This document shows positions 1 to 64,000 of a stretch of 64,000 nucleotides of DNA, in pieces. The notes beneath the pieces are model-generated. The model was not told where the DNA came from and made no database searches. It worked only from the letters and a program-made list of their open reading frames with translations. Positions within the stretch are counted from its first letter, which is position 1. Every line of letters starts with the position of its first letter. Location: NCBI GenBank assembly GCA_964291655.2, contig OZ219802.1, positions 1,216,001 to 1,280,000 on the forward strand, in the 5' to 3' direction. Both the position numbers and the translations under genes were made by a program. Source of the DNA: Chloroflexota bacterium (GTDB lineage Bacteria; Chloroflexota; UBA11872; VXOZ01).

Positions 1-502
1 CCTCAGCGGGGATCACCTTGCTGCCCGCGCCGCGCAGTTGCGCCTGCGATCCCATCATCATGGGAATATTCGGGCCGTAGACGTCGGCATCCAGCAGACC
101 TACCTCCGCGCCGGTCTGCGCCAGCGCAATTGCCAGATTCACAGCGGTGGTGGACTTGCCCACGCCGCCCTTGCCGCTGGCAACAAAGAGCACGTTCTTC
201 ACATCCGTCAAGAATTCCGCCGACTCAGGGGCCAGGCGCTTGGCCACTTCCGACCGCGTATCGATCTCCACGGCCTGTACGCCGGGCACGCCCAAAAGCG
301 CCTTCCGGCACTCGTTTTCCAGGTGCTCCTTCATGGGGCAGGCGGGGGTAGTCAGTACCAATTGAAAGGCCGCCGTACCCTTCTCAAAGGTCATTTCCCG
401 CACCATGTTCAGCGTAACGATGTCTTTATGCAGATCGGGGTCCTGCACCACGCGCAGCGCGTTTACCAGGTCGTCAGTTTGCGGAGTCCCATTCACTGCC
501 AT
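1..502 (-). CDS. mrp: Mrp/NBP35 (ApbC) Fe-S cluster carrier ATPase, 5' part; runs off the window edge
   Basis: Read by hand (not in the ORF track): ATG at 502, MAVNGTPQTDDLVNALRVVQDPDLHKDIVTLNMV...VKNVLFVASGKGGVGKSTTAVNLAIALAQTGAEVGLLDADVYGPNIP. This has the N-terminal FeS-assembly domain, deviant Walker A and DADxYGP. Confidence 0.93.
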   Translation of the reverse strand, partial: MAVNGTPQTDDLVNALRVVQDPDLHKDIVTLNMVREMTFEKGTAAFQLVLTTPACPMKEHLENECRKALLGVPGVQAVEIDTRSEVAKRLAPESAEFLTDVKNVLFVASGKGGVGKSTTAVNLAIALAQTGAEVGLLDADVYGPNIPMMMGSQAQLRGAGSKVIPAE

Positions 503-697
503 GCCCTAAAGCCTCTCTCTCAGTTTCTTGATTGTGCCGAATGTCCTGCGTTTGTAGAATGCAGCCAGTCTTGAGATTTCAACGTAAATTGACCAAGCGA
601 GCGGGATTGCATGGCACTTGCCCTAATCCTCTGTCTGAGTGAAGCTGCCACGTAGCTCCGTCAGGCACCTGAATGCCTACACTATCGACACCTGGCA

Positions 698-733
698 ACC
701 CCTCACCCAGGCCCTCTCCCCAGGGAGAAGGGG
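698..733. repeat. CCCTCACCC-CCCTCTCCC...GGGAGA(A)GGG REP-like hairpin
   Basis: Same hairpin family recurs at about 21549, 22944, 31617, 31766, 50390, 50450 and 50578. Confidence 0.7.
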
Positions 734-1071
734 AAATCCCCGCCCTTCTGGCGAAAGAAGCGCAAAAGTCTTATTTGGTAAAAGCCGAGCGCCTCATCCC
801 CTGCAACGCGCCGTGCCATTCAAGCAACACAACGCGGTTGCTTTACTTCAATAATTGCAGTATCGCTCAAGCTCAACGATAGCATGTTTGAAAACGGAGT
901 GTAAAGCAATCACACGCGCGATTCGCCTCGTGGTCGGGCGCGCGACGCGTCGTATCGCGGCCGGTACGTGCAGAATCACAGGGTAGAGTACAATGGGTTT
1001 TGATGGGAATTAGTGTCAGGTGCGACACCAATTGAGATTTCGTTTCGTGAAACTAAAAGACGAAGGATTGC

Positions 1072-2343
1072 TTGTCTATGTTCGATAAGACTGCCTTGGC
1101 AAACGGTATGCGCGTAGTCTCCGCCACACTTCCGCACACGCGCTCGGTATCGGTGATCGTGCTTGTGCGTGCCGGGTCTCGCTATGAGCGCGACCCTGAA
1201 GCCGGAATCGCCCATGTGTTTGAGCACATGCTCTTCAAAGGCAGCAAAGGTTGGCCGACGGCGCAGATAGTCAGTGAGTCCATCGAGGGTGTTGGCGGAT
1301 CGATGAACGCCAGCACGGATAAGGAAATCGTCGACTACTGGTGCCGCGTGGCCCAGCCGCACTACACATTGGCGATGGACTTGCTCGCCGACATCTTCCT
1401 GAACCCGCTGCTCGAGCATGAAGAACTGAAGCGCGAGCAAGGCGTCATCTTGGAAGAGCTGCGCATGTATCATGACGATCCCCGCAGTTGGGTCAGCATC
1501 CTGAGCGATCAGATCTGCTGGCCGGGGCACCCCCTGGGCAGGGATATTGGCGGCAGCGCCGAAACCGTGCAAGCAATCACGCCGGAGATGATCCACGATT
1601 ACCGCGGCCGCATGTATAGTCCGGAGAATACCGTGCTGGCAGTAGCGGGCAACATCACCCACGAGCAGGTGGTGGCCGATGCCGAACGCCTCTACAGCGC
1701 TTGGACGAACGGCGCGCCGGGGGACTACCTGCCCTGGACTGAAACCGATGCAGGACCCAATGCCATCGGCGAAGCGCGAGAATCTGTCGAGCAGATGACT
1801 ATGCTGCTTTCCTTCCCGAGCCTCTCGATGTTCGATGAAGACCGGTATGCGCTGGGCCTGCTCAATACCATCCTGGGTGAGGGCATGAGCTCACGCCTAT
1901 TCCTGGAGGTCAGAGAAAAGCGCGGTCTGGCCTATAGCGTCGGCTCCTACCCGCGCCACCAACTCGACACCGGCATCTTTACCATCTATGGCGGCGTTGA
2001 TCCCGATCATGCAGCGGATGCCCTGCACTGCATCATGGAGCAAGTACACGGTCTGCTAGAACCCGTTCCGGAGACGGAGCTGCGGAAAGCGAAGGAGTTT
2101 ACAAAAGGACACCTCCTGCTCGGCTTGGAAAGCACGCAAAGTGTGGCCGGTTGGGGCGGCGTGCGCGAGCTTCTCCACGGGGAACTCATCACGCCCGATG
2201 AAGCCGTTGCCCGCATCGAGGCGGTGACCGTGGACGATATCCAGCGCGTCGCTAAGCGACTCTTCCCTTCCAACGCCGCAAAACTCGCCGTGATGGGACC
2301 ACGTGACCTCAGCCAAGATCTCTTGCCAATCGTGACGCAATGA
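1072..2343 (+). CDS. M16 (pitrilysin) family zinc peptidase
   Basis: Inverted zinc motif HVFEH in GIAHVFEHMLFKG; MNASTDKE; C-terminal SSRLFLEVREKRGLAYSV. Confidence 0.93.
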   Translation: MSMFDKTALANGMRVVSATLPHTRSVSVIVLVRAGSRYERDPEAGIAHVFEHMLFKGSKGWPTAQIVSESIEGVGGSMNASTDKEIVDYWCRVAQPHYTLAMDLLADIFLNPLLEHEELKREQGVILEELRMYHDDPRSWVSILSDQICWPGHPLGRDIGGSAETVQAITPEMIHDYRGRMYSPENTVLAVAGNITHEQVVADAERLYSAWTNGAPGDYLPWTETDAGPNAIGEARESVEQMTMLLSFPSLSMFDEDRYALGLLNTILGEGMSSRLFLEVREKRGLAYSVGSYPRHQLDTGIFTIYGGVDPDHAADALHCIMEQVHGLLEPVPETELRKAKEFTKGHLLLGLESTQSVAGWGGVRELLHGELITPDEAVARIEAVTVDDIQRVAKRLFPSNAAKLAVMGPRDLSQDLLPIVTQ

Positions 2344-2401
2344 GGCAATTGCTCCACATGAGGCGCGACTGACACATTTCGCTTCCGGGAGGGACACGTA
2401 C

Positions 2402-2887
2402 GTGCGGCATAGGCGCAGTTTCAATGTCATTCTCACGACTCTGGGTGCTTTGTCACTCGTGTGCGTGTTCCTGACCGGATGTTCGCTCGGCGATAGCGAA
2501 GGTCCTCGCTTGGCGTTTAGCAGCAGTGTGCGTCTCGATACCGACGGGGCAACGCACATAACGATTGTGGTGCGGAATGTGGGAGAGCGACTCTATACCG
2601 ATGACGAAGAAATCGACGGCCGCGGCGAGGTGTTCAATAGTTCGGAGCAGTTGCTCGCACGCTTCGCAGAACAACCGATAGGGCGACTGGCGGTGAATGA
2701 GGAAGCAACGTTAGCCACCTGGCAGGGCACCCTGGAGCCGGACACGTATCTCATGCGTTGGACCACCTCCCGCTTCGGCGGAGTGGAGCTGGAATTCACC
2801 TTGCTTAAGCGCTATGGGGTGTTGGAAGTTGGCTCAATCAGGGAACGAATACTTGCGCCTGATCCCGCTCCCACATCCCCCTCCTAG
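2402..2887 (+). CDS. Hypothetical lipoprotein, beta-rich (possibly Ig-like)
   Basis: Signal peptide with lipobox LTGC; GGAGG RBS upstream of GTG. Confidence 0.65.
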   Translation: MRHRRSFNVILTTLGALSLVCVFLTGCSLGDSEGPRLAFSSSVRLDTDGATHITIVVRNVGERLYTDDEEIDGRGEVFNSSEQLLARFAEQPIGRLAVNEEATLATWQGTLEPDTYLMRWTTSRFGGVELEFTLLKRYGVLEVGSIRERILAPDPAPTSPS

Positions 2888-3008
2888 TTTGGCGAGTGCT
2901 CGCATCCCTTGCAGCACAATCCGCCTTGGCGGACTTGGGTTGTACGCGTATCCATCCGGTGGACGTAGCTTGTCATTGGGCAAATGCCCGTCTCAATGCA
3001 GATAAGGC

Positions 3009-3866
3009 TCATTTGCAGGCGCTCACCGCCTCTTTTCTCCCTTTACGCGCTCTGATAACGATGCCCACGGAGGGAGTACTCTCAGTGCGAATCGGCTGTG
3101 GATCGTCAAACGCGTTTACCAGACGCCGCGCCCAGGAAATCCAGCGAGAGTTCTTCTCTTCTTGACCGAACCGATTGCACGAAGTGCAGAATCCACTTTC
3201 AATGATGTTCTTGCCGATACCGTATAGCAAGAAGTGGGCAAACGGCAGGCATCGCGGCGTTGTAAACCACAATTCCTCGATCACAAACCCGGCCGCACGA
3301 ACGCTGCGAGTAATCTCTTCCGCCGAATAGAGCCGCACGTGATCCGCCCAAATGCCGGCAAGCCACCAAATATGCGCGGGCACGTGCGTGCCAAAAGCGC
3401 GTTCGAGAATCCAATTCAAAGGGTCCCACAGGAATGGATACTTCGCGTGAGGCACCGAGATGAGTAGCAGTCCGCTATCGCCGAGCACACGATGTAATTC
3501 CGCAAGCGCAGCACCGTCTTCGACAATATGTTCCAGCACTTCGGAGCACACAACCGCATCAAACGCATCTGCTCCGAATGGCAGTGCATAAGCGTCCGCG
3601 CGCCCAAGATCTACGGCTGTGTTCTTTGTCTGCACCTTGGCCGCGGCGACGTAGTCTGCGTTGAAATCTATGCCGATTACACCGGCCTGGGGATAGAGCG
3701 TGCTGAGAGCCTTCACATAGAAACCTCGACCGCAGCCGACGTCGAGAATGTGGCCACCGCCGGCGGGCTGAAGATGGCGCAGGATCAGCGCGGCTCTTGC
3801 GGCAAACGCAGGGTCGATTTCACGTGCCAGGTATCCGGCAATGGACTCGTCAAGAGAAGGTGTCAT
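3009..3866 (-). CDS. Class I SAM-dependent methyltransferase
   Basis: ILDVGCGRG motif I; ADAYALPFGADAFDAVVCSEVLEHI. Confidence 0.9.
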   Translation of the reverse strand: MTPSLDESIAGYLAREIDPAFAARAALILRHLQPAGGGHILDVGCGRGFYVKALSTLYPQAGVIGIDFNADYVAAAKVQTKNTAVDLGRADAYALPFGADAFDAVVCSEVLEHIVEDGAALAELHRVLGDSGLLLISVPHAKYPFLWDPLNWILERAFGTHVPAHIWWLAGIWADHVRLYSAEEITRSVRAAGFVIEELWFTTPRCLPFAHFLLYGIGKNIIESGFCTSCNRFGQEEKNSRWISWARRLVNAFDDPQPIRTESTPSVGIVIRARKGRKEAVSACK

Positions 3867-4215
3867 GCTTGACTATCCCAGTTTTTCCCTTACAACGACA
3901 TCTGCGCTAAGGACGTGCCTGTAACTGATGTTCTCCTACGTCCAGCACACAATGCGCATCGGCGCGGCACCACCCCGGCCGGCGGCATACCGCGCCGTGG
4001 CTGTTTCTCAACGTAGCGAGGTGCACCGAATCGTAGTAGCATACAAGCTATCACAGAATACAGTCTAGCCTACGTTGTTCTTCGTGCGCTCGCAGGGCAA
4101 TGCTACGTTTTGCAGAGGCGCATCCCAAACTGCCGCGCACCTTCAATTCCTGCCACGAGATGTCACATGTACGCCAAACTCATACCGTCGAGCGCGTGCA
4201 TGTAGGAAATCCGCC

Positions 4216-5421
4216 ATGCGCATCCTCTACCTCACAACGTATTACCTGCCGCACAGCAGTGGCATTACCGCTTACATGCACCGCGTCGCTCGGGGGCTGG
4301 CTCAGCGCGGCCATTCGGTTACAGTGCTTACCTCCCGTCACGACTCTGCGCTGAATGCAGACGAGTTGTTGGACGGCGTTCGCATCGTACGGCTTCCAGT
4401 ACTCTTTCGCGTCAGCAAAGGGCCGGTGATGCCCGCGTTCTTTGGTGTTCTGGGCGCATACTTGCAGGAGCACGATGTAGTTCACGTCCACCTCCCCTTT
4501 CTTGAAGCTGCTTATGCGGCCATCATGAATCGCAGGCGCAGACCGCTAATCCTCACAGTCCATACCGATCTTCATTTGCCTGCGGGGGTTGTCAACCGGC
4601 TCGCGAGTGCCGCAGTCAACGTGATGCAGCGCGTTGCGGCGCGGCGCGCGGATTGGCTATGTTCCTACACGTGGGACTTTGCTCGACACTCGTACCTCCT
4701 TTCCCCCTTACTCAGAAAGGCACTGGTTATTCACCCGCCGGTCACGGTAGCCGCCCCAACTGAGGCAGACATCGCTGCCTTTCGCCTGCAACATGGTCTT
4801 GACGGAACGCTCATTGGGTTTGCCGGTCGCTTTGCCGAGCAGAAAGGCCTCCATGTGCTATTCGACGCCCTAGCTAAAGTGCAATGCCGCGTGCCGCACG
4901 CACGTCTGGTGATTGCGGGTGAGTACCGCAATGTCGTTGGTGAAAGCTACTACGCCCGTTTGCGTCCTCAACTTGACGCACTGGGGGATCGAGTTGTGCT
5001 ACTGGGGCATCTGGAAGGGAAGTCGCTTGCCTGCTTTTACGCGGCATGTGATGTTCTGGCGCTTCCGAGCACAAGCCCGATGGAGTCGTTTGGCATCGTG
5101 CAGGTTGAAGCCATGCTGTGCGGCACACCGGTCGTCGCGTCCGATCTTCCCGGCTGTCGCCAAGCGGTACGCCTCACCGGCATGGGACGCATTGCGTCGC
5201 CAGGTGACAGCGATGCTCTGGCCGAGGCCTTGCTGGCAGTGCTAGAAGACCCCGACCGCTACACGCAGTCACCCCACGAGATTGCCCATGTTTTCGACTA
5301 CGAGCGCACCATAGACTTGCACGAAGAGCTATATCGCACGAATAGGGTTGCCGAGGACGACCGCAAATTCGAGCCGCCGGCTGCTTCCCAAGGGTCACGC
5401 CAAGAGTTGCAAGTGGAATGA
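4216..5421 (+). CDS. GT4 family glycosyltransferase
   Basis: MRILYLTTYYLP start at ATG 4216; FAGRFAEQKG; ESFGIVQVEAMLCGTPVVASD (ExFGxxxxE). Confidence 0.92.
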   Translation: MRILYLTTYYLPHSSGITAYMHRVARGLAQRGHSVTVLTSRHDSALNADELLDGVRIVRLPVLFRVSKGPVMPAFFGVLGAYLQEHDVVHVHLPFLEAAYAAIMNRRRRPLILTVHTDLHLPAGVVNRLASAAVNVMQRVAARRADWLCSYTWDFARHSYLLSPLLRKALVIHPPVTVAAPTEADIAAFRLQHGLDGTLIGFAGRFAEQKGLHVLFDALAKVQCRVPHARLVIAGEYRNVVGESYYARLRPQLDALGDRVVLLGHLEGKSLACFYAACDVLALPSTSPMESFGIVQVEAMLCGTPVVASDLPGCRQAVRLTGMGRIASPGDSDALAEALLAVLEDPDRYTQSPHEIAHVFDYERTIDLHEELYRTNRVAEDDRKFEPPAASQGSRQELQVE

Positions 5422-8400
5422 GTAGCCCTGCCACATCCGAAACTGCATCCAGGAGCCAGCGCCGCTCCGGCCGCGCCCTCGCCGGAGATGTGTTTGGCCT
5501 GGGAATTTACGGTATTTGGCGATTCGGACCGTGGCTGCTTCTCGCCACAGCGCTGTTGGTCGGCGCGTGGTTCCGGTTCACCGGCCTGGACTGGGATGCC
5601 AGCACGCATCTCCATCCGGATGAACGTCATATCACCATTACGACGGCGCAGGTGCAGTGGCCGGAATCTCCCTTGCAGTACTTCGATTCGGAGACCTCGC
5701 CCCTCAATCCATACAATCAAGGCGTAGGCTCCTTCGTCTACGGCACGCTGCCCATGTTCGTCACCAAGGCCGCGGCCGGCATTGTGGACAAAGATGCCTA
5801 CGACGGCATTCACCTCGTCGGTCGTTTCCTCACGGCCACATTGGATGTCCTCATTATTCTGCTTGTCTTCCTCATTGCTCGCCGTCTGAGCGGCCGCTGG
5901 GGAGGAGCATTGGCCGCCGCTCTCTACGCGTGCGCGGTGCAGGCGATCCAGCAAGCTCACTTCTATACTGCCGACACGTGGGTAACATTCTTCGCTACAT
6001 TTGCGCTCTGGTGGGCGCTCCGCTGGCAAGAAGATGGCCGGTGGTACAACCTGGTCGGTGTCAGCGTCATTGCCGGCATGGCCCTGGCAAGCAAACTTGG
6101 CGTCGCCACGCTTGCCGTTCCGATCGGCGTTGCATTCATGTTGCGTGCCTGGCGGGAAACGCAACCGCCGGCCTTGGCCCTGACCGGACGTCTGCTGGCG
6201 CGTCTCGGCGGCCATCTGCTGTTGGGCGGTGTGCTGGTGTATGCTACGCTTCGCCTCTTCTTGCCGTATGTGTTTGCATCTGCTTCCCCATGGGTCCCAC
6301 GGCTCAATCCGCGTTATACCCAGGACATCGAGACTTTGCGCTATTTGGCGGGGGGAGAGGCAGACTTTCCGCCGTCGTTTAGCTGGGCTACGGCCAACTA
6401 CCCATTGTTTCCTCTCGAACAAATGTTTCGCTGGGAAATGGGGTGGGCGCTCGCGGCAGTTGCGTGGCTGGGGTTACTCTGGGGCATCTGGCGCATACTA
6501 CGGCACAAAAACCTAGTTTTCGCGCCTGTTGTCGTGTGGGTGATTGTGCACTACGGCTACCAGGCCGCTCAATTCGCCAAACCGGGTCGCTACTTTTTGC
6601 CGGTCTATCCGGCACTTGCTGTACTTGGCGGCGTATTCCTCTGCTGGTTCGCCTACAATCTCTCGCAGGGCAATGTACACGCCTGGCTGCAACGCATCGG
6701 CCCGCTGGCAAGGTTTGCCCGTAGAGAAAGAGCCGCACGGCGCAGCCGATGGCTGCCTTACGCCGGCCTGGGACTTACAGTCGTCGTGCTGATGGGTGCA
6801 TTTGCCTGGGCATTTGCCTACACACGAATCTACACCGAGCCGGTGGCCCGCGTACGCGCTAGCGAATGGATCTATCGGAACGTCCCAGCCGGCGCAGTGC
6901 TCGCAGCAGAACACTGGGATGACGCGCTCCCGCTGCGGCTCTCCGAGCAGGTGGGCACACCCGGCCAATTTCAATATGTCCAGCTTCCCGTCTTCGCCCC
7001 GGACACGAGCGAAAAACTGGAGGAGATGGTCCACGCCTTGACTCAAGCGGACTACGTTGTCATCAGCAGCAACCGCACCCACGGCGTCATCCGGCAGCTG
7101 CCGGCGCGCTATCCCATGACGGCGCAGTACTATCGTCAGATCTTCGCGGGTACGCTTGGCTTTGCACCCCTGCGGACCTTCACGCATTTTCCCAGTCTCT
7201 TCGGCTGGGAAATCGACGATAGTCAAGCGGAAGAGCAGTTCATTGTTTTCGACCATCCGACGGTCCATGTCTTCGTGAAGACCGCCGACTTCGATCCGGA
7301 ACGGGTGAGAGCAGTGTTCTCACCGCACCTTTCGACCTTCCCTCAAGCCCTCACACCGGGTCAACTTGCGTATAACGGCCTCTTACTTACTGCGGCGCAG
7401 CAGGAGGGCCTCAAAGAGCGCGGCACGTGGTCGGCGTACTTCGACCGCAACAGCATCGTCAACGCTGTGCCGTGGCTGGTGTGGTGGCTGGCGATTCTGC
7501 TCCTGGGTTGGATAACCTGGCCCTTGCTGTGGCGCATCTTTCCCGTGGTGCCCGATCACGGCTATCTGCTGGCGAAGAGCATCGGTCTTCTCTTCAGCGC
7601 GTACATCCCCTGGTTGCTGGCAAGTTACGGCATGCCCGTAACCGGACGCGCCGGCACACTGCTTGCCATCGCAGTGATTGGACTGGCCAGCACCTGGGTG
7701 CTTAGCCGCACCTGGCAGCGATTCATTCACTTCTTGAAAAAACAACGCGCGGAAATCTTGATTGGCGAAGCAGTCTTTACCGGCGTCTTTGTGTTCTTCC
7801 TTTGGGTGCGCCTGACGAATCCCGATCTCTGGCATCAGCACTACGGCGGCGAGAAACCGATGGACTTTGCCCACGTGAATGCCCTCATCAAAGCCGGAGC
7901 GTATCCGCCGTACGATCCGTGGTTCGCGGGCGGTTATGTCAACTATTACTACATGGGGCACCAGGTTTTCAGCTCCTTGATTCGCTTGCTCGGAATCGTA
8001 CCGTCGGTGGCGTACAACCTGGTCGTGCCGCTGATTGCCGCCCTTCTGGCGGCAAACGTCTACACGTTTGGGACTACGGTATGGCGTCACGCCACGCGCG
8101 GCATGCGGCTGCTCGCGGGAGTTGGCGGAATCGTCTTCGTAACGTTGCTAGGCAACTTGGAAGCCGCCATGCAGTGGTTTCGGAAACTAGCGGCGATTGA
8201 TACTCCCGACCACTTACCCACAGGCGGCGCATGGCTGGGACAAACCCTGGGCAACCTACTACGGGGCGAGCCGCCACCCGGCTTTGACTACTGGCTCAGC
8301 ACGCGGCTGATCGAAGGCGCCATTCACGAATTTCCCTTCTTCAGCTTCCTCTACGGCGACCTGCATCCCCATGTGCTGGCGCTTCCGTTCACAATGGTGG

Positions 8401-9779
8401 TGCCGGTGGTCGCTTTGGCCTTTGTCTTGAGCTACCGGAATAGACCTGCGTACGAAGCGCAGATCACCGGCCCGGCTCCGGTCAATTGGCTGCGTCCGCT
8501 GCTGCGCTTTCCCACGTTACCGCTGTTGCTTCTCGGTGGGTTTGTGCTGGGCTTTCTCCGTACCGCGAATACGTGGGACTATCCTACCTACGCTTTGCTC
8601 CTCGGCGGCGCGGTGGTGCTGGTCGAACGCCGCGCTCTGATTCGCCTGGAGATTCCGGCATGGGCACGCCTCGGCGCAGCAGGTATCGGACTGTATCTCG
8701 TCGGTCGCATCGCCTTTGCCCCGTATCTCGACCACTACCAGTCGTTTTTCCTCGGCGTAAACGGCACTGAATTCCAGACCCCGCTATGGCAGTATCTCGT
8801 GATTCACGGCGTGCCGCTTCTCTTCGTCGCCGCTTTCTTGGTGCGGGAGTTGCTCCAATTGCGTAGGGGGTACGACATCCGCGTCTTGGGCACATTGCTC
8901 GTACTTCAGATTGCGCTCGCCAGCGTGCTCTGGCAGCGGCCGATCGTCCTCTTGCTTCAGATTGCCCTTGTGTTGGCGCTCCTCGTGGCATTGCGCCCCC
9001 AAGCGGCGCGACCCACTCGACTGCTGGCCGGCATGGTAGCGCTGGCGGCGCTGCTGGGAATCTTCCCTGAATTCCTCGCCATAGACGGCGACGTGGGGCG
9101 CATGAACACCGTCTTCAAATTCTATCTCCAAGCCTGGACTCTGCTGGCACTCGTAGCGGCTGCCATGCTGCCGTACCTCTGGCAGCAGATCCACTTGCGG
9201 CGCATTCTCCTGCCGGTGGGCGCACTGCTCGTCTTGCTGGCCCTGCTTTACCCGCTCTCGGCGATTCCGAGCCGCGGCCAGCACCGCCTGGTGCCGGACC
9301 TCGTCACTCTGGACGGCGCGGCGTTCATGGAGCAGGCGGTAATCCACGATCAGGACCGCGAAATACCGCTCAAGTGGGATGCGGAAGCAATCCGCTGGCT
9401 GCAAGACAATATAGAAGGTACACCCACGATGTTGGAAGCGACCATCCCGTATTTCCGCTGGGGCGCGCGCGTCGCCATTCACACCGGCCTGCCCACGGTG
9501 CTGGGCTGGGACTCGCATGAATGGCTCCAGCGCTGGGAATACCGTCCCATGATCGAGCAACGCAGGGTGGACGTTCAGACGATCTACGAGACCGCCGACT
9601 ACGGCCTGGCTTTGCGGCTGCTGCGGCAATACAACGTGGACTACATCTACCTGGGAGACCTGGAACGCGCCTACTACACGGGCCCGGGCCTGGGGAAATT
9701 CGACCTGATGGGCGATCTGGGAATTAAGCCAGTCTACGCCAACGAACGGGTGACGATCTACCGCGTGGAGCGGGGTTAG
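5418..9779 (+). CDS. Large membrane protein: PMT/GT-C-like module fused to DUF2298 (Chlor_Arch_YYY) module
   Basis: N-terminal HLHPDER motif; GGEKPMDF...PPYDPWFAGGYVNYYYMG; EFPFFSFLYGDLHPH; RMNTVFKFY; GLPTVLGW. ATGA overlap with the GT4 gene. Confidence 0.88.
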   Translation: MSSPATSETASRSQRRSGRALAGDVFGLGIYGIWRFGPWLLLATALLVGAWFRFTGLDWDASTHLHPDERHITITTAQVQWPESPLQYFDSETSPLNPYNQGVGSFVYGTLPMFVTKAAAGIVDKDAYDGIHLVGRFLTATLDVLIILLVFLIARRLSGRWGGALAAALYACAVQAIQQAHFYTADTWVTFFATFALWWALRWQEDGRWYNLVGVSVIAGMALASKLGVATLAVPIGVAFMLRAWRETQPPALALTGRLLARLGGHLLLGGVLVYATLRLFLPYVFASASPWVPRLNPRYTQDIETLRYLAGGEADFPPSFSWATANYPLFPLEQMFRWEMGWALAAVAWLGLLWGIWRILRHKNLVFAPVVVWVIVHYGYQAAQFAKPGRYFLPVYPALAVLGGVFLCWFAYNLSQGNVHAWLQRIGPLARFARRERAARRSRWLPYAGLGLTVVVLMGAFAWAFAYTRIYTEPVARVRASEWIYRNVPAGAVLAAEHWDDALPLRLSEQVGTPGQFQYVQLPVFAPDTSEKLEEMVHALTQADYVVISSNRTHGVIRQLPARYPMTAQYYRQIFAGTLGFAPLRTFTHFPSLFGWEIDDSQAEEQFIVFDHPTVHVFVKTADFDPERVRAVFSPHLSTFPQALTPGQLAYNGLLLTAAQQEGLKERGTWSAYFDRNSIVNAVPWLVWWLAILLLGWITWPLLWRIFPVVPDHGYLLAKSIGLLFSAYIPWLLASYGMPVTGRAGTLLAIAVIGLASTWVLSRTWQRFIHFLKKQRAEILIGEAVFTGVFVFFLWVRLTNPDLWHQHYGGEKPMDFAHVNALIKAGAYPPYDPWFAGGYVNYYYMGHQVFSSLIRLLGIVPSVAYNLVVPLIAALLAANVYTFGTTVWRHATRGMRLLAGVGGIVFVTLLGNLEAAMQWFRKLAAIDTPDHLPTGGAWLGQTLGNLLRGEPPPGFDYWLSTRLIEGAIHEFPFFSFLYGDLHPHVLALPFTMVVPVVALAFVLSYRNRPAYEAQITGPAPVNWLRPLLRFPTLPLLLLGGFVLGFLRTANTWDYPTYALLLGGAVVLVERRALIRLEIPAWARLGAAGIGLYLVGRIAFAPYLDHYQSFFLGVNGTEFQTPLWQYLVIHGVPLLFVAAFLVRELLQLRRGYDIRVLGTLLVLQIALASVLWQRPIVLLLQIALVLALLVALRPQAARPTRLLAGMVALAALLGIFPEFLAIDGDVGRMNTVFKFYLQAWTLLALVAAAMLPYLWQQIHLRRILLPVGALLVLLALLYPLSAIPSRGQHRLVPDLVTLDGAAFMEQAVIHDQDREIPLKWDAEAIRWLQDNIEGTPTMLEATIPYFRWGARVAIHTGLPTVLGWDSHEWLQRWEYRPMIEQRRVDVQTIYETADYGLALRLLRQYNVDYIYLGDLERAYYTGPGLGKFDLMGDLGIKPVYANERVTIYRVERG

Positions 9780-9854
9780 GCGAGGACCGGCCTACTCAAA
9801 GGGACTCTCACAGGTTATTGCGCCTTGAACTTGGAATAGAATCGCGCCGCAATT

Positions 9855-9935
9855 GCCGTCATTTGTATGTTGATGAAGGCGTACAAATGCGCGACTGTCT
9901 GCGGGTAACGCGAGAGGCGCGTCGTCCGTCATTGC
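9855..9935 (-). repeat. ~80-nt REP-adjacent segment homologous to 44208-44289
   Basis: Reverse complement AATGACGGACGACGCGCCTCTCGCGTT...TTGTACGCCTTCATCAACATACAAATGACGG aligns by eye with the sequence beside the GIY-YIG locus. Confidence 0.7.
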
Positions 9936-9967
9936 CATGAAAATAGCACGGCAGACTCCGTCATTCC

Positions 9968-10221
9968 TGTAAGTGTTGAGTAATTCGTTGACAGAATTCT
10001 CTCCCAAATTGGCAGTGTTGACAGATCATGTCATTCCGAGCGGAGCGAGGAATCTAGGGCCCATGCAACGTGTCGCCCAATAGGCTCAACATCTTAGATT
10101 CCGCGCTCCGAGCGACTCTTCGCTGCGCTCCGTTCGGAATGACATGTGTACTGTTCATGTACAGTACTGCGTTCACCTGCTTTTGTTCTCAAATCTGTCA
10201 ACGAATTACCTGACATTTACA
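9968..10221. mobile_element. MITE family C (TGT...ACA ends, IS481-like), copy 1
   Basis: ~28-bp TIRs TGTAAGTGTTGAGTAATTCGTTGACAGA / TCTGTCAACGAATTACCTGACATTTACA; ATTCC direct repeats at 9963-9967 and 10222-10226; it interrupts a CGTCATTCCCGCTTGCGCGGGAATCCA REP. Confidence 0.85.
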
Positions 10222-10503
10222 ATTCCCGCTTGCGCGGGAATCCATCTTCTCTTAACGTTCGAGTGCGGAAGGTCCCAAGAGGCGGGGGACAAGCCCTCGC
10301 GCTACGCTTAGACTTCCGCTCTAGTGGGCGAGGGGCAGGAGAAACTGGGTGGCCATAGTGGTGCTTTGGCATGTTCTAGATTTCTCGCTACGCTCGAAAT
10401 GACAGGAACGGGCAGTAATGCTTCGAGTCGTGCGCCTCAAGCGCCTACCGGGGCAATTGGTGCTGCGGCTGAACCTGCAATTCTAAGCCTCAATTGCAAA
10501 AAC

Positions 10504-10530
10504 GTAGGGGCACGACATGTCGTGCCCCTA
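10504..10530. repeat. GTAG-tagged REP hairpin
   Basis: GTAGGGGCACGACATGTCGTGCCCCTA; near-identical copy at 46246-46271; a related GTAG family at about 10282-10305 and 44338-44361. Confidence 0.75.
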
Positions 10531-10626
10531 TGTACGTTTCATGCGAGGTGTGCTATCCAACCGCCATGCTTAACCGGCGGGATTAGCGTGCAACTCTTGC
10601 GCCCATCGCCTGCAGCGCTTACTGCC

Positions 10627-11550
10627 TCACACGTGGGCGGCGACCGTCTCCCGCAGGCCGATCTTGGCAACCGCCGCGTGTACGGCGGCTTTGTCGTCCG
10701 GTGAGAGTTCGGCCAGGGGCGGGCGGACGGGGCCGCCGGCCAGGCCGATGGCCATCATCACCTCTTTCATCACCGTGACCTCGTAGCCGCGCACCTTGTA
10801 GCGGATGTCGTAGATTGGCAGGGTCTCGCGTTCGATCTTTGCCTGCAGTTCGCTGAATCGGCCTTCCCGCGCGAGTTCCAGCGCCTCGATCGATGACTTG
10901 GGATTGTAGTTGGCGTTGCTGGAGGTGTAGCCCTCGGCGCCGGCCGCAAAGTACGCGTGCACCATGTCGTCACCCACGCCCGCCAGCCAGAGCAGCTTAT
11001 CGCCCACGTAGGAGCGGACGCGCTGGAACATGCGCACGTCGCCCTGGCCGTCCTTGAAGGCCACGATGTTGGGCACGTCCGCCAGGCGGTCGACCAATTC
11101 CGGGCCGAGCTTCGCGTGATCGCGCGCGTAGGGGAAAACACCCAAGCTAGTAGAGTCCGCGATGGCCTTGTAGTACTGGTAGAAGCCTTCATCGCTGGCC
11201 TGGCCGTAGTGGGGCGGCATCATAAGCAATCCGTCCACGCCGACACTCTCGGCAAACTGCGCCATTTCGGCGCTGACTGCCGGATTCACCCCAACGCCTG
11301 CCAGCATGAGGCAGCGGCCGTCGGCTGCTTCAACGGTGGCGGCAACCACAGCCTTCCACTCAGTAAACGTCAGCGAGAAGAACTCGCCGGTGCCGCCTGC
11401 CGCCAGGACGGCGGGAGAGCCTTCGCGGGCCAGAAAGTCAACGTTGCGGCGCAGGCCGTCGTGGTCGAGGGAATAATCATCATTAAATGGGGTTACGGGA
11501 AACGGGATCACGGTGCGCAAGCGTTCGCGCAACTCCGCTGGACTCATCAC
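10627..11550 (-). CDS. DapA-family lyase, 5-dehydro-4-deoxyglucarate dehydratase (KdgD)-like
   Basis: FPVTPF, GGTGEFFSLT, Schiff-base Lys in AFKDGQGD, GPVRPPL. Confidence 0.82.
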   Translation of the reverse strand: MMSPAELRERLRTVIPFPVTPFNDDYSLDHDGLRRNVDFLAREGSPAVLAAGGTGEFFSLTFTEWKAVVAATVEAADGRCLMLAGVGVNPAVSAEMAQFAESVGVDGLLMMPPHYGQASDEGFYQYYKAIADSTSLGVFPYARDHAKLGPELVDRLADVPNIVAFKDGQGDVRMFQRVRSYVGDKLLWLAGVGDDMVHAYFAAGAEGYTSSNANYNPKSSIEALELAREGRFSELQAKIERETLPIYDIRYKVRGYEVTVMKEVMMAIGLAGGPVRPPLAELSPDDKAAVHAAVAKIGLRETVAAHV

Positions 11551-11792
11551 TGGTCAAAGCTCCTTCATTCTGTGGACGGTTTCAAGCTATTTTCTACACG
11601 GGGATGCTACGACCTATCGTACCAATGCACACTTGCAATTTCCACTTGCGCCGGGCGCTCCACGGCACAAGCTTAGGGGATGAATCCGACCTAGGAATTG
11701 GCCTGTTTCTCAGGTAGCCCTAAGTCTCACCCCATATAATGAAGGGGGATAATGTAGTCAGGAATACGAAAGAGCAGAAGGAGCCAAGCAGC

Positions 11793-12512
11793 ATGCGGAG
11801 ATTCATTGCACTCATATTCATTGTCGCTCTAATACTCGGGCTGGCGGCATGCGGCGGTGACGATCCGGCAGAACCGGAACCTACAGCAACGCCTGCGGCT
11901 GAAGCTCCCGCTGCGACGGCGGAGCCGGCGGCAACCTCGGCGCCGGAGCAGAAGGATAGTAGTGCCGCTGCCAATGTTGTCTTTACCATCGATCCGGCGC
12001 GCTCCTCCGTCCGCTACCTCATTAGGGAACAACTCGCCAACTTGACCTCACCCAATGACGCCATCGGCGAGACCATGGACGTCACCGGCACCATCGTGCT
12101 GGATGCGGAAGGCAACGTGGTGAGTGAAGAATCGCAGATCGTCGTCGGTCTGGCCGGTCTCACCAGCGACTCCTCCCGGCGCGACAGCTACGTCAAGCGC
12201 AACACCCTGCAGACGGACCAGTATCCCAATGCTACGTTCGTCATTAAGGAGATTCAGGGACTGCCGTGGCCGCTGCCCACCTCCGGCGAGGTAACGGTGC
12301 AGATGGTCGGTGACTTCACGATCCGGGAACAGACCAGCGAGGTGACCTGGGAGACGGTCATCCAGGCCGGCGCTCCCGAGTCGACAAGCACCGCCAAGAC
12401 GACCATCACCTTTGAGCAATTCGGCTTGACCAAGCCGCGCGTGGCCGTGGTTGTCAGTGTGGTGGACGAGATTCGGCTGGAGATTGACTTCACCGTCGTG
12501 CGCGAGAAATAG
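11793..12512 (+). CDS. YceI family lipoprotein
   Basis: Lipobox LAAC, Pro/Ala linker, FTIDPARSSVRY...SDSSRRD...LQTDQYPNATF...GDFTIRE. Confidence 0.85.
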   Translation: MRRFIALIFIVALILGLAACGGDDPAEPEPTATPAAEAPAATAEPAATSAPEQKDSSAAANVVFTIDPARSSVRYLIREQLANLTSPNDAIGETMDVTGTIVLDAEGNVVSEESQIVVGLAGLTSDSSRRDSYVKRNTLQTDQYPNATFVIKEIQGLPWPLPTSGEVTVQMVGDFTIREQTSEVTWETVIQAGAPESTSTAKTTITFEQFGLTKPRVAVVVSVVDEIRLEIDFTVVREK

Positions 12513-12720
12513 ACTTTCGTCTCCTGGGATCTCACTCCTCAATGAAGCCGGCCGGGACACGTGACATTCAGACGCAAAGGGTACGGTACGCCGTGCCCTT
12601 TGCGTGTTGAGGGTAATTGTTGCAGACAGGCGGCCACACCCTGGGCACAATCCCCTTTAAGAACTATGCTCCTGCTTGAAACCAGTTGCAGTACAGTTTT
12701 GTGGGAAGACACACTGACCC

Positions 12721-12749
12721 TTCAATAGCAGGTTTGTCTATACTATAAT
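12721..12749 (+). promoter_or_regulatory. Sigma70-type promoter of hicAB; probably gives a leaderless mRNA
   Basis: TTCAAT-17 bp-TATAAT, with ATG (12757) 7 nt downstream and no Shine-Dalgarno. Confidence 0.6.
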
Positions 12750-12756
12750 TGTGAAA

Positions 12757-12972
12757 ATGACTGGCAGAGCATTCGTCAAGAAGGTGTCAGAGATTGGACG
12801 TCAGCGTGGTATTCCAGTACGCGTGGACTCCAAGCGAGGCAAAGGCAGCCACGTCACCCTCTACTACGGGAACCGGAAAACTGTCATGAAAGATCGCCGC
12901 AAAGAAATCGGCGCCGGTTTGCTAACCAGTATGATCCGCCAGCTGGGTCTTGATCGGGAAGACTTCCTTTAG
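12757..12972 (+). CDS. hicA: HicA family toxin (mRNA interferase)
   Basis: ~71 aa basic protein with RGKGSH motif and IIRQLGL-type C-terminus. Confidence 0.85.
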   Translation: MTGRAFVKKVSEIGRQRGIPVRVDSKRGKGSHVTLYYGNRKTVMKDRRKEIGAGLLTSMIRQLGLDREDFL

Positions 12973-12984
12973 GAATAAAGCACA

Positions 12985-13431
12985 ATGAGATTTACTTACC
13001 CTGCTCTTGTGGAACGTATCAGCGAGGACGAAGTAGTCGTCTCATTTCGCGACTTGCCGGAGTGTAGGACTGCTGGCATTGATGAAGCCGAAGCCCTCGC
13101 TGAAGCCCAAGATGCACTTTCTGAAGCAATTGCGGGGCGGATGGATGATGATGAATACATCCCAGAACCGAGCACGCTGCGCGGTGACGAATTCAATATC
13201 GCTGTGCCTACTGACATTGCGGCAAAAGCTGCGCTTGTTATCGCTTGCCGCCAGAGCAGGCTTTCACTTGAAGCCCTTGCGGGCATTTTGGAAATAGATA
13301 GACCAGCTATCTCCCAGATGCTCGATCCACGTCAAGTTTCACACACAGACGACATTACCCGAGCGCTGCGCATCCTTGGCAGCGAGCTGGTACTCGAAGT
13401 GCGTGCACTCGACCCAGTCTCCAGCGAGTAG
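12985..13431 (+). CDS. hicB: HicB family antitoxin with C-terminal HTH
   Basis: YPA...VVSFRDLPEC.T.G...EEALAEAQDAL...IPEPS; directly downstream of hicA. Confidence 0.87.
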   Translation: MRFTYPALVERISEDEVVVSFRDLPECRTAGIDEAEALAEAQDALSEAIAGRMDDDEYIPEPSTLRGDEFNIAVPTDIAAKAALVIACRQSRLSLEALAGILEIDRPAISQMLDPRQVSHTDDITRALRILGSELVLEVRALDPVSSE

Positions 13432-13482
13432 CCCCCGCAGCTCTCGTTGCAACGAGCAGCCTCTACTGTTGGTCTAGTCTGC

Positions 13483-14379
13483 CTAGAGTCCCAGCACGCG
13501 CTCGGCGTTGCCTTGCGTGATCGCGTGGTACTTTTCATCCGAGTCGCAATACTCTTTCAGCAGCGGCAGCGTCTGCGAGGCGAAGCAAGGTCGGGACCCC
13601 ATTCCTTCCCAATTGCCCTTGCCGTCCAGGCAGTGGCAGTCGGTGGCCCAGAGCAGTTGCTTCCAGTGGCGGTTCACAAATTCCGCGCCGAATTCAGGAT
13701 CGCGGCTGATGGCGTTCAGGCCCGAACCGGCTGACATGTCTCCATAGAGGTTTGGGTACTTGGACAGCCATTGGTCGCTCAGACCGCCGCGCACCACGGG
13801 ACCCGGCGGATAGCTGGTATAGCCCTCGGCGCGCCAGTCGCGGGGCACTTCGGCGCTCACGTTCGCCCACCACGCCTGGGCGTGGGCTACGAATACCGTA
13901 TCGGGAAACGACTCCAGCACCTGGTCGAAGACCTCGAAGTTATAGTTGTAGTTGCGGTACTCGAAGTGGAGGAGCACCACCCACCCCAGCTTGCCGCAAA
14001 GCTCGTAGATGTCCAGGCTGTCCGGGTGGTCTACCGGCAGCCGCACCTTGTGCTCGCCAAAGCCCATACAGCCCAGTTCATGGAACCGGCGGATTTCGTC
14101 CAAAGCGTCGGGCCGCAAGGGGTCTACGTGGCAGAATGGAATGATGGTATCGGGAAAACGGTCGTAGGCCTGCAGCGCGTAGTCGGTGCGCATAGCCGTC
14201 TGCTCCACGCCCCACTTCTCCTTGGCCATGGCCGTGCTGTTGCCCTTGGCGAGGGGCAGCACGACCGCCTTGCCGCCGCCGTGGGCCTCGATGTGCGCCA
14301 CAACGTGCTCGCCAATGCGCGGGTTGCCAGCGTCGTAGTCCGTCGGCACCATGATGTGTTGATGAAAATCAATCGGCAT
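13483..14379 (-). CDS. Amidohydrolase_2 family metallohydrolase
   Basis: IDFHQH, GFGEHK, LLHFE, FVAHA, NLYGDMSAGSG, LLWATD. Confidence 0.85.
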   Translation of the reverse strand: MPIDFHQHIMVPTDYDAGNPRIGEHVVAHIEAHGGGKAVVLPLAKGNSTAMAKEKWGVEQTAMRTDYALQAYDRFPDTIIPFCHVDPLRPDALDEIRRFHELGCMGFGEHKVRLPVDHPDSLDIYELCGKLGWVVLLHFEYRNYNYNFEVFDQVLESFPDTVFVAHAQAWWANVSAEVPRDWRAEGYTSYPPGPVVRGGLSDQWLSKYPNLYGDMSAGSGLNAISRDPEFGAEFVNRHWKQLLWATDCHCLDGKGNWEGMGSRPCFASQTLPLLKEYCDSDEKYHAITQGNAERVLGL

Positions 14380-14487
14380 GGACTTCTCACCTCTCTGCTT
14401 TATGGAGACATCTATCGCTGTGCACGTAACATGCTTGCCTCAGGCTACAGTCGTCGCAATCCACCGCCGGAGTTCCGGGCGCAGAGC

Positions 14488-15477
14488 TTACAGCGCAAGC
14501 GACTGCGGCTGCCCGGTCTCGATTGAACTAAAGAAGGCGTGCGCCAAGGCCGTGGCGCGTCTGCCGGCGTGGTGATCGGCGCCGATTTGCCAGGGCTCGC
14601 CGGTATTCAAGCCGTGGACGAATTCGGTAAGTTCTTGCTGCAGTCCCTCCGGGTCGGCATCCTCAGGGGCGTGGCGTTCGCCAGGGCTTGCCACGTTCCC
14701 GCCGGAGACCGTCGCGCGATGCAAGCGGTCGTAGAGTTGTACGCTCGTGCCGTTGTCAAAGACCTCGAAGAAGAACTTTGAGACCGCCGTGGAATCGGCC
14801 GCGTCGCCTTGGACGACACTCGCCGCCGCGCCACTCGCGAAACGAATGACGCCGGCCATGTTATCGGGGTAGGTCTTGTTCTCGTGGGTGTAGTTGCCGC
14901 CGACGGCGAAGACCTCCACCGGCTCAGAACCGGCCAGGTAGCAGACCAGGTCGAACGTATGGCAGCCCTGAGAAAGGATGTTGCCGCCGCCCTTGACCGG
15001 ATCGACCGCCCAGAGCGTGTCGGGCCAGCGGTTGCACATCATCTGTCCTACAAGCAGGAACGGTTCCGGCACCAGCCGTTTGGCCTCTTGAATAAGTGGG
15101 GCGAAGCGCAGCTTGAAGCCGGTCATCAGCCGAACACCGGCCTTTTCCACGGCCTCCACCACCGCGTCGCACTGCGGCACCGTCATGGACATGGGTTTTT
15201 CCATGAGGATGTGCTTGCCCGCTTGCGCCGCGGCCAAACCGAGGGTCACGTGGGTGTCGTGGTGCGTCGAAATGAGCACAGCGTCAATGGCGTCGTCGGC
15301 CAGCACCTCCTTTACGTCCGCCGTAGCGTAAGCGCCGCCAAACTCATTGAGAAACCCTTTGGCGGCATCCGGGAAGACATCGGCATATCCGTGCAGCCGG
15401 ACACCATCCATGACCACCGCATTTTGCATGTGGTTTCGCGCCATGTTGCCGCATCCAATCACACCCAGCGTAATCAT
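14488..15477 (-). CDS. Gfo/Idh/MocA family oxidoreductase
   Basis: GVIGCGNMA Rossmann motif; AGKHILMEKPM; GGG...GCHTFD. Confidence 0.92.
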   Translation of the reverse strand: MITLGVIGCGNMARNHMQNAVVMDGVRLHGYADVFPDAAKGFLNEFGGAYATADVKEVLADDAIDAVLISTHHDTHVTLGLAAAQAGKHILMEKPMSMTVPQCDAVVEAVEKAGVRLMTGFKLRFAPLIQEAKRLVPEPFLLVGQMMCNRWPDTLWAVDPVKGGGNILSQGCHTFDLVCYLAGSEPVEVFAVGGNYTHENKTYPDNMAGVIRFASGAAASVVQGDAADSTAVSKFFFEVFDNGTSVQLYDRLHRATVSGGNVASPGERHAPEDADPEGLQQELTEFVHGLNTGEPWQIGADHHAGRRATALAHAFFSSIETGQPQSLAL

Positions 15478-15795
15478 TGTTCCGCTGCACTCCTGTAAGC
15501 ATGAGTCGCCCGTTGCAAACCAGCGCCACGCGCCTCGTGGCGGTACGATGTGGACTTGCGCTGTCGTTGCTCAGTGTGAGCATATCATAGCCGCGGTATA
15601 TTTAGATAAGCGAACGCCAACAGGAGAATCGGGTCTGAGCTGTGACTCTACGCGAGGCACCGGCCACCTGGGCGCCAGACTCTGCTCCAAGCGCCATGCA
15701 AAGTAACACATCGACGAGCCATGTTGCTTAATTCAGAAAGGGCCGCAAAAAGAGACAATATTAACCTCTTGACATTCCCAATTATCTACGATGTA

Positions 15796-15804
15796 TGGTA
15801 TACT
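15796..15804 (+). promoter_or_regulatory. Possible extended -10 promoter for dnaG-rpoD
   Basis: TGGTATACT (TGn-TATACT) in an AT-rich intergenic patch; the TTGACA at 15769 is too far upstream (24 bp) to be its -35. Confidence 0.4.
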
Positions 15805-16030
15805 GAATGCAACATGCCTCTTGCACGTGACTGTCAGCCCAGGCGATCGGCGACACGAAAAGGGTGGTTTGGGATACGCCGGCCGGCGCGCGGAACCTGC
15901 GTATTGCTACGTTTCGCGGCGTAAGCGGACGATAGTGCAAGGGTTTTTCTCTTCTCAGGGTTGAGACGACAACGCCTTTGCCGCAATCGTGTGGCCGGAA
16001 GAGCACGAGGAGGAAAGTAACGACTAACGA

Positions 16031-17899
16031 ATGCCGTTACCGGTAGAGGACGTAAAAGCGCAAGTCCCCTTGGTGGACGTCGTAAACGCGGCGGTGCGGC
16101 TGCAGCAGAGCGGCCGCTACCTTAAGGGACTTTGCCCTTTTCATGAGGAAAAGACGCCGTCGTTCTTCGTCTTTCCGGAGCGCGGCACCTGGCGCTGCTT
16201 TGGCTGCGGCCGTGGCGGCGACGTGATCTCCTTCGTCATGGAGCGCGAGAAAGCCTCTTTCGTGGAGGCGGTAGAATCCCTCGCCCGCGAGGCCGGCATC
16301 AAACTTTCGCGCCAGGAAGAACGCCAACGCAGCCGCAACCAGACGCTCGGCCAGATTAATCTGGAAGCGGCGCAAATCTACCATCGCTTGCTGAAGGAGT
16401 CGCCGGAAGCGGCCCGCGCGCGCGACTACCTGGCGGAGCGTGGCATAGAACAAGATACTATCGCGCGGTTTATGTTGGGGTATGCGCCCAGCCGGTACGA
16501 TACCGTCCGCTCGCACCTGGTGCAGCTTGGCTTTTCGCCGGAAGACCTGACGGCAGCCGGTCTGCTTACGGAGGGCAATCGCGGGCCGTACGATCGCTTT
16601 CGTAGCAGGATCATGTTTCCCATCCGGGATGCGCGGGGTCGTTTCTGCGGGTTCGGCGCGCGCACGCTGAGCGCCGATATCCAGCCGAAATATCTCAACA
16701 CGCCGCAGACGCCGCTGTTTGATAAGAGCGGGCTTCTTTACGGCTTGGACCTCGCCCAACAGACCATCCGCGAGCGGAAGCAATGCGTCATTGTGGAAGG
16801 CTACACAGATGTGATGATGGCGCACCAGCACGGCGAGACCAACGTCGTCGCGAGCATGGGCACCGCACTAACGGAAAAGCACGTCCGGGCCGTCAAGAGC
16901 CTTAGCACGAACCTTGTCCTGGCGCTCGATCCCGATGCCGCCGGTAGTGCCGCCACCATGCGGGGACTAGAGGTAGCGCGCCGGGCGTTCGACCGCGTGG
17001 ATACGCGCGTCACCGTTGGGGATGTCATGCGGTTGGAAAGCACGCTGGAGGCGGACATTCGCATTGCGGTGCTGCCGGAAGGAAAAGACCCGGATACGTT
17101 GCTGCGCGAGGATAGCGGCGCTTGGAAGACATGCATTGACAGGGCAGTGCCCTTCGTGGACTATGCCTTTCGGCTCATCGCGCAGCAGCATGATCTCAAC
17201 AGCACGCAGGGCAAGCGCAGGGCCGTAGAAGCCTTAGCCCCGCTCATCGCCGACATTGGCGATCCCGTGGCACGGCAACACTACCTCAAGCGACTGGCAC
17301 AGGTGCTTGACCTGGGCATTCAGAGCGAAGTCCTGATGAACTTCATGCACGCCCGGCGAACAGGAAGACCGCAGTCAGCGGCATCCCCACAGCACAATGG
17401 TGAAGTGCAGACCAACGAGAACGGCGAGGAACAAACACCAGATAAGCTTGAACAGTATCTCGTGGGTTTGCTTTCCGTACATCCGCAAGCGCATGAACTT
17501 GCGGCAGAAGTCATCGACGCCGAAGACTTTCGCCACCCCCTGCATAGGCAAGCGTATGAGTACTTGGTAGCAGCGCAAGAAAACAAGACCAATTCGTTTG
17601 ACTTAATGGTGAAAGAGAATGTGCTACACCTGCTCGGCCAACTCAGCCGGGAGCGGGGTGCGGAGCCGCACATCGACGAAGACTATCTGCGCCCCACCGT
17701 AGTCGCCGCTGCCCTGCGGCTCAAGCAACGGAATGTACAGGAGGAATACGAAGACTTGCAGCTCCTCTTGGCAAATGAACCTGCTGATGAGAACAGACCG
17801 CTCGGCTCGCAAGTCCGGCAGGAGATACGCCGGATTGGCGAGCAATTGCGCCAAGTCAACCGCGCGCTCAAGCAAACAAGCTTCATGCGAACGCCTTAG
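16031..17899 (+). CDS. dnaG: DNA primase
   Basis: Zn finger [11 protein letters not shown]...CFGC; KYLNTPQT; Toprim VEGYTDV and ALDPDAAG; GKDPD. Confidence 0.97.
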
Positions 17900-17976
17900 C
17901 CATCACGAGCTGGCGAGGCACTGAGAGCAACGAGGGCCCGCACACATTGCACAGGCATGCCTGTGAAGGAGGAAGT

Positions 17977-19293
<1,317 letters not shown>

Positions 19294-19308
19294 TAAGAGG
19301 ACAGCGAC

Positions 19309-20460
19309 ATGTCCTTAACTAATCAGGACCAGGTTGGCAAAGCGCTGGAGGCGTTGAAGGTCGGTCTATCGCCATTCGTTGAACGAGATTTTACGGCACA
19401 CTACAGAGGACAGACCTGGCAGGTGCTGCAGCAAGTACCTGATGTTAGGATTGCTGATTGGCAGCGACCATTCTGCGGTTTGGATGTAGCGGCTCTCCTT
19501 AGAGTCATGTGGGAATCGTGGAATGATGTTTTTCGTCACACTCTCGGTCACGATGAACGGAGCTTGGTGAGCGAGGTGCGCAGTATCCGAAACCGCTGGG
19601 CGCATCAACAACCGTTCTCAAACGACGACACTTTTCGGGCACTAGATTCTTCCCATCGACTTCTGCTTGCGGTCTCGGCAAAGCCGCAAGCGGAGCAGGT
19701 TGGGAAACTAAGGGACGAAGCACTGAGAGTTCTTGCAAGCGAGCAGTCCCCTGCCCAAGATCATGATTCGGCTTGCGCTAACGAGCCGATGGTTGTCGTT
19801 ATCGTGTGCGCTGCCAGCAAGAGAGATGATGCCGGTACCATGAGGCAGGCGAACGGCAAAACAGTTAGGTTCGTAGCCCATTCTGAGACAATGCCGGACG
19901 ACGCAAAGGATGCAGATTGTGTATATGCGCTTCCAGACGACATTTCCGATACTAAGATCTCGTGGAGGCAGCGGTTATCGGAGTATAACCAGGAGTATAG
20001 GAGAACAGGCCGGAATCCATTTGGCCTTTTACCGGCATACGAGCTCTATAGCCATCCAATCTATCGTGAATTGGTGAATGCGTGCGGTCCAGAGCACGTA
20101 TTTATCCTTTCCGGTGGATGGGGTTTGATTAATGCAGCCTATCTCACACCTTCATACGACATAACCTTCTCCCGACATGCTGAGAAGTGGAAGCGGCGGG
20201 ATCAGCGGGACTCCTTTGGAGACGTATGCCACATTCCAAAGGGATTCAAAGGAACTATTGAGTTTTTCGGAGGCAAGGATTACACAGGGGTATTTGCTGA
20301 ACTCACCCAATCTATCGAGTGTCGAAAGATCGTGAGATACAATTCAACACCGCCTCCATCCGCACCTGGCTGTGAGCTCAAACCCTATCAGTCGCGGGCA
20401 AAAACAAACTGGTATTACCAGTGCGCGAGAGAATTCATCAATGGCGAGATCGAGAGCTAG
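19309..20460 (+). CDS. Swt1-like HEPN domain fused to a DUF6884/YaaA-like domain
   Basis: N-terminal [10 protein letters not shown]...DVAALL...WNDVF...RNRWAH (RxxxxH); C-terminal VIVCAASK...PAYELY...FILSGGWGL...PSYDITF; visibly more AT-rich than its flanks. Confidence 0.7.
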
Positions 20461-20675
20461 TTCGCCTATTCCACAAGCACTCGTGAAACCCAAGAATTAG
20501 CAATGTTTTGAACAGCATCCCGCGGGAACCTGCGAATTGCCGCTATGATGATGTTGCAGTTTATCAGACCCTTCTATGAGAACTTAAATTCTCCTCAATG
20601 CACGGACAGACACATATACTCTCTTTCTGTTAGAGAGCCGAAATAGTCCGCTTCCAGAGCTTGAGGCCAAGTCCA

Positions 20676-21392
20676 CTATATGCAGATCGTCTCGCCCGGC
20701 TGCAGCTCGCTGATCTTCAAGCCGCTGATGTCCCGGGCTGCCGCGCGAAACGCCTCCGGCGTGCCGGTGAGCAGCGGAAATGTGCCGTAGTGGCACGGGA
20801 TCACCTGCCTTATGCCGAGCATCCGGCAGGCTTCGGCCGCGTCGTCGGGTCCCATCGTGAAGTGGTCGCCAATCGGCAGGATTGCCGCGTCGGGACGATA
20901 GCGGCGGCCGATCAACGCCATGTCGCCAAAGAGCGCCGTATCCCCGGCAACATAGAGCTTCAACCCACTGGAAAACGTGACGACATAGCCCACGCTCTCC
21001 CCCGCCGGTATCAGCGTGTCGCCATCCATGATGGTGCTCGTGTGTTCGGCGTGCACCATCATGACGGCAAGATCAGCCACGCGAATTGTACCGCCTTTGT
21101 TCATTCCCACAATATTGGCTACGCCCTGCTGCCCCAGCCAATGTGAAATATCTGCCGTTGTGACCACAGCCTCCGGCTCAGCGCGACGCGCTAAGGGCAC
21201 TGCATCCCCTAAGTGATCACCGTGACCGTGGGTGATGAGAATCACGTCCACAGTCTGCGGCTCTTTGAGATTGGCCGGACATACAGGGTTTCCGGAGAGG
21301 AACGGGTCGATGAGCACGACTTTCCCTTCCGGTGTCCTGATGCTGAACGCGGCATGCCCCAGCCAGGTTATCGCGACGTCGTTTGAAGCCAT
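20676..21392 (-). CDS. UPF0173-type metallo-beta-lactamase-fold hydrolase
   Basis: WLGHA, IDPFL, THGHGDH, AEHTS, AGDT, LPIGDHFTMG, PCHYGTF. Confidence 0.92.
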   Translation of the reverse strand: MASNDVAITWLGHAAFSIRTPEGKVVLIDPFLSGNPVCPANLKEPQTVDVILITHGHGDHLGDAVPLARRAEPEAVVTTADISHWLGQQGVANIVGMNKGGTIRVADLAVMMVHAEHTSTIMDGDTLIPAGESVGYVVTFSSGLKLYVAGDTALFGDMALIGRRYRPDAAILPIGDHFTMGPDDAAEACRMLGIRQVIPCHYGTFPLLTGTPEAFRAAARDISGLKISELQPGETICI

Positions 21393-21564
21393 CACTCTTT
21401 CCTCTCTGCACCCACGGTGCATTCGCAGTCGCCTACTTCATACGCTCTGCATGTCTGCCAGCTATCACCCATCGTAGACAGCAAACACTTGAACACTTCA
21501 CTCCCGATCGGAGACCTTTGCATAACCCCACTTTCAAGCAGGGGCACTCCCTCTCCTGGGGGAG

Positions 21565-22829
21565 TGTACAGACCGGGGACATAGGTAACAGATGTTCGGG
21601 TAGATAGGTTACACATTTTGTGCTCTGAGGTCTATGGTTTTTACTCTTTGGATCGAGAAGTACACGTCCCAGACACCGTCCGTTCGGGTGGGTCGCAGGG
21701 CGACTTGCTTGTGCGTGAAGGCCCTGCCCACACGGAGCCGTCTGCCTTGGAAGGAGATGCGGCCGGAGACATCGACGCTGCGTACGCGGTCGTCGGGAGC
21801 GTAGGCGAGGGCAGGCAAGGTCTCTGGGAAAGGGCGAGGACTAGGCGTGTATCTGGTAATGGGAGTGTCGAGATCGAGGGCATGGTGTGGGCGTTCCAAG
21901 TTGTAGAAGTGGCGCCAGGTGTCAAAGGCGCGCTGGCAATGGTCCAGGTCGGTAAAGGTGGTCCCTGCCAGCAGTTCGCTCTTGAGGGAGCGGTGGAAGC
22001 GTTCCAGCTTGCCGAGTGTCTGGGGATGGTAGGGTCGGCTGTGCAGGACGTTGATGCCCAGCTGCATGAGCCAGACGGTGAGGGGCGTGAAGGGCTGGGC
22101 ACTGTCGTTACCCCAGGGAGAGCCGTTGTCCATGAGCATGGCCTGGGGCAAGCCGTAGCGGCGAAAGACAGCGGTGAGGCGGTCTTGGACCGTCTCTCCC
22201 CGCTCGTTGGCACAGGCCTGTAACCCGAGGTTGAAGCGGGAGTGATCGTCTAGGAGGGTGAGAGGATGACAGCGGTTCTGCTGCATGACGAAATGTCCCT
22301 TGAAGTCCATCTGCCACAGCTCGTTGGGCTGGGGTCGTTCGAAGCGCACATGGGGCGTGTGCTTGGCGCTCTGGGCTGGATCGATGAGCCCATGGCGTTT
22401 GAGAATGGCATTGATGGTGCTCTTGGCCGGCACGTCGGTGACCCCCTGGTCCTGCAGCATTCTGCGCAGCACATGGGCGCCCTTCGTAGGATGCGCCAGA
22501 CGCAGCGCGATGATGCGTTCCTCCAGCGCCGGGCGCGTGCGGTGCGGACACGTGTGCGGCCGCCGCGACCGGTCGTGCAAACCGTCTTCGCCAGCTTTCG
22601 CATACCGCTCCAGCGTCTTGTACGCCGTCTTGCGACTGATCTCCAGACGGCGACACAGCTCGCTGATGTTGGCCCCTTCCATCAGTGCCAGTGCAATGAA
22701 CTCCTTGCGTTCAGACACAACCGTACTCTCCTTCCAAGGCATGGCGCTCCTCCATCTGTAAGAATCTCCATGCCTTAAGGTGTAACCTATGTGCCCGAAC
22801 ATGTGTAACCCATGTACCCGGTCTATACA
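21565..22829 (-). mobile_element. IS481 family insertion sequence (1265 bp)
   Basis: TGT...ACA ends with ~50-bp imperfect TIRs holding repeated TAGGTAACA/TAGGTTACA boxes; 6-bp direct repeat GGGGAG at 21559-21564 and 22830-22835. Confidence 0.93.
21609..22742 (-). CDS. IS481 family DDE transposase
   Basis: MPWKE start after GGAGGAG; HTH; PNELWQMDFKG, DDHSR, MDNGSPW, HPQTLGKLERFHRSLK, YNLERPH. Confidence 0.95.
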   Translation of the reverse strand: MPWKESTVVSERKEFIALALMEGANISELCRRLEISRKTAYKTLERYAKAGEDGLHDRSRRPHTCPHRTRPALEERIIALRLAHPTKGAHVLRRMLQDQGVTDVPAKSTINAILKRHGLIDPAQSAKHTPHVRFERPQPNELWQMDFKGHFVMQQNRCHPLTLLDDHSRFNLGLQACANERGETVQDRLTAVFRRYGLPQAMLMDNGSPWGNDSAQPFTPLTVWLMQLGINVLHSRPYHPQTLGKLERFHRSLKSELLAGTTFTDLDHCQRAFDTWRHFYNLERPHHALDLDTPITRYTPSPRPFPETLPALAYAPDDRVRSVDVSGRISFQGRRLRVGRAFTHKQVALRPTRTDGVWDVYFSIQRVKTIDLRAQNV

Positions 22830-23139
22830 GGGGAGAGGGTTGGGGTGAGGGGGTCTTTTTGCTACGATGGCCCTTTACGCTGGGCAGTGTCAAGACGTAT
22901 CAGGGCAGACTCGGTGTGCATATTGAGAGATTTCAGGAGAGCCACCCTCACCCTAGCCCTCTCCCGTCGAGGGAGAGGGAACTATTTCGCTACCGCTTGA
23001 GTTGCGCTGAGGTCTCCGATCGGTAGCGCAGGTTTGCAACCTGCGGCGTCTTGCCGAGATTGGATGAAAGCCGGCGCTCTTCCCCTCAATTGCGCCTGTA
23101 CTGACAGGCCCATTCTCACCCTGGCCCTTTCCCTGGAGA

Positions 23140-23287
23140 GGAAACCGTTGCGAAACTCTCTCCCCCCTAATTGGGCAAGGTCGAGATGGGGGCAAAGTAC
23201 GGCTTCACGGCAAGCAATCCCAAACTACCCCCGCCCCCGCCTGGATTCCGGCTTTCGCCGGCATGACGGAGTTATGCAATGGTCTCC
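23140..23287. mobile_element. MITE with GGA(A/G)ACC...GGTCTCC ends carrying a CGTC REP (related to family B)
   Basis: Starts GGAAACCGTTGCGAAAC and ends CTGGATTCCGGCTTTCGCCGGCATGACGGAGTTATGCAATGGTCTCC. Confidence 0.65.
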
Positions 23288-23316
23288 TGCTAAGCGAGGT
23301 GTTCTGCGCCCAGAGC

Positions 23317-24177
23317 TTACCACACGTCGCCAAAGCGCCGGCCGATCCAACGGAAGAGGAAGAGAGCGACAAATGTGGCAAGCACGAGCAGTGTGGCCAG
23401 CACGATGGCGGTCTGCAGGTCGGATTCCAACGCTGTCATGATCGCCAAGGGCATCGTCTGCGTGCGGCCGGTGAAGTTCCCCGCGAACATGATGGTGGCG
23501 CCGAATTCACCCAACGCCCGCGCCCAACTCAGCACGGCGCCACCGACAAGGGCAGGCCAGGCCAGAGGCACGGTCACGTAGCGCAACGTCTGCCAGGTTG
23601 AAGCGCCGAGCGTGACAGCAATCTCCTCCAGCTCCGGGTCAACGCGAGCAAAGCCAATCTTTGCCGAGCGCACGTAAAAGGGCGCTGCCACGAAGATTTG
23701 TGCCAACACCACCGCGAGCGTCGTAAAGGCAATGTCAATGCCGAGCGGGTGAAGCCATTGTCCCACCACTCCCAAGCGGCCGAACACCAGCAGGAGAGCA
23801 ACGCCCACCACCACCGGCGGCAGCGCCAACGGCACGTCTATGAATGTATCCAGGAGTCTTTTACCGGGAAAGGAACTCCGCGCGAGCAAGTAGGCGGTTG
23901 GCGTCCCGACCAGCACGATGATGAGGAGGGATGCCAGACTCGTCACAGCGCTCAGCCGCAGTGCGCTCGCCACAATAGGCTGCGTGATCTGCAGGAAGAG
24001 ATCTCCCGTCATGAAGGCGCGCACAGCTAAGGCGAACAGGGGCAGCGCCACGAAGATGGCGAAGAGAAGCGTAGGCACCAGAAAGAGCGCACGCAGGCCG
24101 GTGTCACTCCCTGTGGGGCGAGGGGTTTCGGATTCCCGCTTGCGCGGAAGTGAGGGCGGTAATGGCGAGCGGCTCAT
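23317..24177 (-). CDS. modB: Molybdate ABC transporter permease
   Basis: PLALPPVVVGVALL, APFYVR, ARALGEFGATIMFAGN...TQTMPLAI. Confidence 0.93.
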   Translation of the reverse strand: MSRSPLPPSLPRKRESETPRPTGSDTGLRALFLVPTLLFAIFVALPLFALAVRAFMTGDLFLQITQPIVASALRLSAVTSLASLLIIVLVGTPTAYLLARSSFPGKRLLDTFIDVPLALPPVVVGVALLLVFGRLGVVGQWLHPLGIDIAFTTLAVVLAQIFVAAPFYVRSAKIGFARVDPELEEIAVTLGASTWQTLRYVTVPLAWPALVGGAVLSWARALGEFGATIMFAGNFTGRTQTMPLAIMTALESDLQTAIVLATLLVLATFVALFLFRWIGRRFGDVW

Positions 24178-25022
24178 TGCGTCGCAACCGGTTGCAGTCC
24201 CGCCTGCCGCAAGATGTCCTGCGCCAGCGGCGACCGCGCGAATTCAATAAATCGCCGCGCGAGCGCTTTTCCATCCGATGCCGCCAGGAGCGCAATCGGA
24301 TACACCGCCTTGACGTTGGTGTGATCGGGGATGTCCAAGGTCACAACGTTGGCAGTCGACGCGGTGACGTCGCTCGCGTACACGAATCCCGCATCGGCTT
24401 CACCGAGCACCACTTTCGCGAGAACCTGGCGCACGTTGAGTTCCTCCGAACGGACGTTGGCGAGTACGGCTTCCTGAAAAGCGCTGCCGTAGACGGCTTC
24501 CGCGCTCAGGTTGGCAAGCACCTGGCGCGTGTATCGGCCCACAGGCACATTCTCCTGCGCCAGGACGATGCGCACACCGGGACGGGCAAGGTCGCGCAAG
24601 CCGGTCACATTCGCCGGGTTCGCTCTGGTAAGCGCCACGATGAGACGGTTCTCCGCAAGTATAGCGGGGTCCTCGGCCAATAGGCCCATATCCTGCAAAT
24701 GGTCCATGTGTACAGTGTCCGCGGAGGCAAAGACATCGGCTGCGGCGCCATGTTCGATTTGGGTGCGAAGTGTCTGCGAACCGGCAAAGTTGAATGCCAC
24801 CTTCACGTCGGCGTGCCCCGCCTCGAATTCCGCGCCGATGGCTGTAAATGCTGCCGTGAGCGATGATGCGGCATACACGACAAGTGTCGTCGTCTGCTTC
24901 GATGCGCAACCGGCCGCCAGCGCGGGCGGAGATAGGAGCAACGCGAGGGAGAGCAAAACTCTCCACAGCGGGGATGCCAATCGCAGAGGCTCATGACGGC
25001 TCGTGTGCACACATGTTCCCAC
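24174..25022 (-). CDS. modA: Molybdate ABC transporter substrate-binding lipoprotein (start uncertain)
   Basis: VYAASSLT, FNFAGSQTL..QIE.GA.ADVFASA, VPVGRY, GEADAGFVYASD. Confidence 0.93.
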   Translation of the reverse strand: MGTCVHTSRHEPLRLASPLWRVLLSLALLLSPPALAAGCASKQTTTLVVYAASSLTAAFTAIGAEFEAGHADVKVAFNFAGSQTLRTQIEHGAAADVFASADTVHMDHLQDMGLLAEDPAILAENRLIVALTRANPANVTGLRDLARPGVRIVLAQENVPVGRYTRQVLANLSAEAVYGSAFQEAVLANVRSEELNVRQVLAKVVLGEADAGFVYASDVTASTANVVTLDIPDHTNVKAVYPIALLAASDGKALARRFIEFARSPLAQDILRQAGLQPVATQ

Positions 25023-25156
25023 GTTCGCGACATTCTCCCAGGTCCGTGCATTGCAGCGCTCAATGCTGATTGGGCGTAGCTTAGGTCTAGGCCTTGCCTA
25101 GTAGTATAATAGTGCCAACGTTTGTTGGGTAAGGTCACCGCTAAGGAGAATCTCGC

Positions 25157-26173
25157 TTGGCAGTTGTGCTCGACGCCATGGGCGGCGATCAAGCCCCTCA
25201 GGCCATCGTCGCCGGAGCGGTACAAGCCTCGCGTTCCTCCACGCTGCCAACCATCCTGGTCGGACAACACGACGTCTTGGCCGCGGAGCTGCGCAAGCAC
25301 GATACTGCCGGACTGCCGCTGACCATTCACCACGCGCCGGATGTTATCAGCATGGACGACCACGCCACCGCCGTGCGCCAACGCCCGGAGTCATCCATCC
25401 GCGTTGCCTGCGAATTGGTCAAGAGTGGCGAAGGGCAAGCGCTGGTAAGCGCCGGCCACAGCGGGGCAACCATGGCGGCGTCGCTCATGGCATTCGGGCG
25501 CATTCCCGGCATCAGCCGACCGGCGCTCATCGCCCTCATTCCCGCTCGCATCTCGCACCCAACTCTCCTCATCGACATGGGGGCGAACGCCGATTGTAAG
25601 CCGCCTCAACTCCAACAATTCGGCCTCATGGGCAGCATCTATTCCGAGCAGGTATACGGCGTTCAGGACCCGAAGGTGGGCTTGCTCTCCATCGGCGAGG
25701 AGCCCGGCAAGGGCAACGAACTCTCCCTGGCAGCCCACGCGCTCCTGGAAGACGCACCGGTCAACTTCATCGGCAACATCGAGGGACACCACATCCTCTC
25801 TGAAACGGTAGACGTGGTGGTATGCGACGGGTTTGTTGGAAACATTGCGATAAAGACACTGGAAGGCGCTGCGGCATTCATAAGTTCGCTGCTCAAGACG
25901 GAGTTGCGCGCCAGCCCCCGCACCATGGTTGGGGCTGTACTGGCGCGTCCGGCTTTCAACCACGTCCGCACGCGCATGGACTATGAAGAGCTCGGCGGCG
26001 CGCCACTGGTGGGTCTGAACAACACCGTGATCATCGCCCACGGCCGCTCCAGCGCCAAAGCCATTACCAGCACCCTGCGCCTGGCTCACCAGGCAGTCGC
26101 CATGGATGTGACCGGCAAGATCAACCAGCGCGTGGCGGAATTGCTCACCAGTAGCGAGACTTCACCCGCGTGA
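25157..26173 (+). CDS. plsX: Phosphate acyltransferase
   Basis: LDAMGGD.AP, VSAGHSGA, IDMGANAD, IGEEPGKG, VCDGFVGNI..KT.EG, AHGRS. Confidence 0.96.
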   Translation: MAVVLDAMGGDQAPQAIVAGAVQASRSSTLPTILVGQHDVLAAELRKHDTAGLPLTIHHAPDVISMDDHATAVRQRPESSIRVACELVKSGEGQALVSAGHSGATMAASLMAFGRIPGISRPALIALIPARISHPTLLIDMGANADCKPPQLQQFGLMGSIYSEQVYGVQDPKVGLLSIGEEPGKGNELSLAAHALLEDAPVNFIGNIEGHHILSETVDVVVCDGFVGNIAIKTLEGAAAFISSLLKTELRASPRTMVGAVLARPAFNHVRTRMDYEELGGAPLVGLNNTVIIAHGRSSAKAITSTLRLAHQAVAMDVTGKINQRVAELLTSSETSPA

Positions 26174-26389
26174 GGGCACTGTACAGGGCATGGCACGGTA
26201 CGCCCGATCGTAGACGGAGCAGCCAACTATTCACTCGCGCCCACGGGAAGTTGTGCCTCTGTCAATTGGCGTAGCGCCGCACACTTTACGGTGAAGTAGA
26301 TTGGTGTCGACCACAAGCTAAGCGACTCTGCAATCACCTATCCAAGAGGCAGGGCCACGCGAAAGCGCACACACTAGTTGAATTTTGCC

Positions 26390-27001
26390 CTATGGGTTGC
26401 GGGCGATACTACGCCAGATGATGTCAACGGTCTCCTCGATCAGCTTCCTGGACTCCGGCACTCCCATCACGTGCCGCGCCAGTATCGACCCCACCATCGC
26501 ATGGATAGCGATGTCCAAGTCGGCATCCGCGCGTATCTCGCCGCGTTGGACGCCTCGTTGCAGAATCTTCATTCCTTCGTTTCTGCGGGGCTGCAACACT
26601 CGATCGCGAAACAACTCGAATAGCTCAGGGTTCCGCCGTTCCTCGACGAGCAGCGCGCCGAGCATGCCAAATGCCGGGCCGCGCGCGAACGCGGCTTGCG
26701 CCTGTACCAACATCTGAACCAGGTCATTGCGCGCGCTGCCCGTGTCCGGCGGCGGTCCCAATGAGTCCCGTAGGGAGGCTAAGGCGGCGGCGGCCAATTC
26801 CGCTTTGGTGGCGTAGCGCCGGTAGATGGCCGTCTTGCCGACCCCCGCTTCCGCCGCCACGCGCTCGATGGACGTGCCGGCATAGCCCCGGTCCGTCAGC
26901 ACGCGCAGCGTGGCTTGCAGGATGGCTCGGTCGACCTCCGGGTCTCGCGGCCGACCGGACCTAGTGTCCCGCTGCGCCGGTTTTCCGTCTGATGCTGTCA
27001 T
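26390..27001 (-). CDS. TetR/AcrR family regulator
   Basis: GRPRDPEVDRAILQAT...GYAGTSIERVAAEAGVGKTAIYRRY. Confidence 0.92.
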   Translation of the reverse strand: MTASDGKPAQRDTRSGRPRDPEVDRAILQATLRVLTDRGYAGTSIERVAAEAGVGKTAIYRRYATKAELAAAALASLRDSLGPPPDTGSARNDLVQMLVQAQAAFARGPAFGMLGALLVEERRNPELFELFRDRVLQPRRNEGMKILQRGVQRGEIRADADLDIAIHAMVGSILARHVMGVPESRKLIEETVDIIWRSIARNP

Positions 27002-27005
27002 CTTG

Positions 27006-28583
27006 CTATCTCTGTCGTGCGGCTTCTTGCGCGCTTGCCGGGACCTCTTCGGCGGAAGCCGCGCTTCTCTCCTGGGGCAGATGCCGTGCCGGCATGAAGC
27101 GGAAGATGAGAGTCGCGCCAATCAGCGCCGCACACGCCGAAATCAACACTGCCAAGCTTAGCGCATCGGTGAAGGCTATCTCTGCTGCTTTTGTCAAAGC
27201 GCCGGCAATGTTAGCGGGTAGCCTGGCGGCAATCCGGGAGGCCATGCCGACTGAGTCGCTGGCGGCTGCCGCGGCCTCCGGGGGCAAGCCGGCAACGGCG
27301 TCTTCCATGCTGCGGCCATACACCGTGTTTATGGCAGATCCGATAGTGGCCACTCCGAGGGCGCCCGCAACCTGGCGCGTGACGTCATTCATGGCTGAGG
27401 CCACTCCAGCGTTGGCTTCGGGAATAGCTCCCATCACGGCATCGGTGGCTGGCGCCATGGTATTGCCCATGCCAATCGCGAGAACAAACAGTGTCGTGCC
27501 GACAATCCAATACTCCGTGTCCGGCCCCCAAAACGCCAGCGTGGCCAACACCGCGGCCACCAGCAGGAGACCCAACGTCACGACCTTGTCCGTACCCAGT
27601 ATTGCCACCAGTCGATGGCTGTTTCCGGCCCCCACTACAATGCCCAGGGCCATGGGCACCAATCTCACACCGGCCTCCAGAGGCGTATAGCCTTGCACGA
27701 ATTGCAGGAATTGCGTCAGCCCAAACACCATGCCGAACATCGCAAAGAAAGCGATCGCGATCGCCCCCGCTCCCGCTGAAAAGCGCGGGTTACGGAAGAA
27801 CGCGAGGTTCAACATGGGGTGGTCCACCCTGAACTCCCACATGACGAATGCAACTGCCAGAATGCCGCCACCCGCAAAACAGCCCAAGACGAGGGTGTCG
27901 GTCCAACCGCGCGCCGGGGCTTCGATGATGGCGAACACGAGAGCGGTCACCGCGGCTATGGAAAGTATGGCGCCGAGAATGTCCACCGGCACGGGCTGCG
28001 GGTCACGGCTTTCCGGGATTACGAAGAGTCCACCCAAGAGTGCGAGCACGGCTATGGGAATGTTGATCAAGAAGATGGAACCCCACCAGAACTGCTCCAA
28101 AAGGATGCCACCGGTGAGCGGACCGAGACCTATGCCCAGTCCGGCAATGCCCGCCCAGATGCTGATCGCCCGCCCGCGCTCATCTCTGGGGAAGACGTCG
28201 ATGAGAATCGAGAGCGTCGACGGCATGATGAGAGCGCCACCGATACCCATTACGGCGCGCGCGGCAATGAGCTGTTCCACGGTCTCCGCGTAGGCCGCAA
28301 AGAGACTGGAAGCGCCAAATACGACGAGGCCCACCTGGAGCGCACGCTTACGGCCGAATCGGTCACCGAGCGATCCCATCGTAAGCAAGAGACCGGCGAA
28401 AACGAGAATGTACGCGTCAACCATCCATTGGAGGGACGTTGCCGATGCATCGAATTCTCGCTGCAAAGTGGGCAGGGCAACGTTGAGAATCGTGTTGTCC
28501 AAGCCAATGATGAGCAAGCTCATGGAGAGCAAGCCGAGGATCCACCACCGCCGCTGATATGTGGCTGACTGTGGTCCCCTCAT
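27006..28583 (-). CDS. DHA2 (EmrB/QacA) MFS efflux transporter
   Basis: LDNTILNVALP, LQWMVDAY, GSLGDRFGRK, WGSIFLINIP; 14-TM pattern. Confidence 0.93.
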   Translation of the reverse strand: MRGPQSATYQRRWWILGLLSMSLLIIGLDNTILNVALPTLQREFDASATSLQWMVDAYILVFAGLLLTMGSLGDRFGRKRALQVGLVVFGASSLFAAYAETVEQLIAARAVMGIGGALIMPSTLSILIDVFPRDERGRAISIWAGIAGLGIGLGPLTGGILLEQFWWGSIFLINIPIAVLALLGGLFVIPESRDPQPVPVDILGAILSIAAVTALVFAIIEAPARGWTDTLVLGCFAGGGILAVAFVMWEFRVDHPMLNLAFFRNPRFSAGAGAIAIAFFAMFGMVFGLTQFLQFVQGYTPLEAGVRLVPMALGIVVGAGNSHRLVAILGTDKVVTLGLLLVAAVLATLAFWGPDTEYWIVGTTLFVLAIGMGNTMAPATDAVMGAIPEANAGVASAMNDVTRQVAGALGVATIGSAINTVYGRSMEDAVAGLPPEAAAAASDSVGMASRIAARLPANIAGALTKAAEIAFTDALSLAVLISACAALIGATLIFRFMPARHLPQERSAASAEEVPASAQEAARQR

Positions 28584-28603
28584 AGCACACGCTCCCTTTA
28601 TAT

Positions 28604-28654
28604 TACGGTACCGTCTCGTATCTCTACACTAGCGCACGCTACCCGGCGTGTCAA
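28604..28654 (-). promoter_or_regulatory. Promoter and probable TetR operator of the MFS-tetR operon
   Basis: Minus strand TTGACA-17 bp-TAGTGT (28654-28626), followed by the imperfect palindrome TACGAGACGGTACCGTA (28620-28604). Confidence 0.65.
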
Positions 28655-28842
28655 GAACGTCTGGGAGGAACACGCGACTGGCCGGCCGATAGGCAGTCTT
28701 GTCTGCCGCCGGACCGGACAGGGCGATGAGAGCGTAGCGCCAGCGCTACGCCCAAGAATAGGGAAAGTATCTGACCTGTCCCCGCATAAGATCAAACTCA
28801 GACCAGGGCGAGGACAACCAATCGCGCCAGGTGGCTACACCT

Positions 28843-30615
28843 TCACACCCATGGGAATTGCAGCGTGGGCTGGTTGGCGTAGCGCTGCATGGTGAGCGTG
28901 ATGCGCTCGCCGGCGCCGGGCGCGAGGCGCACGACGAGGTGAGGACCGTTGACTTCGGTGGTAATGCCGCCGGCGGTAGCGCTGATAAACTGGTGCTCGG
29001 CGTACGCGCCGCCTTGCACGATAAGCGTGCGCTCTTCGACCGGATGGAGATTCACCAGATCCACACCAACCTCAGAGGCGGTCAGGTGGTCCACCAGGGC
29101 CGCGACGTCTTCCGGCAGTCCGGCGCGGCGACGGGCGGGATCGAAGTAGCGCAGGCGGCAATAGAGCGGGCCGCCTTCCCTGCCCGTGGGGAAGCCGCCG
29201 AGCGTGAGCCGGGTGAGCGCATCGGTAGTTGCCGGGTTTATGTGGTTCATGTCGTCAGAGAGCCGCGTATCCGGGGTGGTGGTATCCCGCCTCATCTTTT
29301 CGATGCGCTCGCGCACTGTCGCATAGTCGCGCTGCAGCGCTTCCACCGGATAGCCGGGGTTCTTGCCCGCCAGAAAGTCGTGCCAGGGATCGTCCGGCGC
29401 CCGCTCAAGGTCCTGCGGGTCCATGGACAAGTAGTATAACTCGCGCGCGCCGGCCGCGAACGGCGTCGGCTTGAAATCATACCAGCCTTCTTCTCCGTAG
29501 GTATCGCCGTACATGTGGGGATATGTGGGTGTGCCGTCCTCCAGCTTTGCATTGGCGTTTACGGCATCGAGCATGTTGCGCCAGACGGACAAGTAGCTTT
29601 GGTCGCCGGTCATGAGCAGCGCGTTGCCGAAGCCGTAGACGGCGCGTTGCTGCCACGCCGGACGGTGCGCGAGTTTGCCGGTGTTATGGTCGATGACAGA
29701 GAATCCCCAGCCGTAGACGCCGCCGTACCACTTGCCGTCGCAGGCGCCGCCGAGGGTGCCGTCCAGCCCGATATTCGTCGGGACGATGCCGTTGTTCGCC
29801 TTCGTGTGCGCCACCCAGCCGTCTACATAGCGCACGATCCAATCGCGATACTTGGCTTCGCCGGTGAGGGCGAAGGCGGTGAGGGCTACCGTGGTGACGG
29901 AGAGATTCAAGGGATGGTCGCCGGCCACGTCGTTGTAATCCCGGAAGTGATCGAGCATCTGGGCAAAGCTGTTCTCGCCATGCTTGGCGTCAAAGCGCCC
30001 CGCCACTTCGATGGGATCGCCGGCCCAGTCGAGCGCGGTTGACTTGCGCAGCATCGGCCCCCGGCTGCCGTTGAACATGCTGCGAATCACGTTGTGCTCC
30101 GGGTCGTAGTTCGGGGCCTGCGGATCCTCATCCATATAGAAGCCGGCGTAGCGGCGGATGCGCTGTTCGTAGAGGCTGTCCGCGGGATTGCTGAGCGGCT
30201 CCAGAATGAAGGGTGAAATCCACTCGCCGTGGTGCATCCAATCGAACATCACGGAAAACTCTTTGTAATACATGCCCTCACGGGCCATGGGCACGTACTC
30301 GGTCTTGGCCTCGGTATACTGGCGCAGGTGGCCATCCCAGCCCTGCTTGTACATGGTCAAAACGTCGTCAGACGCACCCAGGGCATGGAGCATGGGCCAA
30401 TTGAGCAGATTCTCACCGGCGTCATCGGGGCCGTCGTTGCCGCCCCAACGCGGAATGCAGACCAGGTAGCCCCGGTCGTCAAAATACTTCGCATAGAACG
30501 CCGCGCACGCCGCCTCCTGCGCCCGCAACAACTCTCGCTCCAACAACGCCCAATGCGGCGGGTCAAGCGGTGTGCTCAGGTATACTAAAGCAGAGCGACC
30601 ATCTGTACTGCTCAC
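28843..30615 (-). CDS. Conserved hypothetical protein (590 aa), possibly an (alpha/alpha)-barrel enzyme
   Basis: Long ORF with host codon usage, GGAGGAG RBS; W/D/H/E-rich motifs (WGGNDGPDD, FDWMHHGE, WYGGVYGWG). Confidence 0.75.
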   Translation of the reverse strand: MSSTDGRSALVYLSTPLDPPHWALLERELLRAQEAACAAFYAKYFDDRGYLVCIPRWGGNDGPDDAGENLLNWPMLHALGASDDVLTMYKQGWDGHLRQYTEAKTEYVPMAREGMYYKEFSVMFDWMHHGEWISPFILEPLSNPADSLYEQRIRRYAGFYMDEDPQAPNYDPEHNVIRSMFNGSRGPMLRKSTALDWAGDPIEVAGRFDAKHGENSFAQMLDHFRDYNDVAGDHPLNLSVTTVALTAFALTGEAKYRDWIVRYVDGWVAHTKANNGIVPTNIGLDGTLGGACDGKWYGGVYGWGFSVIDHNTGKLAHRPAWQQRAVYGFGNALLMTGDQSYLSVWRNMLDAVNANAKLEDGTPTYPHMYGDTYGEEGWYDFKPTPFAAGARELYYLSMDPQDLERAPDDPWHDFLAGKNPGYPVEALQRDYATVRERIEKMRRDTTTPDTRLSDDMNHINPATTDALTRLTLGGFPTGREGGPLYCRLRYFDPARRRAGLPEDVAALVDHLTASEVGVDLVNLHPVEERTLIVQGGAYAEHQFISATAGGITTEVNGPHLVVRLAPGAGERITLTMQRYANQPTLQFPWV

Positions 30616-30814
30616 TGAAACTCCTCCGTAAATGGACCTAAATGTCGTAGTGTAAACTCTTCCTTACGTGCTGCTGAGGACAAGTCTGTCACCATTGAAC
30701 CGATTTGGCAATGACAATCAGCTTAGGCACGAAGCAGAGCGCATGCGGCCCCACGTTGTGGCTGTCACTTAGACGCTGGTTCGCGGCACATAAACTGCAC
30801 ACCAAGGAAACACG

Positions 30815-31552
30815 ATGATACGCGGCGTAGTATTCGACCTGGACGGCACGTTGCTCGATCATGATGGCGCCGAACTGGCGGCGCTGTCCAAACTCTATCC
30901 CACGCTTCTCGACGGAGACGATGAACCGCGGCAGTGGCTTCCCTTCCCGGAGTTTGCCGCCGCGTGGCATGAAGCGGCGGAGCGTGGCTGGCAGCGCTAT
31001 GTGGCAGGTGAGTTGAGCTTTGCCGAACATCGCACCTGGCGGGTGCAGCAGGTAATAGCACTGCAAGACGAGACCGGAGCCGGTGGGCGACCGCTGTCGG
31101 AGCAAGAAGTGAGCGACATCTTCGATCGCTACCTTGCCATGTACGAAAAGAGTTGGTCGCTCTATCCTGACGTCTTACTCTGTCTGGAGGCGCTCGCAGC
31201 ATACCCTCTGGGTATGATTACCAACGGAGACGGCAAGCAACAGCGGCAGAAGCTTGACCAATTGGACATCGCTGAACGCTTTCGTTCCGTGCTCGTTTCC
31301 GGTGACGTCGGCGTTGCGAAACCGCAGCGGGAAATATTCGAGCGCAGTGCTGAAGAATTAGGATTCCATCCCAGCGAACTGCTATTCATCGGTGACAATC
31401 CAGAGAACGACGTGCGCGGAGCCATGCAGGCCGGCTGGCATGCTATCTGGCTGAACCGCACGGGCTCAGACCAGGAGGTCGCGGCACACATGGTCGATGA
31501 TCTTTCTGATATTCCGCGCTTGGTTGCCGGCGGCTCTCCACGCTTTCCGTGA
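30815..31552 (+). CDS. HAD superfamily hydrolase (YjjG-like)
   Basis: FDLDGTL, ITNG, KP, FIGDNPENDVRGA. Confidence 0.92.
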   Translation: MIRGVVFDLDGTLLDHDGAELAALSKLYPTLLDGDDEPRQWLPFPEFAAAWHEAAERGWQRYVAGELSFAEHRTWRVQQVIALQDETGAGGRPLSEQEVSDIFDRYLAMYEKSWSLYPDVLLCLEALAAYPLGMITNGDGKQQRQKLDQLDIAERFRSVLVSGDVGVAKPQREIFERSAEELGFHPSELLFIGDNPENDVRGAMQAGWHAIWLNRTGSDQEVAAHMVDDLSDIPRLVAGGSPRFP

Positions 31553-31578
31553 TCCTTTCCTCTAGCCACTCGACCATT

Positions 31579-32128
31579 GGAGACTTTTGCGTAAGTCTAG
31601 AGCAAGCGAGGCAGTCCCCTCTCCCTCTGGGAGAGGGCTAGAGCCTGCCCCGTACGTGATACGGGGGTGAGGGTGAATCTCCTGAAATCTCTCCAAATAC
31701 ACACCGATTCTAACCTGATATGTCTTGACACTGCCCGGCGCAAAGGGCCATTGTAGCAAAAAGGCCCCCTCACCCCAACCCTCTCCCCTGTATAGACCGG
31801 GTTGATGGGTAACAGGTGTTCGGGTTGATAGGTTACACCATCGAATATGGGAGTTTTCGTTGTATGCAGTGTCCATGCCATGGAAGTTAGACCAACTCAA
31901 TACCCTTATGGATACGGCTTTTCCCCTGGCACCAGCTCACGAACTGAACATGAGTATGTCGTGGTGCCTGGAACGTCTATTTCTCTGCCCAACCTAAAGC
32001 GCCCAAAGGTGTCAATCAGTACAATGTGTAACCTATCAACCCGAACACCTGTTACCTATCAGCCCAGTCTGTACATCCCCAGGAGAGGGAGTGCCCCTGC
32101 CTGAAGGTGGGGTTATGCAAAAGTCTCT
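31579..32128. mobile_element. MITE family A (inverted), interrupted by a mini-IS481
   Basis: GGAGACTTTTGC...GCAAAAGTCTCT ends; interior is the reverse complement of family A. Confidence 0.8.
31789..32075. mobile_element. 287-bp non-autonomous IS481-type element
   Basis: Ends TGTATAGACCGGG...GATAGGTTACA and TGTAACCTATC...CAGTCTGTACA resemble the IS481 TIRs; TCCCC direct repeats; no transposase. Confidence 0.85.
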
Positions 32129-32293
32129 ATTGGAAGTGAACCGCTCGATCTGGCATGCTGAGGAGCACAGCGACGTAAGAGTTTAGAAGGCAGAAATCAG
32201 GTTCCTCGCTACGCCCGGAATGGCATGGAGTGTCGGCCCGTCTGTTAACGCCCGTACGTTCGTGGATACGCTTTCACTGAGGCAAAGGCAACC

Positions 32294-33268
32294 ATGATCC
32301 GCTGTTTCATCGACCATAGCAAGGGCACCGTCGAGGTAGAAGTCGCCAAACTCACGGCTGACGGAGAGGCCATTGCCGACTTAAACCGCGTCGTGCTGGA
32401 TGGCGACGCAATCGACATCGGGACGTTGCAGGTACATTGCGATACCTTGCCGTTTCTGGGCGGCGCGAAGCTTGTCATCGTCCGTGGTTTGCTGAGCCGC
32501 TGCCTCAAGGAGAAGCCGCTGCGGGAAGGACTGCTGGCGTATCTGCCCGGTTTGCCCGAGCACTGCACGCTGGTACTGTCGGATGACGCGCTGCCGCGCG
32601 GCAGGGAGACTACCGCGCTCACGAAGGCATTGCGCGGGTTGCCTGGCACCACCGTGGATACCGCCGACCAGCGCAGAGGCAGACCGCAGGTCTCCTGGAT
32701 CGAGGAGAACGCCCCTCGCTTTGGCTGCGGCATTACCCACCGCGCGGCGGAACACCTGGCAGCGGTATTGCCCGACCGCGACACCATTGAACAAGAGCTC
32801 ACCAAGCTGGCAAATTACCGCAACCGCACGGGCACGATCAGCGAAGAGGACGTGCACCTGCTCGTGCCGCAGTCACGTGAGTCGAATATCTTCGCCTTTG
32901 TCGACGCGGTCGCGGACGGCAGACGACGGCAGGCACTGGCGTTTCTGCACGACCTACCCAATCAGGAACCAGGCTACGTGCTCGTGATGATTGCCCGCCA
33001 GTTTCGCCTCGTCTTGAAAGCGAAACATGCCATACGCAGTGTGCAGTCTCCCCACGAGGTGGCCCGCGCCGTCGGCCTCACCCGCGCGCCCCCGCGAGCG
33101 GTAAACCGCGTTATCACTCAGGCGCGCCGCTTTAACGTGGACCAACTGGCAGCAATTCACGCCCACATTGCCCGTACCGACTTTGCCATCAAGCGGAGCA
33201 AGATGGACCCCGCCACCGCGCTGGACCTGCTCGTCATTGGGTTGTGTTCAATCGCCAGCCAGCGCTGA
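32294..33268 (+). CDS. holA: DNA polymerase III delta subunit
   Basis: TLPFLGGAKLVIV, QELTKLANY, ESNIFAFVDAV, IARQFR, D.AIK; adjacent to rpsT, a common gene order. Confidence 0.85.
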   Translation: MIRCFIDHSKGTVEVEVAKLTADGEAIADLNRVVLDGDAIDIGTLQVHCDTLPFLGGAKLVIVRGLLSRCLKEKPLREGLLAYLPGLPEHCTLVLSDDALPRGRETTALTKALRGLPGTTVDTADQRRGRPQVSWIEENAPRFGCGITHRAAEHLAAVLPDRDTIEQELTKLANYRNRTGTISEEDVHLLVPQSRESNIFAFVDAVADGRRRQALAFLHDLPNQEPGYVLVMIARQFRLVLKAKHAIRSVQSPHEVARAVGLTRAPPRAVNRVITQARRFNVDQLAAIHAHIARTDFAIKRSKMDPATALDLLVIGLCSIASQR

Positions 33269-33546
33269 GGAACATGCCGGCAAGGGTGTTCGTGGTCGAT
33301 GCGTGCTCACCCCAATGCAGATCACGGCGAATGATGCAGAGTTCACCCTACTACGCGACGAGGAATCAGACTCTTCATGCCGGCGGGATGCCTGCCTCTA
33401 ACGTGCAACGGGGCAAGCGTCCGCGTGAGAAAAACCTCTGGTCTCCCACTCCCACCAGAGAGAATTCCAACGGGCCGGCCGACACAATGATCAGAGAGAC
33501 ACGGCCTGGTGCACACAAGTTTTCCAATGATGCCTCAATAGAATTA

Positions 33547-33589
33547 CCCCCACTCACTCGCCGTGAGAGGGGGTAATTTACTTTTTCTT
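33547..33589. terminator. Probable terminator between convergent holA and rpsT
   Basis: CCCCCACTCAC-TCGCC-GTGAGAGGGGG hairpin followed by a T-rich tract. Confidence 0.5.
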
Positions 33590-33618
33590 CAGTCTATCTC
33601 AACAGGGGTGCGCCGACA

Positions 33619-33894
33619 TTAGGCAGCTCCGCTGAACGCCTGGTTGAACCGGCGTGTGAGTTGAGACTTGTGTCTGGCAGCGTTGTTGGTGTGAATGACG
33701 CCTTTGCGGGCGGCGCGGTCATAGCGGGCACACGCGAGTGCTACAGCCTCTTGCGCCGTTTCTTGATCACCATCCGCGATTGCGTCTGTTGCTTTGCGGC
33801 TAAAGGTCTTCAAACTGCTGCGCACTGCACGGTTACGGACGCGCCCTCGTTCCTGACGGCGGACGCGCTTCACATCTGCACGTTTCTTGGGCAA
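33619..33894 (-). CDS. rpsT: 30S ribosomal protein S20
   Basis: KRVR....RNRAVRSSLKT...DRAARKGVIHTNNAARHKS; GAGGAG RBS before TTG. Confidence 0.95.
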   Translation of the reverse strand: MPKKRADVKRVRRQERGRVRNRAVRSSLKTFSRKATDAIADGDQETAQEAVALACARYDRAARKGVIHTNNAARHKSQLTRRFNQAFSGAA

Positions 33895-34121
33895 TGTCTT
33901 GCGTCTCCTCGGCTCTCTTCACCAAATCGTGACGACATAGTACGTTTATTTCGCCCATTATACCAACTTCTGTTGCGCGATGCCCATAACGGGTGAGAAG
34001 ATCAACAGGAATCTCCTTAAACTCGTGGGAGAGACTGAGCGAGATCGCCTGGCTGAGAGTGCACACGTCCTTGTGCGTTCCTGCATCACAATGGGACCCA
34101 AGTGAGAGCTGCTCGCCCCTT

Positions 34122-34222
34122 CCCCGTTCGTGCTGAGCCTGTCGAAGCATGGATGGGATAGACTTCAATCTCGCCAGTAGATTTCCCAGTCCGTTCACCC
34201 TTCGACAAGCTCAGGGCGAACG
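34122..34222. repeat. Inverted pair of CCTTCGACAAGCTCAGG-type REP hairpins
   Basis: CCGTTCGTGCTGAGCCTGTCGAAGC ... CCGTTCACCCTTCGACAAGCTCAGGGCGAACGG; other copies at 39775-39808 and about 63019-63490. Confidence 0.75.
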
Positions 34223-34332
34223 GCATGGACGCTTTGCGCGATGTAAATGCACGCTTTGCGCGATGTAAGAGATTACGCTCAACCGTTAGCCTACAGCACC
34301 CGTGACTTGCAGAACCGTTACCTGCGACCGGC

Positions 34333-34653
34333 TCATTCGGCTTCCTGCGCAGACTCCTGTTTGTATAGTTGCGTAGCGGTGTCGCGGCAGGTCGCCGTAC
34401 GCAAGACAGCATCGCGCGAAACATTCGTCAGGCTTGCCCATCGACCCCAATTGGGTTGGCCCTTGCTCGCGTTCCCCTGCTCGCGCGCCAGCTTATGGAG
34501 CACGGCCGTGGCGCGATTGGCAATATTCGAGAGCATCATGGCCGCTGCTGCCGGCGGCAATTCTGCGGCAATACCCTTGAGCAGCGCATCTGCTTCTTTC
34601 GGCACGGCGCGCGGCTTAACGTCTATGTCCATCTCAATCAACTCCTTGCTCAT
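34333..34653 (-). CDS. Hypothetical helical protein (106 aa)
   Basis: ORF with CAGGA upstream; no recognised motif. Confidence 0.55.
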   Translation of the reverse strand: MSKELIEMDIDVKPRAVPKEADALLKGIAAELPPAAAAMMLSNIANRATAVLHKLAREQGNASKGQPNWGRWASLTNVSRDAVLRTATCRDTATQLYKQESAQEAE

Positions 34654-35107
34654 TCCTGGGTGAATTTCACATTTGCTTCACAATTCAAGGTTACTATGGT
34701 GCTGCCGCTGCTTGGATGGCGGATGGAGGCACGGTCGTTGTACGCCGCTCTCTATGGGTCTCGTTGATTGATGGAGCGGGACCTACCTCTACCGGCACTA
34801 GTTGCGGCTAACTTGACAAATACGAGCACAGCACCCAAAGCGGAGAGTGTCGCGCACATCAACCAGCGGGCAGCCGCCGCGTACTTCCACTGAATCATAC
34901 CAAATTCAACCGAAATCTCCGTTGGCATGCTGATGCACGGGCTGAAGGGCATACGTCTTACGCCGAAATGAGACTCTCTAGTCTGATGTGCCCTGCAGGA
35001 ATGATTGCGGTCACGTTCAGCTACTAGTGGAGCGTGCGGCCAGCCTCTCGCGATATGCTAGACTCAGCCTAAGCGTGTGACTTTGTATGGACGGTGGTTG
35101 ACCAACT

Positions 35108-36421
35108 GTGAATGACCCGTCAGTCGAGCGAGTGGGGCCGGTAGCCCTTTCAGAACGCATCCACGTCATAGACATCCTGCGGGGCTTCGCCCTCCTTGGC
35201 ATATTGCTTGTGAATATGCACCTCTTTAGTTACCCGGTGCAGGAGTTGCTTATTGGCTATGACGAGGTCGGACCGCTATTCGATCGTGTCGCCGCCTTGG
35301 GCATTCAGATCTTCGCTGAATCGAAATTCTACCCGATATTTTCATTCCTCTTCGGTCTGGGATTCGCCCTTCAGATGCAGCGTGCTGAAGAACGCGGCAC
35401 TACGTTTGTTCCGCTCTATCTGCGCCGCTTGTGCATACTCTTGCTGATAGGCCTGGCCCATGCGATATTCGTTTGGGTGGGGGACATTCTGGTGCTCTAT
35501 GCTGTGCTGGGAGCAATCCTTCTGCTCTTCTTCCGCAAACGCTCGCCACGGATCCTGCTCATGTGGGCGGGGGTCTTTCTGGCACTATCGGTACTGCTGC
35601 CTGCCGGTCTCAGCGGGCTGGCAATGCTCGCCAAACTCACGCCTGCCGGCGCAGCCGAGGTTAGCGCGAGCTTTGCCGCTTCGGACGCGGGGCTGCGCGC
35701 CGATGCAGCGCAGGCCGACGTCATCTACGCTACAGGATCCTTTGCCGAGATTACCGCACAACGCCTGAGCGATCTGCGCCTGATGTACAGTGTTGCCGTT
35801 TTCTTGGCTTTCAACGCTTTTGCCATGTTCCTGCTCGGACTCTACGCCGGACGCCGCGGCATATTCCGCGACATTTCGGGACACACGTCGCTATTGAAGA
35901 AGCTATTCTGGTGGGGTCTCGTACTAGGGGTGAGTAGTAATCTCGCCCACGCGATGGCGAGTCACGGTCCGGAGTTTGCACTGCCTAACTGGATGGATGT
36001 GCTTGCCGACTCTGCGCGCACGCTCGGCGCGCCGGTGCTCGCGCTCGGCTACATTGCCGGAATCACTCTCTTGCTGCACCAGGATGCCTGGCGAACGCGG
36101 CTGGGGCCGCTGGCTGCGGTTGGCCGCATGGCATTGACCAACTACCTGCTGCAATCGCTCACCGCGACCATGCTCTTCTATGGCTACGGCTTCGGTCTCT
36201 TCGGCCAAGTGGGGCCGGGCCTTGGCCTTCTCATCACTGTAGCCATCTTCGGTGCACAGATACCGCTCAGCGTATGGTGGCTGCGGCACTTCCAATACGG
36301 GCCGGTGGAGTGGCTGTGGCGCACGCTCACCTATCTTCGATGGCAGCCCTTCCTTGTGCCTCAATCGCCAGACAACAAAGTGCGTAAGCAGGATACTTTT
36401 ACTGCGGAGACAATTCACTAG
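35108..36421 (+). CDS. DUF418 (YeiB-like) membrane protein
   Basis: RIHVIDILRGFALLGILLVN, KFYPIFSFLFG, GDIL..YA, GRMALTNYLLQS, GPVEWLWR. Confidence 0.92.
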   Translation: MNDPSVERVGPVALSERIHVIDILRGFALLGILLVNMHLFSYPVQELLIGYDEVGPLFDRVAALGIQIFAESKFYPIFSFLFGLGFALQMQRAEERGTTFVPLYLRRLCILLLIGLAHAIFVWVGDILVLYAVLGAILLLFFRKRSPRILLMWAGVFLALSVLLPAGLSGLAMLAKLTPAGAAEVSASFAASDAGLRADAAQADVIYATGSFAEITAQRLSDLRLMYSVAVFLAFNAFAMFLLGLYAGRRGIFRDISGHTSLLKKLFWWGLVLGVSSNLAHAMASHGPEFALPNWMDVLADSARTLGAPVLALGYIAGITLLLHQDAWRTRLGPLAAVGRMALTNYLLQSLTATMLFYGYGFGLFGQVGPGLGLLITVAIFGAQIPLSVWWLRHFQYGPVEWLWRTLTYLRWQPFLVPQSPDNKVRKQDTFTAETIH

Positions 36422-36551
36422 GAGCCCTTCTAGCTTCTCAAGGGAGAATTTACAAAGTCTCCGCAAGGAATGGGCACACGTCCCGGTAGCAAGATGATTT
36501 ACGGCGGCCTGGAAATCACCAAGCCACCGCAAATTCAACAGTCCCGAGGTG

Positions 36552-39245
36552 CTAGCCGGCAAACTCTATTGCGATTGTCTCAATCGCGTAGCCGCCTAGC
36601 GGCACGATGACGGTTTTGCCGGAAACCGCAAGCTCCGTCTCCAGGTCTCCCATGAGGTCGGTCACCCACGCCGCTTTCACCGCGCGCGGGAGCTCCAGCG
36701 TTACGGTCGTGTCCTCGCCGTGGGCCTCGAAGAGGCGCAGCATCCAGTTGCCGGCACGGTCCGGGTGCTCCTGAATGGTGGTGATGACCACGTTTGGCGC
36801 GTCCGTCCGCACGAAGCTCTCGGAGTCGCTGAGGAACGTATTGCCTGCAAACGGCTGCATCGGCGTCGCGGTCGCGAGCTTGGCGGTCTGCAGGGGGTTC
36901 CAGTGCTGCCAGCCGACGCGCTCACCGTTGGCGCTCCGCCAGTCGCCGTCGTGCGGCACCAGCGTCGCGTGGTACGTGTGCACGCCGAGGTTCGGGTATT
37001 CGAAGAACGGTGTGCCGCAAGAGTAGGTCGTGCGCAGGGGCGACGGGTAGATGGCGGTGCCGTGAATGGCGTGCAGGCAGTTGCTCGTGCCCAGCGTGAC
37101 GCCATACTCCTCGTTGGATACGTCCAGCCACTTCTGCACCCAGCGGGCGCCGTCCCCGCGGTACGTGTTCGGCATCTCATCTCGACCGAACACCACGTTG
37201 CCAAAGGGTACTTCGTACGTGATTTCACCGTTTGGCACATTATAGGGCAGCGCAATGCGCACCTGGGTGTTCTTCGTGCCGTTCCAGTCGATGGAGGTCG
37301 TCAGGTCCACGCGCGGTTCCTCATCATGCAGGCGGATTTCCTGCACAATCGGCGCCCCGAGCACGTGGCTGCGAAGACAGACCGTCGTCCAGATTGGCCC
37401 GCGCTCGACCCATTGCACCTGGGTAGGACCGTCGCTGGCGCGCCATTCCCGGCCGGTAAAGTTCGTGCTTGCCAGCCACTCTTCGCCGCCGGCCTGTACC
37501 GCCAGAGCCTCATCGGACGTCTGGAACTTCATGGCCTGCTCGTCCAGCGAGTCTTCCAAGTCGAAGCGCAGGTCTTCCAGCACCACGACCTCGTTGAAGT
37601 AGTGGTCTGCCTCGGCAGCGAGCTCAACACTGGATCCATCCGCCTGCTTCCACTGCAAACTCTTCACCATGCCGCCGGTAACGTCCAGACGAAAGTGGTC
37701 GTTTTCCACCACGTGCTCGGCTTTCCCACGCCGGGTGGCTTGATCGCCGGTGCCAAACTGCGGCTCCAGGTAGAACGCCTTGAAGCCAAGCGGGGGCACA
37801 TCCTTCGCCAGGAACGCAAAGTCCACCCGCGAGCGGCGAACATTCGCGGCATCGGCGCGGTCCTGGCTGGCATTCTGGGTCTTGATGACCTGGCACGGCA
37901 TTTCGTTGCCCTGCCCGTCAGTGATACGGATACCTGTGACGTTGTCCCCTGGAAACTCCATGTAGTCTTCTACCACGTCCGAGCGGTCCCAGTTGAGCGC
38001 GTTGCTCACAAGCAACGTGCACGCCGCGCCGCTGGGCGGCGTGTAATTGACGTGCGTGGCAAACTGGTTGTTCGCCTCCCGCGCGATCTCCTGGCCGATC
38101 ATGCGGGCATGCACGGCAGTCCTATGGCGCACGTCGTTGTTGAGCTCTCCGTGTCTGCCTCCAAGGTTATGGTCGTGGCAGTTATACAGATCTTCCCAGG
38201 CGGGATCGAGTTCGGCCCGCGGATACGCGCCCAAGCCCAGCAAGCCGCGGATGGCGGAGAGCTTCTCAGCGGATGCCAGCGCGTTCTCCGCGTGGCGCGC
38301 TTCCAGATAGACCCGCGGCGCTACCGCGGGCAGCGCATAGAAGGCATACGGAGACTGGCCGCCGTAGACCGGCAGATCGTCCAGCTTGCCGGTGCGCTCG
38401 GCGGCTTCGAAGAAGTCTGTAATGGTGGCAAAGGTGAAGTTCAGCTTGCCCTCATCGGTCAACTGCTTGGCCCTGGCCAGCAGGTCTTCAGGAATTGGCG
38501 GCCGCAGGTCGGACTGTCCCATCATGAGCAGCACGGGCAGCGGCCAAATGCGCATCGCCTCCGAAATCGACTGCACTTCAAGGTCTTCGCCCTCATAGTG
38601 GCGCAACCAGGGCATGTCGGGATTGGTGAGCATGAAGGCCCAGCCATAGGTGTTCATGTGGTTGGCCGCCAGCACACGCGAGCCGTCCGGCGCCTGCCAC
38701 CAGTAAACGGGGGAGTACGGGCGGAATCTCGAACAAGAGAAGTATTTCACTCCGGCTTTGGCGAGCAATTGGGGTGTCTGCGGCGTGTGGCCCGGCAGGT
38801 CCGAGTGCTGGGCGGTGGGCAGATCAACGTCCAGCACGTCACGGGCGAAGCGCTTGGCGTGCACGATCTCCCGCACCATGATCTCCCCGTCGAGGATGTC
38901 CTCCATGTAGCCCACCATGGCGGCGGTCGTCTCGAGCTTACCCTCTTTGACGAGTTGCTTCACCTTGGGCAGGTACTCCGGAAAGCGCGCGAGGAAGTGA
39001 CGCAGAAACGCGGCGTATTCGACGGTGAAGCGGTAGTCCGGCACCGGCCCGGCGATGGCGTCAATGGACCCCTTGATCAGCTCGTCTGCGTAGGCGAGAC
39101 ACTCGGAGATGCCCGCGCACCAGCCAAAGTCAAGATGCGCGCCCGGCACGATGAAGACCTCCTCCGGCAAGGTAATCTCATCCAGGGGAACAACCGTTGC
39201 CTTGCGGACGCTGTTGACCTCCGCCGGCCAAGTCTTGCTTGCCAT
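36552..39245 (-). CDS. Glycoside hydrolase family 38 (alpha-mannosidase-like), paralog 1
   Basis: AHLDFGW (Zn ligands), SDLPGH (nucleophile), WWQAPDGSRVL, CHDH, NALNWDR, YEVPFG, LRLFEAHG. Confidence 0.85.
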   Translation of the reverse strand: MASKTWPAEVNSVRKATVVPLDEITLPEEVFIVPGAHLDFGWCAGISECLAYADELIKGSIDAIAGPVPDYRFTVEYAAFLRHFLARFPEYLPKVKQLVKEGKLETTAAMVGYMEDILDGEIMVREIVHAKRFARDVLDVDLPTAQHSDLPGHTPQTPQLLAKAGVKYFSCSRFRPYSPVYWWQAPDGSRVLAANHMNTYGWAFMLTNPDMPWLRHYEGEDLEVQSISEAMRIWPLPVLLMMGQSDLRPPIPEDLLARAKQLTDEGKLNFTFATITDFFEAAERTGKLDDLPVYGGQSPYAFYALPAVAPRVYLEARHAENALASAEKLSAIRGLLGLGAYPRAELDPAWEDLYNCHDHNLGGRHGELNNDVRHRTAVHARMIGQEIAREANNQFATHVNYTPPSGAACTLLVSNALNWDRSDVVEDYMEFPGDNVTGIRITDGQGNEMPCQVIKTQNASQDRADAANVRRSRVDFAFLAKDVPPLGFKAFYLEPQFGTGDQATRRGKAEHVVENDHFRLDVTGGMVKSLQWKQADGSSVELAAEADHYFNEVVVLEDLRFDLEDSLDEQAMKFQTSDEALAVQAGGEEWLASTNFTGREWRASDGPTQVQWVERGPIWTTVCLRSHVLGAPIVQEIRLHDEEPRVDLTTSIDWNGTKNTQVRIALPYNVPNGEITYEVPFGNVVFGRDEMPNTYRGDGARWVQKWLDVSNEEYGVTLGTSNCLHAIHGTAIYPSPLRTTYSCGTPFFEYPNLGVHTYHATLVPHDGDWRSANGERVGWQHWNPLQTAKLATATPMQPFAGNTFLSDSESFVRTDAPNVVITTIQEHPDRAGNWMLRLFEAHGEDTTVTLELPRAVKAAWVTDLMGDLETELAVSGKTVIVPLGGYAIETIAIEFAG

Positions 39246-39959
39246 GAGACCTTCTTTCTCCTTCTGTGCTGGTTAAAGTTCGCATTCGCTAGCCACTTTA
39301 AATCCGACGATCCTTGCGTCATTCCGGCGAAAAGCCGGAATCCAGTCTTTGCCACGTGAATCTGGCAGTGGGGGATCAACCTAGGACTTACCATAGCACT
39401 CCATCCGCCCGTCATTCCGGCGAAAAGCCTGCCCCGTAATCGATACGGGAGCGGAATCCAGAGGCGGTCTTGTGATCCAACCGCGCCGCCGGTTGACGGC
39501 TGCCTACAGAATACACCCCATTGGCGCGGCGGGGTGCAAATCCATAGCACATTGCTTGTCATGATCGTTGCTTGCCACGATCTTATTCCGTGGCAATGGC
39601 TCCGGCCCCTGCGTGCAGATCGGTCCGGCACTGGGACTTTTCTTCAGCCTAATCAACTTCACGGCTCAGATTTTGCCAAGCGTAGGGTGGACGAATACGC
39701 TCCTGTTCGGCACGGTGGGATGACTTTAGCGGACGTTGACGTGGGGACGGTTGGCCGGTGAGTGACGAGAAGAACCGTTCACCCTTCGACAAGCTCAGGG
39801 CGAACGGTTCTTCTCTCTTGCTATTAGTTCTTCTCTCTTGCTATTGATTAGCCTTGTTGCAGGTAGGTTTTGCTGAGTGCACTTGAGCAATCTGACTGGG
39901 CAGCTCAGCACTCCGATGTTCAGTTCACGTCTTCAGCTTTTGCTCGCTAGGCGCGTTCG

Positions 39960-42653
39960 TTAACCCCCAAAAGCAACTGCTATCGTCTCAATCGCATAGC
40001 CGCCCAAAGGCACGGTGACCGTGCTGCCGGAGACCGCGAGCTCCGTCTCAAGGTCTCCCATGAGGTCGGTCACCCACGCCGCTTTCACCGCGCGCGGGAG
40101 CTCCAGCGTTACGGTCGTGTCCTCGCCGTGGGCCTCGAAGAGGCGCAGCATCCAGTTGCCGGCGCGGTCCGGGTGCTCCTGAATGGTGGTGATGACCACG
40201 TTGGGCGCGTCCGTGCGCACGAAGCTCTCGGAGTCGCTGAGGAACGTATTGCCCGCAAACGGCTGCATCGGCGCCGCGGTCGCGAGCTTGGCGGTCTGCA
40301 AGGGGTTCCAGTGCTGCCAGCCGACGCGCTCACCGTTGGCGCTCCGCCAGCTACCGTCGTGCGGCACCAGCGTCGCGTGGTAAGTGTGCACGCCGAGGTT
40401 CGGGTACTCGAAGAACGGCGTCCCACAGGAGTACGCCGTGCGGATGAACATCGGGTAGACGGACGTGCCTTTTATGGTATGCACACAGTTGCTCGTGCCC
40501 AGGGTAACGCCGTAGTCGCTGTTGGAAACATCCAGCCACTTTTGCACCCAGCGTGAGCCGTCGCCCCGATACGTATTTGGCACCTCATCCTTGCCGAATA
40601 CCACGTTGGCATAGGGCACTTCATACGTGACTTCACCACCCGGCACATTGTAGGGCAGCGCCAGCCGCACCTGCGTATTCTTCGAACCGTTCCAGTCGAT
40701 GGTGGTGGTGAGGTCCACGCGCGGTTCGTGGTTGTGCAGGCGGATTTCCTGCACGATCGGCGCTTCCAGCACGTGGCTGCGGCTGCAGACCGTGGTCCAG
40801 ATGGTCCCGCGCTCGACCCACTGCACCTGGGTAGGACCGTCGCTCGCCCGCCATTCGCGGCCGGTGAAATTCGTATCGGCCAGCCAGTCTTCGCCTCTGG
40901 CCTGCACCTCCAGCGCCTCATCGGTCGTTGGCACTTTCATGGCCTGCTCGTCCTGGGAGTCTTCCAGATCGAAGCGCAGGTCTTCCAGCACCACGACCTC
41001 GTTGAAGTAGTGGTCGGCCTCGGCAGCGAGCTCAACACTGCAACCGTCCGCCCGCTTCCACTGCAAGCTCTTGACCATGCCGCCGGTAACGTCCAGCCGG
41101 AAGTGGTCGTTCTCGACCACGTGCTCCATGGTCATGCGGCGCGTACTCTGGTCGCTGGCGCCGACCCGTGGCTCCAAGTAGAAGGCCTTGACGCCCAGTG
41201 ACGGCACGTCCTTGGCCAAGAAAGCAAAGTCCACGCGGGAATAGCCAAAGCCGGCAAAGTCGACCCGGTCGTCGCCGGCGTTTTGCGCCTTGATGACCTG
41301 GCACGGCATTTCGTTGCCCTGCCCGTCGGTGACGCGGATGCCCGTGACGTTATCCCCGCCAAACTCCATGTAGTCCACCACCACTTCCGAGCGGTCCCAG
41401 TTGAGCGGGTTGCTGACCAGGATTGTGCGCGCCTCGTCGCTGGGCGGCGTGTAATTGACGTGGGTGGCAAACTGGTTATTGGCCTCCCGCGCGATCTCCA
41501 TGCCGATCATGCGGGCGTGCACGGCGGTCTTGTAGCGTACGTCGTCGTTGAGCTCGCCATGCCTGCCCCCAACGTTATGGTCGTGGCAGTTGTAGAGGTC
41601 TTCCCAGGCGGGATCAAGTTCGGCGCGCGGGTACGCGCCTAGTCCCAGCAGCCCGCGGATGGCGGAGAGTTTCTCTGCGCTCGCCAGCGCATTCTCCGCG
41701 TGGCGCGCTTCCAGATAGACCCGCGGCGCGAACGCCGGAATTGCGTAGAAGGCGTACGGGAAGTGACCGCCGTAGACGGGCAAGTCTTCCACCTTGCCGG
41801 TGCGCTCGGCGGCTTCAAAGAAGTCCGTAATGGTGGAGAAGGTGAAGTTGAGCTTGCCTTCGTCGGTAAGTTTCTTGGCCGCGGCCACCATGTCCTCCGG
41901 TATCGGCGGCCGTAGGTCGGACTGCCCCATCATGAGCAGCACGGGCAAGGGCCAGAGACGCATGGCCTCCGAAATCGAATACACTTCCGGCTCATCACCC
42001 TCATACTCGGGCAGCCAGCCGAATTCCGGATTGGTAAGCAAAAAAGCCCAACCGTAGTTGTTGAGGTGGTTGGCCGCCAGCACCCGCGAACCGTCCGGCG
42101 CCTCCCACCAGTGGACCGGCGAATACGGGCGGAATCTCGTGTAGGAAAAGTATTTCACGCCGGCTTTGGCAAGCAATTGGGGCATCTGCGGTGTGTGGCC
42201 CGGCAGGTCGGAGTGCTGGGCCGTGGGCAGGTCGCAGTCCAACACATCGCGGGCGAAGCGCTTGGCGTGCACGATCTCCCGCACCATGATCTCGCCGTCG
42301 AGAATATCCTCCATGTAGCCGACCATGGCGGCGGTGGTCTCAAGCTTGCGCTCCTTGACAAGCTGCTTCACCGTGGGCAGATACTCTGGAAAACGCGCCA
42401 GGAAATGGCGCAGGAACGCGGCGTATTCGACGGTGAAGCGGTAATCCGGCACCGGACCGGTGATAGCGTCAATAGAGCCTTTTATCAACTCGTCAGCGTA
42501 GGCGAGACACTCGGAGATGCCCGCGCACCAGCCAAAGTCAAGATGCGCGCCCGGGACAATGAAAATCTCCTCCGGCAACGTGATCTCATCGAAGGGAACT
42601 ACGGTCGCCTTGCGGACGCTGTTGACCTCGGCAGGCCATGTCTTGATTGCCAT
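39960..42653 (-). CDS. Glycoside hydrolase family 38 (alpha-mannosidase-like), paralog 2
   Basis: Same motifs and same length (897 aa) as 36552-39245. Confidence 0.85.
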   Translation of the reverse strand: MAIKTWPAEVNSVRKATVVPFDEITLPEEIFIVPGAHLDFGWCAGISECLAYADELIKGSIDAITGPVPDYRFTVEYAAFLRHFLARFPEYLPTVKQLVKERKLETTAAMVGYMEDILDGEIMVREIVHAKRFARDVLDCDLPTAQHSDLPGHTPQMPQLLAKAGVKYFSYTRFRPYSPVHWWEAPDGSRVLAANHLNNYGWAFLLTNPEFGWLPEYEGDEPEVYSISEAMRLWPLPVLLMMGQSDLRPPIPEDMVAAAKKLTDEGKLNFTFSTITDFFEAAERTGKVEDLPVYGGHFPYAFYAIPAFAPRVYLEARHAENALASAEKLSAIRGLLGLGAYPRAELDPAWEDLYNCHDHNVGGRHGELNDDVRYKTAVHARMIGMEIAREANNQFATHVNYTPPSDEARTILVSNPLNWDRSEVVVDYMEFGGDNVTGIRVTDGQGNEMPCQVIKAQNAGDDRVDFAGFGYSRVDFAFLAKDVPSLGVKAFYLEPRVGASDQSTRRMTMEHVVENDHFRLDVTGGMVKSLQWKRADGCSVELAAEADHYFNEVVVLEDLRFDLEDSQDEQAMKVPTTDEALEVQARGEDWLADTNFTGREWRASDGPTQVQWVERGTIWTTVCSRSHVLEAPIVQEIRLHNHEPRVDLTTTIDWNGSKNTQVRLALPYNVPGGEVTYEVPYANVVFGKDEVPNTYRGDGSRWVQKWLDVSNSDYGVTLGTSNCVHTIKGTSVYPMFIRTAYSCGTPFFEYPNLGVHTYHATLVPHDGSWRSANGERVGWQHWNPLQTAKLATAAPMQPFAGNTFLSDSESFVRTDAPNVVITTIQEHPDRAGNWMLRLFEAHGEDTTVTLELPRAVKAAWVTDLMGDLETELAVSGSTVTVPLGGYAIETIAVAFGG

Positions 42654-43020
42654 GGGATCGTCCTTCTCCTTCTGTTGCTATAGAGCGGAAACGCTACGTG
42701 CTTGTCAATCCGGGACTATCTCCCCAATGCCAGCAGTCTCTCCTTCATCCCAGCACTCCTTCAGTCATACCGTCATTCTCTCCGTCATTCCGGCATTCTC
42801 TCCGTCATTCCGGCGAAAAGCCTGCCCCGTACTCGATACGGGGCCGGAATCCAGTCTTTGCCACGTGCTCCCTAATGGTGGAGCCGTTTAAAACCAACGC
42901 CAGCACCCTGTCTTCCCATCTCTTCGGCGCAAACCCTTCCTTCGTTCCGTCATTCCGGCGAAAGCCGGAATCCAGGGGGGGGGGAGGGAGGACGCCATTG
43001 CCAATGCGACACAAAGTCGC

Positions 43021-43569
43021 TTACAGCCTGCACTCCATCTCACGGGCGTTGTGGGAACTCCCCGGTATCAACCGTGTCATGGTAAAGCCCATCTTCGTGT
43101 AGACATGCTGCGCCCGCAGGTTGTCGCCATCCACAGTGAGTATGATACGCCTTTTGCCCAATTGACGTGCAACATCCTTCAGGTGCTGCATGATTGCTTG
43201 TCCAACCCCCATCTCCTGGTAGGCGTCGGCCACCGCAATGCCGAGAACCGGTCTGGTGGATTGCAGGTTCTCAAAGAATCCATACCCCGCCGGTTCGTCT
43301 TTTCCATCCTTCTTGGCAAGTACCAGGAATCTAATAAAATCCGGGTTTTCAGCCTGTGCCGCCAGGTCTTGCGCTACGGCATACGTCCATGGCGTATGGG
43401 GCCGAAACCAGGCGCGGGTCTGCTTGCCGAGCATCTGGAAAAACGTATAAAGCAAGTCGGCGTCCGTGGCGCGCAGACAATGAAAACGCACGACGCCAAG
43501 AGCGGGAAGGGTGGTGGAGGTTTCGAATGAAGGGTCGATCACAAGGTGACTCCAAGAGCGTCCATCCAC
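43021..43569 (-). CDS. GNAT family N-acetyltransferase
   Basis: GIAVADAYQEMGVG (motif A), LTVDGDNLRAQHVYTKMGF. Confidence 0.88.
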   Translation of the reverse strand: MDGRSWSHLVIDPSFETSTTLPALGVVRFHCLRATDADLLYTFFQMLGKQTRAWFRPHTPWTYAVAQDLAAQAENPDFIRFLVLAKKDGKDEPAGYGFFENLQSTRPVLGIAVADAYQEMGVGQAIMQHLKDVARQLGKRRIILTVDGDNLRAQHVYTKMGFTMTRLIPGSSHNAREMECRL

Positions 43570-43723
43570 GGCGATGCGGAGTGTCTTTGCGCTTCACTTA
43601 GACTTGGCGGCCCGGATATAGAAACTGGCTCGATTAGTTTTCAAGTGCTTTCACACCAAGTCCTCGCTATCGACACCCGCAAATTTGCCATTGGAGGTAC
43701 GAATAGAATGGCATCCCGCAGTC

Positions 43724-43750
43724 CGTCATTCCCGCGAAAGCGGGAATCCA
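43724..43750 (+). repeat. CGTC-tagged REP hairpin, left flank of the GIY-YIG gene
   Basis: CGTCATTCCCGCGAAAGCGGGAATCCA; family also at about 9959/10222, 23242, 24130, 39317, 39409, 42803, 42948, 44171, 48218, 50127, 57829/58095 and 63366. Confidence 0.85.
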
Positions 43751-43752
43751 TC

Positions 43753-44043
43753 TTAATGGATTTCGTCGTACAAGTCCGTCCAATTTGGATTAGTCTTCTC
43801 AATCAACTCAATCTTCCACGCCCGGTTCCACTTCTTGAGCGCCTTTTCTCTGGCGATTGCGCTCTCCATAGTTTCATGTACCTCATACCACACTAATCTA
43901 TGAACTCCGTAATCTTTCGTGAACCCTTCTTCAAAGTCACTCTTATGCTGCCAGACCCGTTGGACAAGATTAAATGTCACGCCAATGTAGAGTGTGCCTT
44001 TGGGGTTGTTCGCGAGTAAGTAGACGGAAGGTGACTTCATCAT
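43753..44043 (-). CDS. Small GIY-YIG nuclease family protein
   Basis: VYLLAN..KGTLYIGVT.NLVQRVWQHK...FTKDYGVHRLVWYE...AIAREKALKKWNRAWKIELIEKTNPNW.DL. Confidence 0.92.
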   Translation of the reverse strand: MMKSPSVYLLANNPKGTLYIGVTFNLVQRVWQHKSDFEEGFTKDYGVHRLVWYEVHETMESAIAREKALKKWNRAWKIELIEKTNPNWTDLYDEIH

Positions 44044-44170
44044 GGAGGACTCTTAAAAAGTGCTTCCGCTAGATTCTACCGCAGACGTGTGAAACTCGGA
44101 TTGCCAATGCCTTGATTAACAGCGAATCGCCCAATCTTGTTCCGGTCTCGCGCCCCACCCAAAGACAAGA

Positions 44171-44215
44171 TGGATTCCGCGCCCCCGCACGGGGGCGAAC
44201 TTTCGCGGGAATGAC
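44171..44215 (-). repeat. Inverted CGTC REP, right flank of the GIY-YIG gene, with a small hairpin inserted
   Basis: TGGATTCCGC[GCCCCCGCACGGGGGCGAA]CTTTCGCGGGAATGACG. Confidence 0.8.
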
Positions 44216-44522
44216 GGACGACGTGCCCCTCGTGTTTCCTACGCACATTCGCTCATTCGTACGCCTCTTTCAACATACAGATGACGGACAAGAGTGGCAC
44301 AAGGCAGAGACGCAGACAGAGCACACCACCACAATGTGTAGCGCGGGGGCTTGTCCCCCGCATCTTCTCCTACCTCGCCACGCAGTGCGCCCTAAAGAAT
44401 CACCATGCCGCTCACCCAGAATCATCTTCAGGGTGAACGGCATAGTATTCAGCTCTGCTCAATGTTGGCAGTAGTCTCGCCTACTTCTCGTGCGCGACTG
44501 CTGCACTGCGTACTCCTGCTGT

Positions 44523-45914
44523 CTAGAGCTGGTCGGCGTGCGCGTTGAGGACCTCTTGCACACGGTCAGCGTGCTCCCTGTTGGCCTCTTCGGGCGTGAT
44601 CTCCTTGGCATAGGCCCTGAACCAGATATCGATGTTGATGCCGATGATCTCATCGTTACCGGGGATAACCGGCACCCACTTCGCGAGCTCCAACTCTGCC
44701 AGGTAGGCCTCAGCCTCAGGCACCTGCTCCAGGTAGCCGCCGAATGAAGCTGACTGCAGCGCAGGGATGTAGTCACCGGCGCCAATTGACCAGCGCAGGT
44801 TCACGTCTTCACCCAGGAAGAACTCGATGAGGGAGAAGCCCCCTTCGGCATTGGCAGCGCCCTGTGGCTGTGCCAGCGCCCAGCCGCCCTGGTAGTTGGT
44901 TGCCACGCCATCCGGCGGCAGCGGCATGGGCGCCGATTTGAAGTTGATCGCCGATTCCCACGCCTTGCGATACGTGGCGGCATACCAGTGGCCGCCGATC
45001 ATCTGCGAGACACCGCCGGTGGTGAAGGCATCATTGCGGTCGGGCCGCTGCTGGCCCAAGAACTCGTCGATCCGCACGTTGCCGCCGCAAAGGTCGACCA
45101 TGTTGATCATGAACTTGAGCGCGGTCACGCCCATATCATTGTCAAAGTTGACCATCTTGTTGTCGGGTGTGAGGTATTCGCCGCCCTGCTGCCAGAAGTG
45201 GATGTACCACTGCAAGCCGACCGGTGGGTTGCCTGGAGGGCCGGTGGAATAGCCAAGTCGCTCGATCACGCCGTCCTGCCCCGCTTTGTGGAGCTTGAGC
45301 GTCGCCGATTCAAGCTCGTCCCAGGTGGTGGGTGGACTTTCCGGATCAAGGCCCACTTCGATAAAGTGGTCGGCGTTGAACATGTACGTGCGAGCATCGG
45401 TGTGCAGGCCTACGCCATAGATGTTGCCCTTCCACGTGCAGTCGTCCCGCAGCTTGGGCCATACGTCGTCCCAGCTAAACGCTGAGGTCGCCTTGATGTG
45501 GTCGTTCAGGTTCAAGAGGAATCCCGGCGCGGAGAGCTGGCCCGCCAAGTAGCGGTCCATGTAGAAGACATCCGGCGGGGCGCCGGCCGCCGCCGCGGTA
45601 ATGAGCTTCTCTTTGCTGCCGCTGCCGATGTGAGTCGGCGTGAGCGCCAGGTCGACGTCGGGATTCGCCTCCTGGAACTCGTTAAGGAGGTCGTTGCCAA
45701 TGTGGCCTTCCAGCAAGAAGTCCTGGTACGTCCAGAACTTCACTTCGGAGGGGCCCATCATCTCTTCGGCTTTGGCCTCGCCCATGTCATCATCGGCCGG
45801 AGCATCAGCCGCCGGGGCCATTGCGCCGCCTGTGGCGCAGGCGGCAAACAGGGCTGCGCCGCTAAACGCGCCCGCCGTGCCAATGAGCATTCTGCGTGTC
45901 AATCGGGTCTTCAT
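44523..45914 (-). CDS. Extracellular solute-binding lipoprotein (sugar ABC type), Tat signal
   Basis: LTRRMLI twin-arginine motif, FAAC lipobox, AAGAPPDV, PPTTWDEL, GGWAL; AGGAGGA RBS. Confidence 0.9.
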   Translation of the reverse strand: MKTRLTRRMLIGTAGAFSGAALFAACATGGAMAPAADAPADDDMGEAKAEEMMGPSEVKFWTYQDFLLEGHIGNDLLNEFQEANPDVDLALTPTHIGSGSKEKLITAAAAGAPPDVFYMDRYLAGQLSAPGFLLNLNDHIKATSAFSWDDVWPKLRDDCTWKGNIYGVGLHTDARTYMFNADHFIEVGLDPESPPTTWDELESATLKLHKAGQDGVIERLGYSTGPPGNPPVGLQWYIHFWQQGGEYLTPDNKMVNFDNDMGVTALKFMINMVDLCGGNVRIDEFLGQQRPDRNDAFTTGGVSQMIGGHWYAATYRKAWESAINFKSAPMPLPPDGVATNYQGGWALAQPQGAANAEGGFSLIEFFLGEDVNLRWSIGAGDYIPALQSASFGGYLEQVPEAEAYLAELELAKWVPVIPGNDEIIGINIDIWFRAYAKEITPEEANREHADRVQEVLNAHADQL

Positions 45915-46356
45915 CGGTCTCCTCCTGTGTATGAAACCGTAGTAGGAATACAATCACTGCACTGCCAATTCAGTGTATCAAACACCCTCACGTGTCATAC
46001 GTGCCTTGGCGCAGGTAGTATAGCACGTGCTAGGCCAATTGCCAAGACGTCATGGTGTACATAAGTCACAAAAATTGAAAGTCGCCAATGTCACCCCGAG
46101 CGCCGATAGGGGTCTAGGGTGCATCCTAGCGAACACTGCCCGTCAGGAATGGAATGACAGACTGCCCTGTTTCGCTTGAAGTGAGGTTCGGCCGTGTGAT
46201 TGCTTAGCGGTGAAACGACGGAGCGGCAAAACCGCTTGTGGTTCGTAGGGGCACGATATATCGTGCCCCTACGAGTTTGCACTTGAGCTTCAGAGTGAGA
46301 GTGCGAATCCACTAGCAAGCGCAGAAAGGGCTACGCGCGCCCTGTAAGCCTGCGCT

Positions 46357-47877
46357 CTACAGCGGATCGGCAAACTCGCGCGTATCCTTGTCTGGGCCGT
46401 CGTAGTCGTCCAGGTAGTTCATCTCGCCGGTGAGCGGCCAATGGTAAGGCTCCGGCGGCCGCACGTGGCGGGTCCAACGCACCATGAGTTCCAGGTCGGC
46501 CGCTTTCTGCTCCAGGCGGCGGGCGATGCGGTCGGGATTCCAGTCCTTGTACACCTCTGAGAGCAGTTGTTCTTGGATGTGACGGTACTGCGGGTCTTCG
46601 GCCAGGTCTGTTGTCTCGAGGGGGTCGTCCTGCAGATTGAAGAGCTGCGTGGGCTCGCCCAGGTAGAAGTTCAGCTTCCAGGGACCCCGCCGCACCATGC
46701 GCTGGAAGCGACCGTGGGGGGCGTATTCCGCCAGGGCAAGATCCTTCCAGTCGGCGCTCTCGCCGCGCAGGACGGGCAGCAGCGAGTCGCCCCGCCCTTG
46801 CGGCAGCGGCGCCGCGCCGAGGGCGTCCAGCATGGTGGCGACCACGTCCACCGTGCTCGTCGCCTGCGCAAAACGCGTGCCCTCAGGCAGCTTGCCGGGC
46901 CAGGAGAATATGGCCGGCACGCGCAGCGACCCCTCATAGAAGGTCTGCTTGAACCAGAGACCGTGCTCGCCTACCTGGTCGCCGTGGTCGGAGGTGTAAA
47001 CGACTAGCGTGTCGTCCGCCAGACCGTTGGCCTCCAGAGCGTCGAGAATCTGTCCGATCATCGCGTCCATGCGGTCCACCAGCGCCCAGTAGGCCGTGCG
47101 GGAGCGCATGATCTCGTCATCGGTAGCTTTGTCCAGCCCGCATTGCTCGCGCCACCAGCCGATGTAAGGATGCGGATCGCTGGGCGGATTGGGATGGGTC
47201 GGCGGCGGCACCTTGCCCCAGTAGCGGTCGTAGTCCTGCTTGCGCGCCACGTAGGGCTGGTGCGGCAGCAGGTAGCCTACGGTTAGGCAGAATGGCTCAT
47301 CGAGCACGCCGGCGCGCCTTTGCCAGCCAAGGCGGTTGAGCACGTCCACCGTCGCAGCGGTGGTATCCTCGTCGATCACCTCGTAGCCGCTCTGGCCGGC
47401 GCCGGAGCGTTCCAGCGCCACGTGGTAGGGGCCGGCGGTGCCGCCACCCAGCATACCCAAGTCAATCCCCGTACCACCAGGATAGTTGGGCGTGGCGTCA
47501 CCGCCGAGCCGTTCGGCAAAACCGTGGTGCTGGTCCGCGCCCACGAAGTGCATGCGCCCGATGAGCGTAGGTCGATACCCCACGGCCCCAAGCGCATGAG
47601 CGAACGTGGGAATGCCGTGATCGAGAATGTGCCGGTTGTCCCAGGTCTCGATGTCGGTGGGGTACTGCCCGGTCATGTACGACATGCGCGCGGGCACGCA
47701 AAGCGGGGCGGTGCAATAGAGACTGTCCAATACCACGCCGCGCTCGGCCAGGCGGTCCAGATGCGGCGTCTGCACCACCGGATCCCCATAGCAGCCCGTC
47801 ACCATGGGATTGTGTTGATCGGAGATGATGAAGAGCAAATTGGGACGTTGGGCGGACGCTTCCGGTGGCATATGCAC
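46357..47877 (-). CDS. Cys-type sulfatase (choline-sulfatase-like)
   Basis: RPNLLFIISDQH, CVPAR formylglycine motif, GRMHF, PH.PY, YTSDHG, WFKQTFYE. Confidence 0.93.
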   Translation of the reverse strand: MHMPPEASAQRPNLLFIISDQHNPMVTGCYGDPVVQTPHLDRLAERGVVLDSLYCTAPLCVPARMSYMTGQYPTDIETWDNRHILDHGIPTFAHALGAVGYRPTLIGRMHFVGADQHHGFAERLGGDATPNYPGGTGIDLGMLGGGTAGPYHVALERSGAGQSGYEVIDEDTTAATVDVLNRLGWQRRAGVLDEPFCLTVGYLLPHQPYVARKQDYDRYWGKVPPPTHPNPPSDPHPYIGWWREQCGLDKATDDEIMRSRTAYWALVDRMDAMIGQILDALEANGLADDTLVVYTSDHGDQVGEHGLWFKQTFYEGSLRVPAIFSWPGKLPEGTRFAQATSTVDVVATMLDALGAAPLPQGRGDSLLPVLRGESADWKDLALAEYAPHGRFQRMVRRGPWKLNFYLGEPTQLFNLQDDPLETTDLAEDPQYRHIQEQLLSEVYKDWNPDRIARRLEQKAADLELMVRWTRHVRPPEPYHWPLTGEMNYLDDYDGPDKDTREFADPL

Positions 47878-48121
47878 TCTCCTTTGAGACTCATTAAATT
47901 GGGCGCTAGGACAGCCAGCGCACGTGCAAGCAAATCACGAGGCGCGCTTAGAGCCGCTAACTTGAGACGATGGTAGCACAGCACGCGCGGCGGGCGGCGA
48001 GGGCTCTGTAACAGGCCCTGCACCCACCCGCCGCGCACTTGCAGCCTTATTCGCGCATGCGAATGATCAGGGTATCGCGCATGCGGTTTTGCGTGGAATA
48101 CTCTGCGCTTACTTCCCCATC

Positions 48122-48264
48122 GGAGACCTTTACGAAACCTCTTTCCACTTGAGGGGGCAGGTTGGAATGAGAGTGACATGAATTGACATTATGCCGTCTT
48201 TAGTTGTAAAAGCGCATCTGGATTCCGGCTTTCGCCGGAATGACGGAGTTATGCAAAGGTCTCC
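48122..48264. mobile_element. MITE family B (~140 bp, GGAGACC...GGTCTCC ends, carries a CGTC REP)
   Basis: Homologous to 50108-50248 (inverted) and 63271-63411. Confidence 0.8.
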
Positions 48265-48303
48265 AGCGGAACCGTTTGGTCCCGGCAAGGTTGTCTTAGG
48301 CCG

Positions 48304-49668
48304 CTAGCCGCCCAGATTGCTCAGGAACGTATCCATGATGGTCTGGAGTTCCACCTCGGTATCCCGCAGGGTTTCCTCGATGGTCTTCTCGCCGCCGAGT
48401 GCCGTGGGCACCACTCGCAGCGTCGCCCCAAGCATTTCCGGCGCGCCGGGTGCGGGGATCACGAACCGCCGGTTTTCCATCATTTCAGCGGTGATCAGCA
48501 GGAAGGGGTCGTTCTGATGAAACTCCTCTTGGCGGGAAACGTCCGGCCGGATGGGGAGCGTGTTGAAGTTGTGCGACCAGCGGATGTTCACGTCACCGCT
48601 GCCGAAATGTTCAAGGAACTTCCAGGCGTTCTCCGGCTGTTCGCTCTGGGTCGTCAGAATCCAGGTATGGCAGCCGCCGTACGTCATGTGGCGGCCGTCA
48701 GGCGGCGTGGGCCAATGGGCAACGTGATACTGCAAATCCGGCACATCCCGCTTCATGATGCTGTGCAGCGTGCTCGGCCAGTAGAGATTGGCGACGTGGC
48801 CGTCGTAGAAGAGGAGATGCGGGCGGCTATCCGCGCGGAAATCTTCCAGCGCCTGCCAGCCGCCCTGCATCTCGTAGATCTTCTTGAGCCAACGCAGGCC
48901 CTCGATGCCCTCCGGTGTATTGATGGTTACCTTGCTTCCGTCATCGCTGAGCGTCTCGCCGCCCAACTGCCACATTGGTACCATCCAGATGCTGTTGATC
49001 TGCCAGAGCGGCGCGAACGCTACCTGTTCGGTGGTATCGCCGCTGATGCGGGTAAGCTTGGGGATGGCTTCCTCCAGCTCTTCCCAACTTGCCGGCGGGT
49101 TTTCCACGTCCAGACCGTTTTCCAGATAGATGGTGTCGTTCATGTAGACCGGGCGGACGTCCGGGCCGAACGGCATGCCCTGGATTTGCCCCTGCCACGT
49201 GAGGTCGCGCTGCAGCGAAGGCCAAATGTCCTCCCGGCGCACGATGCTCGAGGCGGCCATGAAAGGACTGAGCGGTTGCCCGATCTCCAGGGCAGCAAGG
49301 GTCTGGGCCTGCCACGAGCCGGACTGGCCGATGTCCGGGCCGCTGCCGGCAGCCATTGCCGTCTGCAATTGGGTGACGCGATTGCCCTCGGGGATAGTGG
49401 AGTCTACAGTCAGTCCGGGGTTCTGTTCCTCGAACTCCGCCACAACTTCCGCCCCCAAACCCTCGCTGAGCGTCCAGAAGGGTACGGTGAAGATCGTGAT
49501 CGCGTACGGCTCAGGCGCGGGCGCTTCCGTGGGAGCCGGCTCCGCCGCGGGTTTCTCTTCCATGGTCTCCGCCGGCATCACGGCGGTCCCACAGGCTGCG
49601 AGGAGGCTGACCGCCCCGGTGAGCACAGCACTCTTCAGCACTGCTCTTCGACTGGCTTTGCCGTTCAT
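48304..49668 (-). CDS. Extracellular solute-binding lipoprotein (sugar ABC type), Tat signal
   Basis: SRRAVLK, LAAC lipobox, AAGSGPDI, PPASWEEL, AWKFLE; AGGAG RBS. Confidence 0.9.
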   Translation of the reverse strand: MNGKASRRAVLKSAVLTGAVSLLAACGTAVMPAETMEEKPAAEPAPTEAPAPEPYAITIFTVPFWTLSEGLGAEVVAEFEEQNPGLTVDSTIPEGNRVTQLQTAMAAGSGPDIGQSGSWQAQTLAALEIGQPLSPFMAASSIVRREDIWPSLQRDLTWQGQIQGMPFGPDVRPVYMNDTIYLENGLDVENPPASWEELEEAIPKLTRISGDTTEQVAFAPLWQINSIWMVPMWQLGGETLSDDGSKVTINTPEGIEGLRWLKKIYEMQGGWQALEDFRADSRPHLLFYDGHVANLYWPSTLHSIMKRDVPDLQYHVAHWPTPPDGRHMTYGGCHTWILTTQSEQPENAWKFLEHFGSGDVNIRWSHNFNTLPIRPDVSRQEEFHQNDPFLLITAEMMENRRFVIPAPGAPEMLGATLRVVPTALGGEKTIEETLRDTEVELQTIMDTFLSNLGG

Positions 49669-50107
49669 CGTAATCTCCTCTTGTGCTTCTTCGCGGCGAC
49701 ATTCCTGACGCCGGATACTCACGCCGTCTTCCAATATATGAGGAATAGCACTTCCTGCGCGTTGATCCAATAAAATTCGTAAGGCCGATTACCTGTAGAC
49801 TTCCCTCCTCTCTTTGTGAAGCGCTCTTGTCAAGGCTACAACGCCGGAGCGCCGCGCGCAAGACGCTTACCCTTGATCCCAAGCACTTTTCGAATTTGTC
49901 ACTTTGTCGTAAGAGGGACGACGAGGGCCCCCTTTTTTACTTGATGGAGACTTTTCATCATTACCCTCATTTCGTCGAATGCCGGAATCCAAAGAGTGCG
50001 TAGGCAGTATGCAGTTACATCCGCTTCTCACCCCTATCCCGGCTTTCCCCCTTAACGATGCCTTTGCATGGCCCATGCCGCAGCGAGGAGGTCCCCTTTC
50101 CTTTGAC

Positions 50108-50248
50108 GGAGACCTTTGCGTAACTCCGTCATTCCGGCTTTCGCCGGAATCCAGAGCGCCTTTACAACTAAAGATTGCATGATGTCGAGTCATTTCACTC
50201 CCATCCCAACCCTCCCCCTCAAAGGTGAACGGTTATGCAATAGTCTCC
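50108..50248. mobile_element. MITE family B, inverted copy
   Basis: GGAGACCTTTGCGTAACTCCGTCATTCCGGCTTTCGCCGGAATCCAG...GGTTATGCAATAGTCTCC. Confidence 0.8.
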
Positions 50249-50413
50249 TTGGCAGGAGAGCGATAGAGCCGGCCCCGTACTTGATGCGGCGGTGAGGGTG
50301 ATCCTCCTGCAAATGCTATATATGCATACCGGTCTATTCCTGTTACGTCTTGACCATGCACGTTACAAGGGACCATTGCGCCATGAAGACCCCTCACCCC
50401 GGCCCTCTCCCCA

Positions 50414-50674
50414 GAAGACCTTTGCATAACCCCACTTTCAAGCAGAGGCACTCCCTCTCCTGGGGGAGAGGGCCGGGGTGAGGGGGTCTTTTCGCTACGA
50501 TGGCCCTTTACGTTGGGCAGTGTCAAGACATAGCAGGGCTGAAACGGTGTGCATATGGAGAGATTTCAGGAGATTCTCCCTCACCCCCGTATCACGTACG
50601 GGGCAGGCTCTAGCCCTCTCCCGTCGAGGGAGAGGGAACTATTTCGCTACCGCTTGAGTTGCGCAAAGGTCTCC
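50414..50674. mobile_element. MITE family A, uninterrupted copy
   Basis: GAAGACCTTTGCATAACCCC...GCGCAAAGGTCTCC; contains the empty site CTCTCCTGGGGGAGAGGG; inserted in a hairpin of an older inverted copy of its own interior (about 50260-50413). Confidence 0.82.
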
Positions 50675-50996
50675 CAGGGAGAGGGAGGATTTCTTGCGTC
50701 TCCGGCCGAAGTTTCGCAAGGGTTTTCTTAACAGGAAGAGGCTACATAGAACGGGAAGGGGCTACATAGAGGTTTCCGTAGGGAAAAGGGCGCCCTAGAC
50801 CGGTGGGTTTAGGCGCTCCATTGAGGCGCGGACAGGCCATGACACCTCGCTACCCGTAAACGCAGTTGCGTTTATCGCGAAGGCGAAAGCAAGGAGTGCG
50901 CTTCGCCTAGACTCTGCCGCCTCACACAACGAGTGACGCGAGTGCCCGGCTCGTCCCATCGGGCGGAGGATCGCGGGGACTCGCCTTGTTCCGCGC

Positions 50997-51554
50997 TTAG
51001 GGAAAGAGCCCACGTAGAATGACCCAGATACTGCTGTAAACTGCGCCCACCCAGAATATGCCGTTCAGAGTGGTGCCGATTACGACTAAGGAATACGCGC
51101 GCCTTCCCGTAATTCCCATGAGCCAGATGAGCGGCACGCCCGCCATGGTGGGGCCGGAGAACGTATAGACCAGAAGAACCATGAGATCGCGCCGTCTCTC
51201 AGACGCATAGACGAAGTTACGGATCCTCTGCAGACGTTCGGCTTTAGCGCGTATCCAGTCGGAGAAATCGAGCTCGAGCATGAGCAGGTAGAGGAGCGCG
51301 CCGTTGAGGACGATCATCACCAGAATGGTAGCGGAGGTGGCAACGAACGGATTGAATCGCAGTATCAAATAATTGGAGAAGAGCGTGACGATGATATCGA
51401 TGGACGGCCAGAGCACAAGCGTCACGAGCCGCCTCAGGTATTTCCTCACCGCGAGTCGATTGACTTTGCGCGGCGAGACGCGGTTGATAGCTGTCGCCAG
51501 GCGATCGGCGGATTCCTGGCGATTGGGTGGCGGCTCTACTGTTGTAGCTGCCAT
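50997..51554 (-). CDS. Hypothetical membrane protein
   Basis: About four hydrophobic segments; GGAAGA upstream; AT-rich promoter region. Confidence 0.65.
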   Translation of the reverse strand: MAATTVEPPPNRQESADRLATAINRVSPRKVNRLAVRKYLRRLVTLVLWPSIDIIVTLFSNYLILRFNPFVATSATILVMIVLNGALLYLLMLELDFSDWIRAKAERLQRIRNFVYASERRRDLMVLLVYTFSGPTMAGVPLIWLMGITGRRAYSLVVIGTTLNGIFWVGAVYSSIWVILRGLFP

Positions 51555-51726
51555 AACTTTCTTCCGTCCACTTGCTCAGTGACATATGCATGTGCAGGGT
51601 TGCAGCGGTGTCTTGAATCCAGTGTAATTCATATCTTTAATAAGTTCAAACAATCTAATGCAAGAATGTAATTCGTATCGCGTATACACGCACAATCACT
51701 ATATTCATTCTTAAGATCAATTTGCA

Positions 51727-53025
51727 TCAACGCCCAACCACGGTATCCATGCCCACCAACGGGACGTTGGTGATCAGCGAGGCCTCAAGACTCAGGGCGC
51801 GAAGGTCCTCAGCTTCCAGATCGTGCACGTTGGCTTTGCCGCACGCCCGCGCCAGCAGTTGAATCTCTTGCGTCAAGCTGGCGATAAAATTCGCGAGGTG
51901 CTGCGCCGCGTCCTCGAAACCCGGTAGGTCGGCGATTACTTCGGGTGCGGCGACGTCGTGTCCGTCACCGTCCACGGTGGAAGAGTCTCCGTCTGTTGCC
52001 GGACCGTCCTGCGCCCCTTGCGCCATGATGTGCTGAGCCCAGGGTTCCAAGGAAACAAGCGCGGCGGTGCCAATCGAAACGGCATCCACACCCAGCGCCA
52101 GCGCCTTGGCAACATCAGCCCCGCTGCGAATGCCCCCGCAGAGTATCAAGTTGACCTCATCTTCCAGTCCCAGTTCCTCCAGGGCGCGCCGCGCCTGACA
52201 GACCGCCGCGATCCCGGGCACCCCGGTGTGCTCATTCAGGATTGCCGGGCCGGTAGATGCGCCGGCTTCCATCCCCTCGACGGTCACTATGTCCGCGCCT
52301 GCTTTCGCTGCCAGCAGGACGTCATCGTAGACGTGCGCGGCACTGATCTTGACGATGACGGGTACCTGCCAATCAGTTGCTTCCCGCAACTCCTCCACCT
52401 TCTTCGGCAGGTCATCCGACCCTACCCAGTCGGGGTGCCGCGTCGGTGAGTGAGAAAGCCGTGAATAGGCGGTCTCTTTGACAGATGACAGGCTTCTATC
52501 GCGGCTATTCCGGTCGAGCATGCCGATACTCGGACTCACTCCCCGCACACTGACAAGCTCTATTACGTCGGCCTGCAAGAGATGCCGCGGCCTAAAGCCG
52601 ATGCGGTTTGGCAGCACTTCATAGGAGAGGAGCTTCGCAAACTGACGCTCCGCTGCCAACATGCCGCCATGTCCGGCGGTGTAGAGAATGCCGGCTCGCG
52701 CGGCCCCATACGCCAGCGCAGCCCGCACCGCGGGCGGCAGTAATTTTGCGCCCATACCGGCAATGGTCACCGGCGTACTGAGCACAAGCGGTTGCGCGGC
52801 AAAGCGCGTCCCGAGGGTAGTGGTGGTGGTGCATTGCTCGTAGAAGGCTTCCAGCGGCACGCGGCTTAGTGAGCACGGGATCAACGAAAGATCGTCAAAG
52901 GTTGGAAGGTTCCGGGAGCGGACGGAACGCCCTACACGGAATCGCCCGGTTTCAGCCTTCTCTTGTATTTCAGCGTCCAAGTTCGCGGAATGGGTTGCAC
53001 CGTCAGTGTTCTCCAGCGAATCCAT
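51727..53025 (-). CDS. FMN-binding glutamate synthase family protein (GlxD/MgsC-like), divergent
   Basis: LPTFDDL..SR.PLE, TLGTRFA, RHPDW.G.DDL, ELREATDW, GGIRSGADVAKALALG.DAV.IGTA, ARACGK..VH.LE.EDL. Confidence 0.85.
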   Translation of the reverse strand: MDSLENTDGATHSANLDAEIQEKAETGRFRVGRSVRSRNLPTFDDLSLIPCSLSRVPLEAFYEQCTTTTTLGTRFAAQPLVLSTPVTIAGMGAKLLPPAVRAALAYGAARAGILYTAGHGGMLAAERQFAKLLSYEVLPNRIGFRPRHLLQADVIELVSVRGVSPSIGMLDRNSRDRSLSSVKETAYSRLSHSPTRHPDWVGSDDLPKKVEELREATDWQVPVIVKISAAHVYDDVLLAAKAGADIVTVEGMEAGASTGPAILNEHTGVPGIAAVCQARRALEELGLEDEVNLILCGGIRSGADVAKALALGVDAVSIGTAALVSLEPWAQHIMAQGAQDGPATDGDSSTVDGDGHDVAAPEVIADLPGFEDAAQHLANFIASLTQEIQLLARACGKANVHDLEAEDLRALSLEASLITNVPLVGMDTVVGR

Positions 53026-53033
53026 AACTGGCT

Positions 53034-53714
53034 CTAACCTCCGGTACTTAGGACGCTCTCCGAACTTCCGGCGCCAGTGTCGCCGGCGCAAAACTTACGG
53101 AATTGACGCCCGTGCGACAGGCCGGCTGCGGCGACAGTCTCTGCGAGGTAGGTGCGCTCTTCCGGCGTCGGCTCTGTTTCCATTACACCTTCGCCAAGCT
53201 GCTTTACTGCTCCCGCCACAAAGATGCGGCCGCCATTCATGCCGTGACCCAGCCGTTCGCCGGCGTTGCCGCAAACGATGAGGTCACCGTGGTGCATCAT
53301 GAAGCCGCTCATGTAGCCCACGTTTCCCCCTACTATCACCATACCATCAACCATCCCGATTCCGGTGCGCGCGGCCGCATTTCCGTGCACGCACACCATG
53401 CCGCCGTGTATGGCGGCGCCTGTGGCATTGCCCGCGTGCCCGCTCACGACAACACTCCCGCTTTGCAGGCCCTCGCCCGTGCTCCACCCGGCGCTGCCAT
53501 GGACCTCGACTCTAGGCCCGTCCCCCATGGCGCCGCAATAGAAGCCCACACTGCCCGCAAAGATGAGGTGCACAGGTGAAAACAGTGCCACCCCGAGACT
53601 GTGCCGACCCCGCGGGTCGTACACGTGGATGTCGCGCTCGCCTTGCTCGATCGCGCGCCGGATGAGCTGGTTTACTTCTCGCGTGGAGCTATCAACTGCT
53701 TCAATAAAGAACAT
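53034..53714 (-). CDS. GXGXG beta-helix protein (GlxC/MgsB-like)
   Basis: REVNQ..., GSVGFYC, repeated GxAG/G.VG units. Confidence 0.85.
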   Translation of the reverse strand: MFFIEAVDSSTREVNQLIRRAIEQGERDIHVYDPRGRHSLGVALFSPVHLIFAGSVGFYCGAMGDGPRVEVHGSAGWSTGEGLQSGSVVVSGHAGNATGAAIHGGMVCVHGNAAARTGIGMVDGMVIVGGNVGYMSGFMMHHGDLIVCGNAGERLGHGMNGGRIFVAGAVKQLGEGVMETEPTPEERTYLAETVAAAGLSHGRQFRKFCAGDTGAGSSESVLSTGG

Positions 53715-53723
53715 TGCTGCGTT

Positions 53724-54680
53724 CTAAGGTGAGGTTGTCTGTTCAGAATGATCTGCAGTGAGCGGGGATCGTGTAGTCCAAACGTGCACTTCTTTGGCGT
53801 CGGGCTCCCAGGTGACCAAGTCCTGTTCGAGTCCCTCGCAGACGGCGGCGGCTTCCGAGCTTACTACCACGAACTCATCGGTCTCGGCAATGACCAGCGG
53901 CCGCGCACCCATAAAATCTTTGGCTGCGCCTAGCTCCTTTTCAGTGGCTACGACATAGGCGTACGTGCCGTCGAGCGCGTCCAGAGAGGCGCGCATCGCG
54001 TCCTCGAGAGAAGCCCCTTGCTCCATTTCCATGGCGAGGAACGTGCCGATAAGTTCCGCGTCGTTCGTGGTAAAGAAGCGCTGACCATGTGACTCGTACT
54101 TGCGGCGCAGCTTATGGTAGTTCGTGATCTGCCCGGCGTGCGCCACCGCCACATCCGGACGCGGGCGCGCCCAAAATGGCTGCGAATGGCTCATGTCTAC
54201 CCTACTTTCAGTAGCGAGACGGGCCTGGCCGATCATGTGGGTACCTCGTATCGCGGAAAGAGCGTACTGTTCTTCAAGATGGTCGATGGAGCCTACGTCT
54301 TTGATGATGCTCAGACGCCGGCCGACGCTGAAACACTCAACGCCGCCGATCTCGCTGACGCTCTCCACGACGTCGACGACGCCGTATACGTCTTCGACGG
54401 TATTGAGCACGAGACTCAGGGTATGGCCCACCATGCGAGACTTGACCACATTGGCCTTGCGGCCCACGCGCCGCACGACGCGCCCGCTCAGCATGCGCAC
54501 GTCATCGCCCTCGATCTTCACGACCACCAGCACTTGGCCGCGCACCTCCGGCATAAAGAAGGCGGCCCCGGTAGAATCGGGCGCGTGCGGCGAAAGCGAA
54601 CGCAGCATCCTGAGCGCGATACGGCCGATCGGCGCATAGCCTTCGCCAGCGCGATCGAGGTAGCCTACGACCCCATACAC
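53724..54680 (-). CDS. Class II glutamine amidotransferase-like protein (GlxB/MgsA-like), lacking Cys1
   Basis: PDSTG, IKDVG, GQARLATES.V...SQPF, HAGQITNY, TTNDAE, LDG, KD..G.RPL; AGGGGGAGG RBS before GTG. Confidence 0.82.
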   Translation of the reverse strand: MYGVVGYLDRAGEGYAPIGRIALRMLRSLSPHAPDSTGAAFFMPEVRGQVLVVVKIEGDDVRMLSGRVVRRVGRKANVVKSRMVGHTLSLVLNTVEDVYGVVDVVESVSEIGGVECFSVGRRLSIIKDVGSIDHLEEQYALSAIRGTHMIGQARLATESRVDMSHSQPFWARPRPDVAVAHAGQITNYHKLRRKYESHGQRFFTTNDAELIGTFLAMEMEQGASLEDAMRASLDALDGTYAYVVATEKELGAAKDFMGARPLVIAETDEFVVVSSEAAAVCEGLEQDLVTWEPDAKEVHVWTTRSPLTADHSEQTTSP

Positions 54681-55053
54681 AGTTTATACCTCCCCCTCTA
54701 TCATACGCCTAACGTCCGGATCGTACGCCCTGAACGCTCCATCCCCAACTTTGTCGAGGCACTAATCGCTCAAGTTGACAACGTACCACAATTGCGCGCC
54801 CGCACTGGCCGGAAACGTGGGTTTGAAGCCTGCGCACTCTCAGCCTGGAAGCGTATGCGAACTTGCGCCGTTTCCACCTGCGATCCCACCATACTAGCCC
54901 CATGCCAGCCTGCAATCTAGCCTCCATCCGGGCGAGATGTCCTTCCGATGTGCGGGCTTGATCGGTGCGCGTGGCGCACGCAGCACACACCGCCTCACGG
55001 TCCGTTCTAGTTTCCCATGCAGTGCCTGGCTGGGCAAACGCAACCTTGCCTGC

Positions 55054-55083
55054 TTGACCCTCTATTTGGGAGGCACCTATAAT
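55054..55083 (+). promoter_or_regulatory. Sigma70 promoter for tRNA-Thr
   Basis: TTGACC-18 bp-TATAAT, about 85 nt upstream of the tRNA. Confidence 0.65.
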
Positions 55084-55166
55084 TCAAGTGTACCCCTTGG
55101 ATGGGTTGTCAACCCGAGTACGCGGAGTTCAATGCCGAAACGCGGTTTTCCAGCCAAGAATTACCC

Positions 55167-55238
55167 GCCGACGTAGCTCAATGGCAGAGCAGCGGTTTTG
55201 TAAACCGCAGGCTATGGGTTCGAATCCCTTCGTCGGCT
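55167..55238 (+). tRNA. tRNA-Thr(TGT), CCA not encoded
   Basis: Acceptor stem GCCGACG/CGTCGGC, D arm GCTC-AATGGCA-GAGC, anticodon arm GCGGT-TT TGT AA-ACCGC, T loop GGTTCGAATCC. Confidence 0.96.
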
Positions 55239-55532
55239 CTGATTAAAGCAGATAGCGTCGCTCCCGGCGGCAAGAACTCACGAGGCCGACTCTCCTGTTC
55301 TAGCTGCGCCGTATTGGGAGAAGAAACTCTGCTCAACCAAGACGGAAAACCAGTTAGACTTCCTCTTCCCAGGAAGAGGGAACCTCTTCACCGTTTGGGC
55401 CCAATTCCTCGTGTCCGTCCGAACTTCGCAAGAGTCTCTTTGGGAGAAACAGCAGCGCAGGGAGCCGCAGCAGCACTTTGCTCGTGCATTCCACACCGCA
55501 GCTATTGCTACCAAGCCAAAGGGAAGTGAGAC

Positions 55533-57776
55533 GTGGCGCGTTCTTCCCCCATGTACGTATCGATCGAGGTCCAGCCTGAGCCCGGGACTGAGCCGGACCG
55601 CTGCGACGTTGCGTTCCATGGCAGAGACGGCGCGGTGGACCGGGGCCTCGCGCTCACCTTGCCGGCGGGCAGAATCGGCGCCTGGGAATTTATGGTTACC
55701 GTCCGTGACACCGTAAGTGTCGGCGGCGGCTTCCTCTTCCAACGCCATGGCTTTCTGCTCGGGCACCGTGTGCAGGACTACAATCCGCGCGGTCGCGACT
55801 ATGTGACGCTGGAATCGAGTGCGGCGGCGCAGTTACGTCTGGTGGTGAATTCGCTTAACCAGTCCCACCGGCCCAGCTTTGCGCAAGTAATCGTGACGGA
55901 CGGCGCGCTCGCGCCCGGCGATTGCTTCACGCTGCGGGTGGGCGACCGGCGTCAAGGCGGCGCGGGCAGCGAGGTGTATGACTCTACGACACTTGGCAAA
56001 CTTGTGATTGCCGTCGACCGTAACGGTGGCGGGACGTACCGGACGCTGGCGTGCAGCCCGGCGACAATTCGAATTATTGCCGAACCCCACGCGGACATGC
56101 TGCGCGTGCTCGGCCCCTCGGTTGTTGCGCCGGACGAACCGTTCGCCGTGCATCTCATTGCCTTCGACCGGCATCGTAATGTTTGTGACCAGTATCGGGG
56201 GACGGTAGCACTCTCGAGTTCTGACGGGAAAAGCGGCATGCTCCCGCCAACTGTCACATTCACCGCGCGGGAACAGGGAATCCAGATTGTCGACAACGTG
56301 AGTCTCTCGTCTCCTGGGCTATACCGTTTCGCTGCCGAAGACGAAACTAACGGCTTGCAGGCACTGAGCAATCCCACGCTCTGCGAGCCGGAACCGCAGA
56401 GACGCCTCTACTGGGGCGAGTTGCACTGCCATAGCTGGGGCGATACCACCCTCTCCCTGATGAGTGAGCCGAATTTCAAGGTACACCCCGCCCGCCGGCA
56501 CGAGCAGGCGCGGCAGGTGGGACGCCTGGACTTCTGCGCGCCGGGGCCGATGTCCGCGCCCAATGACGAAGACCGTCCGGAAGTGTGGCAGGCGCACCAA
56601 GAGGCCTACCGTGCCAATGACAAGCCGGGCGCGTACGTGCCACTCCTTGCCTACGAGGCTCATCCGGGCAAAGGTGGCGACCGGAACGTGGTGTTCCTTG
56701 GCGAAGAGTCAACCCACTTACCCATGAAAGCATCCATGGACGCTGTCATGGCCGCCTATGGTTCACGCGATGATGTATTACTTGAGGCCCACATTGGCGG
56801 CGGTCCGCCTAACTGGACGGCATACCCCACTGAGGAAGCGCCGCTGCTGGAGGTCACGAGCGGTCACGGGGCGTTCGAGTGGGTGCTGCAACGGGCGCTG
56901 CGGCATGGCTACCATCCCGCCGTAATTGGCTCCAGCGACGTGCATTTGCCCACCCTCGGCGCGCCCATGGCAGCCCACTGCTTCCGGGGTCGCTTTAACC
57001 ACGAGTTGAACATTCGCGACACGGCCTTTGGCAGCGGTCAAGTGGCCGGGGTCTACGCGGCAGCCTGCGAGCGGGTGGCAATCTGGCAGGCGATCCAGGA
57101 CCGGCGTACGTTTGCTACCACCGGCGCGCGCATCATACTGGACGTTCGTGTGAACGGCGAGCCGGCTGGCAGCATCGTTGCTTCGTCTGAGGCGGCGAGC
57201 GTGAGAATTGCTGTCCATGCCTGCGCGCCTATCGAGCGCGTGGACTTGATCAGAGGCGACCGCTGCCTGGCGTCATGGTTCCCCGGCACGTTGGACGCCA
57301 CCCTTGATTACACGGATGAACAGCCATTGCGGGAGGGGGCGTATTACGTGCGCCTGCGCCAGACCGACGGCGAATACGCGTGGAGCACGCCGGTGTGGGT
57401 CGCATGCGCTCATGGCAGCGCAACACCCGACCCCAGCCTGCCGCATTGGAACGCCCACGAGCCGGTAGACCTGGCAAGCCTGCGCCCAAGTGGAGCCGAG
57501 CAGTACACAGCCGCTCTCCTGAAATACCTAGAGATAGAGGAAGACCCGGCGCTGTTCCGAGACCTCACTCCGATCAAGCTCCTGGAGGAAGCGCCCGGCC
57601 GCGCGGCCTTGTTCTACGCCTACTATGCCGCCGACGGCTGGCCGGTGAGCATCCGCTGGTACTATGAATTCGACCTGCCGCGCATCCACGTGGACTGGGG
57701 CTGGCGCGATTTCGGCGCGCGTCCCACACCCACCAACATCACCGAACCGGCGGAAGAGAAACCGCCCCTGGCTTAG
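55533..57776 (+). CDS. DUF3604/PHP-like metallohydrolase with beta-rich N-terminal region
   Basis: YWGELHCHS, LAYE...GDRNV, EVTSGHG, GSSDVH, RRTFATTGAR, YYVRLRQ.DG..AWSTPVW. Confidence 0.8.
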   Translation: MARSSPMYVSIEVQPEPGTEPDRCDVAFHGRDGAVDRGLALTLPAGRIGAWEFMVTVRDTVSVGGGFLFQRHGFLLGHRVQDYNPRGRDYVTLESSAAAQLRLVVNSLNQSHRPSFAQVIVTDGALAPGDCFTLRVGDRRQGGAGSEVYDSTTLGKLVIAVDRNGGGTYRTLACSPATIRIIAEPHADMLRVLGPSVVAPDEPFAVHLIAFDRHRNVCDQYRGTVALSSSDGKSGMLPPTVTFTAREQGIQIVDNVSLSSPGLYRFAAEDETNGLQALSNPTLCEPEPQRRLYWGELHCHSWGDTTLSLMSEPNFKVHPARRHEQARQVGRLDFCAPGPMSAPNDEDRPEVWQAHQEAYRANDKPGAYVPLLAYEAHPGKGGDRNVVFLGEESTHLPMKASMDAVMAAYGSRDDVLLEAHIGGGPPNWTAYPTEEAPLLEVTSGHGAFEWVLQRALRHGYHPAVIGSSDVHLPTLGAPMAAHCFRGRFNHELNIRDTAFGSGQVAGVYAAACERVAIWQAIQDRRTFATTGARIILDVRVNGEPAGSIVASSEAASVRIAVHACAPIERVDLIRGDRCLASWFPGTLDATLDYTDEQPLREGAYYVRLRQTDGEYAWSTPVWVACAHGSATPDPSLPHWNAHEPVDLASLRPSGAEQYTAALLKYLEIEEDPALFRDLTPIKLLEEAPGRAALFYAYYAADGWPVSIRWYYEFDLPRIHVDWGWRDFGARPTPTNITEPAEEKPPLA

Positions 57777-57838
57777 AATCTGATAACTGACGGCAACCGC
57801 GCCGAACTACTCCCAGCGTGCAGCGTTCCGTCATTCCC

Positions 57839-58094
57839 TGTAAGTGTCAGGTAATTCGTTGACAGACTTGAGAACAAAAGCAACCTTTCGCAGTGTTAGA
57901 CATGACTAGCACACATGTCATTCCGAACGAAGCGCAGCGAAGAGAGGAATCTAGTGTGCTGAAGCCGTTAAAGTGCGTTGAGCAGGGACCCTAGATTCCG
58001 CGAACATCGTTCGACGCTCCGCTCGGAATGACATGCACCGTCAACTCCTCAGAATGGAAAGCGGACTCTGTCAACGATTTACTCAACTCTTACA
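57839..58094. mobile_element. MITE family C, copy 2
   Basis: TGTAAGTGTCAGGTAATTCGTTGACAGA...TCTGTCAACGATTTACTCAACTCTTACA; flanks CGTCATTCCC| and |ATTCCGGCGCAAGCCGGAATCCA, a split REP. Confidence 0.85.
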
Positions 58095-58309
58095 ATTCCG
58101 GCGCAAGCCGGAATCCAGGGAGGGGAGATACCCATTGCACACTCACTTGGATTTCGGCCGCAGTCCAAGACTCTTGCGCGGCGCTGGAACCCAATGTTGA
58201 AGACAGCCATCCGCGCGGCCATTGCCATTCTCGCTTGCGCGGGAATTAGCGCGTGATGGCAAGAAAACAATGTGAAGAGTAGCCTTTCCCAAAATGGAGG
58301 TACAGTGCT

Positions 58310-59344
58310 ATGCGCCCACTCGCTTTTGAATACGACCTCTCGCAACACATCGACGAAGCGGAACCCGCCATGCTCTTTACCGGCTCCTCGGTCTAAGAGT
58401 TGCGCGACTGGCAAGCGCGCTTCCGCGCCAAGGTGCTGAGCTTGCTAGGCATCCTGCCGGAACGCGCCGCCCTTGTGGTTGAGTATGAAGAAGAAACGGA
58501 CTGCGGGAGCTACACCCGCCACAAGATTCGCTACCAAACCGAGGCAGCGGTCTGGGTACCGGCGTATCTCCTGGTACCGAAGGGTGTATCCGCAACGCAG
58601 CAATCGGCGGCGATTCTCTGTCTGCACGGGCACGGGCAATACGGCAAAGACAGTGTGGTCGGCATTGATGACACGCCGGAGCGCGCAGCGAATGTGAAGC
58701 GCCTGCAATACGACTTCGGCCGCCGCTTTGCCGAACAGGGGTACGTGGTGCTCGCGCCGGACCTGCGCGGCTTCGGTGAGCGTCAGCCCCACTACCCTGA
58801 CCCCAAGCCCGACTACTGCTGCCGCAACTACATGGCCGCTACGCTGTTGGGCCGCACCGTGGTCGGCTATCAGCTCTGCGACCTGCACGCGGCCTTGGAC
58901 GTGCTGGAATCGCTGCCATTTGTGGATTCTGAAAAGCTGGCCGCGGCGGGACTCTCCTACGGCGGGCGCATGACGATGATGATCAGCGCCATGGACGACC
59001 GTATCAAGGTCTGCGTGCCTTCCGGGTGCCTGAACATGTACCAGGAACGCTACCAGAACCTGCACCAGTGCGGATCGCAGCTCATTCCCAGCTTGTTACT
59101 GTATGGCGACACCCCTGAGATCTTCTCGCTCATTGCGCCGCGCCCGATGGTCATCGAATGGGGCCTGCAGGATAAGCTCATTCCCCATGAGTGGGCCGAG
59201 CGCGGCCTCGCCCGCATTCGCAAAGCCTACGCCGCCTCCGGCCAACCGGACAACCTCACCGTGCACCAATTCGACAAAGGCCACGTTTTCGAAGGCACTG
59301 TGGGCGAGGAGATGCTGCACCAGTGGCGGCAGGGCGTAGAATGA
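58310..59344 (+). pseudogene. Alpha/beta hydrolase (dienelactone hydrolase-like) with an in-frame TAA at codon 29
   Basis: GGAGG RBS and ATG 58310 are in frame with the 58400-59344 ORF; TAA at 58394-58396; LCLHGHG, GLSYGG nucleophile motif, D and GH triad residues intact. Confidence 0.7.
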
Positions 59345-59406
59345 AAGGAGGGAGCATTCGTTAGAACTCGCGCAAATCCTGACCGCAGACGAGGGGCGAA
59401 CATGGC

Positions 59407-60834
59407 GTGAAGAGACCTATCGCAACACTCGTGCTGGGCCTCGGCCTGGCGCTTCTATCCGCCACTTCCATCGGCGCCAGCGTTGGTTGTCAGTTCGTAC
59501 TGGGCTTCAAGACGCTGCGGGACATCGTCGGTCACGAAACCGTGGGCGGATGCCTGGAGAACGAACACCACAACGCCAGTGGCGATGGCGTGCAGCACAC
59601 CACCGGTGGGCTCTTGGTCTGGCGCAAGCAGGACAACTGGACTGCCTTCACAGACGGCTATCGCACGTGGATCAACGGCCCCAACGGCCTGCAGCAACGG
59701 CTGAATACCGAGCGCTTCCCGTGGGAGCATGACTACGCACCCGGTGGCGGCGTCGCAACGCCGACCCCAACACCGATTCCACCTACTCCAACGCCTACTC
59801 CTACTCCTACTCCTACTCCTACCCCAAGGATAGATCCCCGCCTGGGCCGGGCATTGCAGGCGCTTCAGACAACATTTCTCGGCCGGACATACCACGCCTG
59901 GTTCACCGAGGCAGCACCCAGCATGACGTTTGGCACCGTGCCGGAAGGCTGGACGTCCCGCTACCATGACCCGCCGCGCAACGAGATCGTCATTGACACG
60001 GCTCTGCGCAGCGAGAGTGCCGACGTGCTCGCGGCCCTCATCGCCTGGGAAACGGTGCTGGCGGTCAATAGCAAGCGCCGCGGTCCACAAAGCGAGCGCT
60101 GGCGCTCCGGGGCAGACTGTCTGAACGAGGTGGTTGACGCCGAAGTAGCTCTCGCCCGCTGGTGGATTTCGCGCTTTGGCCATGAGGGCTTGAGCAATCC
60201 CAGGACAGCAACGGAGCGAATGCTCAATCTACTTGCACAGCGCTACCGCCAGGAATACCTGGAATTTTCGGTGCTATCGTCTTCGGCGTACCGTGAGTGG
60301 TGCGCGCAATACGGCACGCTGCCGCCTATTCCCACACCAGAGCAGTTCGTCGACCCCTTGCTTGAAACAGCGCTCCAGCTCATGCGGACCACAGCCTTCG
60401 GTGAGGACCTCTATGCGGCCTACCTGCAATCCAATGTCCATTACCTAGGCTTTGCCGACTTAAGCCGCGTTGATGTGCCGAACGTCTTGGGCATCTATGA
60501 CGCGAAACGCGGCCGCGTTTTCCTCGACGATACTCTCCGCGAAGCCAGTCAGTATGTGCGCGTGGCCGTGCTGGTGCATGAATTGTTCCACGCCCGGCCT
60601 GGTAACGACTATACAGACTATTCCACGGAGAAGTGCTTCGAGGAGGAAATACTCGCGTTCAGCGCGCAAGCGAAATGGTGGTACGAAAAATTCGGCGTAC
60701 GGGGCAAGCGCAATCCAACAAAGGCTGAGCGGCGCGAAAACTATATCTTAAGGGAGTGGCTGGCGGGACGTACCGATGACTTGGTGCGCCAGAGCGAAGG
60801 CTACCAGGAAGTATGTGCACGGCATGGTGACTAG
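59407..60834 (+). CDS. Secreted protein: CQFVLGF N-terminal module, (PT)n linker, two zincin-like repeats
   Basis: Signal peptide; CQFVLGFKTLRD...WTAFTDGYRTWINGP; VLVHELFH...EEEI in the second repeat. Confidence 0.75.
   Translation: MKRPIATLVLGLGLALLSATSIGASVGCQFVLGFKTLRDIVGHETVGGCLENEHHNASGDGVQHTTGGLLVWRKQDNWTAFTDGYRTWINGPNGLQQRLNTERFPWEHDYAPGGGVATPTPTPIPPTPTPTPTPTPTPTPRIDPRLGRALQALQTTFLGRTYHAWFTEAAPSMTFGTVPEGWTSRYHDPPRNEIVIDTALRSESADVLAALIAWETVLAVNSKRRGPQSERWRSGADCLNEVVDAEVALARWWISRFGHEGLSNPRTATERMLNLLAQRYRQEYLEFSVLSSSAYREWCAQYGTLPPIPTPEQFVDPLLETALQLMRTTAFGEDLYAAYLQSNVHYLGFADLSRVDVPNVLGIYDAKRGRVFLDDTLREASQYVRVAVLVHELFHARPGNDYTDYSTEKCFEEEILAFSAQAKWWYEKFGVRGKRNPTKAERRENYILREWLAGRTDDLVRQSEGYQEVCARHGD
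59755..59826 (+). repeat. Pro-Thr linker with (CCTACT)n microsatellite
   Basis: CCTACT repeated four times plus CCTACC; encodes TPTPTP. Confidence 0.8.
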
Positions 60835-61256
60835 GCACGCGGGACTGCAACCCGTCAAGCGGCGTTCGACCGCACGATTTGCAGGAAAGGCCGTGATTGA
60901 GTCGGGGTGCAGGGGTGCCTTTCGACCAAACGATCGGTCTGCCACGAGCAGATCTTGGCCTTGCGCTCATCAAGAGACGTAAAGCCTTCAGGTAGATAAA
61001 GGGCTCGCTCGAGCCGCCGGCGTGCTCTGTTGCATTGGTAGGCAGCGCATGTAGTCGCCCCGCTGTTGCCCATGCAGGTTGGTCCGGTTGACCGCCTTTC
61101 TCTCAATCCCCCACCGGTAGATTGCGTACACGTCCGTCGGCGTGGGCAGGCGTAATGTCACGCCAAAGGGAAAAGGATACGAATCAGCAGCGTGGTGTTT
61201 GCAGCGTTATGCTCGGTTTGAGTTAGGCAGAGACAAAGGAGAGTTATGCCAAGCGC

Positions 61257-61534
61257 CTGGCTCTCGGCATAACCGCTGTCACCTTCACCGAGAGTGCGGC
61301 GAGGGCTTGAAGCAAGCTTTGCGCTGCGCTACCATCGAAAGTGGCGAGTCCCGCGCCGAACTCTCTGACCGGGTACCTGCGCTGTCCGGCTGATGCGAGA
61401 GCAAAGGGGATTGGTGTCCTCGGGAATGCATGCCGCCGGAGCTACGATCTCGGCTGTTGTTGTGACGTTTCTCACAGGGAGAAGCCAGTGCGCGCAGGGT
61501 CTTGGCTGCTCTCCTCGCGAGAAAAGGTTTCAAC
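61257..61534 (+). ncRNA. Candidate structured leader RNA (unassigned)
   Basis: Several complementary segments and two possible pseudoknots found by eye (see findings); no family recognised with certainty. Confidence 0.4.
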
Positions 61535-62848
61535 ATGACGCAACAGAAGCACTTCAAGCAACTCGTCCGCGCCCGCATGGCGAAGACCGGCGAGAGTTAC
61601 ACCACCGCTCGCCGTCACGTACTCGCAGCCCGCACAGAAAGAGAGCAATCCTTGGCTGAGTTTCCCCACTTTCCCGGTGCCCATCCTGAGACAACCGCCC
61701 TGCGGGCGGCCCTGGCTCACGCGGGCGTTACTAATCCGGAAACCGGCGAATTCTTCACGGAATCCATGGTCTTCGGCATTGCCGGCGGCATTGGCGCCGG
61801 CGTGTTTCACTTCTACTACGCTGCCGAGGATTTTGCCAGCTTTTATGTTGCCGGTCGGCACCGCTGGCATGAGAGCGATACGTATGTGAACGACGCCTGT
61901 CTGCGCTTTGGCGTGACGCCAAGTGTCCTCGAGACTGGCGCCAAGAAACGAGCCGCCGCGCAGCTGGCTGAAGCCGTAGCAGCTACAGGCTGTGCCATTG
62001 CGTGGGTGGACATGGGACTGCTGCCGTATCGGGGCGCGCCGCCCGGCCTGGAAGGCGGGGGCTACCACGTGGTAACAGTGTATGAGATCAACGAGGACGA
62101 GGCGCTGATTGGGGACCTTACCGATGAACCCATCGCGATAGCGCTTGCTGACCTCGCTGCGGCCCGCGCCCGCATTAAGAAGCAGAAGAACCGTGTGCTC
62201 ACCGTTGCCGGCCCGCAGCAGGACCTTGTGCTGCGGGAAGCGGTGCTGGCGGGCGTCAAGGCCTGTCACGACGGACTGCAGAACCAGCGCATGAAGAACT
62301 TCACTTTGGAAGCCTTCAAGACCTGGGCGGACCGCATGCACGGCAGCAGCGGCAAGGAGAGTTGGGAGCAGGTCTTTCCCCCCGGTCATCGCCTCCTGCA
62401 AGGACTGCGCTCGGTCTATGACTTCGTCGAGCACTACCATACGGGCGGCGGTCTGATGCGCCCGCTCTATGCCGCATTCTTCCAAGAGGCGGCTGAGACG
62501 CTGGAGGAAAATGCATTCCTGCCGCTCGCAGAAGTGTACGCCGACCTGGGCAGGCTGTGGGGCGAACTGGCCAATGCGGCCCTGCCGGATGACGTGGCGC
62601 CTTTCCGTGAAGCGAAGACACTGCTCGCCCGCCGGGAAGAGATCTTCCTCAGCCAAGGCCTCGCCGCAACCGAGGAGATCAAGGGCATCTGGGCCCAGCT
62701 CACCGCGCTGGAACGCGACATGGGCAAGGAATTCCCCCTCACGGATGCGGAGAGCAACCAGCTCAGAGCTGAGCTAAAGGAACGCATCCTGGTAATCTAT
62801 GAAAAAGAGCGCGCCGCCCACGAAGCGCTGGGCGCCCTGGCGAACTAG
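61535..62848 (+). CDS. BtrH_N/DUF4872-like protein with a short basic N-terminal module
   Basis: MTQQKHFKQLVRARMAKTGESYTTARRH, then FTESMVFGIAGGIG, WVDMGLLPY...GGYHVV.VY, GGGLMRPLYA.FFQEAA. Confidence 0.75.
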   Translation: MTQQKHFKQLVRARMAKTGESYTTARRHVLAARTEREQSLAEFPHFPGAHPETTALRAALAHAGVTNPETGEFFTESMVFGIAGGIGAGVFHFYYAAEDFASFYVAGRHRWHESDTYVNDACLRFGVTPSVLETGAKKRAAAQLAEAVAATGCAIAWVDMGLLPYRGAPPGLEGGGYHVVTVYEINEDEALIGDLTDEPIAIALADLAAARARIKKQKNRVLTVAGPQQDLVLREAVLAGVKACHDGLQNQRMKNFTLEAFKTWADRMHGSSGKESWEQVFPPGHRLLQGLRSVYDFVEHYHTGGGLMRPLYAAFFQEAAETLEENAFLPLAEVYADLGRLWGELANAALPDDVAPFREAKTLLARREEIFLSQGLAATEEIKGIWAQLTALERDMGKEFPLTDAESNQLRAELKERILVIYEKERAAHEALGALAN

Positions 62849-63043
62849 ACACAGGCTGCCCGTGGTGCCTTTGTGCGCGTAGCCTGGCGCGGCGCTGTTG
62901 TCCTGCCTAAGTTCAGAGAATCCATGCCGGGCGCGGCGCTGTTGTACCGCCTGAGGGAACACTGCGTATTAGCAGTCCGTAGACTCTCTCCCCCTTGCAC
63001 CTGTTTAGGCACTCTCGATCGTTCGCGGTGAGCCTGTCATTCC

Positions 63044-63454
63044 TGCAGATGTCAGGTAATTCGTTGACAGACTTGGTAAAAGAAACATGGGAGCAGAACT
63101 CTGTGCTCGCCTACATTCATGTCATTCCGAACGGAGCGTAGCGGAGTGTCGCTCTTAGCGCGGAATCTAGAGTGCTGAGGCCGTGGAAGTGTGTTGAGCA
63201 GGGACCCTAGATTCCGCGAACAGTGTTCGACGCTACGCTCGGAATGACAAGGCCTTGTAGCACTTTCTACGGAGACCTTTGCATAACCCATCACCTATGA
63301 GGGGGAAGGATGGGATGGGGGTGAAACGAGTTGACATTATGTTATCTCTAGGTGTAAATGCGCCCTGGATTCCGGCTTTCGCCGGAATGACGGAGTTACG
63401 CAAAGGTCTCCTACGGGAGAGCGAATTCTGTCAACGAATTAGTCACCACTTACA
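63044..63454. mobile_element. MITE family C, copy 3, with a nested family B MITE
   Basis: TGCAGATGTCAGGTAATTCGTTGACAGA...TCTGTCAACGAATTAGTCACCACTTACA; ATTCC on both sides. Confidence 0.85.
63271..63411. mobile_element. MITE family B nested in family C
   Basis: GGAGACCTTTGCATAACC...GTTACGCAAAGGTCTCC flanked by TAC/TAC. Confidence 0.82.
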
Positions 63455-63575
63455 ATTCCGTTCGCGGTGAGCCTGTCGAACCGTGAACGATCGTTGCAGT
63501 CGGTGCTCATTGCCAATCACAGCGCCCGCACCCAGTTCAAAACTCCAGACACTGCCCCCCTTAGACCCTTAAACG

Positions 63576-64000
63576 CTATTCCCCCAGTCCCCGGCGCACT
63601 TCAGCAATGAGCGCAGGATCGGCCTTGAGGCGGATAGCGTTCTGCAGGTCTGACTGTGCCCGTGCCGCGCGGCCGGCGTAGCTATTGGCCAGCGCGCGAA
63701 AAGCGTAGGCGCGCGCGTGGCGGTCGTCGAGTTGAATGGCGAGGGTGAACTCGGTAATCGCGCCGTCGAAGTCGCCGAGGTCGTAATACGTGAGGCCGCG
63801 CTTGAAGTGCCGCGCTGCGGTGTTGGTTGCCGTCGTGGCGCCACTAGCCGAAGATCTGGGCACCACGTCGGCTCTTTCTAACGTGTAGTACGCGAGTGGG
63901 TGACTGGTGTAGGCGTTGGGTGCGAGAATGGGCGGGATTTCACCGCTGGCATAGCCCTTCTGACGCTCGTAGTAGTTCTTGTAAATGAACGCATTGTGGC
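63576..64000 (-). CDS. C-terminal part of a TPR-containing protein; starts beyond the window
   Basis: Frame is open to the window edge (HNAFIYKNYYERQ...); AARHFKRGLTYYDLGDFDGAITEFTLAIQLD is TPR-like. Confidence 0.8.
   Translation of the reverse strand, partial: HNAFIYKNYYERQKGYASGEIPPILAPNAYTSHPLAYYTLERADVVPRSSASGATTATNTAARHFKRGLTYYDLGDFDGAITEFTLAIQLDDRHARAYAFRALANSYAGRAARAQSDLQNAIRLKADPALIAEVRRGLGE

Follow-up and report, generated by a model that had tools for sequence, protein, structure and literature searches.

Several proteins of E. coli, namely S15 (rpsO), L20 (rpmI-rplT), S4 (alpha operon) and ThrRS (thrS), repress the translation of their own mRNA by binding to its leader, which is structured or pseudoknotted. 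In these systems, the RNA-binding surface is the normal functional domain of the protein, whose rRNA or tRNA target is mimicked by the leader. We analysed a 64,000-nt stretch of DNA from a Chloroflexota bacterium (the window, whose positions are used throughout), in which one gene is preceded by an RNA leader resembling those of S15, L20, S4 and ThrRS. Like them, often pseudoknotted themselves, it is folded and overlaps the ribosome-binding site (RBS), with one leader per gene, and the downstream product would be the effector. Unlike in these systems, the presumed binder is a 31-aa tag, found on three unrelated protein classes and without a known target to mimic.

Other described systems share single parts with this locus. 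Rop/Rom with the RNA I-RNA II pair of ColE1 combines a small helical-hairpin protein with a 7-base loop-loop kissing helix, the idea being that the protein stabilises the kissing complex; here, the helices of the N-terminal tag (hereafter the module) are shorter (about 17 residues vs. about 25) and the kiss is intramolecular, within an mRNA leader. ZTP/pfl riboswitches share their layout with our leader, a conserved 5' domain being followed by a variable linker and then by a 3' hairpin that docks through long-range base pairing, with control of the RBS, and purine riboswitches present the same kind of loop-loop docking. Unlike these riboswitches, the leader matches no Rfam model, and the downstream genes share a peptide tag and not a pathway. 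Finally, as in lambda N-boxB, HIV Tat-TAR and Rev-RRE, the module would be a short basic helical peptide that recognises RNA by itself and can be transplanted to other proteins. N, Tat and Rev serve antitermination or export in viruses, whereas here a 195-nt double pseudoknot is found in cellular genomes of several phyla; moreover, unlike these arginine-rich peptides, the module consists of two helices in a hairpin, with TGE-x-Y conserved at the turn.

Anatomy of the leader RNA

The leader is a real structured RNA element of about 195 nt (61341-61534), promoter-proximal, with four helices and two pseudoknots that have covariation support. Its 5' domain (P1 to P4) is closed by the pseudoknot PK1 and followed by a variable linker, then by a long P5/P6 hairpin docked onto the 5' domain through the kissing pseudoknot PK2, in which the P3 loop CCTGCGC pairs with GCGCAGG of the P6 apical loop (7 nt each). 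The features of the locus are the following:

61307-61335, + strand: promoter-like element, TTGAAG (61307-12), 17-nt spacer, TACCAT (61330-35)
61343-61357, + strand: P1 hairpin, GGCG/CGCC with 7-nt loop AGTCCCG; GGC/GCC pairs in 72-74 of 74 leaders
61349-61425, + strand: PK1 pseudoknot, P1 loop TCCC (61349-52) with GGGA (61422-25) just 3' of P4
61361-61401, + strand: P2, CTCTC (61361-65)/GAGAG (61397-61401), enclosing P3
61367-61390, + strand: P3, stem 61369-75/61383-89 plus G61367-C61390, 7-nt loop CCTGCGC (61376-82)
61401-61421, + strand: conserved GCAAAGGGG box (61401-09) leading into the P4 hairpin, GGGGAT/GTCCTC (61406-11/61416-21)
61426-61461, + strand: linker joining the 5' domain to the RBS hairpin, variable, also in length
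61462-61531, + strand: P5, helix covering the RBS, GTGAC+TTTCTC (61462-73) with GAGAAA..GGTTTC (61519-31)
61478-61514, + strand: P6 hairpin, GGAGA+AGCCA / TGGCT..TCTCC, apical loop with GCGCAGG (61492-98)
61535-61627, + strand: part of the gene that encodes the N-terminal module (MTQQKHFKQLVRARMAKTGESYTTARRHVLA, residues 1-31), from profile matches, AF2 and codon pattern
61535-62848, + strand: whole gene (437 aa, ATG at 61535), comprising the module, a linker, BtrH_N (50-194) and DUF4872 (206-349)

A Shine-Dalgarno (SD)-like AAGG (61524-27) lies inside the 3' strand of P5. In three orthologues, the linker contains an additional hairpin; genus g5 has a deletion of the linker.

Upstream of P1, the TTG and TAnnnT words are conserved in all 19 aligned orthologue leaders, and the flanks farther upstream are unalignable. 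Among the 74 leaders, TAnnnT ends 6-9 nt 5' of P1 in 57 (58 in the scanned window of 5-12 nt) vs. 21 out of 1036 background windows. A sigma-70 consensus scanner called no promoter in 60835-61700, the element matching the consensus at 8 of 12 positions. We call it promoter-like, an assignment made from its conservation only, and the transcript likely starts at about 61341-43.

Support for the fold

We aligned 74 leaders to examine the pairings. In the 5' domain, 96.5% of the cells are paired and 19 of 23 pairs change on both sides, in an alignment that was fitted to the model; its covariation score was reached by none of 500 shuffles, and slid controls were 36-62% paired. Changes on both sides concern all 5 pairs of P2 (98.6% of cells paired), all 7 pairs of P3 and 4 pairs of P4 (98.6% of cells paired). 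For PK1, the helix between each P1 loop and its own tail scores at least 5 in 43 of the 74 leaders, compared with 22% of 5142 non-cognate pairings, and compensatory versions are many (e.g. TCCTT/AAGGA, CAACC/GGTTG, CGACCC/GGGTCG). For the kissing pseudoknot, the P3 loop exists in 14 versions, and the exact reverse complement of a leader's own loop was found in 66 of the 74 leaders, with 6 more matching over 7/7 positions when G-T pairs are allowed (72/74 in total), vs. 23 matches in 743 tests of non-cognate loops. In all 74 constrained folds, the 3' site of PK2 sits in a hairpin loop. About 15 unpaired positions are kept in at least 90% of these leaders.

The 3' domain was studied in closer relatives. 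In 20 orthologues (two families), whose leaders have diverged less than the coding sequence (protein identity 58%), 98.1% of the P5 cells are paired and one pair changes on both sides. At least 4 of the 5 SD nucleotides are paired to a 5' segment in 43 of the 74 leaders (58%) vs. 189 of 740 shuffles (26%); with a looser criterion (at least 3 of 5), the values are 61/74 vs. 42% in shuffles. A model of the 3' domain built from the 20 close orthologues (R2) gave right-strand matches in only 7 of 83 loci at E<=1; this model is too narrow, so the 3'-domain statistics were computed by scripts. Single-sequence folding gets the 5' domain wrong and is uninformative for this RNA: no excess stability was observed, the z-score of the minimum free energy being +0.11 for 61257-61540, +1.23 for 61341-61540 and -0.30 for the reverse strand.

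An earlier note, made from the letters of the window, had proposed a structured leader of about 275 nt beginning at 61257. The structured element linked to a basic module across unrelated proteins and phyla was real; it starts about 85 nt later, at 61341. All the complementary words that had been listed are present in the sequence at the positions given, and about half of the proposed pairings found no support. Those retained, each with covariation, are the CTCTC/GAGAG stem (P2), the CCGG stems (P3) and GGAGAAGCCA / TGGCT..TCTCC (P6, 61478-87/61503-14). The hairpin and pseudoknot of 61261-61299 are unalignable even in an orthologue with 96% identity and lie upstream of the conserved -35/-10, while the GAAA hairpin of 61332-44 coincides in part with the -10 box and with the place where the transcript likely starts, its pairing not being retained in orthologues. 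The internal loop between P2 and P3 has a variable 3' strand, for which reason we discarded the kink-turn reading. Likewise, AGTCCC/GGGATT and GCGCC/GGTGT are unsupported, the P1 loop pairing instead with GGGA (61422-25). Both pseudoknots of the note are thus among the unsupported pairings, and PK1, PK2 and the promoter-like element were absent from it.

To look for known families, we searched Rfam 15. At E<=10, the region 60500-62000 returned only a 15-nt ALIL fragment (10.7 bits, vs. a gathering score of 50), and 20 diverse leaders gave no match on the leader at E<=1, in line with the idea that the RNA was undescribed. We found no earlier description of the leader RNA or of the module in the papers searched, although supplementary motif lists of RNA-discovery papers could still hold the leader RNA. 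As judged from these searches, the leader is a widespread RNA class absent from Rfam. Nothing points to a decayed gene at this place, another origin that the note had considered.

The N-terminal module and its association with the leader

The module is an Arg/Lys-rich two-helix hairpin, modelled by AF2 with helices at residues 3-18 and 22-39 (pLDDT 91). A profile search retrieved 577 representative clusters at E<=0.001, nearly all with a match starting at residue 1, and the peptide pattern occurs in at least 600 stretches of GTDB species genomes, 582 of them confirmed among the matches listed. Third codon positions vary most (1.23 vs. 0.73 and 0.52 bits), and invariant residues are encoded by synonymous codons. 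On this codon pattern and the predicted fold, the module is a selected protein element. Variable linkers, often rich in Pro and Ala, come after it.

Residues 1-45 matched no family in Pfam (E<=10) or NCBIfam (E<=1), and residues 1-40 had no usable match in the ESM Atlas. In the PDB, no match was obtained by profile search at E<=10 or by Foldseek at E<=0.001, and no known RNA-binding fold was recovered; the nearest Foldseek matches (non-significant, E>3) were generic helical hairpins of HU, IHF, RecR and AmiR, of which HU, IHF and RecR are DNA-binding proteins. We also considered a kinship with Rop, to which the module is similar neither in sequence nor in fold (Foldseek listed 51 matches at E<=10, none of them a Rop entry), and with the ribosomal protein bL34 (PF00468), in which a RARM stretch looks alike; hhalign against 12 bL34 sequences gave a probability of 0.67% over 8 columns, covering RARM only. 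Complex prediction for two copies of the module scored 0.00 (mark 0.42), a value that speaks neither for dimerisation nor against it.

Then, we searched for the leader upstream of 80 module genes in GTDB species genomes. The RNA model R1 matched on the same strand, 70-180 nt upstream, in 72 of them (E<=0.01). Among the remaining eight, four show weak R1 matches at the same place, two show the motif by eye, one is without upstream DNA and one, module gene L073, shows no RNA motif. The upstream regions of module genes therefore have a conserved structure in common, and the note's statement that such leaders share a GCAAAGGGG box holds, A.AGG.G being kept in at least 90% of the 74 leaders. The RNA and the module occur together in Chloroflexota, Actinomycetota, Gemmatimonadota, Acidobacteriota, Planctomycetota and other phyla.

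The proteins behind the module are diverse, as the note had also stated. The C-terminal parts at the 80 loci fall into three classes unrelated by BLASTP, with BtrH_N/DUF4872 (46 loci), DUF4287/SRPBCC (28 loci) and WD40 (4 loci), in addition to two short ORFs. By Pfam name, these are BtrH_N+DUF4872 (43), AHSA1 (20), DUF4287 (17) and WD40 (4). The gene of the window, previously described as BtrH-like, does carry BtrH_N (53.8 bits, cut-off 29.7) and DUF4872 (72.5 bits, cut-off 28); the match of its product to NCBIfam DarH is far under the cut-off of that family. The module is the sole part common to the downstream proteins, and no metabolic theme runs across the three C-terminal classes.

In five actinobacterial genomes (about 46 Mb) with eight module genes, all six genome-wide RNA matches lie directly upstream of six of these genes, and the RNA of the other two was matched by locus search. 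The leader DNA, the module and the R1 match each occur once in the genome of the window, which thus offers no intragenomic family for comparison. Each gene has one RNA, and free-standing copies are absent in the genomes scanned. A weak R1 match in genome G124 (29.9 bits, E 0.004), within a module-free ORF longer than 462 aa, is probably due to chance among 151 genomes. Homologues without the module show no RNA, whether in the paralogue of the same genome, in the G010 and G011 orthologues or in family f4 (0/19 genomes); since RNA and module are a few nucleotides apart, their joint inheritance and joint loss may be due to linkage alone, and the G010 and G011 losses may each be one deletion. As judged by these matches, the leader RNA was shown to occur only before genes whose products start with the module, whatever their C-terminal domains. 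This distribution suggests that the RNA and the module may form a portable, self-regulating RNA-plus-peptide unit in many bacterial phyla.

Possible roles of the leader and the module

We propose that the module represses translation by binding the folded leader of its own mRNA, a reading drawn from their co-occurrence and from the fold that covers the RBS, and to which we give a probability of about one half. The unit would run from the promoter to the leader of about 195 nt and then to the 31-aa N-terminal module. The docked P5/P6 fold would keep the RBS shut; P5 overlaps and pairs with the SD region, as autogenous protein-binding mRNA leaders require. Once translated, the module would bind the folded leader, the candidate contact sites being the invariant AC, CAAAGGGG and loop nucleotides, or the loop-loop helix. 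This binding, either in trans or during translation of the same message, would stabilise the shut state and result in autogenous translational repression. Points that weigh against this reading are the module's lack of similarity to RNA-binding families, the strict SD pairing of no more than 58% of the leaders, the RNA-less module gene L073 and possible linkage. As RNA and tag are adjacent, the pair could work as a portable cassette before unrelated proteins. A more detailed version, which we regard as doubtful, is that the tag, leaving the ribosome first, captures the double-pseudoknot leader of its own mRNA and may clamp the 7-bp loop-loop helix. The message would then shut off after a set number of rounds (a burst limiter acting only in cis) or stay tethered to its product, and evolution would have placed the cassette before three or more unrelated protein families in five or more phyla.

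Some features of the RNA would also suit a riboswitch-type or factor-sensing leader. The 5' domain, compact, closed by a pseudoknot and with invariant unpaired nucleotides like a ligand-binding aptamer, would bind a small molecule, an ion or a host factor, and docking of the RBS hairpin, which follows a variable linker and doubles as an expression platform, would report the binding; such a two-part layout is known from riboswitches, e.g. ZTP. The module would then be a separate tag, for example for nucleic-acid binding or for interaction, needed under the same condition. In the absence of an Rfam match, this would mean a new riboswitch class. We consider it unlikely, because the downstream proteins (BtrH-like, SRPBCC/DUF4287, WD40) share the module and not a pathway, the RNA tracks the module and not the BtrH domain, and there are no transporter or biosynthetic genes among the 80 loci. 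Alternatively, the leader could be a constitutive throttle or stability element that keeps expression low or shields the 5' end, leader and module being an old 5' gene segment joined to different C-terminal domains. A fold over the RBS requires no partner, and adjacency alone accounts for co-occurrence and co-loss. However, RNA and module are each under strong and separate purifying selection across phyla, the conserved unpaired nucleotides exceed what a plain throttle needs, and the module always sits exactly at residue 1, which makes this explanation quite improbable.

The same co-occurrence is expected if the module ties each protein to the leader of its own message, whole or as a processed fragment, in a stable RNP whose RNA is a scaffold or address for variable effector domains and not a regulator; the linkers after the module are indeed tether-like. 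This reading is very unlikely, since the RNA overlaps the RBS and would have to be processed to be freed from translation control, neither a terminator nor a signal for processing was seen from the 5' domain to the RBS, and there is a single RNA per gene with no free-standing copies. Finally, a strictly N-terminal module of about tunnel length might pause translation in the ribosome exit tunnel through its first 31 residues, the leader responding to the paused ribosome. Known arrest peptides are usually separate upstream ORFs, and the high-confidence AF2 prediction of a folded helical hairpin with a conserved turn makes such a nascent-peptide mechanism hard to believe.

Taken alone, the RNA is a structured leader class new to Rfam, and its two pseudoknots proven by covariation make it a clean target for structural and mechanistic study. 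If the module is its ligand, as in autogenous repression, the pair would represent a new regulatory principle, a transferable autoregulatory cassette; to our knowledge, no other short RNA-binding tag of bacteria is combined with a cognate leader in this way on unrelated proteins. It would then be a natural counterpart to the engineered lambda N-boxB and MS2 tethers, possibly a compact and orthogonal part for translational control, and would give a first functional handle on the tag-bearing DUF4872, DUF4287 and SRPBCC proteins. Orthogonality of the P3 loop versions within a genome gives no uniform picture: the three copies of one genome all differ in their loops, and the two copies of another share a single loop version.

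The conserved leader and its fold

The 437-aa protein encoded at 61535-62848 has orthologues in all 16 genomes of the same genus, in every genome of a second family (6 of 6, with 58-59% identity) and of a third one (4 of 4, with 37-42% identity). We aligned the 330 nt located 5' of the 19 orthologues that bear the module, i.e. the basic tag formed by the N-terminal residues. Two near-invariant blocks, ~61307-61425 and ~61462-61534, are both above the coding sequence in conservation, and nothing is alignable 5' of ~61300, even in a 96%-identical relative. The leader carries its own promoter-like box at the 5' edge of the conserved part. Among 74 leaders from many phyla, 57 have a TAnnnT whose end lies 6-9 nt ahead of the first helix (background: 21 of 1036 windows), and 58 have one within the scanned 5-12 nt. 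The complete TTGnnn-N16-19-TAnnnT is present in 17 of the 74, and a consensus scanner did not call the window promoter at 61307-61335. Because of this box and of the TAnnnT spacing across leaders, the 5' end of the RNA is predicted near 61341-61343. The helices below were obtained with RNAalifold and pair counts from 20 orthologues, from which the variable linker was also defined.

Features of the leader and the adjacent genes
59407-60834: upstream gene, 475 aa, with a weak match to the DUF6782 putative metallopeptidase (22.5 vs a Pfam cut-off of 27 bits)
61307-61335, + strand: promoter-like TTGAAG, 17-nt spacer, TACCAT
61343-61346 / 61354-61357, + strand: helix P1
61361-61365 / 61397-61401, + strand: helix P2
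61369-61375 / 61383-61389, + strand: helix P3, loop 61376-61382
61406-61411 / 61416-61421, + strand: helix P4
between P4 and P5, + strand: variable linker
61462-61473 / 61519-61531, + strand: helix P5, which pairs the SD-like region
61478-61487 / 61503-61514, + strand: helix P6
61535-62848, + strand: gene, 437 aa, with BtrH_N (residues 50-194) and DUF4872 (residues 206-349) by Pfam

For the 5' domain (P1-P4), 74 matches from diverse phyla were aligned to a covariance model, R1. In this alignment, which is fitted to the model and favours the structure, 96.5% of cells were paired, and 19 of 23 pairs showed changes on both sides (227 cells). None of 500 shuffles reached any of five measures, and slid controls were only 36-62% paired. 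A separate MAFFT alignment of 20 sequences gave 98.7% paired cells and five pairs with double changes; the model-fitted alignment, the slid controls and this independent alignment all point toward the same structure. Linker length varies: three leaders of the same genus contain a ~45-nt insertion with a possible extra hairpin (GTGCAGC...GCTGCAC), and those of genus g5 are almost devoid of linker.

The structured leader described in the earlier note is confirmed in part. The region had been called rich in pairings, and its fold stability is not above that of shuffles (z = +0.11 for the 284 nt then considered, +1.23 for the true transcript, -0.30 for the reverse strand). Neither the first hairpin and pseudoknot (61261-61299) nor the GAAA hairpin (61332-61344) is conserved and, given the predicted RNA 5' end, they would lie outside the transcript or at its very edge. 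The comparison of leaders lends no support to the kink-turn or to the AGTCCC/GGGATT and GCGCC/GGTGT pairings.

The P1 loop pairs instead with 4-7 nt right after P4 (TCCC 61349-61352 with GGGA 61422-61425 in the window). This first pseudoknot, PK1, reached a helix score of at least 5 in 43 of 74 cognate pairings vs 22% of 5142 non-cognate ones, with numerous compensatory versions. In the second, PK2, the P3 loop CCTGCGC (61376-61382) is perfectly complementary to GCGCAGG (61492-61498) in the apical loop of P6. In the stretch from the 5' domain to the start codon, 66 of 74 leaders contain an exact reverse complement of their own P3 loop; of the remaining eight, six show 7/7 pairing when G-T is allowed and one shows 6/7 pairing, the last being unclear. 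The P3 loop occurs in 14 versions, and loops of other versions were matched in only 23 of 743 tests. In folds constrained to leave the PK2 site unpaired, this site falls in a hairpin loop, mostly of exactly 7 nt, in all 74 of 74. Three cassettes of one Actinokineospora genome have different P3 loops (TCCACGC, CCCACGC, CTCGCGC), and the two of one Lentzea genome share the same loop. Orthogonal kissing pairs within a genome are therefore possible, without being a rule.

Support for sequestration of the RBS by the leader was moderate, not overwhelming. In the constrained folds, 43 of 74 leaders had at least 4 of the 5 positions of their best SD-like pentamer paired to a segment lying 5' of the P6 loop, vs 189 of 740 with the 5' segment shuffled, and 61 of 74 had at least 3 of 5, vs 309 of 740.

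Association of the leader with the N-terminal module

No Pfam or NCBIfam model matched the first ~31 residues of the protein. With phmmer, residues 1-40 matched 577 clusters (E ≤ 0.001) among 1.84 billion representatives; of the 150 matches listed, most begin at residue 1, the proteins being 39-449 aa long. AlphaFold2, with a 23-row alignment, predicted a helical hairpin (H3-18 and H22-39, mean pLDDT 91). The invariant residues are M1, K8, R12, R14, M15, T18, G19, E20 and Y22. Third codon positions are the most variable (1.23 bits vs 0.73 and 0.52) and synonymous codons are used at the invariant residues; selection therefore acts on the peptide. According to a word-indexed search, the module is carried by BtrH_N/DUF4872, AHSA1, DUF4287, LRR_4 and unannotated proteins, DUF4287 lying C-terminal to it without overlap. 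Two ORFs of 36 and 64 aa and some short phmmer-matched proteins stop just behind the module; they may be module proteins that stand alone, frameshifted genes or fragments at contig ends.

We then scanned the GTDB species genomes with a peptide pattern, which gave at least 600 stretches, 582 of them confirmed, and studied the best 80 loci, from records titled Chloroflexota, Actinomycetota, Gemmatimonadota, Acidobacteriota, Planctomycetota and 'Heliomicrobium' MAGs. As the earlier note had proposed, module genes share an upstream structure: among these best 80 of at least 582 loci, 72 have an R1 match on the same strand (E ≤ 0.01), whose end lies some 70-180 nt 5' of the start codon. Four others have weaker matches at the same place (E 0.03-1.1), in two the motif was recognised by eye together with a matching kissing pair, one is preceded by no more than 45 nt of DNA, and in one, from Arthrobacter, no leader RNA was found. 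The module also caps unrelated proteins, as stated in that note: apart from two short ORFs, the C-terminal parts were sorted into three clusters unrelated by BLASTP (46, 28 and 4 loci), with Pfam names BtrH_N plus DUF4872 (43 members), AHSA1 (20) and DUF4287 (17), and WD40 (4). The leader RNA is present in all three clusters.

Conversely, in 98 genomes from the class to which the window belongs, all 23 R1 matches are 5' of a module gene. Twenty of them are loci used to build R1; of the three new ones, one, from a different family, is followed by a DUF4287-type gene. Eight module genes are present in five actinobacterial genomes (about 46 Mb), and all six genome-wide R1 matches are 85-180 nt 5' of six of these; the two other leaders escaped the genome filter and were matched in the locus search. 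The module-less BtrH paralogue in the window's own genome has no leader RNA. In f4, a family with BtrH homologues, none of 19 genomes has an R1 match, and the module gave no significant match in the three genomes checked. The leader, with its fold and its cover of the RBS, is exclusively associated with the module. One module-less match (29.9 bits, inside a long ORF, the only one among 151 phylum genomes) is probably due to chance.

Possible autogenous control

The leader is a new RNA family: cmscan of 60500-62000 against Rfam 15 (E ≤ 10) gave no real match, as the earlier note had anticipated, and we found no previous description of the leader or the module in the main text of PMC (8.1 M papers) and bioRxiv articles. 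That note had also interpreted the pair as an RNA with an RNA-binding tag; this is supported in part, the association being strong and the tag a putative RNA binder. We give a probability of about one half to a module that would bind its own folded leader and repress translation autogenously. The docked state (PK1 plus PK2) would be translationally shut and stabilised by the bound module. With the module strictly at residue 1 and variable linkers behind it, the nascent protein could also capture the leader in cis. In this proposed mode of action, the closest systems are the r-protein and ThrRS-type autogenous leaders, and the idea that a helical hairpin would act on a 7-bp kissing helix recalls Rop/Rom. 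With no Rfam match, the pair belongs to neither, and no similarity of the module to Rop or bL34 was found. Unlike in known autogenous systems, the presumed binder is a transferable tag and not the working domain of the protein. This would probably be a new form of autogenous control.

The main rival, a riboswitch-like leader sensing a ligand or factor, seems rather unlikely, as the downstream proteins have no functional theme. The adjacency of RNA and module would also fit a constitutive throttle plainly linked with an old 5' gene segment, which we consider slightly less probable still. A stable RNP is improbable, and a nascent-peptide pause would be the least credible explanation.

Surroundings of the cassette and orthologues without it

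A spacer of 700 nt separates the upstream gene, in which a Thr/Pro-rich repeat (PTPTPIPPTPTPTPTPTPTPTP) was observed, from the leader's gene. Its first part (60835-61306, about 470 nt, from the DUF6782-like gene to the promoter) is unalignable with the 96%-identical relative, which suggests a rearrangement breakpoint just 5' of the leader-module cassette. Apart from short, unsupported ORFs, it contains no more than two terminator-like hairpins, as many as chance would give. On the 3' side of the gene, MITE-like inverted repeats of GTCATTCCGA.. / ..TCGGAATGAC words are found at 63100-63260 and 63330-63420.

Two same-genus orthologues, L017 and L018 (genomes G010 and G011; 78% identity), have neither leader nor module. 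They begin right after the module-plus-linker, at V-P/L-D-S/A-P-H-F-P-G, with their own strong SD. The sequences 5' of them differ: one has a MITE-like repeat, the other tandem repeats of ~45 nt, which suggests two separate replacements. An inverted repeat similar to those on the 3' side of the window's gene lies at 1345-1475 of L017 (oriented), where the leader and module of G010 are missing.
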